NCBI GenBank assembly: GCA_040767965.1
Contig: JAXGNR010000006.1
Span: forward strand, 96,001 to 160,000
Direction of reading: 5' to 3'
Origin: Atribacterota bacterium
Lineage (GTDB): Bacteria > Atribacterota > Phoenicimicrobiia > Phoenicimicrobiales > Stramentimicrobiaceae
Length of the DNA stretch: 64,000 nucleotides
The translations under genes were made by a program, and so were the position numbers. The notes under the pieces were generated by a model. It had not been told where the DNA came from and made no database searches. It was given only the letters and a program-made list of their open reading frames with translations. Below, piece by piece: positions 1-64,000 of this stretch; within the stretch, counting starts at the first letter, position 1, and the number at the start of each line of letters is the position of its first letter.

Positions 1-866
1 ATAATTGCAAGTGAAATATAACCAAAAAAGGGATGCATTAAAATACTGTCCAGGTGATTCCTGAATTCTTTTTTTGGTTTAGAAAGCTTAACAACAGATT
101 CATAAAACTGCATTGATAAATGATGCCGCTCTGAAGAAATTATCTCATCAGAACTTCTGTCACGGCATTTTTCTAATTGATTTTGATAATTTTGCACAAT
201 TTTAATAAAATTATCGTTACTAACTTTAATTTCATCAATAAAATGTTGATCATTTTCCAATAACTTTGTTGCTAAAAAACGATCGGTAACATTGAATTTT
301 TCAGCATAATTAGATTTCTTTATATGTTCAGATAAATCTTTTATTACCTGTTCCACATCTCTGCTAAAAGATTGAAATTCACTTTTTATTGGTTTCTGAC
401 CCATTTTATAAACAGTTTCAAATAAACTATTTAATCCCCATCCTTTGTGGGCAATGGCAGTCACCACCGGTACACCTAATAAATTACGATAATTTATCAA
501 TATCAATAATAATGCCTTTTGCTTCAGCTTCATCAATCATATTAAGGCAAATAACAATTGGTAAATTCAATTCCAATAATTGCAGAGTTAGTTCTAAACC
601 TCTACAAAAATAATGCCTTCTACTTCATCTACTTCTTTTCTTAATAAATACTTCCGGGCTTCCAGTTCAGCCAGATCAAAAGAAGTCATGGAATAAGTGC
701 CAGGCAAATCAATAATTTCACTGGTTATCCCCTGGAAAGTCATTTTGCTGCTACTATATTTAACTGTTTTCCCTGGGAAATTAGAGGTAATTGCCTTATA
801 TCCGGCTACATGATTAAAAATAGTACTTTTCCCACAATTAGGTTGTCCCATTAAGGCAATTTTCAT
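1..866 (-). pseudogene. feoB: Ferrous iron transporter B, interrupted by two frame disruptions and running off the window edge
   Basis: N-terminus has G1 GQPNCGKS and G3 DLPGTYS. After ~605 another frame continues CRGLELTLQLLELNLPIVICLNMIDEAEAKGIIIDIDKLS*. After an extra base at ~487 a further frame reads NLLGVPVVTAIAHKGWG...RFLATKLLEND...LDSILMHPFFGY, open to position 1. Downstream of feoA. Confidence 0.85.
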
Positions 867-1096
867 GACTCTACCTCCACTAATATTTTAGCAGCTATTC
901 CCATACCCAAAGCTACTTGATTACCATGTATATTAACCAAAACAGGTCCTTGCATAAAACCACTTTTTTGTAATAACATAATATCCCCGGGGTGTATTCC
1001 TAAGCAACTTAATCTCTGTCTTATCCCCAAACCACCCTTAATCCTTACAACTTTAACTTTACTGCCTGATTTCACATCTGCTAAATTAACTACCAT
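863..1096 (-). CDS. feoA: Ferrous iron transport protein A
   Basis: 77 aa with RQRLSCLGIHPG...GPV...VALG motifs; overlaps the feoB start by 4 nt. Confidence 0.93.
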   Translation of the reverse strand: MVVNLADVKSGSKVKVVRIKGGLGIRQRLSCLGIHPGDIMLLQKSGFMQGPVLVNIHGNQVALGMGIAAKILVEVES

Positions 1097-1143
1097 GGTT
1101 ATTCTAACCTCTTTTAATTCTATTCAATTTTGAATAGCTTTTT

Positions 1144-1581
1144 TCATTTTTTCTGACATTTTTTACAGTAACCTTTAATTCCTAATCGATGTTCTGTAGC
1201 TACAAATTGATGTGCCTGACAAATCCTATTTTGCATTTTTTCCACATCTTCATCATAAAATTCGATGATCTCACCACAATTGACACAAATTAGATGATCA
1301 TGGTGTTTTCTGTTGTAAATTTTTTCATAGAGCACTTTTTCTTTAAAATGCAATGTTTCCATTATGAGTCCACTATCAATTAATAATGGTATAGTTCGAT
1401 AGACTGTAGCAAGAGAAACATTTGACTGGTGTTTTCTGAGCTGTTGATATATTTCATCTGCATCAAAATGATTTTGAAGTTTTATAATCACTTCAATTAT
1501 TTCTTTTCTCTCTATTGTATATTTTAAATCTTTTTCTTTTAGGAATATTTTAAATTTTTCTTTATAAGTAGCCAAAACCAT
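1144..1581 (-). CDS. fur: Fur-family transcriptional regulator
   Basis: SLATVYRT helix, HHDHLICVNC and C-terminal CKKC motifs; precedes feoAB. Confidence 0.9.
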   Translation of the reverse strand: MVLATYKEKFKIFLKEKDLKYTIERKEIIEVIIKLQNHFDADEIYQQLRKHQSNVSLATVYRTIPLLIDSGLIMETLHFKEKVLYEKIYNRKHHDHLICVNCGEIIEFYDEDVEKMQNRICQAHQFVATEHRLGIKGYCKKCQKK

Positions 1582-1593
1582 ACCTCAAATGTG

Positions 1594-1643
1594 ATTGATA
1601 ATCATTCTCAATTATATTTTATTATATTATCTGCTTTTGTCAA
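1594..1643 (-). promoter_or_regulatory. Fur box (1594-1612) and sigma70 promoter of fur-feoAB
   Basis: ATTGATAATCATTCTCAAT matches the 7-1-7 Fur box TGATAATnATTATCA with 1 mismatch. Minus-strand TTGACA (1638-1643), 16 nt spacer, TAAAAT (1616-1621). Confidence 0.75.
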
Positions 1644-1876
1644 GGTAAAAATTAATTTAAAATACTGAGGATTTAAATTACATTAAATCAGAAAATCGAT
1701 GAAATACTTTATATATTAGTAAAAAAGGAAAGTATTTATACAAAAATAACAAAAAACTGAAAAATAATATTTGTGGTGCATTTTTACAGAAAATTAAAAA
1801 TTTAATTTTTAGTTTTATTTAGATTATTTTTAATTGATTTTTTGGTCAATACTGCTGATAGACACTGTTTCTTTGT

Positions 1877-2749
1877 TTAAATTATTTCTAGGAGTAAAGT
1901 CTCTATCTGGCATCCTATATGTTTAGATATAATTTGGCATTTAGTAACCAATAAAAAAAACAAAGGGCTTGCTTTATTTGAAAGAGCCTCATAATTTCCC
2001 TGTCCTTTACTAATTATCATTTCTGCCTCATTAAATAAGCGCATAAATTCAGATGAACAATATTCTAAAACAACTCCTGGTGAATCAGCACCACAAGAAA
2101 TAATTTTTGCATACCGATTAATACCGCAAAAAATAGCATCATCAACCAGAGCACCATTTAAAACCGGCTTCCCTTTTACCACATAGATAACAGTTTTCTT
2201 ATATTTGTCTACAAGTAATTCTATTAATATTCTATCAAAGATTACCTCCCCGGCATTGTCTGCCAGATACAGTATCAGTTGAGAATTAGACAAATGATCC
2301 AGAAAAGCAAGATATTTAAAATGGTTACCGTTATTAAAATCATGAAGAAAATCATACTCAAGCAATGAATCCACTTTTTTCTCTATTGAATTGTCATAAT
2401 CAAAGGTGTAGTCAATAATATTACCAATAATTGCTAATTTTAGAGCAGTTAGAAGCTTATTCTCAGAATTGTTAACTTTATCCTTTATTTTAGGATAAAT
2501 CTTCAGTGCCATTTTGTTGCTGTCTTCTTTAATTTCCCGGTAAGGGTCTTTTTTACCGGTAATTTTGTTAACTAAGGCATAGACCTGCCTGCCCATCTCT
2601 GCTGGGGTAGTATCAAGTGAAAATTTTGGAACCAACTCAGAAAGGCTGTTTAGTACTTCTCTTTGCACCTCTGTACTTGCACCAGACATTTTTGCAGCAT
2701 TCAATGCTTGATTATAAAAACAGGGAATACAATCTAAATATGATCTCAT
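1877..2749 (-). CDS. DUF89/ARMT1-like metal-dependent damage-control phosphatase
   Basis: CIPC N-terminus, DPYREIK, AIIGNIID, YLADNAGE and ISKGQGNYE motifs. Confidence 0.88.
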   Translation of the reverse strand: MRSYLDCIPCFYNQALNAAKMSGASTEVQREVLNSLSELVPKFSLDTTPAEMGRQVYALVNKITGKKDPYREIKEDSNKMALKIYPKIKDKVNNSENKLLTALKLAIIGNIIDYTFDYDNSIEKKVDSLLEYDFLHDFNNGNHFKYLAFLDHLSNSQLILYLADNAGEVIFDRILIELLVDKYKKTVIYVVKGKPVLNGALVDDAIFCGINRYAKIISCGADSPGVVLEYCSSEFMRLFNEAEMIISKGQGNYEALSNKASPLFFLLVTKCQIISKHIGCQIETLLLEII

Positions 2750-2993
2750 TTTTATCTCCTAAAAAACATGTCTTAATTTAATTTTATCTTGCTATAAGCT
2801 AGCATCAATCTATATATCTTTCAGAATGATATTTTTTATGTATTTCCCTTTTAAAAACAAGAATACTTCTAACAATAATTATTGAAATATCATAATCTCT
2901 AATTATTTTAATACTATAACTATCCTTTTTATAATAGCATTTTCAATAACCCAGATAAATTATCAATTAATCTTCACTTTTTAAAAAGCATAC

Positions 2994-3830
2994 TTAGCCT
3001 TTTAATTGTGATAGAATAGACTCAATAATACTATTGAAGGATTGATGTGTTTCGCTTTTACTTTCACTGCATATAAAAGGAAAACCATGATCTCCAGCCT
3101 TTACTATCTGTATGTCAATAGGGATATCACCTAAAAATGGAATCTGATAGTCTTCTGCTGCTTTTTTACCACCACCTGTCATAAATAAATCGATTTTTTC
3201 ACCACAGTTTGGACACTGAAAACCACTCATATTCTCGATTATACCTATAATCGGGATATTTATATCTTTTAAAAATTTAATACACTTCCGGGAATCGGTT
3301 AAGGCAATTTCCTGAGGAGTAGTAACAATAACACCACCATCTAAATCAGGGATAAGCTGACAAATTGATAAAGGTTCATCACCTGTTCCCGGTGGTGAAT
3401 CAATGATTAAAAAATCCAATTTACCCCAATTAACTTCACCTATTAATTGTTTTAAGGCTACACCTTTCAAAGGTCCTCTCCAAACTAAAGGAGTATCTTC
3501 TCCTTCTATTAAAGAAGCCATAGAAACAGCTTTTAAATTTTTTCTAGCATTGATTGGTTCTATAAGACCATCATTACCCACTAATCTTTGTCCATCAAAT
3601 CCTAACATTTTAGCAACAGAAGGCCCATGCAGGTCAGCATCCAGCAAACCAACCTGATATCCTCTTTCTGATAATGCACAGGACAAGTTTACTGAAACGG
3701 AGCTTTTCCCAACTCCACCTTTATTGGACAGGATCAATATTTTATGTTTTATGTTAGACATATTCTGCTTTAATCTTTCATTAAGGTCTTGATTAGCATG
3801 TTCTTGTGACAAATTGTTATTATTATTCAA
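2994..3830 (-). CDS. mrp: Mrp/NBP35 (ApbC) Fe-S cluster carrier ATPase
   Basis: KGGVGKS deviant Walker A, DADLHGPS, WRGP, DSPPGTGD and ENMSGFQCPNC motifs; TTG start. Confidence 0.92.
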   Translation of the reverse strand: MNNNNNLSQEHANQDLNERLKQNMSNIKHKILILSNKGGVGKSSVSVNLSCALSERGYQVGLLDADLHGPSVAKMLGFDGQRLVGNDGLIEPINARKNLKAVSMASLIEGEDTPLVWRGPLKGVALKQLIGEVNWGKLDFLIIDSPPGTGDEPLSICQLIPDLDGGVIVTTPQEIALTDSRKCIKFLKDINIPIIGIIENMSGFQCPNCGEKIDLFMTGGGKKAAEDYQIPFLGDIPIDIQIVKAGDHGFPFICSESKSETHQSFNSIIESILSQLKG

Positions 3831-3909
3831 TATTTATTCCCTTTCTTCTCTTAATACTACTTTTAATTGTCTAAAGAAAAATTAATATTTATATTATTCT
3901 ACTCTACTT

Positions 3910-4314
3910 TTATTTTACTTTTTTATCGCAATCAGCTGACTCTTTATGTTCTTCTTTTGCAATTCCATAACCTTTCCCGGCACCTGGCTGACAGAAAAAT
4001 TCATTTCCCAGTAGTTCTCCATTTAAGTATTTCTCAATAACATCGTTTATTTCACCATTTACTCCACAGATAACCTCGATACCTTCTTCTGCAAAAAGAT
4101 CTAAAGCCTTTTTACCCATACCTCCAGAAATAATTGTCTTTACTTCCTTTTGAGCAAGAAAGCCTGGTAAAAAACCTGTCCGATGTCCAGGATTGGAAAT
4201 TTTTTCCTGGTTAATTATTTTTTTACCTGATATTTCAATTAACAGATAAAATGGACATCTGCCAAAATGTTCAGCTACTTTATTTTCATCAATAGCAATT
4301 GCTATTTTCTTCAT
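3910..4314 (-). CDS. NifB/NifX-family (dinitrogenase FeMo-cofactor-like) metal-binding protein
   Basis: HFGRC motif, NPGH and GGMG. Start moved to MKKIAIAID (ATG 4314, GAGG upstream). Confidence 0.85.
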   Translation of the reverse strand: MKKIAIAIDENKVAEHFGRCPFYLLIEISGKKIINQEKISNPGHRTGFLPGFLAQKEVKTIISGGMGKKALDLFAEEGIEVICGVNGEINDVIEKYLNGELLGNEFFCQPGAGKGYGIAKEEHKESADCDKKVK

Positions 4315-4330
4315 AAATGACCTCTCTTTT

Positions 4331-4696
4331 TTATCTTTGCCCTGAATGCGGGGCAGCATTAGGATGGTTAGCTGGTGTTAAAGTTCCTTCTTTGTATTTT
4401 TGCACTATCTCTTCTATTGTTCCTGTTACGCCTGTAAATATCTCAATACTTGATGAATTCAGGGTACGGAAAGCATTAGGACCACAATGCCCTGTGATAA
4501 CAGCTTTTACTTCTTTGTCAGCAATCATTTGAGCAGACTGTATACCCACACCCCCCATACCGTTTATATTACTATTTTCTAAAACTTCAAAATTATCATT
4601 TTCTATATCATACACAATAAAATAAGGGCATCTTCCAAATCTGGGATCTATCTCACTCTTTAAATCTGGACCTGAAGAAGTAATGGTAATTTTCAT
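4331..4696 (-). CDS. NifB/NifX-family protein (Orange-protein-like)
   Basis: DPRFGRCPYF, GGVGIQSAQ and TGHCGPNAF motifs. Confidence 0.88.
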   Translation of the reverse strand: MKITITSSGPDLKSEIDPRFGRCPYFIVYDIENDNFEVLENSNINGMGGVGIQSAQMIADKEVKAVITGHCGPNAFRTLNSSSIEIFTGVTGTIEEIVQKYKEGTLTPANHPNAAPHSGQR

Positions 4697-4840
4697 AATA
4701 AACTCCTTTTTTATTCTACCCTAATATTAATTATAAACCCTTATAGCAAATTTATAAAAATATTAGTCTTTTTCTTAATTGTTAAACAAAAAAATAAGAT
4801 AAAGATTAAATTATTCTATCTATTTTTCTTGATAAAACTT

Positions 4841-4888
4841 AAATAAATCATCAATATTGTATTTAAATACAATATTGATGATTTATTT
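4841..4888. repeat. 48-bp perfect palindrome downstream of the DUF5320 gene (terminator or mRNA-stabilising hairpin)
   Basis: AAATAAATCATCAATATTGTATTT followed directly by its exact reverse complement. Confidence 0.85.
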
Positions 4889-4914
4889 TTTCTAATCATG
4901 CAATTTTGCTTGTA

Positions 4915-5283
4915 TTATGATTCTTTATCTTTCTTTAATTCAGCTATTCTTTTGTTCACTGCATCCAGTTCGGCCTTAATATCATCAGCTTCTGCTTGCA
5001 ATATATCCATTTCCTGTTTAGGATCTATTGTGCTTTGGTAAGGGTAGTTTGAGCCATAACCAGGATAAAAAGGCTGCATTGGAGGGTAAACAGGATAAAC
5101 GGAACTAAAACCGCATCTATATCCACGACCAACACCTCGTCCAAATCCGCGTCTATATCCCATACCTCCCCGAATACCTGCAGGGTTAGCATATCCTGGA
5201 AAAGTAGACCCAGCACAGTATCCTGCTGATCTTCCAGTCATTGATCCAAATCCTAATGGTCCAGTTCTATCACCACCTGGCAT
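4915..5283 (-). CDS. DUF5320-family Gly/Arg-rich protein with C-terminal coiled coil
   Basis: MPGGDRTGPxGxGxMTGRxAGYC signature; GGAGG SD before ATG 5283. Confidence 0.88.
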   Translation of the reverse strand: MPGGDRTGPLGFGSMTGRSAGYCAGSTFPGYANPAGIRGGMGYRRGFGRGVGRGYRCGFSSVYPVYPPMQPFYPGYGSNYPYQSTIDPKQEMDILQAEADDIKAELDAVNKRIAELKKDKES

Positions 5284-5304
5284 AAAAAACACCTCCTTTT
5301 CATG

Positions 5305-5781
5305 TTATTCTTTTTTTCTACAATCTTTGCATTCTCCATAAAAATGAAGGATGCAATTCTTTATTGAAAAACCATATTTTCGAGAAATTTTTTCTTTCAT
5401 TTTTTTAATAATATCTTGTTCTTCTTCAGTTAATTCATTTGTATCAAAAAAACTTCGGCAATTAATACAAACTAAATGCTGGTGACAGTTCACACCTTCA
5501 ATTTTACCAACTAATTCATATCTGGCTCTACCTTCGCCAGATTCAACTTTCATCACTAAACCATTTTTCATTAAAAAGTCTAGAGTCCTATAAACTGTTG
5601 TTAATCCAATAGCAGGATATAATTTGTATGATCGTAGATATATTTCTTCAGCGCTTAAATGTTTCTCTGCATTACTCAAAATTTGTAAAATAATTCTTCT
5701 GGGTATAGTAACCCGATGACCTCTTCCTCTAAAACGTCCTGGCCAGTTTTCAGGTAAATGATTGCTAAATTTTTCATTCAT
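5305..5781 (-). CDS. Second Fur-family regulator
   Basis: HLSAEEIY, IGLTTVYRTL, HQHLVCINC and CKDC motifs; start at MNEKF after an AAGGAAG SD. Confidence 0.88.
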   Translation of the reverse strand: MNEKFSNHLPENWPGRFRGRGHRVTIPRRIILQILSNAEKHLSAEEIYLRSYKLYPAIGLTTVYRTLDFLMKNGLVMKVESGEGRARYELVGKIEGVNCHQHLVCINCRSFFDTNELTEEEQDIIKKMKEKISRKYGFSIKNCILHFYGECKDCRKKE

Positions 5782-5796
5782 TTTACAATCTTCCTT

Positions 5797-5847
5797 ATTG
5801 ATAATGATTACCATTAACATAATAGTAATTTTTTGCTATCATGTCAA
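5797..5847 (-). promoter_or_regulatory. Fur box (5797-5815) and sigma70 promoter
   Basis: TGATAAT-G-ATTACCA 7-1-7 repeat next to the SD; minus-strand TTGACA (5842-5847), N17, TATTAT (5819-5824). Confidence 0.75.
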
Positions 5848-5855
5848 GTTTTTAT

Positions 5856-5899
5856 AACAAAAAAAAGAGATGGTTTTTTACCACCTCTTTTTTTTTGTT
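5856..5899 (-). terminator. Intrinsic terminator after the COG2403 gene
   Basis: Minus strand AGAGGTGG-loop-CCATCTCT followed by a long T tract. Confidence 0.75.
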
Positions 5900-5973
5900 T
5901 TCAGTATTCTTCTGAATCATTCTATCCAAGAAAATAATTCATGATTAATTTATTTTAAAATATTTTTTTCTGC

Positions 5974-7299
5974 TTATATTTTTTGTACTATCTTTTTCAT
6001 TAGCAATTCTCGGAGGTCAGGTTTCCCGATTTCCTGTAATTCATATTTGATCCTGACCCATTTTTTATTAATTGTCATTACCCGACTTAAATCAATAGGT
6101 GTACCTATAATTACCAATTCAGCATCACAACTATTAATAGTAGCTTCCAGTTCTTTGATTTGCTCTTTTCCATAGCCCATCGCGGGTAGCAAATTACCAA
6201 TATGAGGATATTTTTGGTAGGTTTTCTTAATGCTTCCCACTGCAAAAGGTCTTGGATCAACAATTTTTATTGCTCCGAATTTTTTTGCAGCAACTATACC
6301 GGCACCAAATGTCATTTCTCCATGGGTTAAAGTAGGGCCATCTTCAACCACAATCACTTTTTTTCCTCTAATACTTTCTGTTTGGTTAACGGTAACAGGT
6401 GAAGCTGCTTCAATTAAAAATGCTTTTGGTGCATTTGAAAAAATATTTTCTCTTAATAAAGAAATATTTTCCGGGTTAGCGGTATCGATTTTATTTATTA
6501 TAACTATATCGGCCATTTTTAAATTTACAGCACCAGGGTAATATGATTTTTCATGACCAACTCGATGTGGATCTGTTACAACTATGTTTATATCTGGTTT
6601 ATAAAAAGATAAATCATTATTTCCACCATCCCAGATTATTATGTCAGCTTCTTTTTCGGCTTGTTTTAAAATTTCTTTATAATCCACTCCTGCAAAAAGA
6701 ATATTACCCATATCAATATGAGGCTCATATTCTTCTCTTTCTTCAATAGTACATTCATATTTATTTAAATCTTCATAACTCTCATAACGCTGACAAATTT
6801 GTTTTGTTAAATCGCCATAAGGCATAGGATGTCTGATAATAACTATTTTTTTACCCATTTCTTTCAAGATTTGGGCTACTTTCCTGGTAGTTTGACTCTT
6901 CCCGCAACCAGTACGGACTGCGCATACTGAGACAACTGGTACTTTTGCTTCCAGCATTGTGTTATCAGGACCCATCAGTCTAAAATCGGCACCAGCAGCT
7001 AAAATAGTTGATGCCTTCTCCATAACATATTGATGTGGCAGATCGCTGTAGGCAAGTATAACCTGATTAATCTGATATTCTTTAATTAATCCTTCCAATT
7101 CTTCTTCTGCAAAAATAGGAATCCCTGCCGGATATAATTCTCCGCTTAATTCAGCTGGGTACTTTCTATCAGCTATATCTGGAATTTGAGTTGCAGTAAA
7201 AGCCTGTACCTGATAATCCTTATTGTTTCGAAAGTATACATTAAAATTATGGAAATCTCTTCCTGCAGCTCCCATAATAATAACATTCTGTTTTTTCAA
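5974..7299 (-). CDS. COG2403 P-loop protein (cyclic 2,3-diphosphoglycerate synthetase-like; likely arginine synthetase ArcE family)
   Basis: IMGAAGRDFHNFN, AVRTGCGKSQT, RHPMPYG, TIEEREEYE, WDGGNND and EDGPTLTHG motifs; TTG start after GGAGG. Confidence 0.8.
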   Translation of the reverse strand: MKKQNVIIMGAAGRDFHNFNVYFRNNKDYQVQAFTATQIPDIADRKYPAELSGELYPAGIPIFAEEELEGLIKEYQINQVILAYSDLPHQYVMEKASTILAAGADFRLMGPDNTMLEAKVPVVSVCAVRTGCGKSQTTRKVAQILKEMGKKIVIIRHPMPYGDLTKQICQRYESYEDLNKYECTIEEREEYEPHIDMGNILFAGVDYKEILKQAEKEADIIIWDGGNNDLSFYKPDINIVVTDPHRVGHEKSYYPGAVNLKMADIVIINKIDTANPENISLLRENIFSNAPKAFLIEAASPVTVNQTESIRGKKVIVVEDGPTLTHGEMTFGAGIVAAKKFGAIKIVDPRPFAVGSIKKTYQKYPHIGNLLPAMGYGKEQIKELEATINSCDAELVIIGTPIDLSRVMTINKKWVRIKYELQEIGKPDLRELLMKKIVQKI

Positions 7300-7381
7300 A
7301 TCTATTCCTCCTGATTAAATTTAATTAAATTGTAATATGCATTTTTAATAAATCAATTCTATTTTTAATAAATTAAAATAA

Positions 7382-7436
7382 TAAGCAATCTATCTGACAA
7401 CAAAAAGAAAAATATTCAAAAATGATAGATTGCTTA
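7382..7436 (-). terminator. 13-bp inverted repeat between the transporter and the COG2403 gene (possible terminator)
   Basis: TAAGCAATCTATC ... GATAGATTGCTTA with a 29-nt loop and a T-rich tail on the minus strand. Confidence 0.5.
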
Positions 7437-7464
7437 AATTTCATTTATTAACTTTTTTCAATAT

Positions 7465-9126
7465 TTATTTTATTTTCTTCTCCTGCGCTTCCTGCAAAGG
7501 AAATTTTATCCCCAGTTGTTTGGCAGATATGGAAGACAGCAAATATATAGCAATATATAATAAAACTACACCTATTACTAAATCTATGATAACCGGTACT
7601 CCAATACCTGCCAGAATATAACAAATAGCTGCTATCAATGCTACAGTAAACGCATAAGGAATTTGAGTTCTAACATGATCGATATGGTCAGACCCGGCAA
7701 AAGTTGAGGACATAACTGTAGTATCAGATATAGGACTACAATGATCACCCATAACCGCACCAGTTAATACACTTGAAATTACAATAGGTAAAGCAGCTCC
7801 AACGCTTACTCCTAAAGGGATGACAATTGGGGTAACAATTGCCATAGTGCCCCAGGAAGTACCAGTTGAGATTGCCACCAGAGCTGAAACTATAAATGTA
7901 ATTATTGGTAGGATTACAGGAGATAAGAATCCTCCTAAGACTCCTACTATGTACGGAGCAGTCCCTAGCTCATCACATATACTGCCAATTGACCAGGCAG
8001 TAATTAATATTAAAGTTGCATATACCATCATCCTTGCTCCATTCATAAAAGAGTCCATAATTTCTGCTACCGAAGCAATTTTTTGAACAATATACATTAT
8101 CATTGCAATTATAAAAGAGATCAAGGTTGCCAATAGTATTGAAAACATGGAATCTGCATCAGATATAGCCTGTGAGAAAGAACCAGCCTCACTGCCTCCT
8201 CCTGTAGACCACATAAAATAAAATGATAATAATACTAATAAAACAATAGGCAACCACAGGTTTATTGGCTTTAAAGAAGCCTTTTCTGCTACTTTTAATT
8301 CTGATGTTCCGGATAAAGGTCTAGAATCTTGCGCCCAGAGTTCCCCGGTAGTTCTTGCTCTTATTTCTGCTTTTAACATTGGACCATAATCTCTACCAGT
8401 ATAAGCAATTATTCCCACCATTAGAATGGCAAAGATGGAATAAAAACTATAAGGAATACTGCTTAACCAGAGAAAATACGGGGAAACAGTGATAGTTTCC
8501 GGAAGAGCATCTCCTATTATCCCAACCTGATAGCCAATCCAGGTAGAAATAAGAAATATTGAAGAAACCGGAGCGGCAGTTGAATCTACAATATAAGCTA
8601 ATTTTTCTCTAGAAACCTGATATTTATCAGAAAGAGGACGGAATAAATTTCCAATAAAAGCTGAGTTAGCATAATCATCAATAAAAATCACAATTCCTCC
8701 TAACCAGGAAAAAAGCTGTGCCATTTTAGAATTATGAGCCTTTTTACTAACTGATTCTAAAAATGCCTGTCCTCCTCCAGAAAAAAAGATCATACCCATC
8801 AATCCGCCAACTAAAAAGAAAAAGAGAATAATACTGGCATTCCAGGAATCGGCTACGGAAGAAACTAAAGTGCTGGCTGTAGTGTTGACTCCCGCCCAAA
8901 GATTTCCACCATTCAGGATAGTACCACCAACCCAAACAGCAATAAACAAAGATATCAAAGCTTCCTTTAATATCATGCACAATGTAATAGCCAAAATAGG
9001 AGGTACTAAAGACCAGATGCCGAAGTTACCCTCAGCCACATCTTCATTTGCTCCAACGGTTATAGATAAGAACAATAGAATAAAAAATATAAAACAAAAT
9101 GTGAAAATACTTCTTTTACGAAACAT
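7465..9126 (-). CDS. NhaC-family (LysW-like) amino acid transporter
   Basis: IFIDDYAN, SREKLAYIVDSTAAP, TGTSWGT, GDHCSPISDTT and HIDHVRTQIPY motifs; multiple TM helices; lysine riboswitch upstream. Confidence 0.88.
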   Translation of the reverse strand: MFRKRSIFTFCFIFFILLFLSITVGANEDVAEGNFGIWSLVPPILAITLCMILKEALISLFIAVWVGGTILNGGNLWAGVNTTASTLVSSVADSWNASIILFFFLVGGLMGMIFFSGGGQAFLESVSKKAHNSKMAQLFSWLGGIVIFIDDYANSAFIGNLFRPLSDKYQVSREKLAYIVDSTAAPVSSIFLISTWIGYQVGIIGDALPETITVSPYFLWLSSIPYSFYSIFAILMVGIIAYTGRDYGPMLKAEIRARTTGELWAQDSRPLSGTSELKVAEKASLKPINLWLPIVLLVLLSFYFMWSTGGGSEAGSFSQAISDADSMFSILLATLISFIIAMIMYIVQKIASVAEIMDSFMNGARMMVYATLILITAWSIGSICDELGTAPYIVGVLGGFLSPVILPIITFIVSALVAISTGTSWGTMAIVTPIVIPLGVSVGAALPIVISSVLTGAVMGDHCSPISDTTVMSSTFAGSDHIDHVRTQIPYAFTVALIAAICYILAGIGVPVIIDLVIGVVLLYIAIYLLSSISAKQLGIKFPLQEAQEKKIK

Positions 9127-9271
9127 TGCTAATTATTTCTCCTTCTTAATTTTATTAAAATTAATTATCGTCTTTACACTCAACTAGCAACCTTGAACCA
9201 TTTTATTATCTATAATCAGCTCCTTTCTTTTTTATTTCGCTGTTTTACTGATAAAAGAAAAAGTTAGTAAA

Positions 9272-9314
9272 CAAAAAGAGCAATCAATAAGCGCTGAGCT
9301 CATCGATTGCTCTT
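9272..9314 (-). terminator. Riboswitch-controlled intrinsic terminator
   Basis: Minus strand AAGAGCAATCGATGAG...CTTATTGATTGCTCTTTTTGTTT. Confidence 0.85.
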
Positions 9315-9358
9315 GATAAAAAGTAAATTAATTTGTACCTCCCTTTTGTCTCTCCTCG

Positions 9359-9542
9359 ATGAGATAGCGCACCATCAAAGACCGGGAGCTGTCTTTGATG
9401 ACAGTGCTATGATTGTTGATCATAGTCCCAGCCTGGATCCTAGAGCATCAGATGCCAGACTTCGGCGAAGATTCCTTTTCTGATAATTCATTGCTGCTCA
9501 GCTCATTATCAGTACTCTTAATCATTCGCGCCTCTACCCCAC
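9359..9542 (-). ncRNA. Lysine riboswitch (L-box) aptamer
   Basis: Minus strand carries the conserved boxes in order: GGTAGAGGCGCG, AAGAGTA, GAAAAGG, GCCGAA, CTGGG, ACTGTC, GGTGCGCTATC. P1 is GUGGGGUAG/CUAUCUCAU. Promoter TTGACT (9607-9612), N17, TGnTAGTTT. Confidence 0.92.
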
Positions 9543-9756
9543 TTCAGAATAAAAGTGAGGTGATACTATATTCAATTTATTTCAAACTAACATAATAAAA
9601 TTAAAAAGTCAATTCTTTTAATGGTTCGTTTTCTTCTTTTAAACAAACCTTTTAAAACACTTTGCAATCCTTAATATTTTATTAAAGTATTCATTAAGAT
9701 CTTTCGCTTGGTATTATCACTTTTTAGAAACGAAACTGTCAATCTAATATGCTATT

Positions 9757-11034
9757 TTAAAATAAATTTTTTATTAATGTAAAATCTCCAGATTTAGCTG
9801 CTTGTAAAATTGGTGCCATATACTCATCAATCAGACTGGCATTAAGCGGTACCGGCATATTCTTCAATTTCATATCCAATTGAGGGTTTTTTGCTGCTTT
9901 TAGTGCTCTTGTAATATATTCATCATTAAAACCTGGTAATTCACTTAAAGTGGCTGGGGCATCTATACTTCTGTTGAAGTTAACTAACCCTTGGGCTACT
10001 GCTATCCCAAGCTCTTTTCCCGAGAGAATATCAGTATTTTCAGTTATAATATCATTTTTTTGTAATATTCTTCCAATAACTTTTAATTGCCTTTCAATTG
10101 CTGGAGCAAAAAATACAGTGTAATAAGGATTCATAATCCCACAAGCACGGCCATGACTGGTAAGATCTACCAGAGAAAAACTGGTTAAATGAGCACCATT
10201 TGTTCCGCCTACCATAATAGCATACCCGCCTAAATCAGTTGCCAATCCAAGAGCTTCTCTTGCTTCCAGGTTATTTGGTTCTTCAATTGCACCTCTAGTG
10301 TTTTTTATTACTAATTCTAACGCTGTAGCAGTTATCTCGCTGACTAATTCGAATTTATCTTCTCCGATACCATAAAATACTTCCAGGGTATGGGCAATAC
10401 CATCCAAAGCCCCGTCTATGGTTAGATTTTTAGGCATACTGGAAGTTACAGAATAATCAAACATGGCTATCTCGGGAATAATAGCATCATCTACAATTAA
10501 TTTTTTCTGTCCCTCTACTGGATCAGTTATATTGCTATATTTTGTTAAGTGAGCTGCAGAGCTTGCTGAGGTTTGCATGGCTATTAAAGGCCATAATTTT
10601 TTATCGCTTTCTTGCAATGCTTTCGTTACAAGGCCAGTTCCGAAGTAATCATCTATCTCAGGGCTTACTAAACCTACACTTGCTAAAGCATTAGCAGCCT
10701 TTACACAATCAATTACACTTCCGCCTCCTATTGCAATAAGGCAATCAGGCTGATAATGAAGTATATAACTTTCTACTCGATAAACATCCTCTCTAGGGGT
10801 ATTGGGTTTTGCTCCTGGGGCAAAACGATTACCAGATAACTGAATATTATTTTTTTCAAGAGAGGAAAGAACTTTGGTCATATCTTCGCTTTCCCGAGAT
10901 TTATTAGAAATTATCAATGCTTTTTCTCCATATCTCGCAGCAATACTCCCTATCTGATCCATTACATCTAAACCAAATATATAGTTGTCTTTTTTAAAAT
11001 TTTTAATTAATTGATAAGCTTTTTCTTTTAACAT
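9757..11034 (-). CDS. Iron-containing alcohol dehydrogenase family protein
   Basis: IGGGSVID, DGIAHTLE, AHLTSF and SHGRAC metal-binding motifs. Confidence 0.88.
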   Translation of the reverse strand: MLKEKAYQLIKNFKKDNYIFGLDVMDQIGSIAARYGEKALIISNKSRESEDMTKVLSSLEKNNIQLSGNRFAPGAKPNTPREDVYRVESYILHYQPDCLIAIGGGSVIDCVKAANALASVGLVSPEIDDYFGTGLVTKALQESDKKLWPLIAMQTSASSAAHLTKYSNITDPVEGQKKLIVDDAIIPEIAMFDYSVTSSMPKNLTIDGALDGIAHTLEVFYGIGEDKFELVSEITATALELVIKNTRGAIEEPNNLEAREALGLATDLGGYAIMVGGTNGAHLTSFSLVDLTSHGRACGIMNPYYTVFFAPAIERQLKVIGRILQKNDIITENTDILSGKELGIAVAQGLVNFNRSIDAPATLSELPGFNDEYITRALKAAKNPQLDMKLKNMPVPLNASLIDEYMAPILQAAKSGDFTLIKNLF

Positions 11035-11094
11035 AATTAAACTCCTTATTAAAAGTAAAATTTGTTTTTAATATTTTACTTTTATAAATTATTT

Positions 11095-11973
11095 TTAGCT
11101 TATTTTACGAAGTATTTCTCTTAATTTCTCACGTGCTTCATTTGTTAAAGGCTGAATAGGTTTTAATGTATTGCCTACATCTATTCCTTTGATCTTTAAG
11201 CTTTCTTTCATAATAACTGGAAAACTCCCAAGAGAGAAAGCTATTCTTAAAGGAGCCAACTTAAATTGGGCCTCTAAAGAAGCTTTGTAATCTCCTTTTT
11301 TAAATAATTCATAAATGGATACTACTAATTCTGGAACAATATTAGCAGTTGCTGCCACACTTCCATGACCACCATAAGCTAAGAATCCATAAATCAAAGT
11401 ATCTCTTCCTGCTAATACAGCAAAATCTTCCCCTGAACGCCTGATTATTTCAGCAGCTTTACTCATATCTCCACTGCTATCTTTTATTCCCACTATATTA
11501 TCAATACGACTGAGGCGAATAATTAAATCTGTACTCATATCAACTCCTGTTCGTCCAGGATTGTTGTACAAAATAATCGGCAAATCTGTATTAGAGGCTA
11601 TTTCCTGAAAATACAAAAATAATTCTTCTTCACCAGGGCTGATAAAATAAGGAGTTATAACAGACAACGCATCTACTCCTATATCTGTGGCCATTTTAGT
11701 TAATTTTACCGCTTCTTTGGTAGTAATTGCGCCTGTACCGGCATATACCGGAACTCTTTTATCGGTAGCTTCCATGACTGTTTCAATTACTTTTTTCTTT
11801 TCCTCAAAATCAATACCATATCCTTCCCCGGTACTACCAAGCGGAAAAACTCCATGAACTCCTGCCTTAATAAGGTAATCAGTCATTTTTTTTAATACTT
11901 GACAATCCACTTTTTCTATATCATCAAAAGGTGTAATCATAGGAGGTATAATACCCCCGGGTATAAATTTCAT
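11095..11973 (-). CDS. DapA/NAL-family class I aldolase (DHDPS-like)
   Basis: GSTGE, LYNNPGRTG and GIKDSSG (Schiff-base Lys) motifs; sits in a catabolic context. Confidence 0.88.
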   Translation of the reverse strand: MKFIPGGIIPPMITPFDDIEKVDCQVLKKMTDYLIKAGVHGVFPLGSTGEGYGIDFEEKKKVIETVMEATDKRVPVYAGTGAITTKEAVKLTKMATDIGVDALSVITPYFISPGEEELFLYFQEIASNTDLPIILYNNPGRTGVDMSTDLIIRLSRIDNIVGIKDSSGDMSKAAEIIRRSGEDFAVLAGRDTLIYGFLAYGGHGSVAATANIVPELVVSIYELFKKGDYKASLEAQFKLAPLRIAFSLGSFPVIMKESLKIKGIDVGNTLKPIQPLTNEAREKLREILRKIS

Positions 11974-12073
11974 TTTTTCTCCTTTAAGTTTGTTCTATCA
12001 TATTCTTCATTAAATTTATCTCTTCAATAAATATATTTCATATTACTTAAATTACTATCAGAACAGAAGTATT

Positions 12074-13033
12074 CTATTTTGGTTTGTTGACTGGCCAGGT
12101 AGGATTTTCTCCTGACAAAACTTCATGAATACCTTGAGCTGCATGTAAAGACATTCTTATTATACATTCTTTGGTAAGCGCAGCATTATGGGGAGTCATT
12201 ATAATATTATCTAACCCAAATAAAGGGTGATTATGCGGAGGTGGTTCCGGGTCAAAAACATCAATAGCTGCACCTCTAATTATCTTTTCCTGAAGAGCTT
12301 GCACTAAATCTTTTTCAATAACCAGGTCTCCCCTGGCAAGGTTAAGGAAAAATGCTGTGGGTTTCATGAGTTTAAATTCTCTTATCCCAACAGATTTCTT
12401 TGTATCTGAAGTAGAAGGGATGTGAATAGAAACAAAATCAGCTTCAGAAAATAATTTATCTTTATCCTCTACTTTGATAATTTCTGCAGGGAAATCTTTT
12501 TTATCTACAAAAGGATCAAAGCCAATGACTTTCATTGAAAGTCCATGGTATGCTTTTTGGGCTAGTTTTTTCCCTATCTTTCCAATTCCCAATACTCCTA
12601 ATACTTTTCCCTCTAAATCCATTCCTATTTGGCGATTTCTAAATTCATAATCACCTCTTCTTGCTGCTTGATCGCTTGTGATTAAATTTCTTGCTAAGGC
12701 AATTATAAATCCTAGGGCTAGTTCAGCTACGGTATTTGAATTTGATTCAGGAGCATTAGTTACATAAATTCCTAATTCTGTTGCTTTTTTAATATCAATA
12801 TTATCAACACCAACCCCATGACGTGAAATAACTTTCAATTTTTTTCCGGCATTTAGAACTTCTGCCGGGAAAGGAGCTGTTCGAGCTAGAATAGCATCGC
12901 AATCAACAACATCTTTTTTTATTTCTTCTACAGTCCAGCCGGAACCCATTTTTATTTCATAACCTTTTTCTAAAAGGTATTGTTTACCCTCTTCGGATAT
13001 ATCTTGAGGAATCAAAACTTTATATGCAACCAT
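12074..13033 (-). CDS. D-2-hydroxyacid dehydrogenase (SerA-like, no ACT domain)
   Basis: RHGVGVDNID, GIGKIG, NLARG, DVFDPEP and TPHNAA motifs. Confidence 0.9.
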   Translation of the reverse strand: MVAYKVLIPQDISEEGKQYLLEKGYEIKMGSGWTVEEIKKDVVDCDAILARTAPFPAEVLNAGKKLKVISRHGVGVDNIDIKKATELGIYVTNAPESNSNTVAELALGFIIALARNLITSDQAARRGDYEFRNRQIGMDLEGKVLGVLGIGKIGKKLAQKAYHGLSMKVIGFDPFVDKKDFPAEIIKVEDKDKLFSEADFVSIHIPSTSDTKKSVGIREFKLMKPTAFFLNLARGDLVIEKDLVQALQEKIIRGAAIDVFDPEPPPHNHPLFGLDNIIMTPHNAALTKECIIRMSLHAAQGIHEVLSGENPTWPVNKPK

Positions 13034-13070
13034 ATTTTCTCCTTATTTATTATTGTAAAAATCTTCCACC

Positions 13071-13964
13071 TTACTTTTCCTGCAGGGAAATATTATTCAT
13101 CTTCTCATAGAATAAGGCCAGTCCTCCATGATCCAGGTTCTCCTGTCCGTCATTGATCAGTGACTGCATCATCTCCATGACCTGGGATGTTAAGGGCATG
13201 GCATTGTGCAGGGCCTGGCTGGTGGCTAAGACATTATGCAGGTCTTTGACATGCAGGTTGATGCGGAAGCCGGGGTCATAGCTGGAGGAAAACATTCGGG
13301 GTGCCTTGTCTGTCAGACACTGGCTGCCGGCTAATCCTCCTTTTATTGCTTCAAAGATGGCTCTGGGATCTACTTTGGCTTTTTTGCCTAAGGCCAGGGC
13401 TTCTGCTATGATGGCGATATTGACTGCTACAATAGCCTGATTGACTAGTTTGGTAGTGCCTCCTGCTCCGATCTCTCCCACCAGTACCGGTTTACCTAAG
13501 ACTTCCAGGATTGGAAGGACCTGCTTAAAGATCTCTTCTTTTCCTCCTACCATAATAGCCAGCGTTCCCTGGATGGCTTTTTCCTGTCCTCCGCTGACCG
13601 GGGCATCAAGCATGTCTACCTTTTTCTTGGATAGGGATTGAGCCAGGGACTGGGAAACTAAGGGGGCAATAGAGCTCATGTCTATTAGAATCTGGCCTGG
13701 AGAGGCCCCTTCCAGGATGCCGGAAGGACCAAGGACTACCTGTTCTACATCAGGGGAGTTGGGTAACATGGTGATAATGATATCACAGCTACTGGCCAGC
13801 TCGGTTGCAGAAGTGGCTTCTTTCGCTCCCTGAGTGAGCAGTTTCCGAAGATTGTCTTTGCTTCTGTTATAGGCGACCAGAGGGTATCCTGCCTTCAAGA
13901 GGTTTTGGGCCATGGGGAAACCCATGATGCCTGTTCCGATAAATCCGATTGTTTTGGTTTTCAT
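13071..13964 (-). CDS. garR: 2-hydroxy-3-oxopropionate (tartronate semialdehyde) reductase
   Basis: GFIGTGIMG, ITMLPNSPDV, DAPVSGG, TKLVNQ, GGLAGS and PGFRINLHVKDL motifs of GarR/GlxR; conspicuously GC-rich. Confidence 0.85.
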   Translation of the reverse strand: MKTKTIGFIGTGIMGFPMAQNLLKAGYPLVAYNRSKDNLRKLLTQGAKEATSATELASSCDIIITMLPNSPDVEQVVLGPSGILEGASPGQILIDMSSIAPLVSQSLAQSLSKKKVDMLDAPVSGGQEKAIQGTLAIMVGGKEEIFKQVLPILEVLGKPVLVGEIGAGGTTKLVNQAIVAVNIAIIAEALALGKKAKVDPRAIFEAIKGGLAGSQCLTDKAPRMFSSSYDPGFRINLHVKDLHNVLATSQALHNAMPLTSQVMEMMQSLINDGQENLDHGGLALFYEKMNNISLQEK

Positions 13965-14057
13965 ATATATTCTCCTTTCATTTCTAAAAACAGTCCTTTT
14001 AATTAAAATTAATAGGACTACAAATTTTATATTTAATATTACAATTTCTTTCTAAAA

Positions 14058-15329
14058 CTAAAAAAGATTGCCATTTTCATCAAATACAAGTTCATAAGGT
14101 GAAGAATCAATAATTTCTAAATTATTTATATTCTTCGCTATATTTAATAAATTCTCTGATATTTCTATTTCTTTCATGGCAATGGTATTTTTGATTCTGA
14201 CCATTGTAACATCTTTTTTGTTTAAAATATTTGAAGTCTTAATACATGCTTGTATGGCTTGCTTATCACTTTTTAAAACCATTGGAATTTTTACACTTGC
14301 TGGTACTGTTGAAGTTAATGAATTAGGATAGGTTTGTTCAAAAATCATTTTTTTGAAAAAGCGTTGAGTTGTAAAATCAACAATACCGATACCATTTCCA
14401 TTTCCGTGAGACTTTTCTGTCAAATCCAGCACTGCAACTCTAGTTATATCAGGCCCTCCGCTAATAAATTTGGTATGATATTTTCCTACAACATTAGTAT
14501 CGAAACCTGTTCCGCTAATATCTTTTCCTATTTCGTCTATTATTAAAACATCTAATTTATCAAAATATAGTTTAGGAGCTAGTCTTTTTGCTTCTTTTTG
14601 CAGATAAGGTTCTCTTTTCTCAATCTCATCAGTTTTTAAAACTTCTATTTTGCATGTTTCGTGATATGCATTTTCTAAAATACCTATTCCAAAAATAATA
14701 TTTCCTTTTTCTAAAGTAACTTTTGCAATATCCAGGATATTTTCAGCCATCCTGCCAAAACCAAGGTTATGGCAAATATCTGCTCCTTTTTGTTTTCCCA
14801 GGCCAATTGTAACCATTTTTATCAAACCACTTTCATAATCTCCCCGAAAAGCAACATGTGGTTTGATTCTATTGATAATAATAGTTGCATCAGCATTATA
14901 AGCAAATTTATCCATGTACACCGGGAGATTGTTCGATGAAATTCCTACCTGAACTGTTTCCATTGTAGCTTTTATTGGTGCTTCAATGTATTCTTCTGTA
15001 AAACCCATCCCTTCCAGCATACTCCTCTGTCCTGTAGCGGTTGCCCCCCCATGACTGCCCATTGCCGGAACTAGAAATGGCTTAGCGCCGAGATTTTTAA
15101 TCTCTCTTACCAAAATTTTAACCATTAAAGGCAGATTGTTTATTCCTCTACTCCCAACAGCTATAGCTATCTCTTGCCCTTCTTTTATCTGTGCAGTTAA
15201 TTTACTTGTGCGGATATTGTTGATTAGCTCTTCTTCAATATTATTAATTAGTGGCCTTTCAAATATCTGTTTACATTTTACCATTTTAGGAATTTCTATA
15301 TTATCCAATAAATTATCAATTGTACTCAA
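14058..15329 (-). CDS. Lactate-racemase-domain (LarA_N/DUF2088-like) protein
   Basis: VGSRGI, PAMGSHGG, NRIKPH, ESGLIKM..IGLGK and GKDISGTG.D motifs; TTG start. Confidence 0.75.
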   Translation of the reverse strand: MSTIDNLLDNIEIPKMVKCKQIFERPLINNIEEELINNIRTSKLTAQIKEGQEIAIAVGSRGINNLPLMVKILVREIKNLGAKPFLVPAMGSHGGATATGQRSMLEGMGFTEEYIEAPIKATMETVQVGISSNNLPVYMDKFAYNADATIIINRIKPHVAFRGDYESGLIKMVTIGLGKQKGADICHNLGFGRMAENILDIAKVTLEKGNIIFGIGILENAYHETCKIEVLKTDEIEKREPYLQKEAKRLAPKLYFDKLDVLIIDEIGKDISGTGFDTNVVGKYHTKFISGGPDITRVAVLDLTEKSHGNGNGIGIVDFTTQRFFKKMIFEQTYPNSLTSTVPASVKIPMVLKSDKQAIQACIKTSNILNKKDVTMVRIKNTIAMKEIEISENLLNIAKNINNLEIIDSSPYELVFDENGNLF

Positions 15330-15663
15330 TTCTCCACCTGCTTTCTTAATTATTTGATTATGTATAAATACTATTTATTATTTTTGGTTTTAAAGTTTAA
15401 TAAATGAAGTTATTTTGGCCTCACAAGATTAAAATATCTGTTCAAAATAAACTGATAGACTTTCTTAATGTTAAGACAATAAAAATTATTTTGCAAGTAT
15501 TATCAATTTTTATATAGAACTAAATAGTATTATAATTTCTTTTAGTATTAGTGATTTTATTGTTTTTATGTTCAGGCAGAAAATCAGCTTTTAATTTTCA
15601 AAAGAAAATTTTAATATTTTATTTTCAAAAGTTAAATAAACTTTATAAAATATTTTTCTAATT

Positions 15664-17496
15664 TTAGTTATATAAGTCTGGTTCTATTATTTCTTTACGA
15701 TATTCTTCTTTTGCTTTTTTAAGCCTATCAATTTGTGATTCTAGTTCAATTGAGAGTTTTTTGGGTAGGTCTATTTTCGCAAAAACTTGCTTCATTCTAG
15801 CCATTTTTTCGAGATATTTATCAATTTTTAAAGAAAACTGAGCAATATACTCTTGTTTGGTATATTCCTTCTTTAATTCTCTTTTAAATAAATTATGAAG
15901 GTCATCATAAAGAGGTATTTTACCAACAGGGGTTTCTATAGCCTCATATTCATTGTGTATTCTGCCTTCAGCCCAAATAACCCAAATAATTTTGTCCACT
16001 TTGCTGTTAAGAAATGAGCCCTGTTCGTCTTTTAAAAAATAATTAGTAGCAAATACTTTTGGAATTCTCCGTATTCCTTCTTGAAAATAAACATGACTGT
16101 TTAAATATGTAGAAAAAGGAACAGAAATAAAATCAAGGTTGGCCATGGGATTATGTTTACGGACACCTTGTTGTCCTAATGTAGCAGCTGTTGTTTCAGA
16201 TTCCAGTGTTGCACCAATCAACACCCCGTGTATCCAATTCAATGCTTCTACTACTGGCATTGAAGTATCAGAATCTCTACCTCCATAGATAAAACCATCT
16301 ATCGGCACTCCCATAGGATTTTCAGCTTCTTTATCAATGTTTTCTAATTCAGATAAACGGATAGTATAACGGGCATTTTTATGAGAAGGATCAATTGTAT
16401 TCCCAATTGCGTCTTTTTTTCCATAATACCATTCCCCACTATAATTGATTCCCTCTTTAGGTAATTCTTTCCCCATTCCCATCCAATATGGAATGCTTTC
16501 CTTAACAAGTACATTGGAAAAAATTATTTCCCTTGGAGTGGTTAATGCTTTATAAATTTCCGGATCATCATCAGGATTGACATCTTCAATAATGCCAAAG
16601 ATCCCTTTTTCCACATTTACTGCTTTTATTTCTCCATTAATTTTCCTTAAATAAGCTATATCGTCTCCAACAATAGTCTGTCCTGGCAGCATAGCTGTGC
16701 TGGTTTTGCCACAAGCACTGGGGAAAGCTCCTGTAAAATAAGTAACTCTATTTTTTGAACCGTGGACACCCATAATAAACATATGTTCTGCTAACCAGCC
16801 TTCATTTTGAGCTTTTTGGATTGCCAGTCTTAATGCTAACTTTTTTAATCCTACAGTATTTCCAGCATATTGGCAGTTAACTGAATAAACACAATTTTCT
16901 TCCAGGTCAATATAAACCCTTTTCTTGTCAACATCAATACTGATATTGTTCTCTAATCTCCCGGCTGAATGTAAGAAATAGAAATATTTGTCTGTCTCCT
17001 TTAAGGATTTAAATCCTTCATAATTACTGCGGTAAAGTAAATCTTCACTATGAGCAACATACGCAGAATCAGTAATCTGTAAAGCTGGAGCTGAAAAAAC
17101 TGAACCTGCAGGACCCAAAGAAAAGAAACGCACTAACATTTCTTTATTTTTCATACTCCCTTTAAGGTATGATTTTATTTCCTCTAAACCTTTTTTCTTT
17201 TCTATTGAATTTACATCAATTCCCCAGTTCACTTTCTGAGAAACAAGATAACGAGTAATATCTTTATCTCTACCCTGGTCATTGTATCCATCAAAATGAA
17301 TAGTATGTCCCGGTAATTTTAATTTCTTTTCTTCGCCATTTTTTAAAGATAATTCTCTGATATACTGTATATCTGCAGGGTCATCAGTAATTATTGTAAC
17401 TTTTTCAGGTTGACAAAGTTTGATTGCCTCCAGAACACGTTGCTTAACAGAGGTATTACCCAAAGCCTCTAGTTTTTTTATATAGGTACTATCCAT
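15664..17496 (-). CDS. pckG: Phosphoenolpyruvate carboxykinase (GTP)
   Basis: YAGNTVGLKK, WLAEHM, FPSACGKT, VGDDIA, HKNARY and YGGRDSDT motifs. Confidence 0.95.
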   Translation of the reverse strand: MDSTYIKKLEALGNTSVKQRVLEAIKLCQPEKVTIITDDPADIQYIRELSLKNGEEKKLKLPGHTIHFDGYNDQGRDKDITRYLVSQKVNWGIDVNSIEKKKGLEEIKSYLKGSMKNKEMLVRFFSLGPAGSVFSAPALQITDSAYVAHSEDLLYRSNYEGFKSLKETDKYFYFLHSAGRLENNISIDVDKKRVYIDLEENCVYSVNCQYAGNTVGLKKLALRLAIQKAQNEGWLAEHMFIMGVHGSKNRVTYFTGAFPSACGKTSTAMLPGQTIVGDDIAYLRKINGEIKAVNVEKGIFGIIEDVNPDDDPEIYKALTTPREIIFSNVLVKESIPYWMGMGKELPKEGINYSGEWYYGKKDAIGNTIDPSHKNARYTIRLSELENIDKEAENPMGVPIDGFIYGGRDSDTSMPVVEALNWIHGVLIGATLESETTAATLGQQGVRKHNPMANLDFISVPFSTYLNSHVYFQEGIRRIPKVFATNYFLKDEQGSFLNSKVDKIIWVIWAEGRIHNEYEAIETPVGKIPLYDDLHNLFKRELKKEYTKQEYIAQFSLKIDKYLEKMARMKQVFAKIDLPKKLSIELESQIDRLKKAKEEYRKEIIEPDLYN

Positions 17497-17732
17497 ATGC
17501 TTACCTCTTTTCCTCTGTTTAAAATGAATAAAAGCTGTTAATGCTTTTGATTTTAAATATTTTACTATAATATAGTATCATTGAAGACAGGTCAAGATGC
17601 AGAATTTATTATATGGCGGTTTCTTCAATAAATGTTAGATGTGCAAAATGAATGGCTGGCTACCTTATTGAGGAAAACTAACTGATGCATTATAATTAGG
17701 TATTATAATTCTTAAAATACTAAGGAGACTAT

Positions 17733-18701
17733 ATGAACCTTCAATTTAAGATCTTGATTTTAATTGCATTAATGTTTTCTATACTATATGGAATTATTGC
17801 CGGTGTCGGGGCCTATCTGGGAGCTGGGAGTATTAACACTTATCTTATTATGGCAATTGGGATAACTTTTTTCCAGTATTTAATTGGACCATCACTGGTT
17901 TCCGCTATGATGAAAATAAAATGGGTTAATGAGACAGAGGAACCAGAACTCCATAAAATTGTAGAAGAATTAGCAGATAAAGCAGGCATCCCCAAGCCTA
18001 AAATAGGGATATCACAGATGGCAATCCCTAATGCTTTTGCTTTTGGTCGTACATTAAAAGATAGCAGAGTTTGTATTACCCTGGGAATAAGAAATCTATT
18101 AAATGAAGAAGAGTTAAAAGCAGTTTTAGGACATGAAATAGCACATGTTAAACATCGTGATATGATTTTAATTACTGTATTGTCAGTAATACCCTTAGTT
18201 TTATACTGGATAGCCTGGCGCATGATGTGGGGGAATATGTTTAGAAGAAGGGAAAATGGAGGGGCATCTGCTTTAATTGGCTTAGCTGCATTTGCAATGT
18301 ATTTCATCACTAATTTGCTGGTATTATATGGTTCGAGAATTAGAGAATATTATGCTGATCAGGGAAGTGTACAGCTGGGAAATTCTCCACATCAACTTGC
18401 TTCCGCCCTGTACAAATTAGTTTACAGTTCAGCACATTTTAAAGGTAATAAAAAGGGAGTGCAAGAACTGCGAGAAGTTGAAGGCTTAAGGGCTTTTTTC
18501 CTGAATGATGTAGCTAAGGCTGATCAGGATATCAAGGAACTTAAAGAATTAGATAAAAATCTTAGCGGCTCAATAGAAGAAAAGGAATTAAATGAACTGA
18601 GAGATAAACAAATAGAAATTAGCCAGTCTGAAAAAATTATGGAACTCTTTACTACCCATCCTAATATGCTCAAGAGAATTAAAGCATTGTCTGCTTTATA
18701 G
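17733..18701 (+). CDS. htpX: Membrane zinc metalloprotease HtpX
   Basis: PNAFAFG, HEIAH zincin, SRIREYYAD and THP motifs with TM helices. Confidence 0.92.
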   Translation: MNLQFKILILIALMFSILYGIIAGVGAYLGAGSINTYLIMAIGITFFQYLIGPSLVSAMMKIKWVNETEEPELHKIVEELADKAGIPKPKIGISQMAIPNAFAFGRTLKDSRVCITLGIRNLLNEEELKAVLGHEIAHVKHRDMILITVLSVIPLVLYWIAWRMMWGNMFRRRENGGASALIGLAAFAMYFITNLLVLYGSRIREYYADQGSVQLGNSPHQLASALYKLVYSSAHFKGNKKGVQELREVEGLRAFFLNDVAKADQDIKELKELDKNLSGSIEEKELNELRDKQIEISQSEKIMELFTTHPNMLKRIKALSAL

Positions 18702-18713
18702 TAACTAAAAATA

Positions 18714-18754
18714 AAAAGGCTTTAAATAAAAATTTAACTTATTTAAAGCCTTTT
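18714..18754. terminator. Bidirectional terminator between convergent htpX and tctA
   Basis: AAAAGGCTTTAAATAA ... TTATTTAAAGCCTTTT. Confidence 0.8.
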
Positions 18755-18762
18755 CTTCAAAT

Positions 18763-20295
18763 TTACTTTGATGAGAAAGATTTTTTAAATTTATTGACTA
18801 TTTTCCCACCAATTCCAGTAGTAAATACTAAACTTAAAATTATAACTACAACTAAAACTAGAGATATAGGCCTATCTAAAATTGCTGCTAAATTACCCCT
18901 GGAAAGCAACATTGCTCGCCGGAATTGGACATCAGCCATATTGCCAAGGATAATACCCAATACCAGAGGTGCCAGAGGGTATTCCAGCCAGCGAAAAATA
19001 AATGCCAATATTCCAATTACAATCATAACTTTCATGTCAAAATAACGCAAGTTAGCAGAATAAGCACCTATAACACAAAGAGGTACAATAATAGGCATTA
19101 ATATATCTCTTCGTATTTTTAGTAATGATATTAAAGGTCTTGCTAACAACAATCCAAAGACTAACATCGCTATTGAGGCAAATAACATTAAAATAAAAAC
19201 ATGATATGTAAAACCCGGGAACTCTTGTCTTAATAATGGCCCTGGTCTTACTCCATGAACCTGCATCGCTGCCATTATTAGAGCAGTACCCACACTTCCG
19301 GGAATACCAAGTGTTAAAATTGGTATTAAAGCTCCACCAATACAGGCATTATTTGCAGTTTCAGCAGCAACCACACCTTGATAATTTCCTTTTCCGAATG
19401 TTTCCGGTTCTTTAGAGGCACGTTTGGCCATATCATAGGCAATAAAAGAAGCAGTTGATTCACCCACTCCAGGAACAGCTCCAATAAATACCCCAATTAT
19501 TCCTGAACGGATTCCATTCCCGATATACTTAGTTAATGTGCTTAATTTCGGTATTATTGGTCCAATTTTTTGTGGGATAGAATAAGGGACTTTTTCTTTT
19601 AATACACCTATGATTTCTGAAATCCCAAATACTCCGATAAGCGCAGGAATGCTAAAAATACCGCCTAATAATTGAGAATTACCAAAAGTAAAACGAGGAA
19701 AATTATAAATCGGGTCTAGCCCAATAGTTGAAATAAATAAACCTATAAAACCTGCAATCCATCCTTTTATAGGCTGATCACTACTGCTAAGATTGCCGCA
19801 AATGGTAATCCCAAACACTGCCAGAAAGAAATATTCCCAGGCACCAACTGCTAAGGCAATTTTGTAAACAAGAGGGGTAAAAACAATTAAGGCAATAATA
19901 CCTATCATCATTCCGAAAAAAGATGTTATTGTGCCAACTCCAATTGCCAAACCTCCTTCTCCCTTTTTTGCTAAAGGGAAACCATCAAAAACAGTAGCAG
20001 CTGCCGAAGGAGTACCGGGAATGTTAATCATAATTGAGGCAATACAACCACCATAAATTGCCCCTACATAAATTCCAATTAAAAGAGCTATGGCAGTTGC
20101 AAAACCAAAATTGTAAGTGATTCCAATTAATAACGCCAAGGTCATAGTTGCTGTCATGCCTGGAATAGCACCCACTATGAGACCTATTAATGTTCCGCCC
20201 AATACAACTAAAATAATCCGAAAAGATATTTCTGCGGAAAACACCTGGACAAACAGAGCAATTTCTTCACCAATATTTTGAATTATAGATTCCAT
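18763..20295 (-). CDS. tctA: Tripartite tricarboxylate transporter large subunit
   Basis: GAIPGM, NIPGTP, AAETANNA, TLGIPGS and RPGP motifs; start MESIIQ after an AGGGGTG SD. Confidence 0.92.
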   Translation of the reverse strand: MESIIQNIGEEIALFVQVFSAEISFRIILVVLGGTLIGLIVGAIPGMTATMTLALLIGITYNFGFATAIALLIGIYVGAIYGGCIASIMINIPGTPSAAATVFDGFPLAKKGEGGLAIGVGTITSFFGMMIGIIALIVFTPLVYKIALAVGAWEYFFLAVFGITICGNLSSSDQPIKGWIAGFIGLFISTIGLDPIYNFPRFTFGNSQLLGGIFSIPALIGVFGISEIIGVLKEKVPYSIPQKIGPIIPKLSTLTKYIGNGIRSGIIGVFIGAVPGVGESTASFIAYDMAKRASKEPETFGKGNYQGVVAAETANNACIGGALIPILTLGIPGSVGTALIMAAMQVHGVRPGPLLRQEFPGFTYHVFILMLFASIAMLVFGLLLARPLISLLKIRRDILMPIIVPLCVIGAYSANLRYFDMKVMIVIGILAFIFRWLEYPLAPLVLGIILGNMADVQFRRAMLLSRGNLAAILDRPISLVLVVVIILSLVFTTGIGGKIVNKFKKSFSSK

Positions 20296-20320
20296 AAGAA
20301 TTAAATCACCCCTTCCGTAT

Positions 20321-20839
20321 TTATGGTAATGGAATATTAAATAATTTGTCGAAAATAAAAGAAATTGCAAATGAAGTACCGATAGAAATAATGAACAAAT
20401 TTAAGATTTTTACTTTTAGATAAAACATAATTGCAAATAAAAATATAAAAGTTGCTAAAGTAAAATGCATATGCTGTACAAAAAGAAAACCATAGATAAT
20501 TATCATACTGGTTATTATCAATATTCTTTTTAATATGGAAAAATCAACTATATCAGAAGCATGTTTAAAAAATTTTGAAATTTCCAGTATTGCCCCTCTT
20601 TTGATAGAATCAATTAAGAGAAGTATTCCGCATATGCCTATACTAGCTGTTACAACCATTGGAAATACGCCTGGTGCATCCAAAATATTATTATATACTC
20701 TCATATTTGAGGCAACTAAAAACAAAAAAGTGCAAACTCCTATTAAGAATATTGAAGAAATAAAATCTTTTGCGCTTATTTCCAATTCTCTATTTTTTTG
20801 ATCTTCAGTAATTTTTTCTTCCAAGTTAAGTCCCTCCAT
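20321..20839 (-). CDS. tctB: Tripartite tricarboxylate transporter small subunit
   Basis: PGVFP motif, 4-5 TM helices, C-terminal LFNIPLP; lies between tctC and tctA. Confidence 0.85.
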   Translation of the reverse strand: MEGLNLEEKITEDQKNRELEISAKDFISSIFLIGVCTFLFLVASNMRVYNNILDAPGVFPMVVTASIGICGILLLIDSIKRGAILEISKFFKHASDIVDFSILKRILIITSMIIIYGFLFVQHMHFTLATFIFLFAIMFYLKVKILNLFIISIGTSFAISFIFDKLFNIPLP

Positions 20840-20880
20840 AATCAATTCTTTTCGCTATCTAAAATATTTTAATACTTTAA

Positions 20881-20910
20881 AAAGGGACCTATTAAACAAT
20901 AGGTCCCTTT
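20881..20910 (-). terminator. Hairpin after tctC (partial terminator or mRNA stabiliser)
   Basis: AAAGGGACCTATT-AAAC-AATAGGTCCCTTT. Confidence 0.7.
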
Positions 20911-20941
20911 GATTATGAAATCAGTTCAGGGCAATCCTATT

Positions 20942-22030
20942 TTATTTTTCACCCTTCATCGGATATTGACTTGTGTCCCATCCTTCTGGAGGCCAGGTCC
21001 AATCTTCAGGACGAGGAATTCCGTATTCTGCTGGTGATACATCAATTTCCCCTGCTTCATATAATAGCCATGCCCAGTTTGATCTGGCAATAGACTGTAA
21101 TCTGTCAGCTTCTTCTCCAACAATGCCTGAAACCTGCAGTCCAACAGCTTCAGCTGCTTTCTGTACTGAAGGTTGTTCACAGGCATAAATGAATGCCTCT
21201 CTTATTTTATCTCTAATTTCTACAGGAATATCTCTTTTAACAAATATTGGCCAAGCTTTAATCAAATCATCTAAATAAGCTGCTTCAGAGCGAACTTGCC
21301 CTGCTGTTGGGGCAACATAAGGTTCGCCATTAGCAGGATGTACTTCAAGCCCTTCTTTTACTCCAAAGACTGTCAGTACTTTTAAATCACCTGATTCAAT
21401 AAATTCCCAGCCAGCTGATAAAGTAATAGGGGCAAATTTTACTTCCCCTCTTAAGACCGCCACAGCTGTAGGATGACAGCCACCATGGGGAACCCAGGTT
21501 CTATCTTTTGCACCAACACGTTTTGCGAATTCTTCTAAGTATATTTGAGTAGAAGTACCTACACCGGTTACTCCTATAATTGTTTCTTCATTTTGCATAT
21601 ATTCAATAAGATCTTCAATATCTTCAAACTCTGAATCACTGCGGACTACAACTCCATCAGGTCCATTCATGGTAAAGAGAGTTTCCCATTCTTCCCAGGT
21701 TGTATCTACAAGTCCTAATAATTGATGGGTAACAGCAACAGAGCTATTACCAGTTGCAAACCACCAATAACCATCAGCAGGGCGTTCTAAAACATATTCA
21801 CAGGCAACGGCACTTGAGGCGCCGTCCATGTTTACTACAGTTATTGGTCTTTCTAAATACTTTTCCATTTCTGCTATAAATGGTCTAACAGCAGTATCAG
21901 TACCTCCACCGGCAGCAAAGCCTACTACGCAGGTAGGTGAACGTTCTGGCCAATCAGCAGCCAGTACAACACTAGTAGCTAATAAAGATACAATTAATGT
22001 AATTATCATTATTAATGATAATTTTTTCAT
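20942..22030 (-). CDS. tctC: Tripartite tricarboxylate transporter substrate-binding protein (Bug/TctC)
   Basis: Signal peptide followed by WPER, GFAAGGGTD and PADGY motifs. Confidence 0.9.
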   Translation of the reverse strand: MKKLSLIMIITLIVSLLATSVVLAADWPERSPTCVVGFAAGGGTDTAVRPFIAEMEKYLERPITVVNMDGASSAVACEYVLERPADGYWWFATGNSSVAVTHQLLGLVDTTWEEWETLFTMNGPDGVVVRSDSEFEDIEDLIEYMQNEETIIGVTGVGTSTQIYLEEFAKRVGAKDRTWVPHGGCHPTAVAVLRGEVKFAPITLSAGWEFIESGDLKVLTVFGVKEGLEVHPANGEPYVAPTAGQVRSEAAYLDDLIKAWPIFVKRDIPVEIRDKIREAFIYACEQPSVQKAAEAVGLQVSGIVGEEADRLQSIARSNWAWLLYEAGEIDVSPAEYGIPRPEDWTWPPEGWDTSQYPMKGEK

Positions 22031-22426
22031 AAAAATTTACCTCCAAATTTAATATTGTTTTAAAATATTTTTTGTGCTAAATTATCACCTCCAATTATTT
22101 TATTTACCCAATAACCCTATCAACAAATATTTATATATAAAAACAAAGGGTTATTTAAGTACATTTAAAATTAATTAAGAATGTTTTATTTAACATCTTT
22201 ATTTGGGAAATGAAAAATAATTTAATGATTTGCAGTTTATGAAGAATTATAAGCAAGTAGTTGTTTTTTGTTGTTATATTATTCAAGAAATTTTGATTTT
22301 TAAAATACATTTAGCTCTCAATACCCTTGTGTAATTATTTATTTGATAAATGAAAGACTATTCAAAAAGTATCATATTACAAAAATTTTGTCAACTTAAG
22401 TATTCAGAAAAGAAGCCATATATCTA

Positions 22427-23416
22427 TCAGAAATTAAACACTTTCAATGCGGCAAAACTAACACTTGTCACAATAATTGTACCAATTATTCCTATTAGCA
22501 GTGGTTTAAATCCCAGTTTTTTAATGTAAGCAAAATCTGTTCCAAACCCTATACCTACCATACCCATCAAAATTAGAAATTTACCTATCTTCCCAAAGGC
22601 AGATATTCCTTCCGGAGTAAAAAAATCATTAGCTGCAAAAAAAGCCATTACTAAATAACCAAATAAAAACCAAGGGAAAGCACTTATAATAGCCTTTTTA
22701 CTTATCTGGTTTCTACCTGTTTCTTTTGTTTGAAAATTAAAAGAAATTAAAGCAGCTAATACAATCATAAACATATTTCTGGTAAATTTTACTATGGTTG
22801 CAATTTGACCTGCCCTTTCGCCATATATGTAACCAGTGCCAATAGTTTGGGGTGTATTATGCACAGCAGTCCCTGCCCAAACTCCAAAGAAAGTTTCATT
22901 AAGTCCTAATAATCTCCCAAGAAGTGGCATTGTTATTAATAAAAGAAAGGCAGATATAACTATAACACTAACAGCATAGCAGGTCTCCTCTTCTTTTGCT
23001 CTTATTAATGGAGATGTAATAGCAATAGCACTTCCTCCACAGATTGTAGTGCCTACTGCTAGCAACGTACTTAGCTTATCAGATAAACCAGCTTTTTTCG
23101 CTAACAGATATATTGAAAAAAATCCTACTATCATAGTTATTATTATAACCAGCAAGCTTAAAGGGATTTCCTGGGCAATTGTTAATGAAAACCCTGCCCC
23201 TAAAAAAATAATACCCCACATTAAAGGTGTTTCAAATTTTTTTAATACAAATAACCAGCTTTGCGGAAAAAGACCGACATTTCTAATTATCGCACCCAGA
23301 ATAATACCAATCATCATAGCTTCTACAGGATTAGTTCCTGCTATCACAATAATAGAAGATAGCCATCTTGAAATTATAGCTATTATGGCCATTACAATCC
23401 ATCCAATTATTAACAT
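22427..23416 (-). CDS. YeiH/UPF0324 putative sulfate exporter family membrane protein
   Basis: GTTICGGSAI, GVWAGTAVH..PQ, KFTRN and FPWFLFG motifs. Confidence 0.85.
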   Translation of the reverse strand: MLIIGWIVMAIIAIISRWLSSIIVIAGTNPVEAMMIGIILGAIIRNVGLFPQSWLFVLKKFETPLMWGIIFLGAGFSLTIAQEIPLSLLVIIITMIVGFFSIYLLAKKAGLSDKLSTLLAVGTTICGGSAIAITSPLIRAKEEETCYAVSVIVISAFLLLITMPLLGRLLGLNETFFGVWAGTAVHNTPQTIGTGYIYGERAGQIATIVKFTRNMFMIVLAALISFNFQTKETGRNQISKKAIISAFPWFLFGYLVMAFFAANDFFTPEGISAFGKIGKFLILMGMVGIGFGTDFAYIKKLGFKPLLIGIIGTIIVTSVSFAALKVFNF

Positions 23417-23490
23417 AATTTCTCCTTTATTATTGTTTTATTTTATAAATATAAAAATAAATAAAAAATTTATTTGAGATATTTATAATT

Positions 23491-24735
23491 TTACTGTGTC
23501 AAAACTTTTCTTATATCAGATTCAATATGGGCTAAATCACTTGTAGTTGCTTTATAATTATAAGAAGTAGAAAAGACACTTAAATCTTTTAATCCGGTAC
23601 CGGTTAAAAGTAAGACAACTGAGGCTTCTTTTTCAATCAATTGACTCTCTCTCAATTTTTTGACTGCATAGAGAGAGGTTGCTGTAGCAGGTTCAACAAA
23701 ATAACCGCCTTCCCCAAATTTCTGTTGCGCTACTATAATTTCCTCTTCAGTTACACTTTCTGCTAACCATTTGTATTGTTTTGTTTTTTGGATAATTTCA
23801 TCCCCACCCATAGGATTCCCGGAGGTAATTGCTTCAGCAATAGTATGGAAGTTTGAAAAAGGAATTATATGGCCTTTGTTTTGTTTAATTGCAGAAACTA
23901 TGGGGCTGTTATTCTCTGCTTGTACTACAATCATTCTGGGTAATTTTTTTATTAATCCGGCTTCAAATAATTCTCTATAACCCTTAAAAATACCTCTGAT
24001 ATGACCGCAAGCAGAAGTAGGAACCGCAATGTAGTCCGGTACTTGGTTTTGCAGCTGCTCAAACATCTCAAAAGCAGTTACTTTATACCCTTCAGTCCTA
24101 ATTGGACCATTACCGGAAACAATCCTCAACTTAACTTTTTTGGCCAGATTAAGTACAAATTTTTTCATTTCTGAATAATCATCAGCTCTGACCTTAAAAA
24201 CATTTGCACCATGAAAAAGCATGGGATAGATTTTCTCATCAGGAGTAAATTCTGGAACAAACACAATAACCTTTATTCCTGCTTTTGCACCATATGCAGC
24301 TATAGAATGGCCCATATTGCCAGAAGAAATGGTAGCAGTAAATTTTTCTCCCATTTTTTTAGCCATATACAAAGTAGTTAGAGATCCTCTGTCTTTAAAA
24401 CTCCAGGTAGGATTTTGGGTTTCATTTTTTAAGAATAAATTTTTTATTCCGGTAAATTCTTGTAATTTTTGATTGGCTATCAATAGGCTTGTATTTCCTT
24501 CACCCAAGTTCAATGTTTCATCTTTTTCTGAGAAAAGAAGAAAATCAGAAAATCTTTGCCAGATGGTTTCACCTTCTTTAATTTTAGCTTTTTTAATATC
24601 AGGTAATAATACTTCTAATGATTCTCCTTCATCTGTAAACTCTTCGATATAATCCAAGGGAAATATTTTGTTTGTTAAAGTAGAAATCAATACTGGTTGT
24701 TTCAAATAGATATCATCTTTATTGTTAAAATCCAA
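23491..24735 (-). CDS. thrC: Threonine synthase
   Basis: LGEGNT, NPTWSFKDRG (PLP Lys), SSGNMG, EPATA and LTGTGLK motifs; in the thr operon. Confidence 0.88.
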   Translation of the reverse strand: MDFNNKDDIYLKQPVLISTLTNKIFPLDYIEEFTDEGESLEVLLPDIKKAKIKEGETIWQRFSDFLLFSEKDETLNLGEGNTSLLIANQKLQEFTGIKNLFLKNETQNPTWSFKDRGSLTTLYMAKKMGEKFTATISSGNMGHSIAAYGAKAGIKVIVFVPEFTPDEKIYPMLFHGANVFKVRADDYSEMKKFVLNLAKKVKLRIVSGNGPIRTEGYKVTAFEMFEQLQNQVPDYIAVPTSACGHIRGIFKGYRELFEAGLIKKLPRMIVVQAENNSPIVSAIKQNKGHIIPFSNFHTIAEAITSGNPMGGDEIIQKTKQYKWLAESVTEEEIIVAQQKFGEGGYFVEPATATSLYAVKKLRESQLIEKEASVVLLLTGTGLKDLSVFSTSYNYKATTSDLAHIESDIRKVLTQ

Positions 24736-24764
24736 TATGAGCCTTCTTTCTGTTTAATAACTGT

Positions 24765-25766
24765 TTATTGTACAAGCAATTCTGCAATCTGAACTGCATT
24801 TAAGGCTGCCCCTTTTCTTAAATTATCCGCAACAACCCATATTGCTAATCCTGGATTGAAAACAAGGTCTTTTCTTATTCTGCCAACAAATACTTCATCT
24901 CTTCCTTCTGCATATAAAGAAAGCGGATAGCAATTATGTTCAGGGTCATCTATAACCTCAATGCCTGGGAAATTATTTAATAAACCCCTTGCTTCGCTTG
25001 GTTCAATTTCCTTTTCTGTTTCAATATGTATATCTTCAGCATGTGCTCTAAAAACAGGCACTCTGGCAGTTGTAGCAGAAACGTTAATATGATCTGCATG
25101 AAGAATTTTTCTTGTTTCATTGAGCATCTTTAATTCTTCAGTTGTATATCCATTTTTTTCAAAAGAACCAATATGTGGCAATACATTAAAGGCTATCTGA
25201 TGCGGATATTCTTTTATTACTAATTCTTTTCCTTGAGAAAAAGCTTCGGTTTGATTTTTTAATTCTAAAATAGCTTCTTTCCCAGTTCCAGAAACTGACT
25301 GATAAGTAGAACAGATTACTTTTTTAATACCTACTGCATCATAAATGGGTTTTAAAGCCACAACCATTTGAATGGTTGAACAGTTAGGATTAGCAATTAT
25401 CCCCTGATGCTTAAATACATCTTCTGGATTTACTTCTGGCACAACCAAGGGCACATTTGGATCCATTCGATAATATTTTCCATTATCAATTACCACACAG
25501 CCTGCTTGCACAGCTAAAGGAGCGAAGTGTTTACTTACTTCATCCCCACCTGAGAAAAGTGCAATATCAATGCCTTGAAAAGAATTGTCTTTTAATTCTT
25601 TCACAACAATTTTTTCATCTTTAAAAAAATATTCTTTTCCAGCAGAGCGATAAGAAGCAAAAAGGTTAATTTCATTTATTGGGAAATTTCTTTCCTCTAA
25701 AATACTGGCCATTTCTTCTCCAACAGCACCAGTTGCTCCCACAACTGCTATATTAAATCTTTTCAT
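24765..25766 (-). CDS. asd: Aspartate-semialdehyde dehydrogenase
   Basis: VVGATGAVG, ANPNCSTIQ (catalytic Cys), YQSVSGTG and DNLRKGAALNAVQIAE motifs. Confidence 0.96.
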   Translation of the reverse strand: MKRFNIAVVGATGAVGEEMASILEERNFPINEINLFASYRSAGKEYFFKDEKIVVKELKDNSFQGIDIALFSGGDEVSKHFAPLAVQAGCVVIDNGKYYRMDPNVPLVVPEVNPEDVFKHQGIIANPNCSTIQMVVALKPIYDAVGIKKVICSTYQSVSGTGKEAILELKNQTEAFSQGKELVIKEYPHQIAFNVLPHIGSFEKNGYTTEELKMLNETRKILHADHINVSATTARVPVFRAHAEDIHIETEKEIEPSEARGLLNNFPGIEVIDDPEHNCYPLSLYAEGRDEVFVGRIRKDLVFNPGLAIWVVADNLRKGAALNAVQIAELLVQ

Positions 25767-26256
25767 CCTCTAACCCCTCCTTTTCTAAATTAAATTCTTT
25801 ATGAACTGCATTTACAGCTTGAGCAATATTTCTTTGATGAATAAGACAGGATATTCTAGTTCCAGATGTACTTATCATATCTATATTAATATTATTACGG
25901 GCTAGAGCTTCAAACATACGGGCAGCAATCAAAGGGTCTGATGTAATTCCGGCACCAATAATAGATATTTTAGCTACTTCTTTATCTGATAATACTTCTG
26001 GAGATTTAAGTTCCTCTGCTACCTGTTTTGAGATGGTAATTGCTTTTTCCAAATCTTCAGAGGTTACTGTAAAAGCAATGTCATTAACTTTATTGTGTTC
26101 AGCACTCTGAATAATCATATCAACAACAATATTTTCACTAGCTAGAGCTTTAAACAGTTTAGCAGCAACTCCGGGAATATCCGGGACATTTTTTATAACT
26201 ATTTTCCCCACATCTATTTCATGGGTAACTGCTCTAACATGTACTTTTTCTAACAT
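25753..26256 (-). CDS. Predicted in-frame aspartokinase beta (regulatory ACT) subunit from an internal start, 167 aa
   Basis: GGGAGGAGATACCA-ATG at 26256, in frame and just before the ACT domains, as in alpha2beta2 aspartokinases. Confidence 0.7.
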   Translation of the reverse strand: MLEKVHVRAVTHEIDVGKIVIKNVPDIPGVAAKLFKALASENIVVDMIIQSAEHNKVNDIAFTVTSEDLEKAITISKQVAEELKSPEVLSDKEVAKISIIGAGITSDPLIAARMFEALARNNINIDMISTSGTRISCLIHQRNIAQAVNAVHKEFNLEKEGLEDEKI

Positions 26257-27915
26257 TGGTATCTCCTCCCTTGTTTGTACTATAGTACCGTTACCATTAT
26301 CAAAGCTTGATTTTACTAAAATGTCAACTCCATAATTTCTAGCAATATCAATTGCACGGTGATATAACACTTTGGCTCCCAAAATAGCCATTTCTGACAT
26401 TTCATCATGGGATATTTTTTTAATTTTGCGAGCTTCAGGAACCAAAACAGGGTCAGCAGTAAAAACACCGTCGACATCTGTATAAATCTCACATCGAACA
26501 GCATGCATTCTGGCTGCCAGGGCAATAGCTGTAGTATCAGAACCTCCTCTTCCTAAAGTTGTAATATTGCCCTGTTCGTCAACTCCTTGAAACCCGGCAA
26601 CGATAACTATTTTTCCTTGGTTTAAGGCTTCTTTTGTTCGATAGTGGTTAATACTGTTAATTCTTGCTTTGGTATATGAATTATTAGTAATAATTCCAGC
26701 CTGGCCACCTGTAAAAGAGATGGCTTGTTCCCCTAATGCCTGAATCGCCATTGCGACCAGGGCAATAGAAATTTGTTCCCCGGTAGAAAGCAGCATATCC
26801 ATTTCTCTTTTTCCAGGATTAGCTAGAATTTCGTTAGATTTTTTAATTAAATCATCTGTAGTATCACCCATTGCTGAAACAACAACAATCATCTGATTAC
26901 CTTTTCTAGCCTGCTCAACTACTTTTTGGGCAATCTTTTTTATTTTATCAGTATCAGAGATGGAACTACCGCCATATTTCTGGACAATAATTGAATTGAT
27001 TTTACTACTATCTTCAATTTTAGCACCATCTGTATCCGGGTCCAATATTTTTATTTGACTTTTCACTTCAGCTTGAGAAAAAGTCTTGCGCATAATTTTT
27101 ATAATTTCGTTTTCAGCACCTTCTTTTACTAATGATATAATTGTTGGTCCGGATCCACTTAAGGCAACTCCGGCAATACCGGTTTTTTGCACTTCAGAAA
27201 ATATATTTTTTGCTCCCTTGATAAAAGGCATTCGAAAAGGCTGATGAAGGCGGTCCTGCATTGCCTCAGGAATAAGGTCCCATTTTGATTGCTGCAAGGC
27301 ATTTACCAATAATGCAGATTTGCTTAAATTATCCACAGCATCTTGCAAAGATACCTGTTTAGGTAAAACTTTACGCATCTCTGCTGTACTCAATGTAAAA
27401 GAAGGTATACCAACAACTGCCCTCAAGTCATGAGGAATATCCAATTTTACCCATTTTATTTTATCATTACTATCTTTATAGGATATTGTAAATCCTCCAA
27501 TTAAAGCTGGAACAATATTATCGAGATGGTTTTCCAGCAGATAAGCCAATTGCAGGATTTCTTCTTTGCTTAAATTAATATCAAATAATCTACTGGCACC
27601 TAATATCCCTCCAATAATGGCTGACGCACTACTTCCTAAACCTCTGGCAATGGGTATTTCGTTTTTGATTGAAATTTTAATACCATTTTCAGCAGGATTT
27701 AAGCCGGCTTTTTCCATTGCCAGACAAGCAGCTTTATATATTAGATTGTCCTTTCCTTTAGAAATTATATCTGATCCTTCACCTTCAGCTTTAAAAACAA
27801 GTCCTTTCTTAATTTTTTCCATTTTAATGTCCAGGTATAAAGATAAAGCCATACCTAAACAATCAAAACCTGACCCTAAATTAGCAGTAGTGGCAGGTAC
27901 TCTTACTTTAATCAT
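25753..27915 (-). CDS. thrB-lysC: Homoserine kinase (ThrB)-aspartate kinase (LysC/Ask) fusion protein
   Basis: aa 1-~300 form a GHMP kinase (VPATTANLGSGFD, PIARGLGSS, QDRLHQP, SGSGPT). aa ~308-720 form an aspartokinase (VQKYGGSS, VVSAMGDTTD, TTLGRGGSD, two ACT domains). Single continuous frame. Confidence 0.92.
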   Translation of the reverse strand: MIKVRVPATTANLGSGFDCLGMALSLYLDIKMEKIKKGLVFKAEGEGSDIISKGKDNLIYKAACLAMEKAGLNPAENGIKISIKNEIPIARGLGSSASAIIGGILGASRLFDINLSKEEILQLAYLLENHLDNIVPALIGGFTISYKDSNDKIKWVKLDIPHDLRAVVGIPSFTLSTAEMRKVLPKQVSLQDAVDNLSKSALLVNALQQSKWDLIPEAMQDRLHQPFRMPFIKGAKNIFSEVQKTGIAGVALSGSGPTIISLVKEGAENEIIKIMRKTFSQAEVKSQIKILDPDTDGAKIEDSSKINSIIVQKYGGSSISDTDKIKKIAQKVVEQARKGNQMIVVVSAMGDTTDDLIKKSNEILANPGKREMDMLLSTGEQISIALVAMAIQALGEQAISFTGGQAGIITNNSYTKARINSINHYRTKEALNQGKIVIVAGFQGVDEQGNITTLGRGGSDTTAIALAARMHAVRCEIYTDVDGVFTADPVLVPEARKIKKISHDEMSEMAILGAKVLYHRAIDIARNYGVDILVKSSFDNGNGTIVQTREEIPMLEKVHVRAVTHEIDVGKIVIKNVPDIPGVAAKLFKALASENIVVDMIIQSAEHNKVNDIAFTVTSEDLEKAITISKQVAEELKSPEVLSDKEVAKISIIGAGITSDPLIAARMFEALARNNINIDMISTSGTRISCLIHQRNIAQAVNAVHKEFNLEKEGLEDEKI

Positions 27916-28019
27916 TTTAATGCTCCTTATCTGTAAAAAATGTCAGTAAAAATAATCCTTTTTTTCAAGACTGAGTTTATTTTATTGAATAATTATAAAA
28001 ATAAAAGTTTAACAAGTTT

Positions 28020-29330
28020 TTATTTTGAATTGACTGACAGAACATCGTCTTCAAAAACAGGCATATAACTAATTTCTTTTACATTATTATCTTGTTTGGA
28101 TAATTTTTCCAGTATCTTCTTTAGATTTTCTTCTTCAGAATAATTAATTAAAAATCCTAAATTAGAAGTGTTGTTTTCAGATACTTTTTGAGTAAATTCA
28201 TTGACTGGTAATCCGTTTTCTATTAAAAATTCTTTATAATCTTTTTGGTTTATGCCTTCTAATTGCAGTCTGATAAAATATTTGTATTTTACTTGTTTAA
28301 ATTTATTAATTTGTAATTTCTGATACTTTTGTAAAAGATAGCTGTATTCAAAATAATCAGGATTTCTGGTAATCCTGATTATATCGCTGACCACCATGCT
28401 TCCTCCAGCTATACTACCGGCTCCTGCTCCAGAGAAAAATAAATTCCCATAACTTTTACCATACAATAGAATTCCATTATCAGCTCCGTATATTTTTGAA
28501 AAAATATGATGCTGATCTATTAATTGTGGGCGAACGCTAATTTCCACTTCGTTTTTACTTTTTTGAGATGTTGCTAAAAGCTTTATTTTATAACCAAAAT
28601 CTCTGGCTAATTGCATATCTGCGTGTTTCACTTTATCAATCCCTAAAGGATTAATTAATGAAAGATCTAAGCGGGTTCTGAATCCCAGTGATGATAAAAT
28701 AAATATTTTATAGAGTGAATCAAATCCCATTACATCCTTGAAAGGATCAGCCTCAGCATAACCCATTTCTTGAGCTTTTTTTAAAGCATCCTCTTGAGAA
28801 ATGTTTTCTTCAAACATTAAATCTAATATATAATTAGTCGTACCATTTAGTATTCCGGTTATGCTCTCCAGTGGACAAGAAGTCAACATATTAGATAAAG
28901 TACCCAGTATGGGAATAGCACTGGCAACTGATGTTTCAAACAAAAATAGAACTTTATTTTCAGATGCTATTTCCAACAATTCATACCCGTGCTTAGCTAT
29001 CAGTTCTTTATTTGGTGTAACTACATGTTTCCCTGATTGTAACGCTTTCTTTATAAAATTATAGGCCGGATATTCTCCTCCAATAGTTTCGATAATAATA
29101 TCTATCTCCGGATGTTCAATTACCTCCTGTGCTGAACTGGTAAAAAAAGGTTGGTAAATTTTTGATTCTGGTTTCCTGGTTATATCCAGATCTGCTAAAC
29201 CAACAACCTTTAATTTTATTGGTGTTATTTCCTTTTCAATAAATTCATAATTTTCTTCCAAAATTTTATAAGCACCGCCGCCAATATTTCCTAAACCTAA
29301 GATACCTATTCCTATTTCTTTTTTTTGCAT
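28020..29330 (-). CDS. hom: Homoserine dehydrogenase
   Basis: GLGNIG, HVVTPNKELIA, GILNGTTNYIL, GYAEADP and GAGAG motifs; AAGGA SD before ATG 29330. Confidence 0.93.
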   Translation of the reverse strand: MQKKEIGIGILGLGNIGGGAYKILEENYEFIEKEITPIKLKVVGLADLDITRKPESKIYQPFFTSSAQEVIEHPEIDIIIETIGGEYPAYNFIKKALQSGKHVVTPNKELIAKHGYELLEIASENKVLFLFETSVASAIPILGTLSNMLTSCPLESITGILNGTTNYILDLMFEENISQEDALKKAQEMGYAEADPFKDVMGFDSLYKIFILSSLGFRTRLDLSLINPLGIDKVKHADMQLARDFGYKIKLLATSQKSKNEVEISVRPQLIDQHHIFSKIYGADNGILLYGKSYGNLFFSGAGAGSIAGGSMVVSDIIRITRNPDYFEYSYLLQKYQKLQINKFKQVKYKYFIRLQLEGINQKDYKEFLIENGLPVNEFTQKVSENNTSNLGFLINYSEEENLKKILEKLSKQDNNVKEISYMPVFEDDVLSVNSK

Positions 29331-29382
29331 TATAAACATCCTTTTTTATTATTCTTTTTATTAGTTTTATTTGTTTGTAATT

Positions 29383-29592
29383 AAAAAAAGTCTTTCATCT
29401 CTTTAAAGACGAAAGACTTTTTCGCGGTTCCACTTTATTTTTTAAACAATAACAATATAGAAAAATAGAATATTATCAATTATATTTTTATTATTTAAAC
29501 AACTCTTTATTTGAACAAATACCTCAGGGCTGGTCTTGGGATATTTAGTATAAAACGATCAACTAAAATCCTACTCTTCCCTTCATAGGTAC
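29383..29592 (-). ncRNA. Threonine T-box leader (transcription antitermination) with short Stem I
   Basis: Minus strand: Stem I TACCTATGAAGGG-AAGAGTA...CAAG-ACC-AG-CCCTGAGGTA (ACC specifier at 29532-29534); T-box AAAGTGGAACCGCG (29423-29436); terminator AAAAGTCTTTCGTCT...AGATGAAAGACTTTTTTT. Confidence 0.85.
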
Positions 29593-29615
29593 ATTAAATC
29601 AATAAATTTTCTGTA

Positions 29616-29644
29616 ATTCTATCATTGAGATTTTGTTTTGTCAA
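29616..29644 (-). promoter_or_regulatory. sigma70 promoter of the thr operon
   Basis: TTGACA (29639-29644), N17, extended TGnTAGAAT (29616-29624). Confidence 0.75.
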
Positions 29645-29682
29645 AATATATTTTAGGCAAATAGTATAGTGTATTTCAAGTA

Positions 29683-31560
29683 TCATTCAATCCATTCCAG
29701 ATCCAGCTCTGCCAGCTTGGCTTTGGTTGGAACTCCATTTTCATCCCAGCCCTGCATGGCATAGTAGGTTTGAAGGGCCTGGTTGAATTCTTCTTTATCA
29801 ATGGCCTTGTCTTTTAAAGGACCGCTGGTAAAGGCCTTGAAGATACGATCCGGTAATTTATCATCTTCTTTGGTGAATCCTTCTCTGTTGTTGAAGCAGC
29901 GGGCCATAGTCTGAGATTTTTCACCAATCTTGATCAGTTCAAATAAGCTGGTATTCCAGCCGGTTACTGCTTCTACCAAAGAAACCAGGTTTTTAAGGCT
30001 CAAAGCTCCACTTGGTGCACCGGTAAACATACATAAACAAATACAGTTGTACAGACTCCAGAGCCTCTCAGTATAAGTATTAAATCTTACTTTTTGATTA
30101 CTTAGATCCAGAGGATTAACTGGTTCCAGTAATCCTAAAGGCATCACAGATTCCAGAGGATATCCGTAATCAGCAAACATCGGATCATGAGGCATTTCCA
30201 TATGATCTGCTCCGGTTGGAGAGATGGCATACTGTAATCCTACGTTGACCTTTCCTCTTGGTTCATGCATGGGAAATTCCTGTCCCTTGACATGCATGGC
30301 ATACTGTTCTGCCCCTTTGCCGAATTCCTGGGCAGCTTTGGCTACGCCTTTGGCTAAGGTGGCTCCTATTCCATCTAAGTTGTAGATCTTTTCGATCATC
30401 TCTAACATGGCATCAGCATTGCCGAATTTCAGCTGGATGCCGTCGGTGTCTTTTTCGGTGATGATGCCTTCTTCGAAGCATTCCATGGCAAAGGCGATGG
30501 TGGTGCCGGTGGAGATGGTATCAAGTCCGTATTTGTTGCACAGCTCATTACCTTTGGCAATGGCCTCAAGATCATCTATGCCCAAGAGAGAACCCAGGGA
30601 ACCGATGGTCTCATATTCAGGTCCTCCGTAATAGGGATCCACATCATAGCGTCCTTCCACTTTGACTTCTCTTTTGCAGCGGACCGGACAGGCATAGCAG
30701 TGGCCGCGGCGGACTAAGATGGTCTCAGCCATGGTAGGTCCCGAGATGGCAGAGGCACCTTCAAACTGGCCTTCCCGGAAGTTGCGGGTAGGCAGGATAC
30801 CGGCTGCGTTTAAGGATTCTACTCCTCTGGCGGTACCGTAATCGTGCATGCCCTGGGAGACTTGTTTCCAGTTGAGGGCAAACTCCTTGGTAATCTCTTT
30901 GATCTTGTCTGCATCATGGTAGGGGTTCTTGCCTGAGGCGCGTACAGCAATGGCCCGCAGTTTCTTGGAGCCCATGACTGCTCCCAGGCCTACTCGGCCG
31001 TTGTAATGTTTGGATTCATTGCTGATGCATGCATAGTTGATCAGCTTTTCTCCGGCCGGGCCGATCTGGGCTATTCTGATCTTATCATCTCCCAATTCTT
31101 CACGGATCATACGCTCGGCCTCTCCGGTGGTCTTGCCGGTTAAGGATGCGGCATCACGTAACTCTATCTTGTCATCCTTGATCCACAGGTAGACGGGCTT
31201 GGGGGAGATGCCTTTGATGATGATGGCATCATAGCCGGCCCATTTGAACTCAGGGGCCCACCAGCCTCCGGCTTCTGCTTCTCCGAAGCCTCCGGTTAGA
31301 GGGGATTTGGCTGCTACGGTGTAGCGGCTGGCTCCCGGGACGGTGGTACCGGTAATGGGACTGCAGGCAAAGACTAAGATGTTCTCAGGGCCTAAGGGAT
31401 CTACGCCCTTGGGCATCTCTGAAAGTAAGAAGTAACTGGCCAGGGCGCTTCCTCCCAGGTACTTGCGGTAGATGAGCTCTGGTAAGACTTCTGTTTTGAT
31501 TTCACCTTTGGAGAGGTCTACTCTGATGATCTTACCATTATAGGGTTTCTTTTCTGACAT
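29683..31560 (-). CDS. aor: Aldehyde:ferredoxin oxidoreductase (W/Mo-pterin)
   Basis: AKSPLTGG, RVGLGAVMGSKKL, CYACPVRC, GPEYET, GLDTISTG and HEPRG motifs; AAGGAGG SD before ATG 31560. Confidence 0.93.
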   Translation of the reverse strand: MSEKKPYNGKIIRVDLSKGEIKTEVLPELIYRKYLGGSALASYFLLSEMPKGVDPLGPENILVFACSPITGTTVPGASRYTVAAKSPLTGGFGEAEAGGWWAPEFKWAGYDAIIIKGISPKPVYLWIKDDKIELRDAASLTGKTTGEAERMIREELGDDKIRIAQIGPAGEKLINYACISNESKHYNGRVGLGAVMGSKKLRAIAVRASGKNPYHDADKIKEITKEFALNWKQVSQGMHDYGTARGVESLNAAGILPTRNFREGQFEGASAISGPTMAETILVRRGHCYACPVRCKREVKVEGRYDVDPYYGGPEYETIGSLGSLLGIDDLEAIAKGNELCNKYGLDTISTGTTIAFAMECFEEGIITEKDTDGIQLKFGNADAMLEMIEKIYNLDGIGATLAKGVAKAAQEFGKGAEQYAMHVKGQEFPMHEPRGKVNVGLQYAISPTGADHMEMPHDPMFADYGYPLESVMPLGLLEPVNPLDLSNQKVRFNTYTERLWSLYNCICLCMFTGAPSGALSLKNLVSLVEAVTGWNTSLFELIKIGEKSQTMARCFNNREGFTKEDDKLPDRIFKAFTSGPLKDKAIDKEEFNQALQTYYAMQGWDENGVPTKAKLAELDLEWIE

Positions 31561-32157
31561 AATATATGCCTCCTTTAAATTAGAACTAGGTGTTTTTTTA
31601 ATTTGTCTTAGACTTTTTATACATAATTTTTTCATTTGTTTATCTTTTAATTTTTATAAACAATTATTCATAATAATAAAAAGTATTAATTTATTGTTTA
31701 TTGTTGATTAAATAAAACTCATCTAATGTGGGATTTGATTAGCAATTGCTATTATATATATTTATTCTATTTTTAATAATTCAGCAAAAAAATAAAAAAG
31801 CAGAATTTCAACATAAACATTTTTAAATATTTTCTTATTTTTATTAGAAAAATGTCATTATTAGAATACATTATTCATTTTTAATTTTGCACTAAAATAT
31901 TAAAAATAGAATGTTGTTAAATAAACAATAATTTCATATTTTTCATTAACACACTAAGTTAAATTAATAACACTTTTCTATTTTTTTGTCAAATCAGACA
32001 ACCCTCATAGTAAGGGGAAAAATTCATTCTGCTTTTTTATTTTTCAAATACCTGATATAAACAATCATCCTATATAATGCTCTGCTATATTACAAAAATA
32101 ATATTGTGACAAATTAATGCATTAATATCATAATTATTGCAATACTGCACTATATTG

Positions 32158-33108
32158 TTAAATTTTATTTACTGGATACAATGGTTTACCATCTTTAAAT
32201 GTTGAAATAATGTTTTCTGTAGCCGCTATTGACATATTACGGATACCTTCAACTGTATTGGCTCCAATGTGACTGGTTATAACTATATTATCCAATGAGA
32301 GCAAGGGCTCATCTTTTTTTGGTGGCTCGTCTACCAGGACATCCAGAGCAGCACCGGCTATTTTTTTATCTTTTAAACATTGATAGAGATCTTTGCTGTT
32401 TACTATTCCTCCGCGAGCAAGGTTAACCAGATAAGCAGTTGGCTTCATTAACGACAAAGTCCTTTTGTTTACCAGATTATCAGTCTGGGGAATCAAAGGA
32501 ATGTGGAATGTTATAAAATCTGATTCTTTAAATAAAGTATCCAGGTCTACAAATTCAATATTATTTTCCCGGGCAAAATTTTCATCTTTATAAATATCAT
32601 ATCCTAAAATACGCATCGAAAACCCCTTCGCTCTAAAAGCAACTTTTTTACCAATCGCCCCCAGACCCACTATTCCCAATGTTTTTTCCCATAATTGCCG
32701 TCCTCTATATCTGACCCATTCTCCTTCTTTTAATAATTGGAATGTTTGTGGAATATAACGGGCAATTGAGAGCATCAGGCCAAAAGTTAAATCAGCAACT
32801 GCATCTGCATTGGCACCAGGTGTATTGGTTACCCAGATTCCTTTTTCAGAAGCAGCTGTAAGATCGATTTTATCCACACCTACCCCAACTTTAGAAATTA
32901 CCTTTAATGACTTGCTGGCTTCCATCACTTTTCTTGTCACTGGGTATTCGCCTACAATTACACCTTCTACATCGCCCATTTTATTGATCAATCTCTTTTC
33001 TGTATAAGGAGCATCTAATATTTCTACCTGAAAACCACTGTTATAAAATAAATCCATAACTTCTTTTCCTTGAGAAGCTACTGATACTGCTGCAATCAAT
33101 GCTTTCAT
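32158..33108 (-). CDS. D-2-hydroxyacid dehydrogenase (phosphoglycerate-dehydrogenase-like)
   Basis: GVGVDKID, GLGAIG, NLARGG, DVLVDEP and TSHIG motifs. Confidence 0.9.
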   Translation of the reverse strand: MKALIAAVSVASQGKEVMDLFYNSGFQVEILDAPYTEKRLINKMGDVEGVIVGEYPVTRKVMEASKSLKVISKVGVGVDKIDLTAASEKGIWVTNTPGANADAVADLTFGLMLSIARYIPQTFQLLKEGEWVRYRGRQLWEKTLGIVGLGAIGKKVAFRAKGFSMRILGYDIYKDENFARENNIEFVDLDTLFKESDFITFHIPLIPQTDNLVNKRTLSLMKPTAYLVNLARGGIVNSKDLYQCLKDKKIAGAALDVLVDEPPKKDEPLLSLDNIVITSHIGANTVEGIRNMSIAATENIISTFKDGKPLYPVNKI

Positions 33109-33189
33109 ATTAAAATACCTCTCTTTTTGTATTTTATAAATTTATAAATATATTGTTGCTATATTTAATATCCTTTTACTACATTACTA

Positions 33190-34482
33190 CTATATTATTC
33201 CTGCTAACCTGGGTAAAAATAAAGCAAGTTCCGGTATGAATATTACCAATAATACAACTAAAATAAAGGCAAGAAAAAAAGGTAGCAGCTCTTTTACCAG
33301 ACCAACCATATCAGTATCAGCAATGGCTAAAGCTACAAACAAACCTGTACCAAAAGGAGGTGTTGCTAATCCTATCATACAGCACACAACCATTATTATT
33401 CCAAAATGAACTGGATGAACTCCTGCCATTCTAACGATAGGAAAAAAAATTGGAGACATTATTAATATTGCAGGGGTAGTAGGTAGAAACATTCCCCAGA
33501 AAAGTAAAAGTGCACTAATTAATATTAAAAGAATTTGAGGATTACTAGTCATACTTAAAAGCGGTGCAGCAATTTTTTGTGGAATACCTTCAATACTTAT
33601 TATCCAGCCAAAAATATTTGCTGTCCCTAATATAAAATATACTTTTCCAGTAGATAAAGCCACATTAAAAATAATTGGAATCAATTCTTTTAGAGGAGTT
33701 TTCTTAATTATAAAAACAATTATTAACGCATAAGCCCCGGCTACCGCTGCTGCTTCAGTAGGTGTAAAAAATCCAAATATTATTCCACCAACAACAATAA
33801 TTGGGATTAATAAAGATAGAAAAGATATTCTTATTGCGTTAAAAAGGACTGAAACATTTAATTTCACAACATTTCTAGGGTAATTTCTTTGTCTGGCACG
33901 TATAAATGTTACTACAGCACAAGCCAAACCCATAAGTAATCCAGGGAAGGCGCCAGCCAGAAAAACTCCACCTACAGATATACCGGCAACTCCTGCCACA
34001 AGCACAGCGGGAATACTGGGAGGTATAATTGGTCCCTGCAGAGAAGATCCTACGGTAACGGCAGTACTAAATTCAGTATCATAACCTTGCTTTTCCATGG
34101 CAGGAATTAACATAGAACCAAGGGCAGCAATGTCAGAAAGAGCTGAACCAGTCATACCTGCAAACAAAGTACTTACAAATATATTCACATAAGCCAATCC
34201 ACCACGAAAGCGGCCAACAAGTACATTTGCTAAATCAACCAGCTCATTTGTAACGTTTCCTTTATTCATAATTTCGCCCATAAACATAAAAAGCGGAATT
34301 GCTAACAAAATAAATTGGTCCATACCGGAAAAAAATCTCTCGGAAATAATTCTCAAAAAATTAACTTCTCCAGAAAGAAAAAAATAAACCAGGGAATTTA
34401 CACCTAAGGCTACGGCAACTGGCATTCCTAAAAATAATAAAATTGTAAATACAATAAGGGCAACAATAAAAGGGTCAAACAT
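33190..34482 (-). CDS. dctM: TRAP transporter large permease
   Basis: LAIPLF, GRFRGGLA, PIIPPSI, FTPTEAA and TPPFG motifs. Confidence 0.92.
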   Translation of the reverse strand: MFDPFIVALIVFTILLFLGMPVAVALGVNSLVYFFLSGEVNFLRIISERFFSGMDQFILLAIPLFMFMGEIMNKGNVTNELVDLANVLVGRFRGGLAYVNIFVSTLFAGMTGSALSDIAALGSMLIPAMEKQGYDTEFSTAVTVGSSLQGPIIPPSIPAVLVAGVAGISVGGVFLAGAFPGLLMGLACAVVTFIRARQRNYPRNVVKLNVSVLFNAIRISFLSLLIPIIVVGGIIFGFFTPTEAAAVAGAYALIIVFIIKKTPLKELIPIIFNVALSTGKVYFILGTANIFGWIISIEGIPQKIAAPLLSMTSNPQILLILISALLLFWGMFLPTTPAILIMSPIFFPIVRMAGVHPVHFGIIMVVCCMIGLATPPFGTGLFVALAIADTDMVGLVKELLPFFLAFILVVLLVIFIPELALFLPRLAGII

Positions 34483-34542
34483 TTAATTCTCCTTTCTCGC
34501 TTCTTGTTCAACTTTTTCATAATAAAACAGTTAAAAATTTTA

Positions 34543-35100
34543 TTAATCAACCAATTTTTCAAGAGATATTTTGCTGTATTTATCCTCAATTATCCCACGA
34601 TAGTTCAACATAATCTTTTTAATCACTAAAATTAAAACCTGGATAGCCATTAAGAAACTCCCCAGGGGAACCGCAAAATAAACATATCCCCAGGCGATTT
34701 TCATTCCTGCTGTATAAGTTGTTAAATTCCTCATTACTGTTCGCATACCATAGTAAACAAGATAAGAAAGAAAAATAATTGTTAAAATGTATCTGATATA
34801 TTCCCAGATGTTGGCTATTTTAGGAGGCAGCATTCTCAATATGGTATCAACTTTTGGATGTTCGTCTCTACAAGCAATAATGGAGATAGTTAACATAGCC
34901 ATATAGATCATTAAAAATCTAGCCATTTCTTCAGCCCAGAAAGTACTTCGCAAGAAAGGTATGTTTCGCAAAAAAACTTGTACCACCAAAGCTCCAAAAG
35001 ATACTACAAAACAAATCCTGGCTAAAAATGATAATATATTATTTAAATTAGTATTTGTTTGCTCCAACCATAATTCAATCTTAAAAGGTTTTTTTTGCAT
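34543..35100 (-). CDS. dctQ: TRAP transporter small permease
   Basis: QVFLR, WAEEMAR and EHPKVD motifs; 4 TM helices. Confidence 0.88.
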   Translation of the reverse strand: MQKKPFKIELWLEQTNTNLNNILSFLARICFVVSFGALVVQVFLRNIPFLRSTFWAEEMARFLMIYMAMLTISIIACRDEHPKVDTILRMLPPKIANIWEYIRYILTIIFLSYLVYYGMRTVMRNLTTYTAGMKIAWGYVYFAVPLGSFLMAIQVLILVIKKIMLNYRGIIEDKYSKISLEKLVD

Positions 35101-35123
35101 TTAACTTCCCCTTTTTAAATATC

Positions 35124-35175
35124 TTTATAACAACTGTGGTTTTGATTATAAAGTCAAAACCACAGTTGTTATAAA
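35124..35175. repeat. Perfect 22-bp-arm hairpin between dctP and dctQ
   Basis: TTTATAACAACTGTGGTTTTGA-8 nt-TCAAAACCACAGTTGTTATAAA. Confidence 0.85.
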
Positions 35176-35185
35176 CTATTATTAT

Positions 35186-36259
35186 TTAATCTCCAAATTC
35201 CTGTGCATAGGTGTGTATTTCATTTTTTGCCTGTTCTATTAGGACAAGTATTTCATCTAACCAGTACTCATATTCTTCCCCAAGCTCTTCCTTCCTGAAT
35301 ATCTCCATTAATTCATCTGGTTTAGAAGCTTCTTTAAAAGCTGCCTTTTCTTCAGGAGAAAGATCAATGTATTGTAAATTCATACTTCCTCTATAATTAT
35401 AATTAGCCCATTCTGAGGCTCCTCTGCGAGCAATATCAACAATATCCATCATTTCTAAGAGATTCTGTCTATCAAGGTCAGATAAGCCTTGAAACCATTC
35501 TTCATTTGTAATGAATGATTCGTGGGACATAACATGTCCGGTGGTTGTACAGTAATCCTGAACTTCATCCAGATGGATATTTTTTATATTTTTGTAAGGA
35601 TTTTCCTGCCCGTCAGCAACACCAGTTTGTAATGAGGTATAAGTTTCAGACCAGGATATCGGAACCGGGTCAGCACCCATATTTGTCCATAATTTAATAT
35701 GTATTGGGGCAGGCATAGTTCTGATCTTTAAGCCTTTTAAATCTGCAACTGAGTGAACAGCTTTTTTAGCTGTAGTTAAATTCCTGAATCCGGTTGGATG
35801 CACAGCCAAAAGGCGAACCCCAGTTTTTTCTGCCATATCATCAGACATTTTGCGGATAAATTCACTTGTATGAATAGTACCCGTTACTGCATTTGCAGTA
35901 TATTCATCGGGGTAAAGCCAGGGTATTCCGAAAATTGTTAAAGGTGGATACTCAATGGATCCTATAGTGGTAGGTTCTGCTGAAGAATATATATGAACAA
36001 GTCCTTCTTTTACCTGTTCATAAACAGCTCTTTTATCACCCAACTGCATGTCCGGGAAAAGCTGAACATTCCAGTTTCCTTTTCCTTCAAGATAAGTCTT
36101 ACCTAAATTCATTATTATTGCTGTATCAGGAGCAATTAAAAAATCATTTGAGCCATCAGCTGCCCAACGTAATGTAATGTCTTTAGCAAAATTTATATTT
36201 ACAAAGCACATAATTAAAAAAATAGTAATTAAAAAAATTTTAAATCCTTTATAATTCAT
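35186..36259 (-). CDS. dctP: TRAP transporter substrate-binding protein
   Basis: Signal peptide; GFRN, DLKGLKIRT (conserved Arg) and LQTGVADGQENP motifs. Confidence 0.92.
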   Translation of the reverse strand: MNYKGFKIFLITIFLIMCFVNINFAKDITLRWAADGSNDFLIAPDTAIIMNLGKTYLEGKGNWNVQLFPDMQLGDKRAVYEQVKEGLVHIYSSAEPTTIGSIEYPPLTIFGIPWLYPDEYTANAVTGTIHTSEFIRKMSDDMAEKTGVRLLAVHPTGFRNLTTAKKAVHSVADLKGLKIRTMPAPIHIKLWTNMGADPVPISWSETYTSLQTGVADGQENPYKNIKNIHLDEVQDYCTTTGHVMSHESFITNEEWFQGLSDLDRQNLLEMMDIVDIARRGASEWANYNYRGSMNLQYIDLSPEEKAAFKEASKPDELMEIFRKEELGEEYEYWLDEILVLIEQAKNEIHTYAQEFGD

Positions 36260-36454
36260 TTTTATTTAGAACCCCCATATTTTTTACTATTTAATTTTTT
36301 AATTTCTTTTCCTGTTATTTGTTTGTAATTCTTATAAAAATCTAAAGAGAAAATATAAAATAATTCACCTCCTTCTGTTTTAATATAGAAAATTATTAAC
36401 TTATGTAAATATGATAAGCTGTCAAATGATTTAGTTTGAAAATACCATTAATTT

Positions 36455-37360
36455 TTATTTAATTGAATTTAAAATGTTATCCACTTCTTTTTTAATTACC
36501 GGCTCTAGCTTTTCAACCTGTTGCTGGGCAGAACTTGACAATGGCTGTTTTGGTTTACCCATATCAATCCCACGGGCTTTCATTGCCAGTTTAAAACCAA
36601 TAGAAAATGGAACTTGTTTTAATACTCTTTGCAATTTGATTATGTCAAACTGAATTTTAAGTGCTCTTTGCAAATTCCCTTCTTTGTAAGATTTTACTAA
36701 TTCTGCTACAACTTCAGGTATATAGTTTGCATCTCCGGTCATACTTCCTTTACCGCCTGCTTGCAGAGCAGATAACACCATTGCTCCTTGTCCAGTAAAA
36801 AGGCTGAAATTTTCATTTTTTTCCTTGGCTATATCAAGAAAGTTCAAAAAGTCTACCATATTGCCGCCACTGTCCTTCATTCCGATAACATTTGGGTGAC
36901 CTGCTAATTCTTTCACTACTTCATAACCAATAGGATTAGTAAATTGGGGTATATTATATAAAACCAATGGGATATTTATATTGTCTGCAATAGTCTTATA
37001 ATGAGCAATAATTTCAGCTTGAGACATGGTAATATAATAAGGAGGGCAAACAACCACTGCCTCTCCACCAGTTTGCTCCACATAATTGGCAATAGCAATA
37101 CTTTCATCAGCAGAGCCAGCACAGGCTCCCGGGACAACAGGCACTCTGCCATTGGCTTGTTCAAAGACTATTTTAATAAGTTTTTTCTTCTCTTCAGAGG
37201 ACATCCTTATAAATTCACCCAGGCTGCTATTCGGGAAAAGGCCTTCTACTCCATTTTCAATTTGGAAATCGACTACTTTACGCATTTGCATTTCATCTAC
37301 TTTTCCTTCATCATCAAAAGCAGTAAGCATTGCAGGATAGATTCCTTCTAATTTAAACAT
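36455..37360 (-). CDS. DapA/NAL-family aldolase or dehydratase (not canonical DHDPS)
   Basis: SSLGE in place of GTTGE, YNIPQFT lacking the DHDPS Arg, GMKDSGG Schiff-base Lys. Confidence 0.85.
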   Translation of the reverse strand: MFKLEGIYPAMLTAFDDEGKVDEMQMRKVVDFQIENGVEGLFPNSSLGEFIRMSSEEKKKLIKIVFEQANGRVPVVPGACAGSADESIAIANYVEQTGGEAVVVCPPYYITMSQAEIIAHYKTIADNINIPLVLYNIPQFTNPIGYEVVKELAGHPNVIGMKDSGGNMVDFLNFLDIAKEKNENFSLFTGQGAMVLSALQAGGKGSMTGDANYIPEVVAELVKSYKEGNLQRALKIQFDIIKLQRVLKQVPFSIGFKLAMKARGIDMGKPKQPLSSSAQQQVEKLEPVIKKEVDNILNSIK

Positions 37361-37763
37361 AAAAAACCCCCTTAATTATAATATTTATTCTGCTTTTTAC
37401 TCTATATCAGATAAGCATATTTTGTCAATATGAATAATAACTCATATCTGTAGAGATAGTTTTCTTGTTAGACAAGGATAAACTTCAAATTTTTTGTACC
37501 TTTTAGTGTATCTTTCTTTTTAATTTAACGATAATTATAATAAAATTATTTTTAACTGCACTAATTACTTAAAAAGAATTAAATAAAATTTTCTGTTATA
37601 GATATTCTGATTTTTGTCATGTTTTATTTATCAGCAATACTTGTAATCAATAATTTTCTGCTATAAACTTAAATAAAATATAGTCTGAATTATTAGTACT
37701 TTTTAAAGTTTAATTACAATCTTTTCTTGCATCTTACAATTACAATTTTTTTAGGAGGAGAAC

Positions 37764-38513
37764 ATGGATATCAAAGGAAAGGTAGCAGTTGTAACTGGAG
37801 CCACTGGTGGATTAGGTTCCAGAATCTGCCTGGCTTTAGCAAAAGAGAAGGTAAATATTTGTCTTGTTTATGCAAAATCAAAAGAAAAAGCAGAGCATAA
37901 TTTGCAGGAAATAAAAAATTATGGAGTTAATGCTGCTGCTGTACAGGCGGATATTACAACTGAAGACGGGATTGAAAAAATGTTTGCTTTTGCAGATGAC
38001 ATTTTCGGAGGATTTGATATACTCATTTTAGATGCTGCTTATAATGAATCAATTCCTTTTCAGGATCTTGACACTCTCGATGCAGATAAGTGGCGATTTA
38101 TTTTAAATTACAACCTTACTTCTCCCTATTTAGCAGCAAGAAAAGCCGCACCCTACATGAGAAAAAGAGGAGGAGGCAGAATTGTTACCATATCCTCAGT
38201 AGCCGGCTTTAGACCCTCGGGTAGTTCTATGGCTTATTCCGTTTCCAAGGCTGGGTTAATACATTTGACTAAATGTTTGGCAGTAGCTTTGGCACCTGAT
38301 ATTCTTGTAAATGATATTGCCCCTGGTTTAATGGAAGGAACCAGAATGACTGATAATTTGACCAGAGAGCATGTAGCCAGATCATTAAACAGTGCAGTAC
38401 TTAAAAAAGCAGCTGACAAAGATGATGTGGCTGATGCAGTATTATTGTTTACCAAAACTGATAGCATCACAGGTCAAACTCTCCTTGTTGATGCAGGAAG
38501 TTTTTTTCACTGA
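37764..38513 (+). CDS. Short-chain dehydrogenase/reductase
   Basis: TGATGGLG, SSVAG and YSVSK catalytic motifs. Confidence 0.92.
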   Translation: MDIKGKVAVVTGATGGLGSRICLALAKEKVNICLVYAKSKEKAEHNLQEIKNYGVNAAAVQADITTEDGIEKMFAFADDIFGGFDILILDAAYNESIPFQDLDTLDADKWRFILNYNLTSPYLAARKAAPYMRKRGGGRIVTISSVAGFRPSGSSMAYSVSKAGLIHLTKCLAVALAPDILVNDIAPGLMEGTRMTDNLTREHVARSLNSAVLKKAADKDDVADAVLLFTKTDSITGQTLLVDAGSFFH

Positions 38514-38542
38514 CTCATTAAAATTAAACTTAAACTTAGAAA

Positions 38543-38588
38543 TTAATAATAAAATCCGTGAATTCAAATTCACGGATTTTATTATTAA
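38543..38588. terminator. Bidirectional terminator; perfect palindrome with 22-bp arms
   Basis: TTAATAATAAAATCCGTGAATT-CA-AATTCACGGATTTTATTATTAA between convergent genes. Confidence 0.85.
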
Positions 38589-38649
38589 ACAAATATCTTC
38601 AATATTTACCATATAAACAGAATAATAATATTTTTTTAAAAAATCAAAA

Positions 38650-40293
38650 TTACCATTTTAATGGAAATGATGAAAATTCTGTCTCTTCTCTGGTCATTAT
38701 TTCTAAGAAAGCAGCTTTGTTAGACTTTACTGAATCCTGTGCTTTTTTAAGTGCAGGGATAATACCTTCTGGTTCAGTAATCTTTTCTACATAACCAGCA
38801 CCTAATCCTTCAGCAACCCTGGCATAATTGCCGGTAAGCTTGTTCAATCCATAACGATCAGAGGATAATGGGAATTCCTTGTAATAACCACCTAGTTTAA
38901 AGTTATTCATTACTATTGTTATAATAGGGATGTTTTCTCGTACTGCTGTTTCAAAATCCATACCTACCATACCAAATGCTGCATCACCCATCAGGTTTAT
39001 CACTGTTTTGTCGGGACACGCTAATTTAGCTCCCATTGCCAATCCAAGCCCCTGTCCTAAAGTGGTAGATTTTCCCCATCCAATATAACTGCCTGGAGTA
39101 TCAGAATTATAAAAAGGAACCAGCTGTTCACGCGGGCTGCCGGAATCATGAGTAATAATAGTATTTTTTTCTTCAAATACTTGCATTATGTCCCAAATTA
39201 CGCGATAGGGATTTATAGGAGTCTCGGCTGAAGTTAATTTAGGCATCCACTTTTCCATCCACTCCTCTTTCACCGCTTTTATTTCATTTTTGACATTTCT
39301 GCTATTTTCAGTTTTATAATTATTATTTTTTATTTCTTCAATCAGTTGTCTTAATACTAATTTTGCATCACCAATTACAAAATTCTTTAAATCATAATCT
39401 TTATTGATATCACGTTCATCTATAGTTGATTGAATAATATCAACACCATCAGGTAATGGAGTGGTAAAAGGTTCATTTGTGCAGCTTGACCCAATGGCAA
39501 ATATTAAGTCAGTTTTTCTTAAAAAATGCATGACCATATCAGGTCTTGCTCTTCCACCTGCTCCCAAAGACAGAGGATGGCTTTCAGGAAAACAACTTTT
39601 TCCGTTCATAGTTGTATAAACCGGTATTTCCAGTAGTTCTGCTAATTCTACCAGTTCTTTCCATGCTCCGGCATAAAGTATGCCCGCTCCTGCACGGATT
39701 ACTGGATTATTAGCCTCAATTAAGGCTTTGACAATTTCTTTTATTTTTTCAGGATCACCCATTGTTTTAGCACTACTTACACTTTTATAGGTAAATTTAC
39801 TGTCATCAAATTCTTCCAGCGCTACATCTTGAGGCAAAACCAGCAAAACTGGACCTGGACGGCCATTTCTTAAATAGGTAAAAGCCCTTCTCATTAATTC
39901 GGGTCCTCTGTCTGCAAAGTTTATTTCATCTACCCATTTAGTTACTTCCCCAAAGTTTTTTACTGAATCAAATGCTGGGAATACTTTTTGTCGACGAGGG
40001 TAACCCTGGGGCAAAACCAATATAGGTACTGAATCAGCAAATGCATGTGCAATTCCTCCAAACCCATTTTCAATTCCTGGACCATTCTGTACTGATGCTA
40101 CTCCAATTTTTTTGCCAAAACTAGCTCTAGTAAAACCATCAGCTGCATTAATGGCAACTCTTTCAGTTCGAAATTTGATAAATCTGATTCCTTCTTCTGC
40201 AAGAGCTTCGTGAAGTAAATTTCTGGGAAATCCTGTTACAAATTCTACCCCTTCTTCCTTTAAGATTCTAGCTATAGCCGTTCTTCCTTGCAT
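38650..40293 (-). CDS. Thiamine-diphosphate-dependent enzyme (acetolactate-synthase-like family)
   Basis: RTER (catalytic Glu), NGPG, GRPGPV and GDAAFGM...NN ThDP motifs; no regulatory small subunit nearby. Confidence 0.9.
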   Translation of the reverse strand: MQGRTAIARILKEEGVEFVTGFPRNLLHEALAEEGIRFIKFRTERVAINAADGFTRASFGKKIGVASVQNGPGIENGFGGIAHAFADSVPILVLPQGYPRRQKVFPAFDSVKNFGEVTKWVDEINFADRGPELMRRAFTYLRNGRPGPVLLVLPQDVALEEFDDSKFTYKSVSSAKTMGDPEKIKEIVKALIEANNPVIRAGAGILYAGAWKELVELAELLEIPVYTTMNGKSCFPESHPLSLGAGGRARPDMVMHFLRKTDLIFAIGSSCTNEPFTTPLPDGVDIIQSTIDERDINKDYDLKNFVIGDAKLVLRQLIEEIKNNNYKTENSRNVKNEIKAVKEEWMEKWMPKLTSAETPINPYRVIWDIMQVFEEKNTIITHDSGSPREQLVPFYNSDTPGSYIGWGKSTTLGQGLGLAMGAKLACPDKTVINLMGDAAFGMVGMDFETAVRENIPIITIVMNNFKLGGYYKEFPLSSDRYGLNKLTGNYARVAEGLGAGYVEKITEPEGIIPALKKAQDSVKSNKAAFLEIMTREETEFSSFPLKW

Positions 40294-40630
40294 CTAAACA
40301 CCTCCAAATGTTTTTTAAATATAAAATATTTCTCTAATGGCTTCTACTCTTAATCGGCTTAATTTAATTAAAGATTTTAAAAGTGCAAATTACTTCCAGA
40401 TTCCAGATATTAAAATGACTCTTTGTTCATTATATTTCCAGATTAACAGAAAAAAAGTATATACAGATTTTCAATATTATTTTGAGAGTTTTTTTGATAG
40501 GTATTTATAAATATTGTTTATTTTATTATATATCAAATATATTAATATAGAATAAAATAATTGTAAAATATTTAAATAAAAATTTCTATTCACTTTTGAT
40601 GTTCAATATTGTTAATTTTATTAGTAAGCC

Positions 40631-40659
40631 TTGACAAATAGAGCTATTCCTTTTAATAT
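40631..40659 (+). promoter_or_regulatory. sigma70 promoter of the T-box/ABC operon
   Basis: TTGACA (40631-40636), N17, TAATAT (40654-40659). Confidence 0.7.
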
Positions 40660-40689
40660 TAAAATAATTTTAAAAAGATTATTCTATAG

Positions 40690-40966
40690 ATAAAAAGTAA
40701 AAATAAAAGAGTAAGCATAAAATCATTTTTAGAGATAGGTATGTAAGGTGCAAATTACCTTGTCGGTTTTATGTTGAAAAGATGTTTTTGATTTTCATGT
40801 TATCAGGATTGTTTCCTTTATAAACAAATAATAAGTGGGATTATATTTAATTATTACAATTGAAACTAATATTCATACTAAATATAATTCAAACAGGGTG
40901 GTACCACGGGAATTATCTCGCCCCTCTTTATGATTTTGAACTAAAGAGGAAGCGAGATTTTTTTAT
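40690..40966 (+). ncRNA. T-box leader, probable Lys (AAG) specifier
   Basis: AGTA box, AGAGA bulge, GGTGCAA distal loop, GAA-AAG-A specifier loop (40776-40782), T-box AGGGTGGTACCACGG (40895-40909) and terminator ATCTCGCCCCTCTTTA...TAAAGAGGAAGCGAGATTTTTTT. Confidence 0.9.
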
Positions 40967-41028
40967 TTATACTGGAAACTTTATAAAATATAAAATAAAC
41001 CAGAATAATGAGGAGCACTTATTAATAA

Positions 41029-41733
41029 ATGAATCAATTAAATGTAATTTTGCAAGGACTTCCATCTCTTTTAACAGGCACAATCAATACTATCATTTTA
41101 ACAATTTATTTTTTAAGCCTGGGTTTAGTCTTGGGAATTCTGCTGGCATTAGGAAGAGTATATGGATCTCGTCCTTTGCAAATTTTAATAATCCGTCCTT
41201 TTGAACGTTTTTTCAGAGCAATCCCGGCACTGGTTCTCTTGTTTTTATTTTATTTCGGATCTTCCTTTTTTAATATCAACATAAGCCCATTTTTTGCTGC
41301 AATTTTAGCAATGGGATTTCGTTCAGCTGCCTATCAATCGGAAATTTTCAGAGGGGCAATCCAGTCTATTGGAGAGGGACAATTAAAGGCAGCTCGCTCT
41401 CTGGGTATGAATATGTTGCAGTCAATCAGACATATTATCCTGCCACAAGCATTAAGGCTTTCTATTCCTTCCTGGGCTAATGAATTTGCTGTTGTTCTTA
41501 AAGATAGTTCTTTAGCTTATGCTGTTGGTGTTACGGAATTATTAAGACAAGGGCGTTACATTGTAGCTCGGACTTTTGGAAATGCTTTGTTGATTTATAC
41601 TTTTTGTGCCTTAATTTATTTTGTACTGGTTTTTGCTGGCAACCAGTTTTTAAAATTACTGGAAAAAAAATATAAAATTCCTGGTTATGAAATTAAAGCA
41701 AGAAAAGACCAATCTGTTTTGGAAAGGATTTGA
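41029..41733 (+). CDS. Polar amino acid ABC transporter permease
   Basis: FRAIPALV, SAAYQSEIFRGAI and ILPQALR motifs. Confidence 0.92.
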   Translation: MNQLNVILQGLPSLLTGTINTIILTIYFLSLGLVLGILLALGRVYGSRPLQILIIRPFERFFRAIPALVLLFLFYFGSSFFNINISPFFAAILAMGFRSAAYQSEIFRGAIQSIGEGQLKAARSLGMNMLQSIRHIILPQALRLSIPSWANEFAVVLKDSSLAYAVGVTELLRQGRYIVARTFGNALLIYTFCALIYFVLVFAGNQFLKLLEKKYKIPGYEIKARKDQSVLERI

Positions 41734-41734
41734 A

Positions 41735-42493
41735 ATGCCAAAAATTATTTTGAAAGCTGAAAATATACATAAAAAATATGGAGAATTAGAGGTGCTTAAA
41801 GGAATTTCCTTTCAAGTAAAACAGGGCGAAACAACTGTTATTATAGGTTCTTCCGGAACCGGGAAAAGTACTTTGTTAACCTGTATTAATCAATTAACAC
41901 CTCCAGACAAAGGCCGTATCTGGTTAGAAGATATTGAAATTACAAATCCTGATACCGATATCAATTTAATTCGATCTTCAATTGGTATGGTTTTTCAACA
42001 TTTTAACCTATTTACCCATCTGACTGTTCTTGATAATGTGAGAATTGGTTTATTGGTAGTAAAAAAAATAGCCAAAAAAGAGGCAACTGAAATAAGTATG
42101 AAAAAACTCAATGAGGTTGGCCTTGGAAATAAGATTAACTCTTATCCTGCTGAATTATCAGGCGGACAACAGCAACGAGTTTCCATTGCCAGGGCATTAG
42201 CTATGGACCCTAAACTTATCCTTTTTGACGAACCTACCTCTGCTCTTGACCCTGAATTAATTGGAGAAGTTTTAGGTGTAATGACTAAACTTGCCGAAAA
42301 AGGCATGACTATGGTTGTTGTTTCTCATGAAATGGGGTTTGCCCGTGCTGTGGCTAATGATATCATTTTTATGGAAAATGGTATCATTGTAGAAGAAGGA
42401 AAACCAGACGAAATGTTCTTAAATTCTAAAAATCCTAGAACACAAGAATTTTTGCATAAAATCACTGAGCTCTATGGAGGCAAAATTATATGA
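41735..42493 (+). CDS. Polar amino acid ABC transporter ATP-binding protein (GlnQ-like)
   Basis: GSSGTGKS, LSGGQQQR and DEPTSALDPE motifs; start moved to MPKIIL. Confidence 0.93.
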   Translation: MPKIILKAENIHKKYGELEVLKGISFQVKQGETTVIIGSSGTGKSTLLTCINQLTPPDKGRIWLEDIEITNPDTDINLIRSSIGMVFQHFNLFTHLTVLDNVRIGLLVVKKIAKKEATEISMKKLNEVGLGNKINSYPAELSGGQQQRVSIARALAMDPKLILFDEPTSALDPELIGEVLGVMTKLAEKGMTMVVVSHEMGFARAVANDIIFMENGIIVEEGKPDEMFLNSKNPRTQEFLHKITELYGGKII

Positions 42494-43146
42494 ACTTTTT
42501 TATGCTTGCCTGGGATATTTTTCCAAAATTATTACAAGGAACTGTCGTTACCATCCAACTAACTATAATTTCTATAATGATTGGTATTATTATTGGAATA
42601 CCTACTGCAATGGGTAGAGTTTATGGGAATAAAGCTATTTATTTTGTTTGTAGTTTTTTTGTGGAAATTATTCGCGGTACACCATTGTTAACTCAATTGT
42701 TTATACTTTATTTTGGCCTTCCTTCTATCGGTATCATGCTATCACCTTTTACTGCTGCGATAATTGGAATGGGGTTAAATAGTGCAGCTTATCAAGCCGA
42801 ATATTTCAGAGGAGCAATTCAATCTGTTAAAAAAGAACAATTAATAGCTGCTTATTCTATTGGGATGAATCAAATACAAACAATAGAACATGTAGTATTA
42901 CCACAAATGTTTCGTTTGGTAGTCCCCTCTTGGTCTAATGAACTTATTTATCTTTTAAAATATTCTTCAATGGCTTATATGATTCAAACTCCAGAAATTA
43001 TGTCTCAGGGCAGGTTAATTGCTTCCAGAAATTTCAGGACATTTGAAGTTTTTATAATAGTAGCTTTAATCTATCTTGTTTTGGTTTCAATTCTATCAAA
43101 ATTACTTGATGCAATGGAAAATAAATTTCGTATTCCCGGCCTGTAA
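42490..43146 (+). CDS. Polar amino acid ABC transporter permease
   Basis: RGTPLLTQ and SAAYQAEYFRGAI motifs. Confidence 0.92.
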   Translation: MNFFMLAWDIFPKLLQGTVVTIQLTIISIMIGIIIGIPTAMGRVYGNKAIYFVCSFFVEIIRGTPLLTQLFILYFGLPSIGIMLSPFTAAIIGMGLNSAAYQAEYFRGAIQSVKKEQLIAAYSIGMNQIQTIEHVVLPQMFRLVVPSWSNELIYLLKYSSMAYMIQTPEIMSQGRLIASRNFRTFEVFIIVALIYLVLVSILSKLLDAMENKFRIPGL

Positions 43147-43282
43147 TATCACAAAGCAATGTTTAACTTGAACAAGTAAAATTAAATAAAAATAAATAAG
43201 AACACAGGAGGTGAAATTTTTAACAAAAAGTAATATCGGACTGTATAATCAATAAAACTATGCCTAAAATAAGGAGGAAAAA

Positions 43283-44152
43283 ATGTTCAATAAATTAGGT
43301 AAAAAAATTATTCTTGCTTTAGTTATTGTATTTTCATGTATCTCAATATGTGTTGTTTCTCTTTCAGCTGCACCAGAAAAAATTGTTGTAGGAACCTCTG
43401 CTGACTGGCCGCCTTTTGAATGGATTGATGCCAATAATAATTTTGTAGGATTTGACATGGATCTTATGAAAATAATTGCTCAGATACAGGGATATGAAGT
43501 AGAGATAAATGATATCGGGTTTGACTCTCTTATTCCTGCTCTACAATCAGGTAGAATTGACTTAATGGCTGCGGGAGCTACTTTAACCGAAGAACGTCTT
43601 CAGGTAGCCGATGCATCCAATACTTACTGGTCTGGCAGTCAAGGAGTAATGGTTAAAGGTGACTCTGAATTAAATATAGCAATTGCCTTAGCCGGAGGAA
43701 ATAGTGTTGGGGCACAAAGAGGTACTACCCAGGCTGATTGGCTAGAAGACAATTTAGTCGGGAAAGGAATTGATATTAAGCTAGAGCTTTATGAAACTAA
43801 TGATTTAGGTATAATGGACTTAGTCAATGGACGTATTGCTGTTTTTGTGGCTGATACCCCTGTTGCCGAAGCATTTACAAAAAATAATCCTATTAAGATT
43901 GTTGGAACAATCAATACTGAAGAAGAATATGTGTTTTATGTCCAGAAAGGCGATCCTAAAGGTATACTCCCGATAATAAATGAAGGATTAACAAAAATTC
44001 AGCAGACTCCAATCTGGGATAATTTAGTAAATGCCTATTTTATGGGAGATCTAAATAAAATCTCTGACTGTTATGCACAGGTGGTGGATTTATTAAATGA
44101 AAACTTAGAAGATTTTGCAAAAAATTTAGCTCAGTGCATGACATCTAACTGA
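43283..44152 (+). CDS. Amino acid ABC transporter substrate-binding protein (family 3, basic amino acid type)
   Basis: Signal peptide; GTSADWPPFE, GFDMDL, FDSLIPAL and GAQRGTT motifs. Confidence 0.9.
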   Translation: MFNKLGKKIILALVIVFSCISICVVSLSAAPEKIVVGTSADWPPFEWIDANNNFVGFDMDLMKIIAQIQGYEVEINDIGFDSLIPALQSGRIDLMAAGATLTEERLQVADASNTYWSGSQGVMVKGDSELNIAIALAGGNSVGAQRGTTQADWLEDNLVGKGIDIKLELYETNDLGIMDLVNGRIAVFVADTPVAEAFTKNNPIKIVGTINTEEEYVFYVQKGDPKGILPIINEGLTKIQQTPIWDNLVNAYFMGDLNKISDCYAQVVDLLNENLEDFAKNLAQCMTSN

Positions 44153-44185
44153 TAATCCAATTTACTTATAATCATTTATACAAAA

Positions 44186-44236
44186 ATAAAAATCTCACCT
44201 TGGTCGATTGAAAAATTTCTAAGGTGAGATTTTTAT
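44186..44236 (+). terminator. Intrinsic terminator after the ABC operon
   Basis: ATAAAAATCTCACCTTGG ... CTAAGGTGAGATTTTTAT. Confidence 0.75.
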
Positions 44237-44288
44237 AAGTATACCTTAAAAATTTATATTTTTACAACTTGCATTAAGGAGAATTTGC

Positions 44289-45416
44289 ATGAAAATAAAT
44301 ACTTTTCAAGTAGAAAGATGGCTTAATCTCTATGAAGATAAAGCTAAATTCGAACTGGCTGAAACAGATGCTAAGCCTTTTACTATTGAAGAATTAAGTC
44401 AATTAAACCCGCAGGAGAATTTACTACAAAAATTAGCAAAAATAAAGATAGGCTATAATCCCACTAAAGGAAGTAAGTCTTTACGAAAAAAGATTGCTAA
44501 TTTATATGGTAATAATACTTCTGAAGAAAATATTCTGGTTACAACTGGTGCTATAGAGGCAGATTTTTTACTGGCAAATGTATTATTGGAAAAAGGTGAT
44601 AAGGTAATTGCTCTTTGGCCAGCATACCAGGCATTGTACTCCACTGCAGAGTCTTGTGGTGCAAAACTTGAGTTTTGGAAGTTATCTCCTGAAAATAATT
44701 TTCAACCTGATATAGAAGAATTAGCAAAAATTATTGATGAAAAAACAAAACTGGTTGTTTTAAACATTCCCAACAATCCAACAGGCGCAATTATTAATGA
44801 GTCTCAGTTAAAAACCATTTTAAAATGGTCTGAAGAGTATGACTTTTATGTTCTTTGTGATGAGGTTTATCATGAATTAATAACAGACAATAATATTGTT
44901 CCGCCTTATGGCCATTCATTAAGCAAAAAAGCAATCAGTGTTGGAAGCATGTCCAAAGCTTATGGATTATCAGGAATACGCCTTGGCTGGATTGCAGGTT
45001 CTGAAACAATCATTGATCAGTGCTGGCAGTTAAAAGATTATACTTCTATCAGCAACTCTCCTATTAGTGATTACTTAGCACAATTTGCCCTTGATAATTT
45101 TAAAAAAATATTTGAAAGAAATTCCAATATTCTTAAAAGTAACAGAGAGGTTATCAGTTTATGGTTTACAGAACATCAAAAATATTTTGACTTTTATTTG
45201 CCTGATGCTGGTGTATTATGTTTTCCTAAAATTAAAAATTTACCTATCAGCTCAGAGGAATTAGCGCTGGACCTTTTTCATAAAAAATCTCTTTTAGTTG
45301 TTCCTGGCGAATGTTTTGGGTTTCCCAATTTTCTTAGAATTGGATTTGGAGGAGATACGGCAAAACTTAAAAAAAGCTTATCTGTTTTCTCTTCTTATCT
45401 TAAAGAATTTTTTTAA
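44289..45416 (+). CDS. PLP-dependent class I/II aminotransferase-fold enzyme
   Basis: NIPNNPTG, DEVY and SMSKAYGLSGIRLGW motifs. Confidence 0.9.
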   Translation: MKINTFQVERWLNLYEDKAKFELAETDAKPFTIEELSQLNPQENLLQKLAKIKIGYNPTKGSKSLRKKIANLYGNNTSEENILVTTGAIEADFLLANVLLEKGDKVIALWPAYQALYSTAESCGAKLEFWKLSPENNFQPDIEELAKIIDEKTKLVVLNIPNNPTGAIINESQLKTILKWSEEYDFYVLCDEVYHELITDNNIVPPYGHSLSKKAISVGSMSKAYGLSGIRLGWIAGSETIIDQCWQLKDYTSISNSPISDYLAQFALDNFKKIFERNSNILKSNREVISLWFTEHQKYFDFYLPDAGVLCFPKIKNLPISSEELALDLFHKKSLLVVPGECFGFPNFLRIGFGGDTAKLKKSLSVFSSYLKEFF

Positions 45417-45461
45417 TAAATAACTTATAAACACAAAAATAATTTTGAAAAAGGGATTATT

Positions 45462-46430
45462 ATGATAAATTTACAAGAAATAATTGAAGCTAAAAAAAAT
45501 ATTACAAATCTTATAAAAGAAACTGAATTACGTGAAAGTATTTACCTTAGTAATAAAATAAATGGTCAGGTTTTTTTAAAATTAGAAAATTTACAGACTA
45601 CTAATGCATTCAAAATTAGAGGTGCTTTTAATAAACTTCTTATAATAAAAGAAGAGAATTGTGAAATTGTTACTGCTTCTTCTGGTAACCACGGACAAGC
45701 CATTGCTTTAGCCTGTCAAAAAATGGGATTAAAAACAACTATTTTCTTGCCGGAAAAAACTCCTGAAAAAAAAATAGAATTAATTAAAAAGTATGGAGCT
45801 CAAATTATAATAAAAGGTGATACCGTAGATCAAGCTGAAGAATATGGCCGACTGATGGCGGAAAAAGAAAATAAATTCTATATTTCTCCTTATAATGATC
45901 CTGCAATAATTGCAGGTCAGGGAACTATAGGCTTAGAGATAATCCAGCAGTACTCTAAACTGCAATCTATTTTAGTGCCTATTGGTGGTGGGGGATTGAT
46001 TTCTGGAATTGCTATTGCTGTCAAAGAAAATTTCCCGGATATAAAAATAATAGGTATCCAGGCTGAAAACGATGCAGCAATGTACCATTCTTTTGGAAAG
46101 GGCAAATTATTAACTAATGATAACTATCCCCATTTCCCTACTATAGCCGATGGATTAGCTGGTGGCATTGAAAATAATTCCATGACTTTTCCTATTATCC
46201 AAAAATATGTTGATGATATTTTATTGATAAAAGAAGATTTAATTGAAAAAAGCATTTACAAATTATGGAAAAATGAAAATTTAATTGTAGAAGGAGCGGG
46301 AGCTGTTTCTACAGCCGCTGTTTTGGGTAATCCGGAAATATTTTATGATCAAAAAATTGCCCTTATTGTGAGTGGGGGAAATATCAACGAAAACACTTTC
46401 AAAAAAATATGTGCAAAATATTCTTTTTAA
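45462..46430 (+). CDS. Threonine/serine dehydratase (catabolic type, no ACT domain)
   Basis: KLENLQ.TNAFKIRGA, ASSGNHG, PIGGGGLISG and SGGN motifs. Confidence 0.88.
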   Translation: MINLQEIIEAKKNITNLIKETELRESIYLSNKINGQVFLKLENLQTTNAFKIRGAFNKLLIIKEENCEIVTASSGNHGQAIALACQKMGLKTTIFLPEKTPEKKIELIKKYGAQIIIKGDTVDQAEEYGRLMAEKENKFYISPYNDPAIIAGQGTIGLEIIQQYSKLQSILVPIGGGGLISGIAIAVKENFPDIKIIGIQAENDAAMYHSFGKGKLLTNDNYPHFPTIADGLAGGIENNSMTFPIIQKYVDDILLIKEDLIEKSIYKLWKNENLIVEGAGAVSTAAVLGNPEIFYDQKIALIVSGGNINENTFKKICAKYSF

Positions 46431-46519
46431 TATTTTAAAAACAAGAAATAATTACAAAAATAAACATTTGGATTTTCCTTAAATTTTGTTATAATTGATA
46501 ATCTAAATAAAGGTGAAAT

Positions 46520-47668
46520 ATGGATAATAAAGTTTTCTTTACAAGATGCCAGACATACCAAAAAGAAGAAGTACGAAAAGCCACCAATAAACTTTTTCAA
46601 GATTTAGGCGGTTTAAAGAAATATATAAAACCAGGTAATAAAGTTTTATTAAAAGTAAATTTGTTAATGAAAAAAACACCTCAAGAAGCAGTTACCACTC
46701 ATCCGGTACTGGTGGAGGCTATTATTGAACAAATACAAGCCCTGGGAGCAAAAGTTTTGCTGGCTGATAGTCCGGGAGGTCCATTTACAAAAAATTGGTT
46801 AAAAGGAATCTACCGGGAAACTGGAATGGAAGAGATAGCTAATAATACAGGAGCAGAACTAAATTGGAATTTCCAGCAACAGGATATTCCTTTTGGTAAT
46901 GGTAAAATCTTAAAGCAAATAACTTTAGCTAATTTTGTGAAAGAAGCAGATGTGATTATCTCTATTGCAAAACTTAAAACTCACGGTTTTACCATTTATA
47001 CTGGTGCAGTAAAAAATTTATTCGGTACTATCCCGGGACTTTTAAAAGCTGAGTACCATCTGAGAATGAGTGATATTAAAGATTTTTCTAATATGCTGAT
47101 AGATGTTGTCGAGTGTGTTAAACCGCAGATTTCAATTATGGATGCAGTTATTGGAATGGAAGGAGACGGCCCTTCGGCTGGAGATCCAAGACCCATCGGA
47201 TTGTTAGCAGCTTCTGCCAATCCTCATGCACTTGATTTTGCTTGTGCACATCTTATTGGTCTTGCCCCCAACAGAATAGACACTCTGAATAATGCCATAG
47301 AAAGAAATCTTATTCCAGCAGATTTTAAAGATATAAATATACAGGGTATTGATAGGGAAGAATTACAACCCATACCGTTTAAAGTTCCTGCTTCTTCCAG
47401 AAGCCGCCATATTCCTTTACATCTACCTCCTGGTATTGATAATTTTTTTTATAACATGTTACGGCCACGACCTTTTTTTATTCATGAAAAATGTGTAGGC
47501 TGCGGTCTATGCGCACAAAACTGTCCGGCTAAATGTATCGAAATGATAAACAAAAAACCGCATGTTAATCTCAATAATTGTATCCGCTGTTTTTGCTGTC
47601 AGGAACTATGCCCCTATAAGGCTGTTGAGATAAAAAGAGGAAAATTATCAAAGGTTTTATTCCGATAA
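46520..47668 (+). CDS. DUF362 protein with C-terminal 2x[4Fe-4S] ferredoxin domain
   Basis: KVNLL, TTHP, KLKTH, GAVKN and MEGDGP motifs; CVGCGLCAQNCP and CIRCFCCQELCP. Confidence 0.9.
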   Translation: MDNKVFFTRCQTYQKEEVRKATNKLFQDLGGLKKYIKPGNKVLLKVNLLMKKTPQEAVTTHPVLVEAIIEQIQALGAKVLLADSPGGPFTKNWLKGIYRETGMEEIANNTGAELNWNFQQQDIPFGNGKILKQITLANFVKEADVIISIAKLKTHGFTIYTGAVKNLFGTIPGLLKAEYHLRMSDIKDFSNMLIDVVECVKPQISIMDAVIGMEGDGPSAGDPRPIGLLAASANPHALDFACAHLIGLAPNRIDTLNNAIERNLIPADFKDINIQGIDREELQPIPFKVPASSRSRHIPLHLPPGIDNFFYNMLRPRPFFIHEKCVGCGLCAQNCPAKCIEMINKKPHVNLNNCIRCFCCQELCPYKAVEIKRGKLSKVLFR

Positions 47669-47698
47669 ATATTTTCCACATTTTTTGTTTATAAATAA

Positions 47699-48700
47699 TT
47701 ATAATCCTCTGCCTGCAATTTTTTCTCCACAAGAAGGACACTTATTATTAACAAGAATATTTTGAATGTTGAAACAGTCTCTTTTTATCAATAATTCACC
47801 ACAACCAGGACAATGAGTATTCTCTCCCCGGGATATATTTCCTTTGTACACAAACTGTAACCCTTGATCTTTTCCAATCTTATATGCCAAGTCCAATGTA
47901 GATAAAGGTGTTATAGGTAACTTATTGAGTTTATATGTGGGATAAAAAGCAGTAACATGCCAGGGTATCCCTGGATCTATCCCGGCAATAAATTCTGCTA
48001 TCTTTTTTAATTCTAGAGGGTCATCATTATAACCAGGGATAATTAATGTCGTTATTTCAATCCATATTCCTAAATTATAATATAATTTAATGCTGTTTAG
48101 AACCGGCTGTAACTTTGCCCTGCATATATTATTATAAAATTCTTCATTCATGGCTTTCAAGTCCACATTCGCAGCATCCAGAAAAGGAGCTATTTTTTGT
48201 AATGCTTTTTGGCTTATATAACCGTTGGTAATAAAGATGTTTTTTAATCCTTTCTCATTGGCAAGTTGGGAAATTTCAAAAGCAGTTTCATAAAAAATCG
48301 TGGGCTCAGTATAAGTGTAAGAAATTGACAAGCAACCGTTTTTAAAAGCATTTTGAATAACTTTTTCTGGGGTAGTTTTGCTACCTACAATTGGATCTTT
48401 ATCATCTTTTATCTGAGAAATAGACCAATTTTGACAGTGCATGCACTGAAAATTACATCCAAAAGCAGCAATAGAATAAGAATATGATCCGGGATAAAAA
48501 TGGAATAAAGGTTTTTTTTCAATTGGATCTACCTGAGAGGCAATTAATTTTTGGTAATTTAAACTATACAAAATACCATCTTTGTTTTCTCTTACATGGC
48601 ATATTCCTCTTTTACCTGGAGAAATGATACATTGATGCGAACAAAGCATACATTTTACATTATTACCTTCTAAAACATCATAAAACATTGCTTTTTGCAT
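47699..48700 (-). CDS. amrS: AmmeMemoRadiSam-system radical SAM enzyme (PFL-activase-like)
   Basis: N-terminal CxxC..C, DPIEKKPLFHF, CNFQCMHCQNW, YTYTEP and C-terminal CPxCG pairs. Confidence 0.88.
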   Translation of the reverse strand: MQKAMFYDVLEGNNVKCMLCSHQCIISPGKRGICHVRENKDGILYSLNYQKLIASQVDPIEKKPLFHFYPGSYSYSIAAFGCNFQCMHCQNWSISQIKDDKDPIVGSKTTPEKVIQNAFKNGCLSISYTYTEPTIFYETAFEISQLANEKGLKNIFITNGYISQKALQKIAPFLDAANVDLKAMNEEFYNNICRAKLQPVLNSIKLYYNLGIWIEITTLIIPGYNDDPLELKKIAEFIAGIDPGIPWHVTAFYPTYKLNKLPITPLSTLDLAYKIGKDQGLQFVYKGNISRGENTHCPGCGELLIKRDCFNIQNILVNNKCPSCGEKIAGRGL

Positions 48701-48741
48701 ATTTTTCCCTTAAATGTAAAGTTGTTATCTAATTTATAATC

Positions 48742-49476
48742 TCATATCCCGATTGACAGCCTTTCAGCCAGAAAAGAAGGCAGGTTAGCTTTTGTTATTT
48801 TTTCTTGGGTTTTAGAAATTAAGTACTTTATCCTGCATATTTCCACACTTAACTGTTCTGTGTCAAATAATACATAACATGCCTGAGGGTTTCTATCTCT
48901 TGGCTGGCCAACACTACCACAATTAATCAAATAGCTATATGCTGGTTTTAGAGGGATTTTTATTCCCTCAATAGCACTGTAATAATTTATAGTCTTATCT
49001 TTATGCCGAAATGCAAAATAGCCTGCAATATGACTATGTCCGATAAAGTAAATTTTAAAATTGAAAGAGGTAAAAATTTCCTCTGCAACCTGCTTATCTA
49101 AAACATATTCCCATAAAGGTTGCCTTGGGCTTCCGTGTACACCTAAAATATCTTTAGCAAGGGTAGTTTTTAATTTAAGTCTGCTTAAATAATCAAGATC
49201 AAAATCTTTAAGTCTGTCTTTTGTCCATTGTAAAGAACTTTTCGCATCCTCACTGAAATAAGTTAAACTTAGTTCTCCAGTAATAGCGGCTTCATGATTA
49301 CCTTTTAGACATAGTGCTTCCAGACTTCTTATTTTTTCAATACAAAAAGAAGGATCAGCTCCATATCCTACAATATCACCAAGGCAAACAATCTGGTCAA
49401 CATCTTCTATTTTTTTTAGCACAACCCGTAGTGCTTCAGCATTTCCATGAATATCAGAGATAATTCCTATCTTCAA
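48742..49476 (-). CDS. Calcineurin-like metallophosphoesterase
   Basis: SDIHGN, GDIVGYG, GNHE, HGSP, GHSH and GSVGQPRD motifs. Confidence 0.92.
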   Translation of the reverse strand: MKIGIISDIHGNAEALRVVLKKIEDVDQIVCLGDIVGYGADPSFCIEKIRSLEALCLKGNHEAAITGELSLTYFSEDAKSSLQWTKDRLKDFDLDYLSRLKLKTTLAKDILGVHGSPRQPLWEYVLDKQVAEEIFTSFNFKIYFIGHSHIAGYFAFRHKDKTINYYSAIEGIKIPLKPAYSYLINCGSVGQPRDRNPQACYVLFDTEQLSVEICRIKYLISKTQEKITKANLPSFLAERLSIGI

Positions 49477-49571
49477 AATAGAAAACCTCTTTTCTCAATA
49501 GAAATTATTTACTTTACAAGCTGTAAAAATTTTTATAAATTATGGTAGCAAAAAAGTTATTTTTCAAATCC

Positions 49572-50771
49572 CTACAGGATTACTGAAAAAAATTCTTTAA
49601 CTTTTTCTTTATGATGTCCTTTAAAGATAATCTGATTATTTGCAATAGCCTTTTCTAAAAAGTTATTGACAGGTTCTTCAAGAACGATCTTTAGCTGTAT
49701 CTCACATTGTTGAGTGGCTTCTAAATATTCTATTATTTCTCCTTCTGCACAATAAAAGTTATCTGCATTGCTATTTAATTTAAAAATAGTTATCGGGCTT
49801 TTTGTTGCCTTGCCATAAATTGTACTGCCTAATCCAGATTCAAAATGGTTTTTTAACAAAAGCTCTTCATGGATATTCATAGGAATAATACAATTAGAGA
49901 ATATAATTTCATTTTTTTCCTGGTCTATACAAACCGGCTTAACCATGAAAACAGTTTCACCGGTTAGCTTGTTAGCCACAAGCATAGAAACAGTAGAGGG
50001 AACATCTCCTTCACTCCCGGCTATTATTCCTTCCTTGTTCAAGAAGGAAAAAGCTAAACAGGCAGTGTTTTTATAAAAGCTTAATAAATCGTAAAGACTA
50101 ACTGTCAGAGCATTGAATTTGTATTCCTGTGCTAAATTTTTTAAGCCCTGGTAAATTCTTAAAGATTGTTTTAGAACATCTGGTTCAAAGTTAAATTTCG
50201 ATAAGTCTCTATCAAATTCAACATCACTATGCCCTATCAGGTCAATATGTCTGATCATTTCTTCTATTGGAATATCAAAAACTCTTATGCCAAGTTTTTT
50301 TCTGATTGCATTGTAATCAGCACCACTTGCAATAAGCCAGTCTGCAGGTTTTCCTAAAGCTCCTACCTGAAAACGACGACAATTTTTTTTGGTGTTAAAT
50401 ATCTGCTTCAAAGTTTTTAATCGTTGTGCAATTATTTTTGTTGAACCGTGCAATATTTCAACTTTTTCCCCTCTTTTTTTTAAATACTCCCTTATTTCCA
50501 GGGCAGCAGGTAAAGAATTATATTGATAACCTGCCATTAAAATATAAGGAGCAGGGAATTGCTGATAAATTCTTTTAAATTTTTCTTCCACTTCTCCAGA
50601 TTGAATCATAATTATAGGTAAAATAGATTCTTTTTTGATATCAGCAGGATTAATGTTGACTAATGGTTCTTGTAAGTATTCTTCAATGGATTTTAAAAAA
50701 GAATCTGAAGTTTCACTGATTAGTTTTTTATCACCTACATCAGAAATTAAATTATAAATACCAATTTTCAA
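49572..50771 (-). CDS. L-fucose/L-arabinose isomerase-like protein, possibly degenerate
   Basis: NSLPAALEI, DWLIAS, TACLA, EGDVP and HFESGLG motifs of the short FucI-like family. Confidence 0.7.
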   Translation of the reverse strand: MKIGIYNLISDVGDKKLISETSDSFLKSIEEYLQEPLVNINPADIKKESILPIIMIQSGEVEEKFKRIYQQFPAPYILMAGYQYNSLPAALEIREYLKKRGEKVEILHGSTKIIAQRLKTLKQIFNTKKNCRRFQVGALGKPADWLIASGADYNAIRKKLGIRVFDIPIEEMIRHIDLIGHSDVEFDRDLSKFNFEPDVLKQSLRIYQGLKNLAQEYKFNALTVSLYDLLSFYKNTACLAFSFLNKEGIIAGSEGDVPSTVSMLVANKLTGETVFMVKPVCIDQEKNEIIFSNCIIPMNIHEELLLKNHFESGLGSTIYGKATKSPITIFKLNSNADNFYCAEGEIIEYLEATQQCEIQLKIVLEEPVNNFLEKAIANNQIIFKGHHKEKVKEFFSVIL

Positions 50772-50847
50772 AAATATTCTCCTTGTTATTTATTTTGTTG
50801 GAAATTTCTATCAAAAGCAAATTAAAAGATTTAAACAAAATCAAGAA

Positions 50848-52653
50848 CTACTCCCCTACAATTGCTATAGCTGTACCACCTTTGCCAATATGAACACTAA
50901 GAGCAGGGGATCCTTCCGCAATAAATATTTCTGCTTTTGGGAAAAGCAATTTTAATTCTTTTTGATACCATCTGGCTAATTCAACATCTTGAATATGGGC
51001 AATGCCAAAACTGGGGCTTTGGACACTTTTACCAAATTCACTGGATAGTTCTAATGTTTTTGCTAATAACTTTTTATGTCCAATTACCTTTGCTGCTTCC
51101 TCAAAAGCTCCTTTATTGTTAAGCGTGATAACCGGTTTTAAATGTATCATTGAACCTATAATTCCTTTGATTTTGTCCAAACGTCCGCTCTTTACCAGAT
51201 ATTTCAAGGTCGGAATACTAACAAATATCTTACTTCTCCTGATATGGAGTTGTAGTTTTGAGATGATTTGATTTGCTGTAAGTCCTTCTTCAATCATTTG
51301 AGCAGCTTTTATTACTAAAAGACCCAGGGCAACAGTACTTGTCTTGGCGTCTATAACTCGAATTTTGTCTTTATATTGGCTAGCGGTACTTGCCATACAG
51401 GCAGCCTGATATGTTCCGCTAAGTTTACCTGATATATGAATGGAAATTATTTCATCACTTTCTTGACCAACCTTTTTGTACATATTTTCAAAATACTGAA
51501 ATGGTGGTTGAGATGTGGTAACATGGCAATCAGTTGTTTCTAAATAATCAATTACTTCTTTTGTAGATATATTAAAACGATCTAAGAAATTTTTTTGATT
51601 AACATGAACTGCAATAGGAATCAGTTTGATATTGTATTTTTCTATTAAATCATCTGGTAAATCACAAGTAGTATCTGTGACCAATGTGATTCTTTTTGAG
51701 GTAGTTTTTTTGCCAGCTCTTTCTGTTTGCTCCCACATATCATCAACTTTGGTTTCTATTACCTTCCCCAGGGCACTAACCTGAGAGATTATAAAATCGG
51801 GTTGATTGGTATGAATGTGAACTCTTATTTGTTCATTTGAGCCTGCGATTACTTGTGAATCACCCAAATCATGCAATCTTTGTTTTAATAAATTCTTATC
51901 TAAATAGCTACCTTCGATTAAGCATTCTGTACAATATCGATATTTGACTTTTTTATTAGAATATTGAAAGTTTATTTTTTTTGATTTAGACAGAAATTCA
52001 TCTTTACTATTATTAAATGTCTTTAATTTACCATATTCAATAAAATCTACAATCCCTTCCAGTAAATTTACAAATCCTTCTGCCCCAGCATCTACTACGC
52101 CGGCTTGTCTTAATATTCTCAATTTACTGGGAGTTTCCAGTAAAGATGTTCTGGCTTTTTCAAGTGAATGTTTAAATAATTCAACAAAATCAGGAGTTTT
52201 ATAAGAAAAATTATTTATAAAATATGCCCAATCTTTCATTACAGTTATGATAGTGCCTTCTCGCGGATTGGCGATTGCCATTCTGGCTTGCTCCACAGCC
52301 TTTACTGCAGCTTGAGAAAAAGTAACAGTTGTTAGACGATTCATTCCACGTGTTGCTTCAGCTAATCCCTGGAAAAACTGAGCAAGGATTGCACCTGAAT
52401 TACCTCTGGCTCCTGATAATGCAGCTTTGGCAATTCGCTGTATCATTTCCTCAAATGAATTCTTGTGATAGCTCTGAACTTCTGTAACGATATTATTCAT
52501 AGTGATTGCCAAATTAGTACCAGTATCTCCATCGGCTACCGGGAATACATTTATATCATTGAGGTGATTTTCAGTTTGATTAATTCTTTGAGCTGAAGTT
52601 ATGATAAATCTTTTAAATCGTACCCCATTAATATATTTAATTTGTACTTTCAT
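50848..52653 (-). CDS. DAK2 (FakA-like)-DegV (FakB-like) fusion, fatty acid kinase
   Basis: INVFPVADGDTGTN, ARGNSG, VVDAG and VHIH, followed by DegV motifs TDTTCDL, TSQP, SGKLSGT, GRL and HIG. Confidence 0.9.
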   Translation of the reverse strand: MKVQIKYINGVRFKRFIITSAQRINQTENHLNDINVFPVADGDTGTNLAITMNNIVTEVQSYHKNSFEEMIQRIAKAALSGARGNSGAILAQFFQGLAEATRGMNRLTTVTFSQAAVKAVEQARMAIANPREGTIITVMKDWAYFINNFSYKTPDFVELFKHSLEKARTSLLETPSKLRILRQAGVVDAGAEGFVNLLEGIVDFIEYGKLKTFNNSKDEFLSKSKKINFQYSNKKVKYRYCTECLIEGSYLDKNLLKQRLHDLGDSQVIAGSNEQIRVHIHTNQPDFIISQVSALGKVIETKVDDMWEQTERAGKKTTSKRITLVTDTTCDLPDDLIEKYNIKLIPIAVHVNQKNFLDRFNISTKEVIDYLETTDCHVTTSQPPFQYFENMYKKVGQESDEIISIHISGKLSGTYQAACMASTASQYKDKIRVIDAKTSTVALGLLVIKAAQMIEEGLTANQIISKLQLHIRRSKIFVSIPTLKYLVKSGRLDKIKGIIGSMIHLKPVITLNNKGAFEEAAKVIGHKKLLAKTLELSSEFGKSVQSPSFGIAHIQDVELARWYQKELKLLFPKAEIFIAEGSPALSVHIGKGGTAIAIVGE

Positions 52654-52885
52654 AATATATTAATCACCTATTTATAAATAAAATAGACAACTTGGACGAT
52701 TTTAAATCAATTTTATATTAATGACTAATACTATTATATATCTTAATTATATTTTTGGCTATTTTCTTTAAAAATAAAAATATAAAGTAAACTATTCATA
52801 TAGGATTCCTACTTTAATAGTAATTTATTGAAGTGTATTTTGCAACAAATAAACCTAACAAATTCGTTTTAAGAATTGGTAATAT

Positions 52886-52939
52886 AAAAAATACTGAGGG
52901 GCAACGATGGATTATAAAGCTCATCATTTCCCCTCAGTA
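52886..52939 (-). terminator. Intrinsic terminator after glnA
   Basis: TACTGAGGGG ... CCCCTCAGTA followed by a T tract on the minus strand. Confidence 0.75.
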
Positions 52940-53007
52940 CAGGTAAGTTTATTAGAATCTATTTTATTTATACAATTATTTTTTTGTTTTAAAATACCTA
53001 AAAAATC

Positions 53008-54336
53008 TTAAAAAACAGACAGATATTGTTCTAATTCCCAGGGATGAACGCTAATGCTGTAATTTTCCCATTCCTGGTATTTTGCCCTGAGATAATTTTG
53101 GAATATATGTTCTGTTAGACTGCCTTGTAATGCTTTATCTTTTTTTAACTCTTCTAATGATTCTTTAAGATTGCTGGGTAAATTTTCTATACCATATTTT
53201 TTTAGTTGTTTTTCATCCATTGCATAAATGTTTTCACTAACCGGGTCAGGTGGCATAATTTTTCTTTCAATGCCATCCATGCCGGCTGTAAGTATTGCAG
53301 CAAAAGATAAATAAGGATTACAAGAAGGATCAGGAGATCTCAGCTCAATTCGTGTACCATCTTTTCTGGCAATTGGTATACGAATCAACGGGCTGCGATT
53401 CCTGTGGGACCAGGCTATATATACAGGTGCTTCATATCCTGAGGTTAAACGTTTATAAGAATTTACCAGAGGATTAGTTATTGCTGTTAGTCCTTTTGCA
53501 TGTTTCATTAATCCCCCGATAAAGTAAAGAGCTTCCTGACTTAACTGGTTTTTGCTATCCGGATCATAAAAGGCATTTGTACCGTTTCTAAATAAAGAAA
53601 TGTTGGTATGCATCCCATTTCCGGCAATACCAAAAACCGGTTTCGGCATAAAAGTAACATGCAGATTATGCCACATTGCAATCGTCTTGCTGGTTAATTT
53701 TAACACCATGATCCGGTCGGCAGTAGTAATGCCATCTGAATATTTGAAATCTATTTCATGTTGCCCAGGACCAACTTCATGATGAGAGGCTTCTATTTCA
53801 AATCCTTGTTTTTCCAAAGTAATTACCATATCTCTTCTAATTTCTTCACCCAAATCTACCGGAGAAAGATCAAAATAACTGGCTTGATCATTAGTACTGG
53901 TGGTAGCTTTGCCTTGTTCGTCTCTGCCAAAAATATAAAATTCCATTTCAGGTCCAAAGTTGGCTGTAAAGCCTTTTTCTTTCAAATTAGCAAGAACTCT
54001 TTTTAGATTGGTTCTGGCACAACCAGCAAAAGGGGTTTTATCAGGATTGGTAATATCACAAATAATTCTTGCTACATCTCTTTCTTCCTCCCAGGGATTT
54101 ACCATAAAAGTGTCATAATCAGGCTTTAAATACATATCAGACTCCTCTATTCGGCAAAATCCTTGCACAGATGAACCATCAAACATAATCTCCCCATCTA
54201 AAGCCTTATTTAAATCCCTAACTGGTACTTCTATATTTTTAGGAATACCCATAATATCAGTAAACTTTAATCTGATAAATCTAATTTTTAACTCATCTGC
54301 TTTTTTTAATATCATTTCTTTGGTTTTTTTTGACAT
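53008..54336 (-). CDS. glnA: Glutamine synthetase type I
   Basis: FDGSS, EASHHEV, FMPKP, GNGMH, NSYKRL, GYEAP, NRS and ELRSPD motifs. Confidence 0.96.
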   Translation of the reverse strand: MSKKTKEMILKKADELKIRFIRLKFTDIMGIPKNIEVPVRDLNKALDGEIMFDGSSVQGFCRIEESDMYLKPDYDTFMVNPWEEERDVARIICDITNPDKTPFAGCARTNLKRVLANLKEKGFTANFGPEMEFYIFGRDEQGKATTSTNDQASYFDLSPVDLGEEIRRDMVITLEKQGFEIEASHHEVGPGQHEIDFKYSDGITTADRIMVLKLTSKTIAMWHNLHVTFMPKPVFGIAGNGMHTNISLFRNGTNAFYDPDSKNQLSQEALYFIGGLMKHAKGLTAITNPLVNSYKRLTSGYEAPVYIAWSHRNRSPLIRIPIARKDGTRIELRSPDPSCNPYLSFAAILTAGMDGIERKIMPPDPVSENIYAMDEKQLKKYGIENLPSNLKESLEELKKDKALQGSLTEHIFQNYLRAKYQEWENYSISVHPWELEQYLSVF

Positions 54337-54456
54337 AAACAGTCTCCTTAAAATTATAAACTGAAAAGTAAATTACTTTAAAATATTTATTATATTTGTA
54401 CAAGTATAATAATTAGAAAATTGTAAACCAAAAAATAATATTTTTAATCTTTAATT

Positions 54457-54990
54457 TCATTCTAATAATTTATATTTCTCTATTATTTTTTTTCGCATTT
54501 TGGCAACCATGGTATGAGAAATCCCCATTTTTTTACCTATTTCCCTGATAGTTAGTCCTTTTATTCTTAAATCCAGCAAGATTTTTTCTCTTAAGGATAA
54601 TCTTTTATTAAATTCCTCCTGATACAAATGCTCATCAAAGTTTTGATAAAAAACATCCTGGTTTTCTTCTTTATTTTTATTATTTTTATCTGGTGTACCA
54701 TAAAAAGAATTAGTAGAATCAAGGCTGTTTATCTGTTTATAATTGTCTTTTATGTTGGTTCTAATATGGTTTTTTAGGTGATAATAACATCCCTGTAATA
54801 TGTAGCTGTTATTTTTATTTTTAAGTTTCCCTATCTCATTTTGCTGCCACAAATACAGTAATGCTTCTTGATAAAGATCATCAATATCAATATATTGGTA
54901 TTTAATATTTATTTTTCGGATTATAGCCTTTAATTGATGTCTTATCCTATTAATTATTTTATCTAATTCTCTTTTGTTAGATAATGCCAT
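54457..54990 (-). CDS. Small sigma-70-family alternative sigma factor (ECF/SigH-ComX-like)
   Basis: Region 2 DDLYQEALLYLW and region 4 HTH LSLREK...GLTIREIGKKMGISHTMV; no adjacent anti-sigma gene. Confidence 0.8.
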   Translation of the reverse strand: MALSNKRELDKIINRIRHQLKAIIRKINIKYQYIDIDDLYQEALLYLWQQNEIGKLKNKNNSYILQGCYYHLKNHIRTNIKDNYKQINSLDSTNSFYGTPDKNNKNKEENQDVFYQNFDEHLYQEEFNKRLSLREKILLDLRIKGLTIREIGKKMGISHTMVAKMRKKIIEKYKLLE

Positions 54991-55061
54991 TTTTAAATTC
55001 CTTCATCTATATAATAGATATCATATTGCCATATTATTGATGTCGAACATCTGATAAAGCA

Positions 55062-55114
55062 ATTGCTATTGAATAGCATGGCAATTATAATCACCATCGT
55101 TATTCAATAGCAAT
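55062..55114 (-). terminator. Long inverted repeat between the DHOD-like gene and the sigma factor gene
   Basis: ATTGCTATTGAATAGCATGG ... CCATCGTTATTCAATAGCAAT. Confidence 0.55.
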
Positions 55115-55230
55115 GGATAAGATAACATTTTCAAAATAATTCAGAAAATCAATTCAGAAAATAAAATATTTTCCAGTTTTTATTTTTAATCAACTTTCAA
55201 TCAATTTAATACTAAAATACAATATTATTA

Positions 55231-56220
55231 TTATTTTTTAAAAGCATCAAGCACTTTCAAATAGTTTGCTCTTTCAAAAACAGCCGGTTCTGCTACTGCT
55301 TTTTGGCTCATAACTCCCTGGATCTGTTGAAGGGAGTTAAAATTATGCTTATCTAACCATTTTTCTATATTCTCAAGCATAGTATCCAGATAATCTATTC
55401 CTTTTTCAAGCAGAGAAGAGGTCAGCATAGCAGCATTAGCTCCTACCATAATACTTTTAATAACATCTTCAGCGGTGTGCACTCCGCCTGTAATAGCAAA
55501 GTCAGTATTAATTTTTTTAAATAAAATAGCAATCCATCTGATACGTAATAATAATTCATCTGAACTGCTTAATTTTAATACTGGTTCTACACTCATTATT
55601 TCTAAATCAATATCTGGCTGATAAAAGCGGTTAAATAAAACTAATGCACTGGCTCCAGCCTCAACCAAAGACTTGCCCATATTAGGAATTGAACTAAGAT
55701 AAGGGTGAATTTTTACAGCTACTGGTATCCCTACACTGCTGGTTACTTCATCAACCAGCTTTAAATAATTCTCTTCCACCTGTCTACCATCCATTTCTGG
55801 ATTGGTTGGTAGAAAATAAATATTCAACTCAATTGCATCCGCTCCCGCTTCTTCCATTGAGATTGCATTATTAATCCATCCTCCAACTGACACTCCGTTC
55901 AAGCTTCCTATGACTGGAACCTTTATTTTTTTCTTTAAATCAGATATATATTTCATATATTTCTCTGGTGTTAATTTGTTTTTAAGGGCTTCCTGATAGT
56001 AGTCCAAATACTTCTGATATCCCTTTTTCTCGTATAATAGGAAATGACTTTTTTCTTCTACTTCTACCTGTTCCTCAAACAAGGAAGGCAAAACAATTGC
56101 AGCCATTCCTTTTTTTTCCAACTCTACCACAGTTTCAATTTTTTCTCCCAATGGCGAAGAAGCAATAACTATGGGGTTTTTTAGTTGTAATCCTAAATAA
56201 TCCATAGATAAATCAATCAT
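55231..56220 (-). CDS. Dihydroorotate-dehydrogenase-like FMN protein (DHOD_like subfamily)
   Basis: LKNP..IASSP, PSLFEEQ, ELNIY (no catalytic Cys), LFNRFYQPDID, TGGVH and FERANY motifs. Confidence 0.85.
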   Translation of the reverse strand: MIDLSMDYLGLQLKNPIVIASSPLGEKIETVVELEKKGMAAIVLPSLFEEQVEVEEKSHFLLYEKKGYQKYLDYYQEALKNKLTPEKYMKYISDLKKKIKVPVIGSLNGVSVGGWINNAISMEEAGADAIELNIYFLPTNPEMDGRQVEENYLKLVDEVTSSVGIPVAVKIHPYLSSIPNMGKSLVEAGASALVLFNRFYQPDIDLEIMSVEPVLKLSSSDELLLRIRWIAILFKKINTDFAITGGVHTAEDVIKSIMVGANAAMLTSSLLEKGIDYLDTMLENIEKWLDKHNFNSLQQIQGVMSQKAVAEPAVFERANYLKVLDAFKK

Positions 56221-56299
56221 TTGTTTACCTCCTGAAAATATAATTTAATGGCAATTCATGAAAATTAATTACATATTACGATAGAAATTTTTTATAAAA

Positions 56300-57814
56300 C
56301 TATCTTATTAGGTCTTCTGATCGCTCAATGGGAATACGATAGGTATCAATGATTTTTTGTTGGCTTTTTATTACTTCTTCCCTATTGAGAATTATTTTTT
56401 TATTCCATTTATCTTCAAAAATAATATAAGGATCATCACAATCTTCGATTTTTTCCACCAAATCAGCTATATTCCATATTTTTTGTCCATTAACTTTATC
56501 TATTACCCAGTTGTTTATATTCTGATAACCTTGGTTTACTTCTGCCGCTAAAACCTTTAATAGTAACACTATCTGCTGATCTTCTTTTTCTGGTATATTA
56601 TTCAAAAGATAATATATCAGCTCTCTTGGGGCATTTTGTGCCCATTGAGAACCCCAAATATTCAATAAGTTTTTTGTTAGCGGACAAAAAACTAATCCTC
56701 CATAAATATAATATGCTGGAAATTCCTCATATTGTTCCATGGGAATTAACCGGTCTTTTGTTAAAGATCGGAAAAGATTTAAACTCATTTCCATTTCCAG
56801 GCCATCTCTTAATATTTTTAGATTGATATCTTCTCCAATTTGTTTTTGTTGTATCACATAATTGAGGTTAGTTCTTTCATTAGTACGAAATTCAACAGTT
56901 CCGTCATTGCCAATTTTATAATTTTCCAGAGCCATTAATACGTCACCATTTTGTAAATTTCCATCTGCTGGAGAACCTGGAACAATCTGATTAATCAATA
57001 CTCCACTCATATCCTCATTCATCCGGTAAAATTGGCGTAAATCCTCATTTTCCATATCTTGAACACCTATGCCCAAACTAGGATAACCATCATATCTACC
57101 ATCTTCCAGATCCTGAAAAAAATGCTTTATAACAGGCACTGGTACCATATAGCCAATATTTTGAGCAGAAGGGATCCCTGCCATAACAACACCTACAATT
57201 TTATTATCTACTATTACCGGGCCTCCACTATTACCTGGATTAATAGCTGCATCAATCTGCCCGGCTAAAAAAACAGTTGAACTGTGAACATAAGGCTGAT
57301 GTTCGATTCTTGAAATAACGCCTTTGGTAATACTTAACATATCACCTCCCATGGGAAAACCATAAACTAAAACTTCCTGCTGGGTTTCCGGTAATTCTCC
57401 TAAGGAAAGCTCAGGTTCATTGAGAAAAAAGTCAGGATCATCAACAGTTAATAAAGCTAAATCTGTTAAATGGGATACTGCAACAACTTGAGCATTATAT
57501 CTTTTGGTATCCCCATATTTTCTTACTTGTAAGAAAGTCTGATTACTGACAACATGGGCATTTGTTAGTATTAAATTGTTTTCAATAATACATCCTGATC
57601 CTGAGCTTGATCTTGGACCCTGCATACTCCAGGGATTATAATAATCTGGAGAATTGCTCACAGTGTATACTTTTACTATTGCTTCTCTTATATCTTCTCC
57701 TTCTGCAAGACTTAACAAAGAATTTGATAATAATACAAGCAGCATTACCATCATGATGAACATAAATTTAATTTTTGAAATTCTTAAAGGTAAAAAAAAT
57801 TCTTTCTTTATCAT
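56300..57814 (-). CDS. HtrA/DegP-family serine protease with PDZ domains (Deg2/Deg9-like)
   Basis: LTNAHVV, DLALL and DAAINPGNSGGP catalytic triad; N-terminal TM/signal; GGAGG before ATG 57814. Confidence 0.9.
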   Translation of the reverse strand: MIKKEFFLPLRISKIKFMFIMMVMLLVLLSNSLLSLAEGEDIREAIVKVYTVSNSPDYYNPWSMQGPRSSSGSGCIIENNLILTNAHVVSNQTFLQVRKYGDTKRYNAQVVAVSHLTDLALLTVDDPDFFLNEPELSLGELPETQQEVLVYGFPMGGDMLSITKGVISRIEHQPYVHSSTVFLAGQIDAAINPGNSGGPVIVDNKIVGVVMAGIPSAQNIGYMVPVPVIKHFFQDLEDGRYDGYPSLGIGVQDMENEDLRQFYRMNEDMSGVLINQIVPGSPADGNLQNGDVLMALENYKIGNDGTVEFRTNERTNLNYVIQQKQIGEDINLKILRDGLEMEMSLNLFRSLTKDRLIPMEQYEEFPAYYIYGGLVFCPLTKNLLNIWGSQWAQNAPRELIYYLLNNIPEKEDQQIVLLLKVLAAEVNQGYQNINNWVIDKVNGQKIWNIADLVEKIEDCDDPYIIFEDKWNKKIILNREEVIKSQQKIIDTYRIPIERSEDLIR

Positions 57815-58059
57815 TGATATCCTCCAATTGTTTATTAAAAAGACCACACTTACTATATCTGCTAAAAGATCATTTACAAAGAGTTTATTCAATTTTATTA
57901 ATTTTTTTCTTTCTGAGCAAGAAAATAGATAAAATACCGCCATTTTTTATTTAAAATATTTAAATCAGGTGTTATAATCAAAAAGTTAATTAATATATTA
58001 TCTAACTATCTAAAATATTTATAATAATTTTACCATAAATAGCTTGAGGATGTCTTTAA

Positions 58060-59679
58060 ATGAGCCTATCTTTAATATTCAGTATGATCGGTGGATTAGG
58101 ATTATTTCTATTCGGCATGCGTCATCTTAGTGGAAATCTGCAAAAAATTGCCGGCAATAAAATTCATCAAATCCTGGAAACCCTTTCAAAAAATCCACTG
58201 AAAGGGATTACCACTGGAATGATAATTACTGCTATTTTGCAAAGCAGTGGTGCAGTTAGTGTTATTACAATCGGTTTTGTTAATGCTGGTTTATTAACAT
58301 TAAAACAGGCTATAAGTATAGTCTATGGCGCTAATATCGGCACAACTATCACAGCTCAAATAATCTCCTTTGATATCAGCAAATTTGTTTTACCCATAAT
58401 CGGAATAGGATTTTTTACTACTGTTATTGCTAAAAAAAAGTTTTATCAATATTTTGGAGGCATCTTGATAGGTTTTGGCATATTGTTTTTAGGGCTTTCT
58501 TTAATGTCGCAGACTTTAAGCCCATTAAGGAATTACCCTCCTTTTGTCAATCTATTATTAAACGTAGCGGCAAAACCTGTTCTTGGCATTATTTTATCAG
58601 CAGCAATTACTGCTTTTTTGCATAGTAGCAGTACAGTTACAGCTCTTATAATTTCTCTTTCTATTCAAGGCTTAATTGGCCTTGATGCAGCAATGCCTCT
58701 GATTTTAGGTACAAATATTGGCTCTTGCTTTACCGGCCTTCTGGCAAGCTTTAACAGTACAATAACCGGTAAGAGAGTAGCTATTGGGCATTTAATGTTT
58801 AATGTTACTGGTGTAATTATTTTTTATTTTCTTTTAAAACCTTTCACCAGCCTAATTCTTTTGACTTCAGACACGATTCCCAGACAGATTGCCAATGCAC
58901 ACACTCTTTTTAACATAATCAATTCTATTATCTTGCTTCCATTTATCCCTTATGTTATAAAAACCCTCACCCGTATATTGCCTGGTGAAGATAAAATAAT
59001 TAAAAAAGGAACTTTATACCTGGATAAAAATTTAATCAATACCCCTTCGCTTGCAATAGGGCAAGTTACAAAAGAACTTATTCGCATGGGAGAAATAGGT
59101 ATTGATATGCTGGATAACAGTTTGTCAGCACTTTTGCAAAACAACGAGAGGCTTGTGCAGGATGTCTACTTGAAAGAAGAAGTTTTAAACACTGTTAATA
59201 GTGAAATAACAAAATATCTGGTTTTGGTATTTCAAAAAGAATTAAGCCCTAAACAATCGAAAGAACTTACAGATCTTATGAATATATCTGCCCATTTTGA
59301 AAGAGTGGGTGATCATATCGAAAACATCGCTGACTTAGCTGAAATAAAAATCAATGATAAGCTACCTTTCAGCCAAAAGGCCGAAAGAGATCTTGAATAT
59401 ATTTTTTCTAAAGTCAAAAAATCCCTGCAATATGTTATCAGATCATTAAAAGAACATAATAAAGAACTGGCAATACTGGTCACAAAGAGAGAAGATGATA
59501 TTGATAAATTGGAAGAAGGATTACGCGATGAACACATTGACCGACTTACCAAACAGATTTGCAATCCTGAAGCTGGTGTAATATATATTGATATACTGAG
59601 TAATCTTGAGAGAATTGCGGACCATGCATATGATATAAGCTTAATGGTTATAGATGAATTGACAAAGCGTTCTGAATAG
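58060..59679 (+). CDS. Na+/Pi cotransporter family protein with PhoU domains
   Basis: GGLGLFLFGM, QSSG, GANIGTT, HSSS, QIANAH and ERVGDH/ERIADH motifs. Confidence 0.92.
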   Translation: MSLSLIFSMIGGLGLFLFGMRHLSGNLQKIAGNKIHQILETLSKNPLKGITTGMIITAILQSSGAVSVITIGFVNAGLLTLKQAISIVYGANIGTTITAQIISFDISKFVLPIIGIGFFTTVIAKKKFYQYFGGILIGFGILFLGLSLMSQTLSPLRNYPPFVNLLLNVAAKPVLGIILSAAITAFLHSSSTVTALIISLSIQGLIGLDAAMPLILGTNIGSCFTGLLASFNSTITGKRVAIGHLMFNVTGVIIFYFLLKPFTSLILLTSDTIPRQIANAHTLFNIINSIILLPFIPYVIKTLTRILPGEDKIIKKGTLYLDKNLINTPSLAIGQVTKELIRMGEIGIDMLDNSLSALLQNNERLVQDVYLKEEVLNTVNSEITKYLVLVFQKELSPKQSKELTDLMNISAHFERVGDHIENIADLAEIKINDKLPFSQKAERDLEYIFSKVKKSLQYVIRSLKEHNKELAILVTKREDDIDKLEEGLRDEHIDRLTKQICNPEAGVIYIDILSNLERIADHAYDISLMVIDELTKRSE

Positions 59680-59714
59680 ATGCAGTAAATTAATTTTATT
59701 TTTACTTTCATTTA

Positions 59715-60608
59715 TCACTTGCTAATATCTGTACTTTCCCAATACATTTTATTTTCTATAAATTTAAAATCAAGCAACTGGTTCTCATTTAAATAACTTA
59801 TATGGGCAGATATACTGGTATTGATCAAAACATATTGTATGGCTGATAACTGTAAACGAAAATCTTCAACCAAGTTTGCAATTATATCTTCCCTGGTTGC
59901 AGGTTTACTGCAATATTTTAATATTTTTTGATTGATTTCTTTTATTTGCCCTCTATTTACATCGATTAGATTATTCAAATTGTCTGTTGGCTCAGCATGT
60001 GAAGGAATAAATAATTGCGCTTTTTCTTTTTCCAAAAAAGTATAGGTTTTTAAACTTTTTTCAATATTAGTTCTAAAAGTTATCTTGTATTTACCAATAA
60101 TTTCCTCTGAAAAAAGACTGTCAGCAATAAAAAATATATTGTCTGGTGTTTTTAGACCAATCATCTGTAAGAAATGCCCTTCTAAGGGAAAGCTCTTTAA
60201 AGGTGTACCTATAATTAATCCTTCTGGTTTAATAATTTTAGTAACATGAGATGGCTCGGCTTGTAAGAATTTGTTTTTTAAAGCTGGAAAAGGATATGCC
60301 CCCCATAACAGCAAAGGTTCTAAATAAGTAAACTGTATCCAATTAGCTTCTACAGAAGTAGCAAATATATCACACCCGGTCTTTTTTTGTAGATAAGCAT
60401 TTCCTCCTATATGATCAGCATTGGAATGGGTGTTTATTATCTTAGATAATTTCCAGCTTTTCCCTTCAATTATTTTTAATATCTTTCTACCGGCAGAGCT
60501 ATCGCTGCCACTGTCAATTAAAATAGCTTCATCTTTATCCACATATATTCCTATGTTGGTATGTCCAGACAGATAATAGCTGTTTTTGGCAATCTGTTTT
60601 ATCTCCAT
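59715..60608 (-). CDS. Metallo-beta-lactamase-fold hydrolase
   Basis: THSNADHIGG, GH and PSH motifs. Confidence 0.88.
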   Translation of the reverse strand: MEIKQIAKNSYYLSGHTNIGIYVDKDEAILIDSGSDSSAGRKILKIIEGKSWKLSKIINTHSNADHIGGNAYLQKKTGCDIFATSVEANWIQFTYLEPLLLWGAYPFPALKNKFLQAEPSHVTKIIKPEGLIIGTPLKSFPLEGHFLQMIGLKTPDNIFFIADSLFSEEIIGKYKITFRTNIEKSLKTYTFLEKEKAQLFIPSHAEPTDNLNNLIDVNRGQIKEINQKILKYCSKPATREDIIANLVEDFRLQLSAIQYVLINTSISAHISYLNENQLLDFKFIENKMYWESTDISK

Positions 60609-60849
60609 TAAAATCCTTCCTTTTTAACCCTGAAGTGGTGTTTAAATAAATATTAGTTTATAATCTACAGCTTGTACAGTTTTGCTTTAAAAATTTAATT
60701 CATTCTTATTTTGTAAGTTTTGCAAATATTTTAATAAAAATAAAGTAAATTAATATAATTGTATTTTTATAACCCTTAGTGGAAAGAATTTTAAACAAAC
60801 TTGACTAATCTGGTATTATAAAAATGAATTAATCTAATTGAGGTTTATT

Positions 60850-61719
60850 ATGAATAAATTATCTAAACGCTTATTTTTTAGTCTTGCTGCAACTTTTTCT
60901 TTATCTCTTTCGATCTTATTTAAAAAAATGGCTTTATTGGCCGATGTTCAACCTTTGGAATTATTATTACAATTCACAATTATAACTGCCCTTCTTTTAT
61001 CTATTAATCTGCTTTTTATTCAAAAAAAGGATGTAACAAAATTAAATAAAATCAAAATTTTTCAATGGATTTCTTTATTTCTTGCCGGCTCATCTTTGTT
61101 AGCAGCGTTTTTATTTACAACTTTTGGTTTAAATTTTACTACCTCAATTAATTACAGTTTTATTACTAGAAGTAATTTGATTTTTACCAGTATTTTTGCC
61201 TTTTTTTTCTTAAAAGAAAAAATGGGTTTTAAAAAAATACTATTGATAATTAGCTTCTTTGTTGGTATTTATCTTGTTACTACCAAAGGAAAAACTATTA
61301 TTCCTCAATTTGGTGACTTATTAATACTAATTGGTGCAACCTTCTTTTCTTCATGTTCTGTAATTCAGAAAAAAATTAGCTTTTCTCTTCCTCCAGAGGT
61401 GATCAGCTGGGGCGTAACTTTGTCTGCCGCAATGCTGGCAATTTTAGTTGCAATCTTGTTAAAAATAAACTTGTTTCCTTCCAATAGCTTTATTTTCATA
61501 TTTCTTGTGGGTTTAGCAGAAGCCTCGATTATTTTTTTCATGAATAAAACCATCCAAATAGCTAATGTAACATATTATGCCATGATGACTATGCTTGTTC
61601 CTATAATCAATGGAATTTTAGGTATCTTTTTCTTAAATGAACAATTAACAACTATTCAAATTATTGGTGGTACTATTATAATTCTATGTGGAATATTTGT
61701 ACAGAAACTAAAATATTAA
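60850..61719 (+). CDS. DMT/EamA-family transporter
   Basis: About 10 TM helices in two repeats ending FFLKEK and FFLNEQ; GAGG before ATG 60850. Confidence 0.85.
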   Translation: MNKLSKRLFFSLAATFSLSLSILFKKMALLADVQPLELLLQFTIITALLLSINLLFIQKKDVTKLNKIKIFQWISLFLAGSSLLAAFLFTTFGLNFTTSINYSFITRSNLIFTSIFAFFFLKEKMGFKKILLIISFFVGIYLVTTKGKTIIPQFGDLLILIGATFFSSCSVIQKKISFSLPPEVISWGVTLSAAMLAILVAILLKINLFPSNSFIFIFLVGLAEASIIFFMNKTIQIANVTYYAMMTMLVPIINGILGIFFLNEQLTTIQIIGGTIIILCGIFVQKLKY

Positions 61720-61734
61720 ACACCTTTTTGCTTT

Positions 61735-62196
61735 TTATTTTTTGTTCCCTCTTAAATCAATTTTTAACTGTTCCAGGTAAAAATCTAATATTAATTTATA
61801 AGCAATCTTGGGATCATCAATACCGTTAGTTAATTTTTCCATTGGGCATTTATCACTGTTATCTCTATTTTTTATATATGGCACACATTTATTGTAGTTA
61901 CATTCAATATTATGGGATAGCAAAAGATCTTTGGCTCTTTCGCTAATGACACCAGCATAAATCGCTTTAATTTGGTTATCAAATGCCAGTAAAGCCGCAG
62001 CATTACCTATTACTTTATCCGCAATAACTGCTCCTTTCATTAAACCTTGATTATCACGAATCATTTCCATGAAAGGAATAACTCCCCTTTTAAATGATTT
62101 TTTTATAATTTCACCATTTTTAATTAGAACAAACGAATAACCATTTTTTAATAAAGCGGTTTTTGCTTTCTCTAAATCATTTATATAGTCTTCCAT
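61735..62196 (-). CDS. DUF1893 (TM1506-like) protein
   Basis: ADKVIGNAAA, VISE and IKNR...CPME motifs. Confidence 0.85.
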   Translation of the reverse strand: MEDYINDLEKAKTALLKNGYSFVLIKNGEIIKKSFKRGVIPFMEMIRDNQGLMKGAVIADKVIGNAAALLAFDNQIKAIYAGVISERAKDLLLSHNIECNYNKCVPYIKNRDNSDKCPMEKLTNGIDDPKIAYKLILDFYLEQLKIDLRGNKK

Positions 62197-62594
62197 GTCA
62201 CCTTAATATCCTTTTTATATATACTTTTCTATTAAAACAGTTCAATTTACTATTAATAATGCTAATAAGCAATATTTTATTCTTTTATTTAGTTTAATTA
62301 TCAAATAATAATATCCAGTTAAATTTAAAACATTTGGTATAATATCATTTTATTTATATAATATTAAAGGTGTAATTTAAATCAAAGTGCAAGCATGACT
62401 CGAAATTAGTACAAATTATACCTATTATAAATTATTTTATCAAATTAAAATTATCATTTAATTCTCTCAACTTTAGTTAAAACAATAAATAATCATATGC
62501 TATAATTATTGAGAAAATTTATAAAACAGTTGTTTTATATTATTAGTTTTAATTGATTCTGCATAAACTTTGAGAAAGCAAATAGGTGACATTC

Positions 62595-64000
62595 TTGGCA
62601 AAAGTTAAAAGAAAAAATAAATTTATCTTTGTTTTATCTATTACAGCAATTATTTTAATTGTATCAGCTTTAAGCACTTTTTTAATTTACATAAACAGCA
62701 GTGCTTTTCGTGAAAATGCTAAAAATATCATTACAGCACAGATTGAAAATAGTTTTGGTAATAAAATTGAAATTGGCGCTATTGAGTATATTTCCTTTAG
62801 AACAATCAGATTAAATGACTTTAAAATATTTGAAGAGGATGCTACAGAAAAAGAATCTATTTTATTCCAGGCCAGAAATGTAAAAGCTGAATTCACTTTA
62901 TTATTGCCAATTTTAAGGTGGCAGGGATGGCAACTTTCTATTAAAAATATTACTTTTGATAATGCAACTACTACCTTCACCCGATTATTGAATGGTGATT
63001 TTGATATAGTAGAAAAGTTACATATAAATCCAGAACTGCTTCAAGAAAATATTCAGATTGGCAGAATATATTTTCAGGATAGCAAATTAACATATCATGA
63101 TGAATTAATTTACAATTACAAATCAGACTATCTAACTACAAAAGCTGAAAAGATTAATGGTTATTTTGATTTATCACAACTACCAAAAATAAACATAGAA
63201 TTTGCAGGGTACCAGGAAGAAGATAATGCTTATTTGTCTTTACAGGGATATTTTTCAGTACTGCAACCCGAATATTCTTTAGACTTTTATCTGGAAAATG
63301 CAGAAATAACTCATTTCCAATATTATCTTGAAATAGCAGAGATCTTCAATGTTAACAGAGGTAAGTTCAATATAAATTTTAATTTAAGCAATCTTGAAAG
63401 TGATCCTTCTGCAGAGATTGACTGGAAAGGAGAGGCAACATTTCAGGAGGCTGAATTGAGTCCACATTTTATGCATCAAATTCCTTTTCAAAAAGTTAAC
63501 GGTTCCATCAGATTTGTAAAACCTCAAATTAATATCGACAGATTAGATGGCTTATATCGTGATGAGAGCATCCAGCTAACAGGTTTTGTTCTTACAGAAC
63601 CAGAAGTATTTTTTGACCTTCGTGTTGACGGTAAGGAAATTGATGCTACTTTATTAAAAAATGATTTAACTCCATTCTTGCCTGAGTATAACGATTTTTC
63701 ATTGAAAGGAAAAATAGATATATCAGCTAACTTAAAGGGAAATCCTGAAGATTTCCAGATAAAAGGACAGGCAAACTCGGATGATATTATTTTTGAAAAA
63801 ATCCTTCTCCCAAATATTGATTGTTCTTTTTTATTACACCAGGATAAATTGCTTATAGATTATCTAAAAATTACCGAAAAAGAATCCTCATTAACCCTAG
63901 AAGGTGAAATTAATGAACTTAATAGTATTCCCTTATATGAACTATCTTTAAATACAAAGAATTTTTCTTTGCAAAATTCAATCTTCAGCCAATTATCTTT
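62595..64000 (+). CDS. Partial AsmA/TamB-like envelope protein (N-terminal anchor plus beta-rich repeats); runs off the window
   Basis: Not in the ORF track because it has no stop in the window. AGGTG SD, TTG start, MAKVKRKNKFIFVLSITAIILIVSAL..., then an amphipathic helix and alternating beta-strand pattern. Confidence 0.65.
   Translation, partial: MAKVKRKNKFIFVLSITAIILIVSALSTFLIYINSSAFRENAKNIITAQIENSFGNKIEIGAIEYISFRTIRLNDFKIFEEDATEKESILFQARNVKAEFTLLLPILRWQGWQLSIKNITFDNATTTFTRLLNGDFDIVEKLHINPELLQENIQIGRIYFQDSKLTYHDELIYNYKSDYLTTKAEKINGYFDLSQLPKINIEFAGYQEEDNAYLSLQGYFSVLQPEYSLDFYLENAEITHFQYYLEIAEIFNVNRGKFNINFNLSNLESDPSAEIDWKGEATFQEAELSPHFMHQIPFQKVNGSIRFVKPQINIDRLDGLYRDESIQLTGFVLTEPEVFFDLRVDGKEIDATLLKNDLTPFLPEYNDFSLKGKIDISANLKGNPEDFQIKGQANSDDIIFEKILLPNIDCSFLLHQDKLLIDYLKITEKESSLTLEGEINELNSIPLYELSLNTKNFSLQNSIFSQLS

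Follow-up and report, generated by a model that had tools for sequence, protein, structure and literature searches.

A homoserine kinase–aspartokinase fusion in a predicted threonine T-box operon of Atribacterota

Aspartokinase (Ask) fusions such as ThrA, MetL and Ask-LysA are textbook cases of branched amino-acid pathways in which each end product is served by an isozyme of its own. ThrA joins steps 1 and 3 of the pathway, and its operon is controlled through a leader peptide. A further described system is the alpha2beta2 aspartokinase exemplified by C. glutamicum LysC, whose beta subunit starts at residue 250. For the ThrA and MetL genes, one survey favours regulatory over channelling benefits (PMC1885841). 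The gene described here lies within a 64,000-nucleotide stretch of DNA from an Atribacterota bacterium that was analysed as a whole (the window), and it makes homoserine kinase (ThrB) a third, uncharacterised aspartokinase fusion partner, so far encountered only in metagenome-assembled genomes (MAGs) and metagenome contigs. The first-pass annotation of this DNA knew of no characterised ThrB-Ask fusion. Our literature searches likewise turned up no description of one, whereas the architecture itself is already present in public databases, where many Atribacterota MAGs carry it under the name 'aspartate kinase' and further copies occur in Bacillota and Symbiobacterium MAGs and in unnamed clusters.

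The gene occupies window positions 25753 to 27915 on the minus strand as one open reading frame of 720 aa that begins with ATG, 7 nt downstream of a Shine-Dalgarno (SD) sequence AAGGAG (Table 1). The ThrB half passes the equivalog cut-off of the NCBIfam thrB model TIGR00191 over nearly the full model (286.2 bits against 168.25; residues 2-301 aligned to model positions 1-302 of 304), and the Ask half passes both TIGR00656 (asp_kin_monofn; 417 bits against 402.25, residues 308-710) and NF005155 (527.6 bits against 346), which together with its AA_kinase and two ACT domains gives it the make-up of the monofunctional class. Pfam places GHMP_kinases_N at residues 57-141, GHMP_kinases_C at 206-280 and AA_kinase at 309-535, followed by ACT at 576-624 and ACT_9/ACT_7 at 643-708, and the solved chains closest to the Ask half are 3l76, 5yei_C and 3aaw_A. 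The protein is an uninterrupted ThrB-Ask fusion in which both halves are full-length. Within the ThrB half, ANLGSGFD at residues 11-18 and PIARGLGSSAS at 88-98 correspond to the N-terminal substrate motif (A-N-L-G-S-G-F-D) and the GHMP phosphate-binding motif (P-x-x-x-G-L-G-S-S-A). The residues of both motifs are invariant in 33 fused proteins, as are the catalytic-motif residues GLGSS 92-96, H130/D132/N133, K313/G315/G316 and GRGGSD 455-460. In the predicted full-length structure the individual domains are confident, with an overall pTM of 0.68 and a low-confidence linker (pLDDT below 50 at residues 303-305), values that suit two flexibly tethered halves no less than a defined particle.

Table 1. 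Features of the fused gene and its operon, in window coordinates
Feature	Coordinates	Strand	Basis or remark
ThrB (homoserine kinase) half, residues 1-300	27016..27915	-	TIGR00191
Linker DSSKINS, residues 301-307	26995..27015	-	sequence variable, pLDDT low
Aspartokinase half (alpha chain), residues 308-720 and stop; AA_kinase and two ACT	25753..26994	-	TIGR00656
Internal Shine-Dalgarno AGGGAGGAG, 6 nt upstream of Met554 ATG	26263..26271	-	conserved in relatives
Putative beta-subunit ORF in the ask frame, from Met554, 167 aa, holding just the ACT pair	25753..26256	-	beta-chain alignment
Sigma-70-like promoter: TTGACA, 17-nt spacer, TG-extended TAGAAT	29616..29644	-	best regional match, 11/12 positions
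Reduced T-box leader (predicted)	29402..29595	-	RF00230, 38.5 bits, E 3e-7
T-box terminator hairpin (AAAGUCUUUC ... GAAAGACUUU), then U run	29382..29420	-	direct sequence reading
hom, homoserine dehydrogenase, 439 aa	28020..29339	-	Pfam Homoserine_dh and NAD_binding_3; NF004976
asd, aspartate-semialdehyde dehydrogenase, 333 aa	24765..25766	-	TIGR01296
thrC, threonine synthase, 414 aa	23491..24735	-	TIGR00260

The junction reads ...DPDTDGAKIE-DSSKINS-IIVQKYGGSS, and here the first-pass annotation was accurate: the open reading frame and its translation bear out the single 720-aa frame with this junction and linker, the 20 codons for residues 293-312 contain no in-frame ATG, GTG or TTG from which Ask could start separately, and the frame runs uninterrupted in 13 genomes of the Atribacterota family to which the window organism belongs (f1), as it should if these are not two abutting genes. 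Across the 13 f1 copies the linker keeps a length of 7-8 residues but varies in sequence. It is encoded by purine-rich codons, a glycine codon standing in the centre at 12 of the 13 f1 loci, from which comes the weak idea that it might be a relic of an old ask ribosome-binding site, with a spacing that is mismatched to the SD of the sister family (f2). The proposed read-level check of the junction was carried out in part, on assembled contigs. Logan contigs from three studies (X2, X3 and X4) match most pieces of both halves with 0-1 differences (X3 record 24 has 6 differences and one gap relative to the window), but they break at about 26998-27038, and none of them bridges the linker by 31 letters on both sides. 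The only one to pass through the whole linker, X4 record 29 (26849-27023, 0 differences), extends fewer than 31 letters into the ThrB side. The public datasets listed for this DNA included no RNA data; two runs labelled RNA-Seq are marked as probably DNA, and one of these was among the runs compared. The breaks are in line with a sequencing or assembly error that joined two genes; yet 13 separately assembled genomes from several genera share the frame, with linkers of equal length and different sequence, f1-like fusions make up 36 of the 120 protein clusters listed (90% clusters) and come from several sources, and record 29 covers the linker without a difference. The assembly-error reading is in practice refuted.

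Within f1, the full uninterrupted thrB-ask frame is present in 13 of 22 genomes, the window genome included, at 73-81% identity and with the first stop at codon 714-721. Contig-end fragments cross the junction without a stop in three further genomes (G010, G004 and G016, as read from the match table only), one genome holds a C-terminal piece only, and thrB-ask is absent from five, through loss or incompleteness. The 'stops inside' flagged in five f1 matches proved to be the natural stop at codon 715, where the alignment had overrun the end of the gene. In f2, nine of the eleven loci inspected have separate genes in the same operon, in which thrB ends in a stop and a spacer of 118-324 nt precedes an ask that starts from an SD and ATG of its own (MN[KED]I...). 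One of the remaining two loci was unreadable and the other has asd after thrB. A candidate fusion at f2 locus L014 was rejected, its junction being a run of unread bases. The gene order hom, thrB, ask, asd, with the middle pair fused or not, is common to both families, and the fusion would have arisen when thrB lost its stop and ask its start, together with the spacer between them, within a pre-existing hom-thrB-ask-asd operon. In f2 this operon has the two genes unfused, and the two families provide a natural before-and-after pair for asking what the fusion buys.

The Ask half of the gene also appears to hold a second translation start. The internal SD and the ATG of Met554 are kept in 22 of 22 informative loci from f1 and f2, and a GGAG-type SD core is retained at these loci even where the encoded residues differ. 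In alignments, Met554 falls on residue 250 of the alpha chain of C. glutamicum aspartokinase, and query residue 554-555 marks where the solved beta chains start (2dt9_A, 167 aa; 5yei_D, 164 aa). Since the conserved SD and Met554 coincide with the start of solved beta chains, the gene probably yields both a ThrB-alpha chain and a separate, free beta subunit. Of eight feedback positions given for C. glutamicum in a review, five are identical in the window Ask and three differ, a pattern from which specificity for threonine or lysine is unreadable.

Upstream and downstream, the fused gene is embedded in a threonine-branch operon with the order promoter, T-box, hom, thrB-ask, asd and thrC. All three neighbouring enzymes score above their family cut-offs (hom, NF004976, 387 bits against 205; asd, TIGR01296, 473.5 against 324.2; thrC, TIGR00260, 196.7 against 167.1), and the first 14 nt of asd lie within the end of thrB-ask. 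Across the region, 37 promoter-like sites compare with a shuffle mean of 32.4, which is not an excess, so that the promoter call rests on position and quality only. The operon leader is a reduced T-box, predicted from covariance-model matches and the reading of its motifs, with the threonine specifier ACC. Its score lies below the Rfam gathering score (38.5 against 93 bits for RF00230) and stem II is apparently missing; in the specifier loop CAAGACCA, ACC together with the conserved purine occupies the specifier position, the T-box core reads AAAGUGGAACCGCG, and the terminator hairpin and the 3' helix of the alignment overlap. At the same position RF00230 scores 48-57 bits in f1 relatives (4 of 6 loci) and 74-94 bits in f2 relatives (8 of 9 f2 loci searched), two of the latter passing the gathering score at 93.7 and 93.3 bits, and ACC is the specifier in all four relatives for which an alignment was read (two f2, two f1). 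A second aspartokinase gene of the genome, ask2, stands in the order lysine riboswitch (101.9 bits), lysA, dapF, dapL, ask2, dapA, dapB, and this placement of ask2 in a riboswitch-controlled dap/lys operon leaves the fused Ask as the probable threonine-branch isozyme. The genome would thus have a two-isozyme design, with ask2 under a lysine riboswitch among dap and lys genes and the ThrB-fused Ask under a threonine T-box. The internal beta start, the threonine T-box and the lysine-riboswitch aspartokinase were all absent from the first-pass annotation.

Associations between ThrB and aspartokinase modules extend beyond Atribacterota. The Bacillota fusions adjoin thrC and lack hom or asd nearby. 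In a quick LG+G4 tree of Ask with 60 rows, the other fused clade (support 99) is sister (95) to a group of f1, f2 and one unfused protein (99). The tree label 'Bac_fused' for this clade derives from the names of P0042, P0047, L036 and L037 only, clusters P0122-P0124 and others being unnamed. A ThrB tree of 39 rows lacks resolution at that depth, and two fusions, or one fusion and a fission in f2, each require two events; we lean towards two fusions, which the different operon contexts and dissimilar linkers favour. A related form consists of ThrB joined to an aspartokinase-type ACT pair without AA_kinase (477-491 aa, with Synergistaceae and Aminivibrio names), and it recurs in 31 clusters down to 48% identity. 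Its ThrB is 42% and its ACT pair 36% identical to those of the window protein, and its predicted fold is too poor for use (mean pLDDT 54.9, pTM 0.40, from a 16-row alignment). In two contigs a stand-alone ACT-pair gene follows thrB, in the order thrC-thrB-ACT-pair. The direct succession of thrB and ask is a common gene order in many lineages, and at the Chloroflexota loci L078 and L083 the two genes share one frame and only one stop codon separates them, which puts a fusion one mutation away.

Our preferred reading, to which we assign a probability of roughly 65%, is that the window gene encodes a bifunctional threonine-branch ThrB-aspartokinase, whose ThrB-alpha chain would join the beta subunit in a single particle, with both kinases co-expressed and jointly responsive to threonine. 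The gene would give a ThrB-alpha chain of 720 aa and a beta chain of 167 aa, and these would assemble in the manner of alpha2beta2 aspartokinases into a (ThrB-alpha)2 beta2 particle, in which there would be one homoserine kinase for every aspartokinase alpha chain, close to the ACT effector sites. Expression of the entry step and of the committed step to threonine would in this way be coupled, as would their response to threonine, and the arrangement suggests that both kinases may be regulated jointly through the ACT domains. Shared threonine feedback through these domains had been proposed in the first-pass annotation, and the ThrB plus ACT-pair proteins and the ACT-pair gene that follows thrB in two contigs may lend it indirect support. 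The first-pass annotation had pointed out that the two activities, steps 1 and 4, are non-consecutive. Two other enzymes do act between them, and direct channelling is for that reason not expected; the spacing is nevertheless no oddity in this pathway, given the reach of ThrA.

Several other accounts of the fusion have to be set against this reading. The spacer between two co-transcribed genes may simply have been lost, leaving two halves that work independently, flexibly tethered, neither regulated in common nor built into a defined particle, and such a neutral fusion would persist because splitting it again needs several changes. The frequent adjacency of thrB and ask, the Chloroflexota loci that are one stop codon from fusion, the short, variable and low-confidence linker, the pTM of 0.68 and the fact that f2 manages without a fusion are all what this account would lead one to expect. 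It sits less well with the family-wide retention of the fusion in f1 at its observed identity, where 0 of 13 full copies have reverted, with the existence of a second fused clade, and with the ThrB plus ACT-pair form, which drops the kinase domain and keeps the ACT pair and is hard to explain by co-expression alone; we judge neutrality somewhat unlikely. The same ThrB plus ACT-pair proteins, unfit for a channelling role in the absence of an aspartokinase catalytic domain, weigh against the proposal, raised in the first-pass annotation as a scaffold for Asd and Hom, that the fusion nucleates a complex of Asd and Hom, perhaps with ThrC, that passes on aspartyl phosphate and aspartate semialdehyde. 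Aspartyl phosphate is labile, and all five pathway genes lie in one operon with asd overlapping thrB-ask, which would suit such a scaffold; with Bacillota fusions that stand beside thrC without hom or asd, we regard it as very improbable.

It is a general possibility for fused enzymes, with nothing specific to favour it here, that one half, ThrB or Ask, is no longer catalytic and stays attached for a regulatory or structural role only. Both halves score above their equivalog cut-offs with signature residues that are invariant across the fused proteins, and in a scan of the whole 98%-complete genome, which nonetheless has hom and thrC, no thrB other than the fused copy (288.7 bits) exceeds the cut-off, so a degenerate half is extremely improbable. 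A bolder form of the preferred reading of a jointly threonine-responsive bifunctional enzyme holds that homoserine kinase is built into an alpha2beta2-type particle, that it has been tethered there at least twice, and that one ACT set governs both kinases. The tethering would have followed one route in Atribacterota and some Bacillota, where ThrB sits on the N-terminus of the alpha chain, and another in Synergistota, where it sits on a beta-like ACT pair that is a stand-alone gene in related contigs. We put this bolder form forward tentatively and consider it rather unlikely. Control of both kinases by one ACT set would, if true, be a new allosteric design for a textbook pathway; an ACT module that also governs homoserine kinase would amount to a regulatory mechanism of a new kind and might serve as a design for engineering threonine production, and one that does not would leave a neat, ordinary Rosetta-stone fusion.

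Among described systems, the alpha2beta2 aspartokinases (C. glutamicum LysC, 3aaw/3ab4; 5yei) are the ones that the Ask half matches along its entire length (E 1e-108 to 1e-110), sharing the layout of AA_kinase and two ACT domains, and the internal start with its strong SD falls where the solved regulatory subunits 2dt9 and 2dtj begin. Unlike C. glutamicum LysC, the window alpha chain bears a complete homoserine kinase at its N-terminus. With ThrA and MetL of the gamma-proteobacteria it has in common the union of aspartokinase with a non-consecutive threonine-branch enzyme, in a thr operon devoted to one end product. The partner differs, being an N-terminal homoserine kinase in the window protein and a C-terminal dehydrogenase in ThrA and MetL, and the operon has a predicted T-box leader where that of ThrA has a leader peptide. 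The 720-aa protein contains no Homoserine_dh domain detectable by Pfam and falls far below the cut-offs of the aspartokinase-homoserine dehydrogenase families (NF006959, 243 bits against 726; NF007003, 149.2 against 582) and of the Ask-DAP decarboxylase family (NF006515, 142.7 against 802), in agreement with its earlier separation from these well-known fusions. The Ask-DAP decarboxylase fusion likewise couples aspartokinase to a late enzyme of one branch, which is the lysine branch in that case and the threonine branch here. The ThrB plus ACT-pair proteins, as uncharacterised as the window protein, share with it the joining of homoserine kinase to an aspartokinase regulatory module, with ThrB carried on a beta-like module in those proteins and on the alpha chain in the window protein.

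The fused homoserine kinase-aspartokinase gene of this window, thrB-ask, is predicted at roughly 90% probability to encode a working bifunctional enzyme of the threonine branch. The first-pass annotation had described one 720-residue frame, with the junction ...DPDTDGAKIE / DSSKINS / IIVQKYGGSS and no start at the beginning of the aspartokinase (Ask) half; both points are correct, the 20 codons around the junction (residues 293-312) containing no in-frame ATG, GTG or TTG. Taken separately, both halves are typical of their families, residues 2-301 scoring 286.2 bits against the NCBIfam homoserine kinase equivalog TIGR00191 (cut-off 168.25) and residues 308-710 scoring 417 against the monofunctional-class aspartokinase model TIGR00656 (cut-off 402.25). 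No other thrB passes the cut-off in this genome, whose estimated completeness is 98%, so the homoserine kinase (ThrB) half must work if the pathway does.

Features of the thrB-ask protein, its operon and related loci
Feature	Position	Strand	Remark
GHMP_kinases_N	residues 57-141		Pfam, thrB-ask protein
GHMP_kinases_C	residues 206-280		Pfam, thrB-ask protein
AA_kinase	residues 309-535		Pfam, thrB-ask protein
Two ACT domains	residues 576-624 and 643-708		Pfam, thrB-ask protein
Promoter-like site	29644-29616	minus	TTGACA-17-TGnTAGAAT, best in region, 11/12 positions
T-box-like leader	29595-29402	minus	38.5 bits, below the Rfam gathering score of 93
hom	28020-29339	minus	first gene of operon, before thrB-ask
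thrB-ask	25753..27915	minus	single ATG-initiated ORF
asd	24765-25766	minus	overlaps thrB-ask end by 14 nt
thrC	23491-24735	minus	after asd
Aldehyde:ferredoxin oxidoreductase	29683-31635	minus	upstream flank of operon
Cons_hypoth698 (PF03601) membrane protein	22427-23416	minus	downstream flank of operon
Second aspartokinase (ask2) locus	L105 (G000 contig C4:64000-79000), 3085-9915		window's genome, riboswitch to dapB
Molybdenum/tungsten cofactor riboswitch	L034 8222-8338		Candidatus Stramentimicrobium fermentans, 70.7 bits, ~1 kb downstream of asd

Comparative evidence excludes an artefact. We searched 41 related genomes and then read the frames individually; 22 of them, including the window's own, form its Atribacterota family (f1). 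A stop and restart at the junction was looked for in these relatives, and 13 of the 22 show the frame unbroken (73-81% identity), the first stop falling at codon 714-721. Contig-end fragments in G010, G004 and G016 cross the junction without a stop in the search table, G011 retains a C-terminal piece only, and the same search found neither thrB-ask nor any other thrB-like match above 25% identity in the remaining five (G001, G005, G007, G013, G014). A second aspartokinase is present in four of these five and missing in G001; G005 and G013 belong to one genus, and because both are without thrB-ask and one is 96% complete, threonine synthesis may have been lost there. The linker varies in sequence among genomes at a constant length of 7-8 residues between conserved LDPDxDG and IIVQKYGG, and f1-like fusions of 713-722 aa make up 36 of the 120 clusters listed from a 5.8-billion-protein collection. 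Both halves recur in public contigs from three studies, most pieces with 0-1 differences and one with 6 and a gap. One contig reads through the linker without difference, and none bridges it by 31 letters on both sides; in four runs the Logan contigs break off or begin near it (window 26998-27038), as would be expected if strains differing in this most variable part of the gene occur together. The runs containing the stretch are labelled landfill, leachate, digester, bioreactor, wastewater, biofilm and soil metagenomes, and close relatives are recorded as uncultured Atribacterota, Candidatus Oleihabitans oleiphilus and Candidatus Stramentimicrobium fermentans.

The operon's leader contains the GUGGAACCGCG core and a terminator hairpin with a U run, and its specifier loop is CAAGACCA, where model alignment places an ACC (Thr) codon followed by the conserved purine. 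T-box matches stand at the same position upstream of hom in 4 of 6 f1 relatives with long flanks (48-57 bits; the two with printed alignments have loops GAAAACCA and CAAGACCA) and in 8 of 9 loci searched in the sister family f2 (74-94 bits; both with printed alignments read GAAGACCA). The f1 leaders seem to be without Stem II. Uncharged tRNA-Thr therefore most likely switches the operon on. None of the six long-flank f1 relatives had thrC after asd, so the placement seen in the window is not a general one. Apart from the fusion, the genome has a single aspartokinase, ask2, 30% identical and on a different contig. There a lysine riboswitch (101.9 bits against a gathering score of 30) precedes, in this order, lysA, dapF, LL-DAP aminotransferase, ask2, dapA and dapB; each branch in this organism therefore has a separate aspartokinase and a separate RNA sensor. 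The lysA ORF of that locus, 284 aa, matches model positions 145-415 only, and the ~600 nt between it and the riboswitch hold short ORFs only, so the N-terminal third of lysA may be frameshifted or mis-assembled.

The type nearest to the Ask half is that of alpha2beta2 aspartokinases (5yei_C, 3aaw_A; E about 1e-110), in which a beta chain made up solely of the ACT pair exists as a polypeptide of its own. AGGGAGGAG lies 6 nt ahead of the Met554 ATG (26271-26254), and a GGAG-type core with ATG occupies the same place in all 22 informative f1 and f2 loci. Conservation of this core while the encoded residues differ (TREEIP in f1, IKE[AV]xx in f2) points to selection on an RNA signal. The first residue of the solved beta chains 2dt9_A and 5yei_D falls at thrB-ask residue 554-555, Met554 aligns with C. 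glutamicum alpha-chain residue 250, reported as the start of beta there, and the second confidence dip of the structure model covers exactly 550-554. From these alignments and signals we infer that thrB-ask yields a 720-aa ThrB-alpha chain and probably also a free 167-aa beta chain.

A related arrangement dispenses with the kinase domain. P0231 and 30 further clusters (31 among 120 listed; 477-491 aa, 48-100% identical to P0231) join a full ThrB to an ACT pair of aspartokinase type and have no AA_kinase domain; Synergistaceae and Aminivibrio are the only organisms named on those listed. In two related metagenome contigs, thrC and thrB are followed by an ACT pair encoded as a gene of its own (152 or 167 aa). 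ThrB thus occurs together with the regulatory module of aspartokinase in four ways: fused to alpha, beside ask, fused to a beta-like pair and beside a beta-like gene. Since the ACT pairs of beta and alpha bind each other in alpha2beta2 enzymes, ThrB on either chain would be expected to land in the same particle.

The unfused relatives indicate how the fusion may have arisen. Nine of 11 inspected f2 loci have thrB, a stop, a 118-324 nt spacer and ask with its own SD and ATG (MN[KED]I...); of the other two, one is made unreadable by a run of X, and in the second asd follows thrB. The order hom, thrB, ask, asd is common to both families, and in the simplest history the thrB stop, spacer and ask start would have been lost within a standing operon. 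These f2 spacers (L013, L015-L022) are poorly conserved, seem to hold short direct repeats such as aattgg-type and cgactattcactattcac motifs, and gave no Rfam family at E <= 0.1. Direct thrB-then-ask adjacency is widespread (Chloroflexota, Peptostreptococcus, Bacillota MAGs), and in two Dehalococcoidia / Chloroflexota MAG loci (L078 3974-6148, L083 3986-6157) a single stop codon separates the genes in one reading frame. In 15 of 17 metagenome loci where ThrB and the ACT pair both matched, the frame of thrB ends ahead of any aspartokinase motif, with the ACT match ~1.2 kb further along. The best 150 of 1.84 billion 50%-identity representatives include four ThrB-Ask clusters, P0020 (the window's own), P0122 (708 aa), P0123 (736 aa) and P0124 (800 aa); P0042 and P0047 (Bacillota-named MAG proteins), P0046 and P0048 group with the last three, and this second group also has single-frame loci in L036 (Bacillota) and L037 (Symbiobacterium sp.). 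It adjoins thrC, not hom and asd, and in the Ask tree forms one clade (99) whose sister group (95) is made up of every Atribacterota sequence and one unfused protein (99); at this depth the ThrB tree gives no resolution. Two events are required either way, and because gene context and linkers differ between the groups, we lean towards two independent fusions.

As to what the fusion is for, it would couple both kinases in stoichiometry and, through the ACT sites, in their threonine response. A shared sensor is plausible because homoserine kinase is itself a known threonine-feedback target, according to a review (PMC10464499). We prefer coupling as the reason for the fusion, at about even odds against a neutral tether that joins the two enzymes with no regulatory consequence. 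Channelling is unlikely, as the first-pass annotation had argued, since two further enzymes, Asd and Hom, intervene between the kinase reactions; ThrA has been discussed in the same terms (PMC1885841).

The annotation knew of no characterised ThrB-Ask fusion, and we found no paper on one in full-text searches of a largely open-access body of articles; a survey of fusions in this pathway (PMC1885841) deals with proteobacterial ask-hom only. Such proteins are already in databases, named simply 'aspartate kinase'. The system offers a natural control without the fusion and a regulatory hypothesis open to test; a specialist would consider it neat rather than startling. Among known fusions, the Ask-LysA family is excluded (143 vs 802 bits), as are the ThrA/MetL families (243 vs 726 and 149 vs 582 bits). 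P0143 (723 aa) and P0145 (824 aa) place homoserine dehydrogenase N-terminal to a monofunctional-class aspartokinase, the reverse of the ThrA/MetL domain order. In design thrB-ask resembles ThrA and MetL, where the aspartokinase isozyme likewise serves a single branch and is joined to an enzyme acting later in it.
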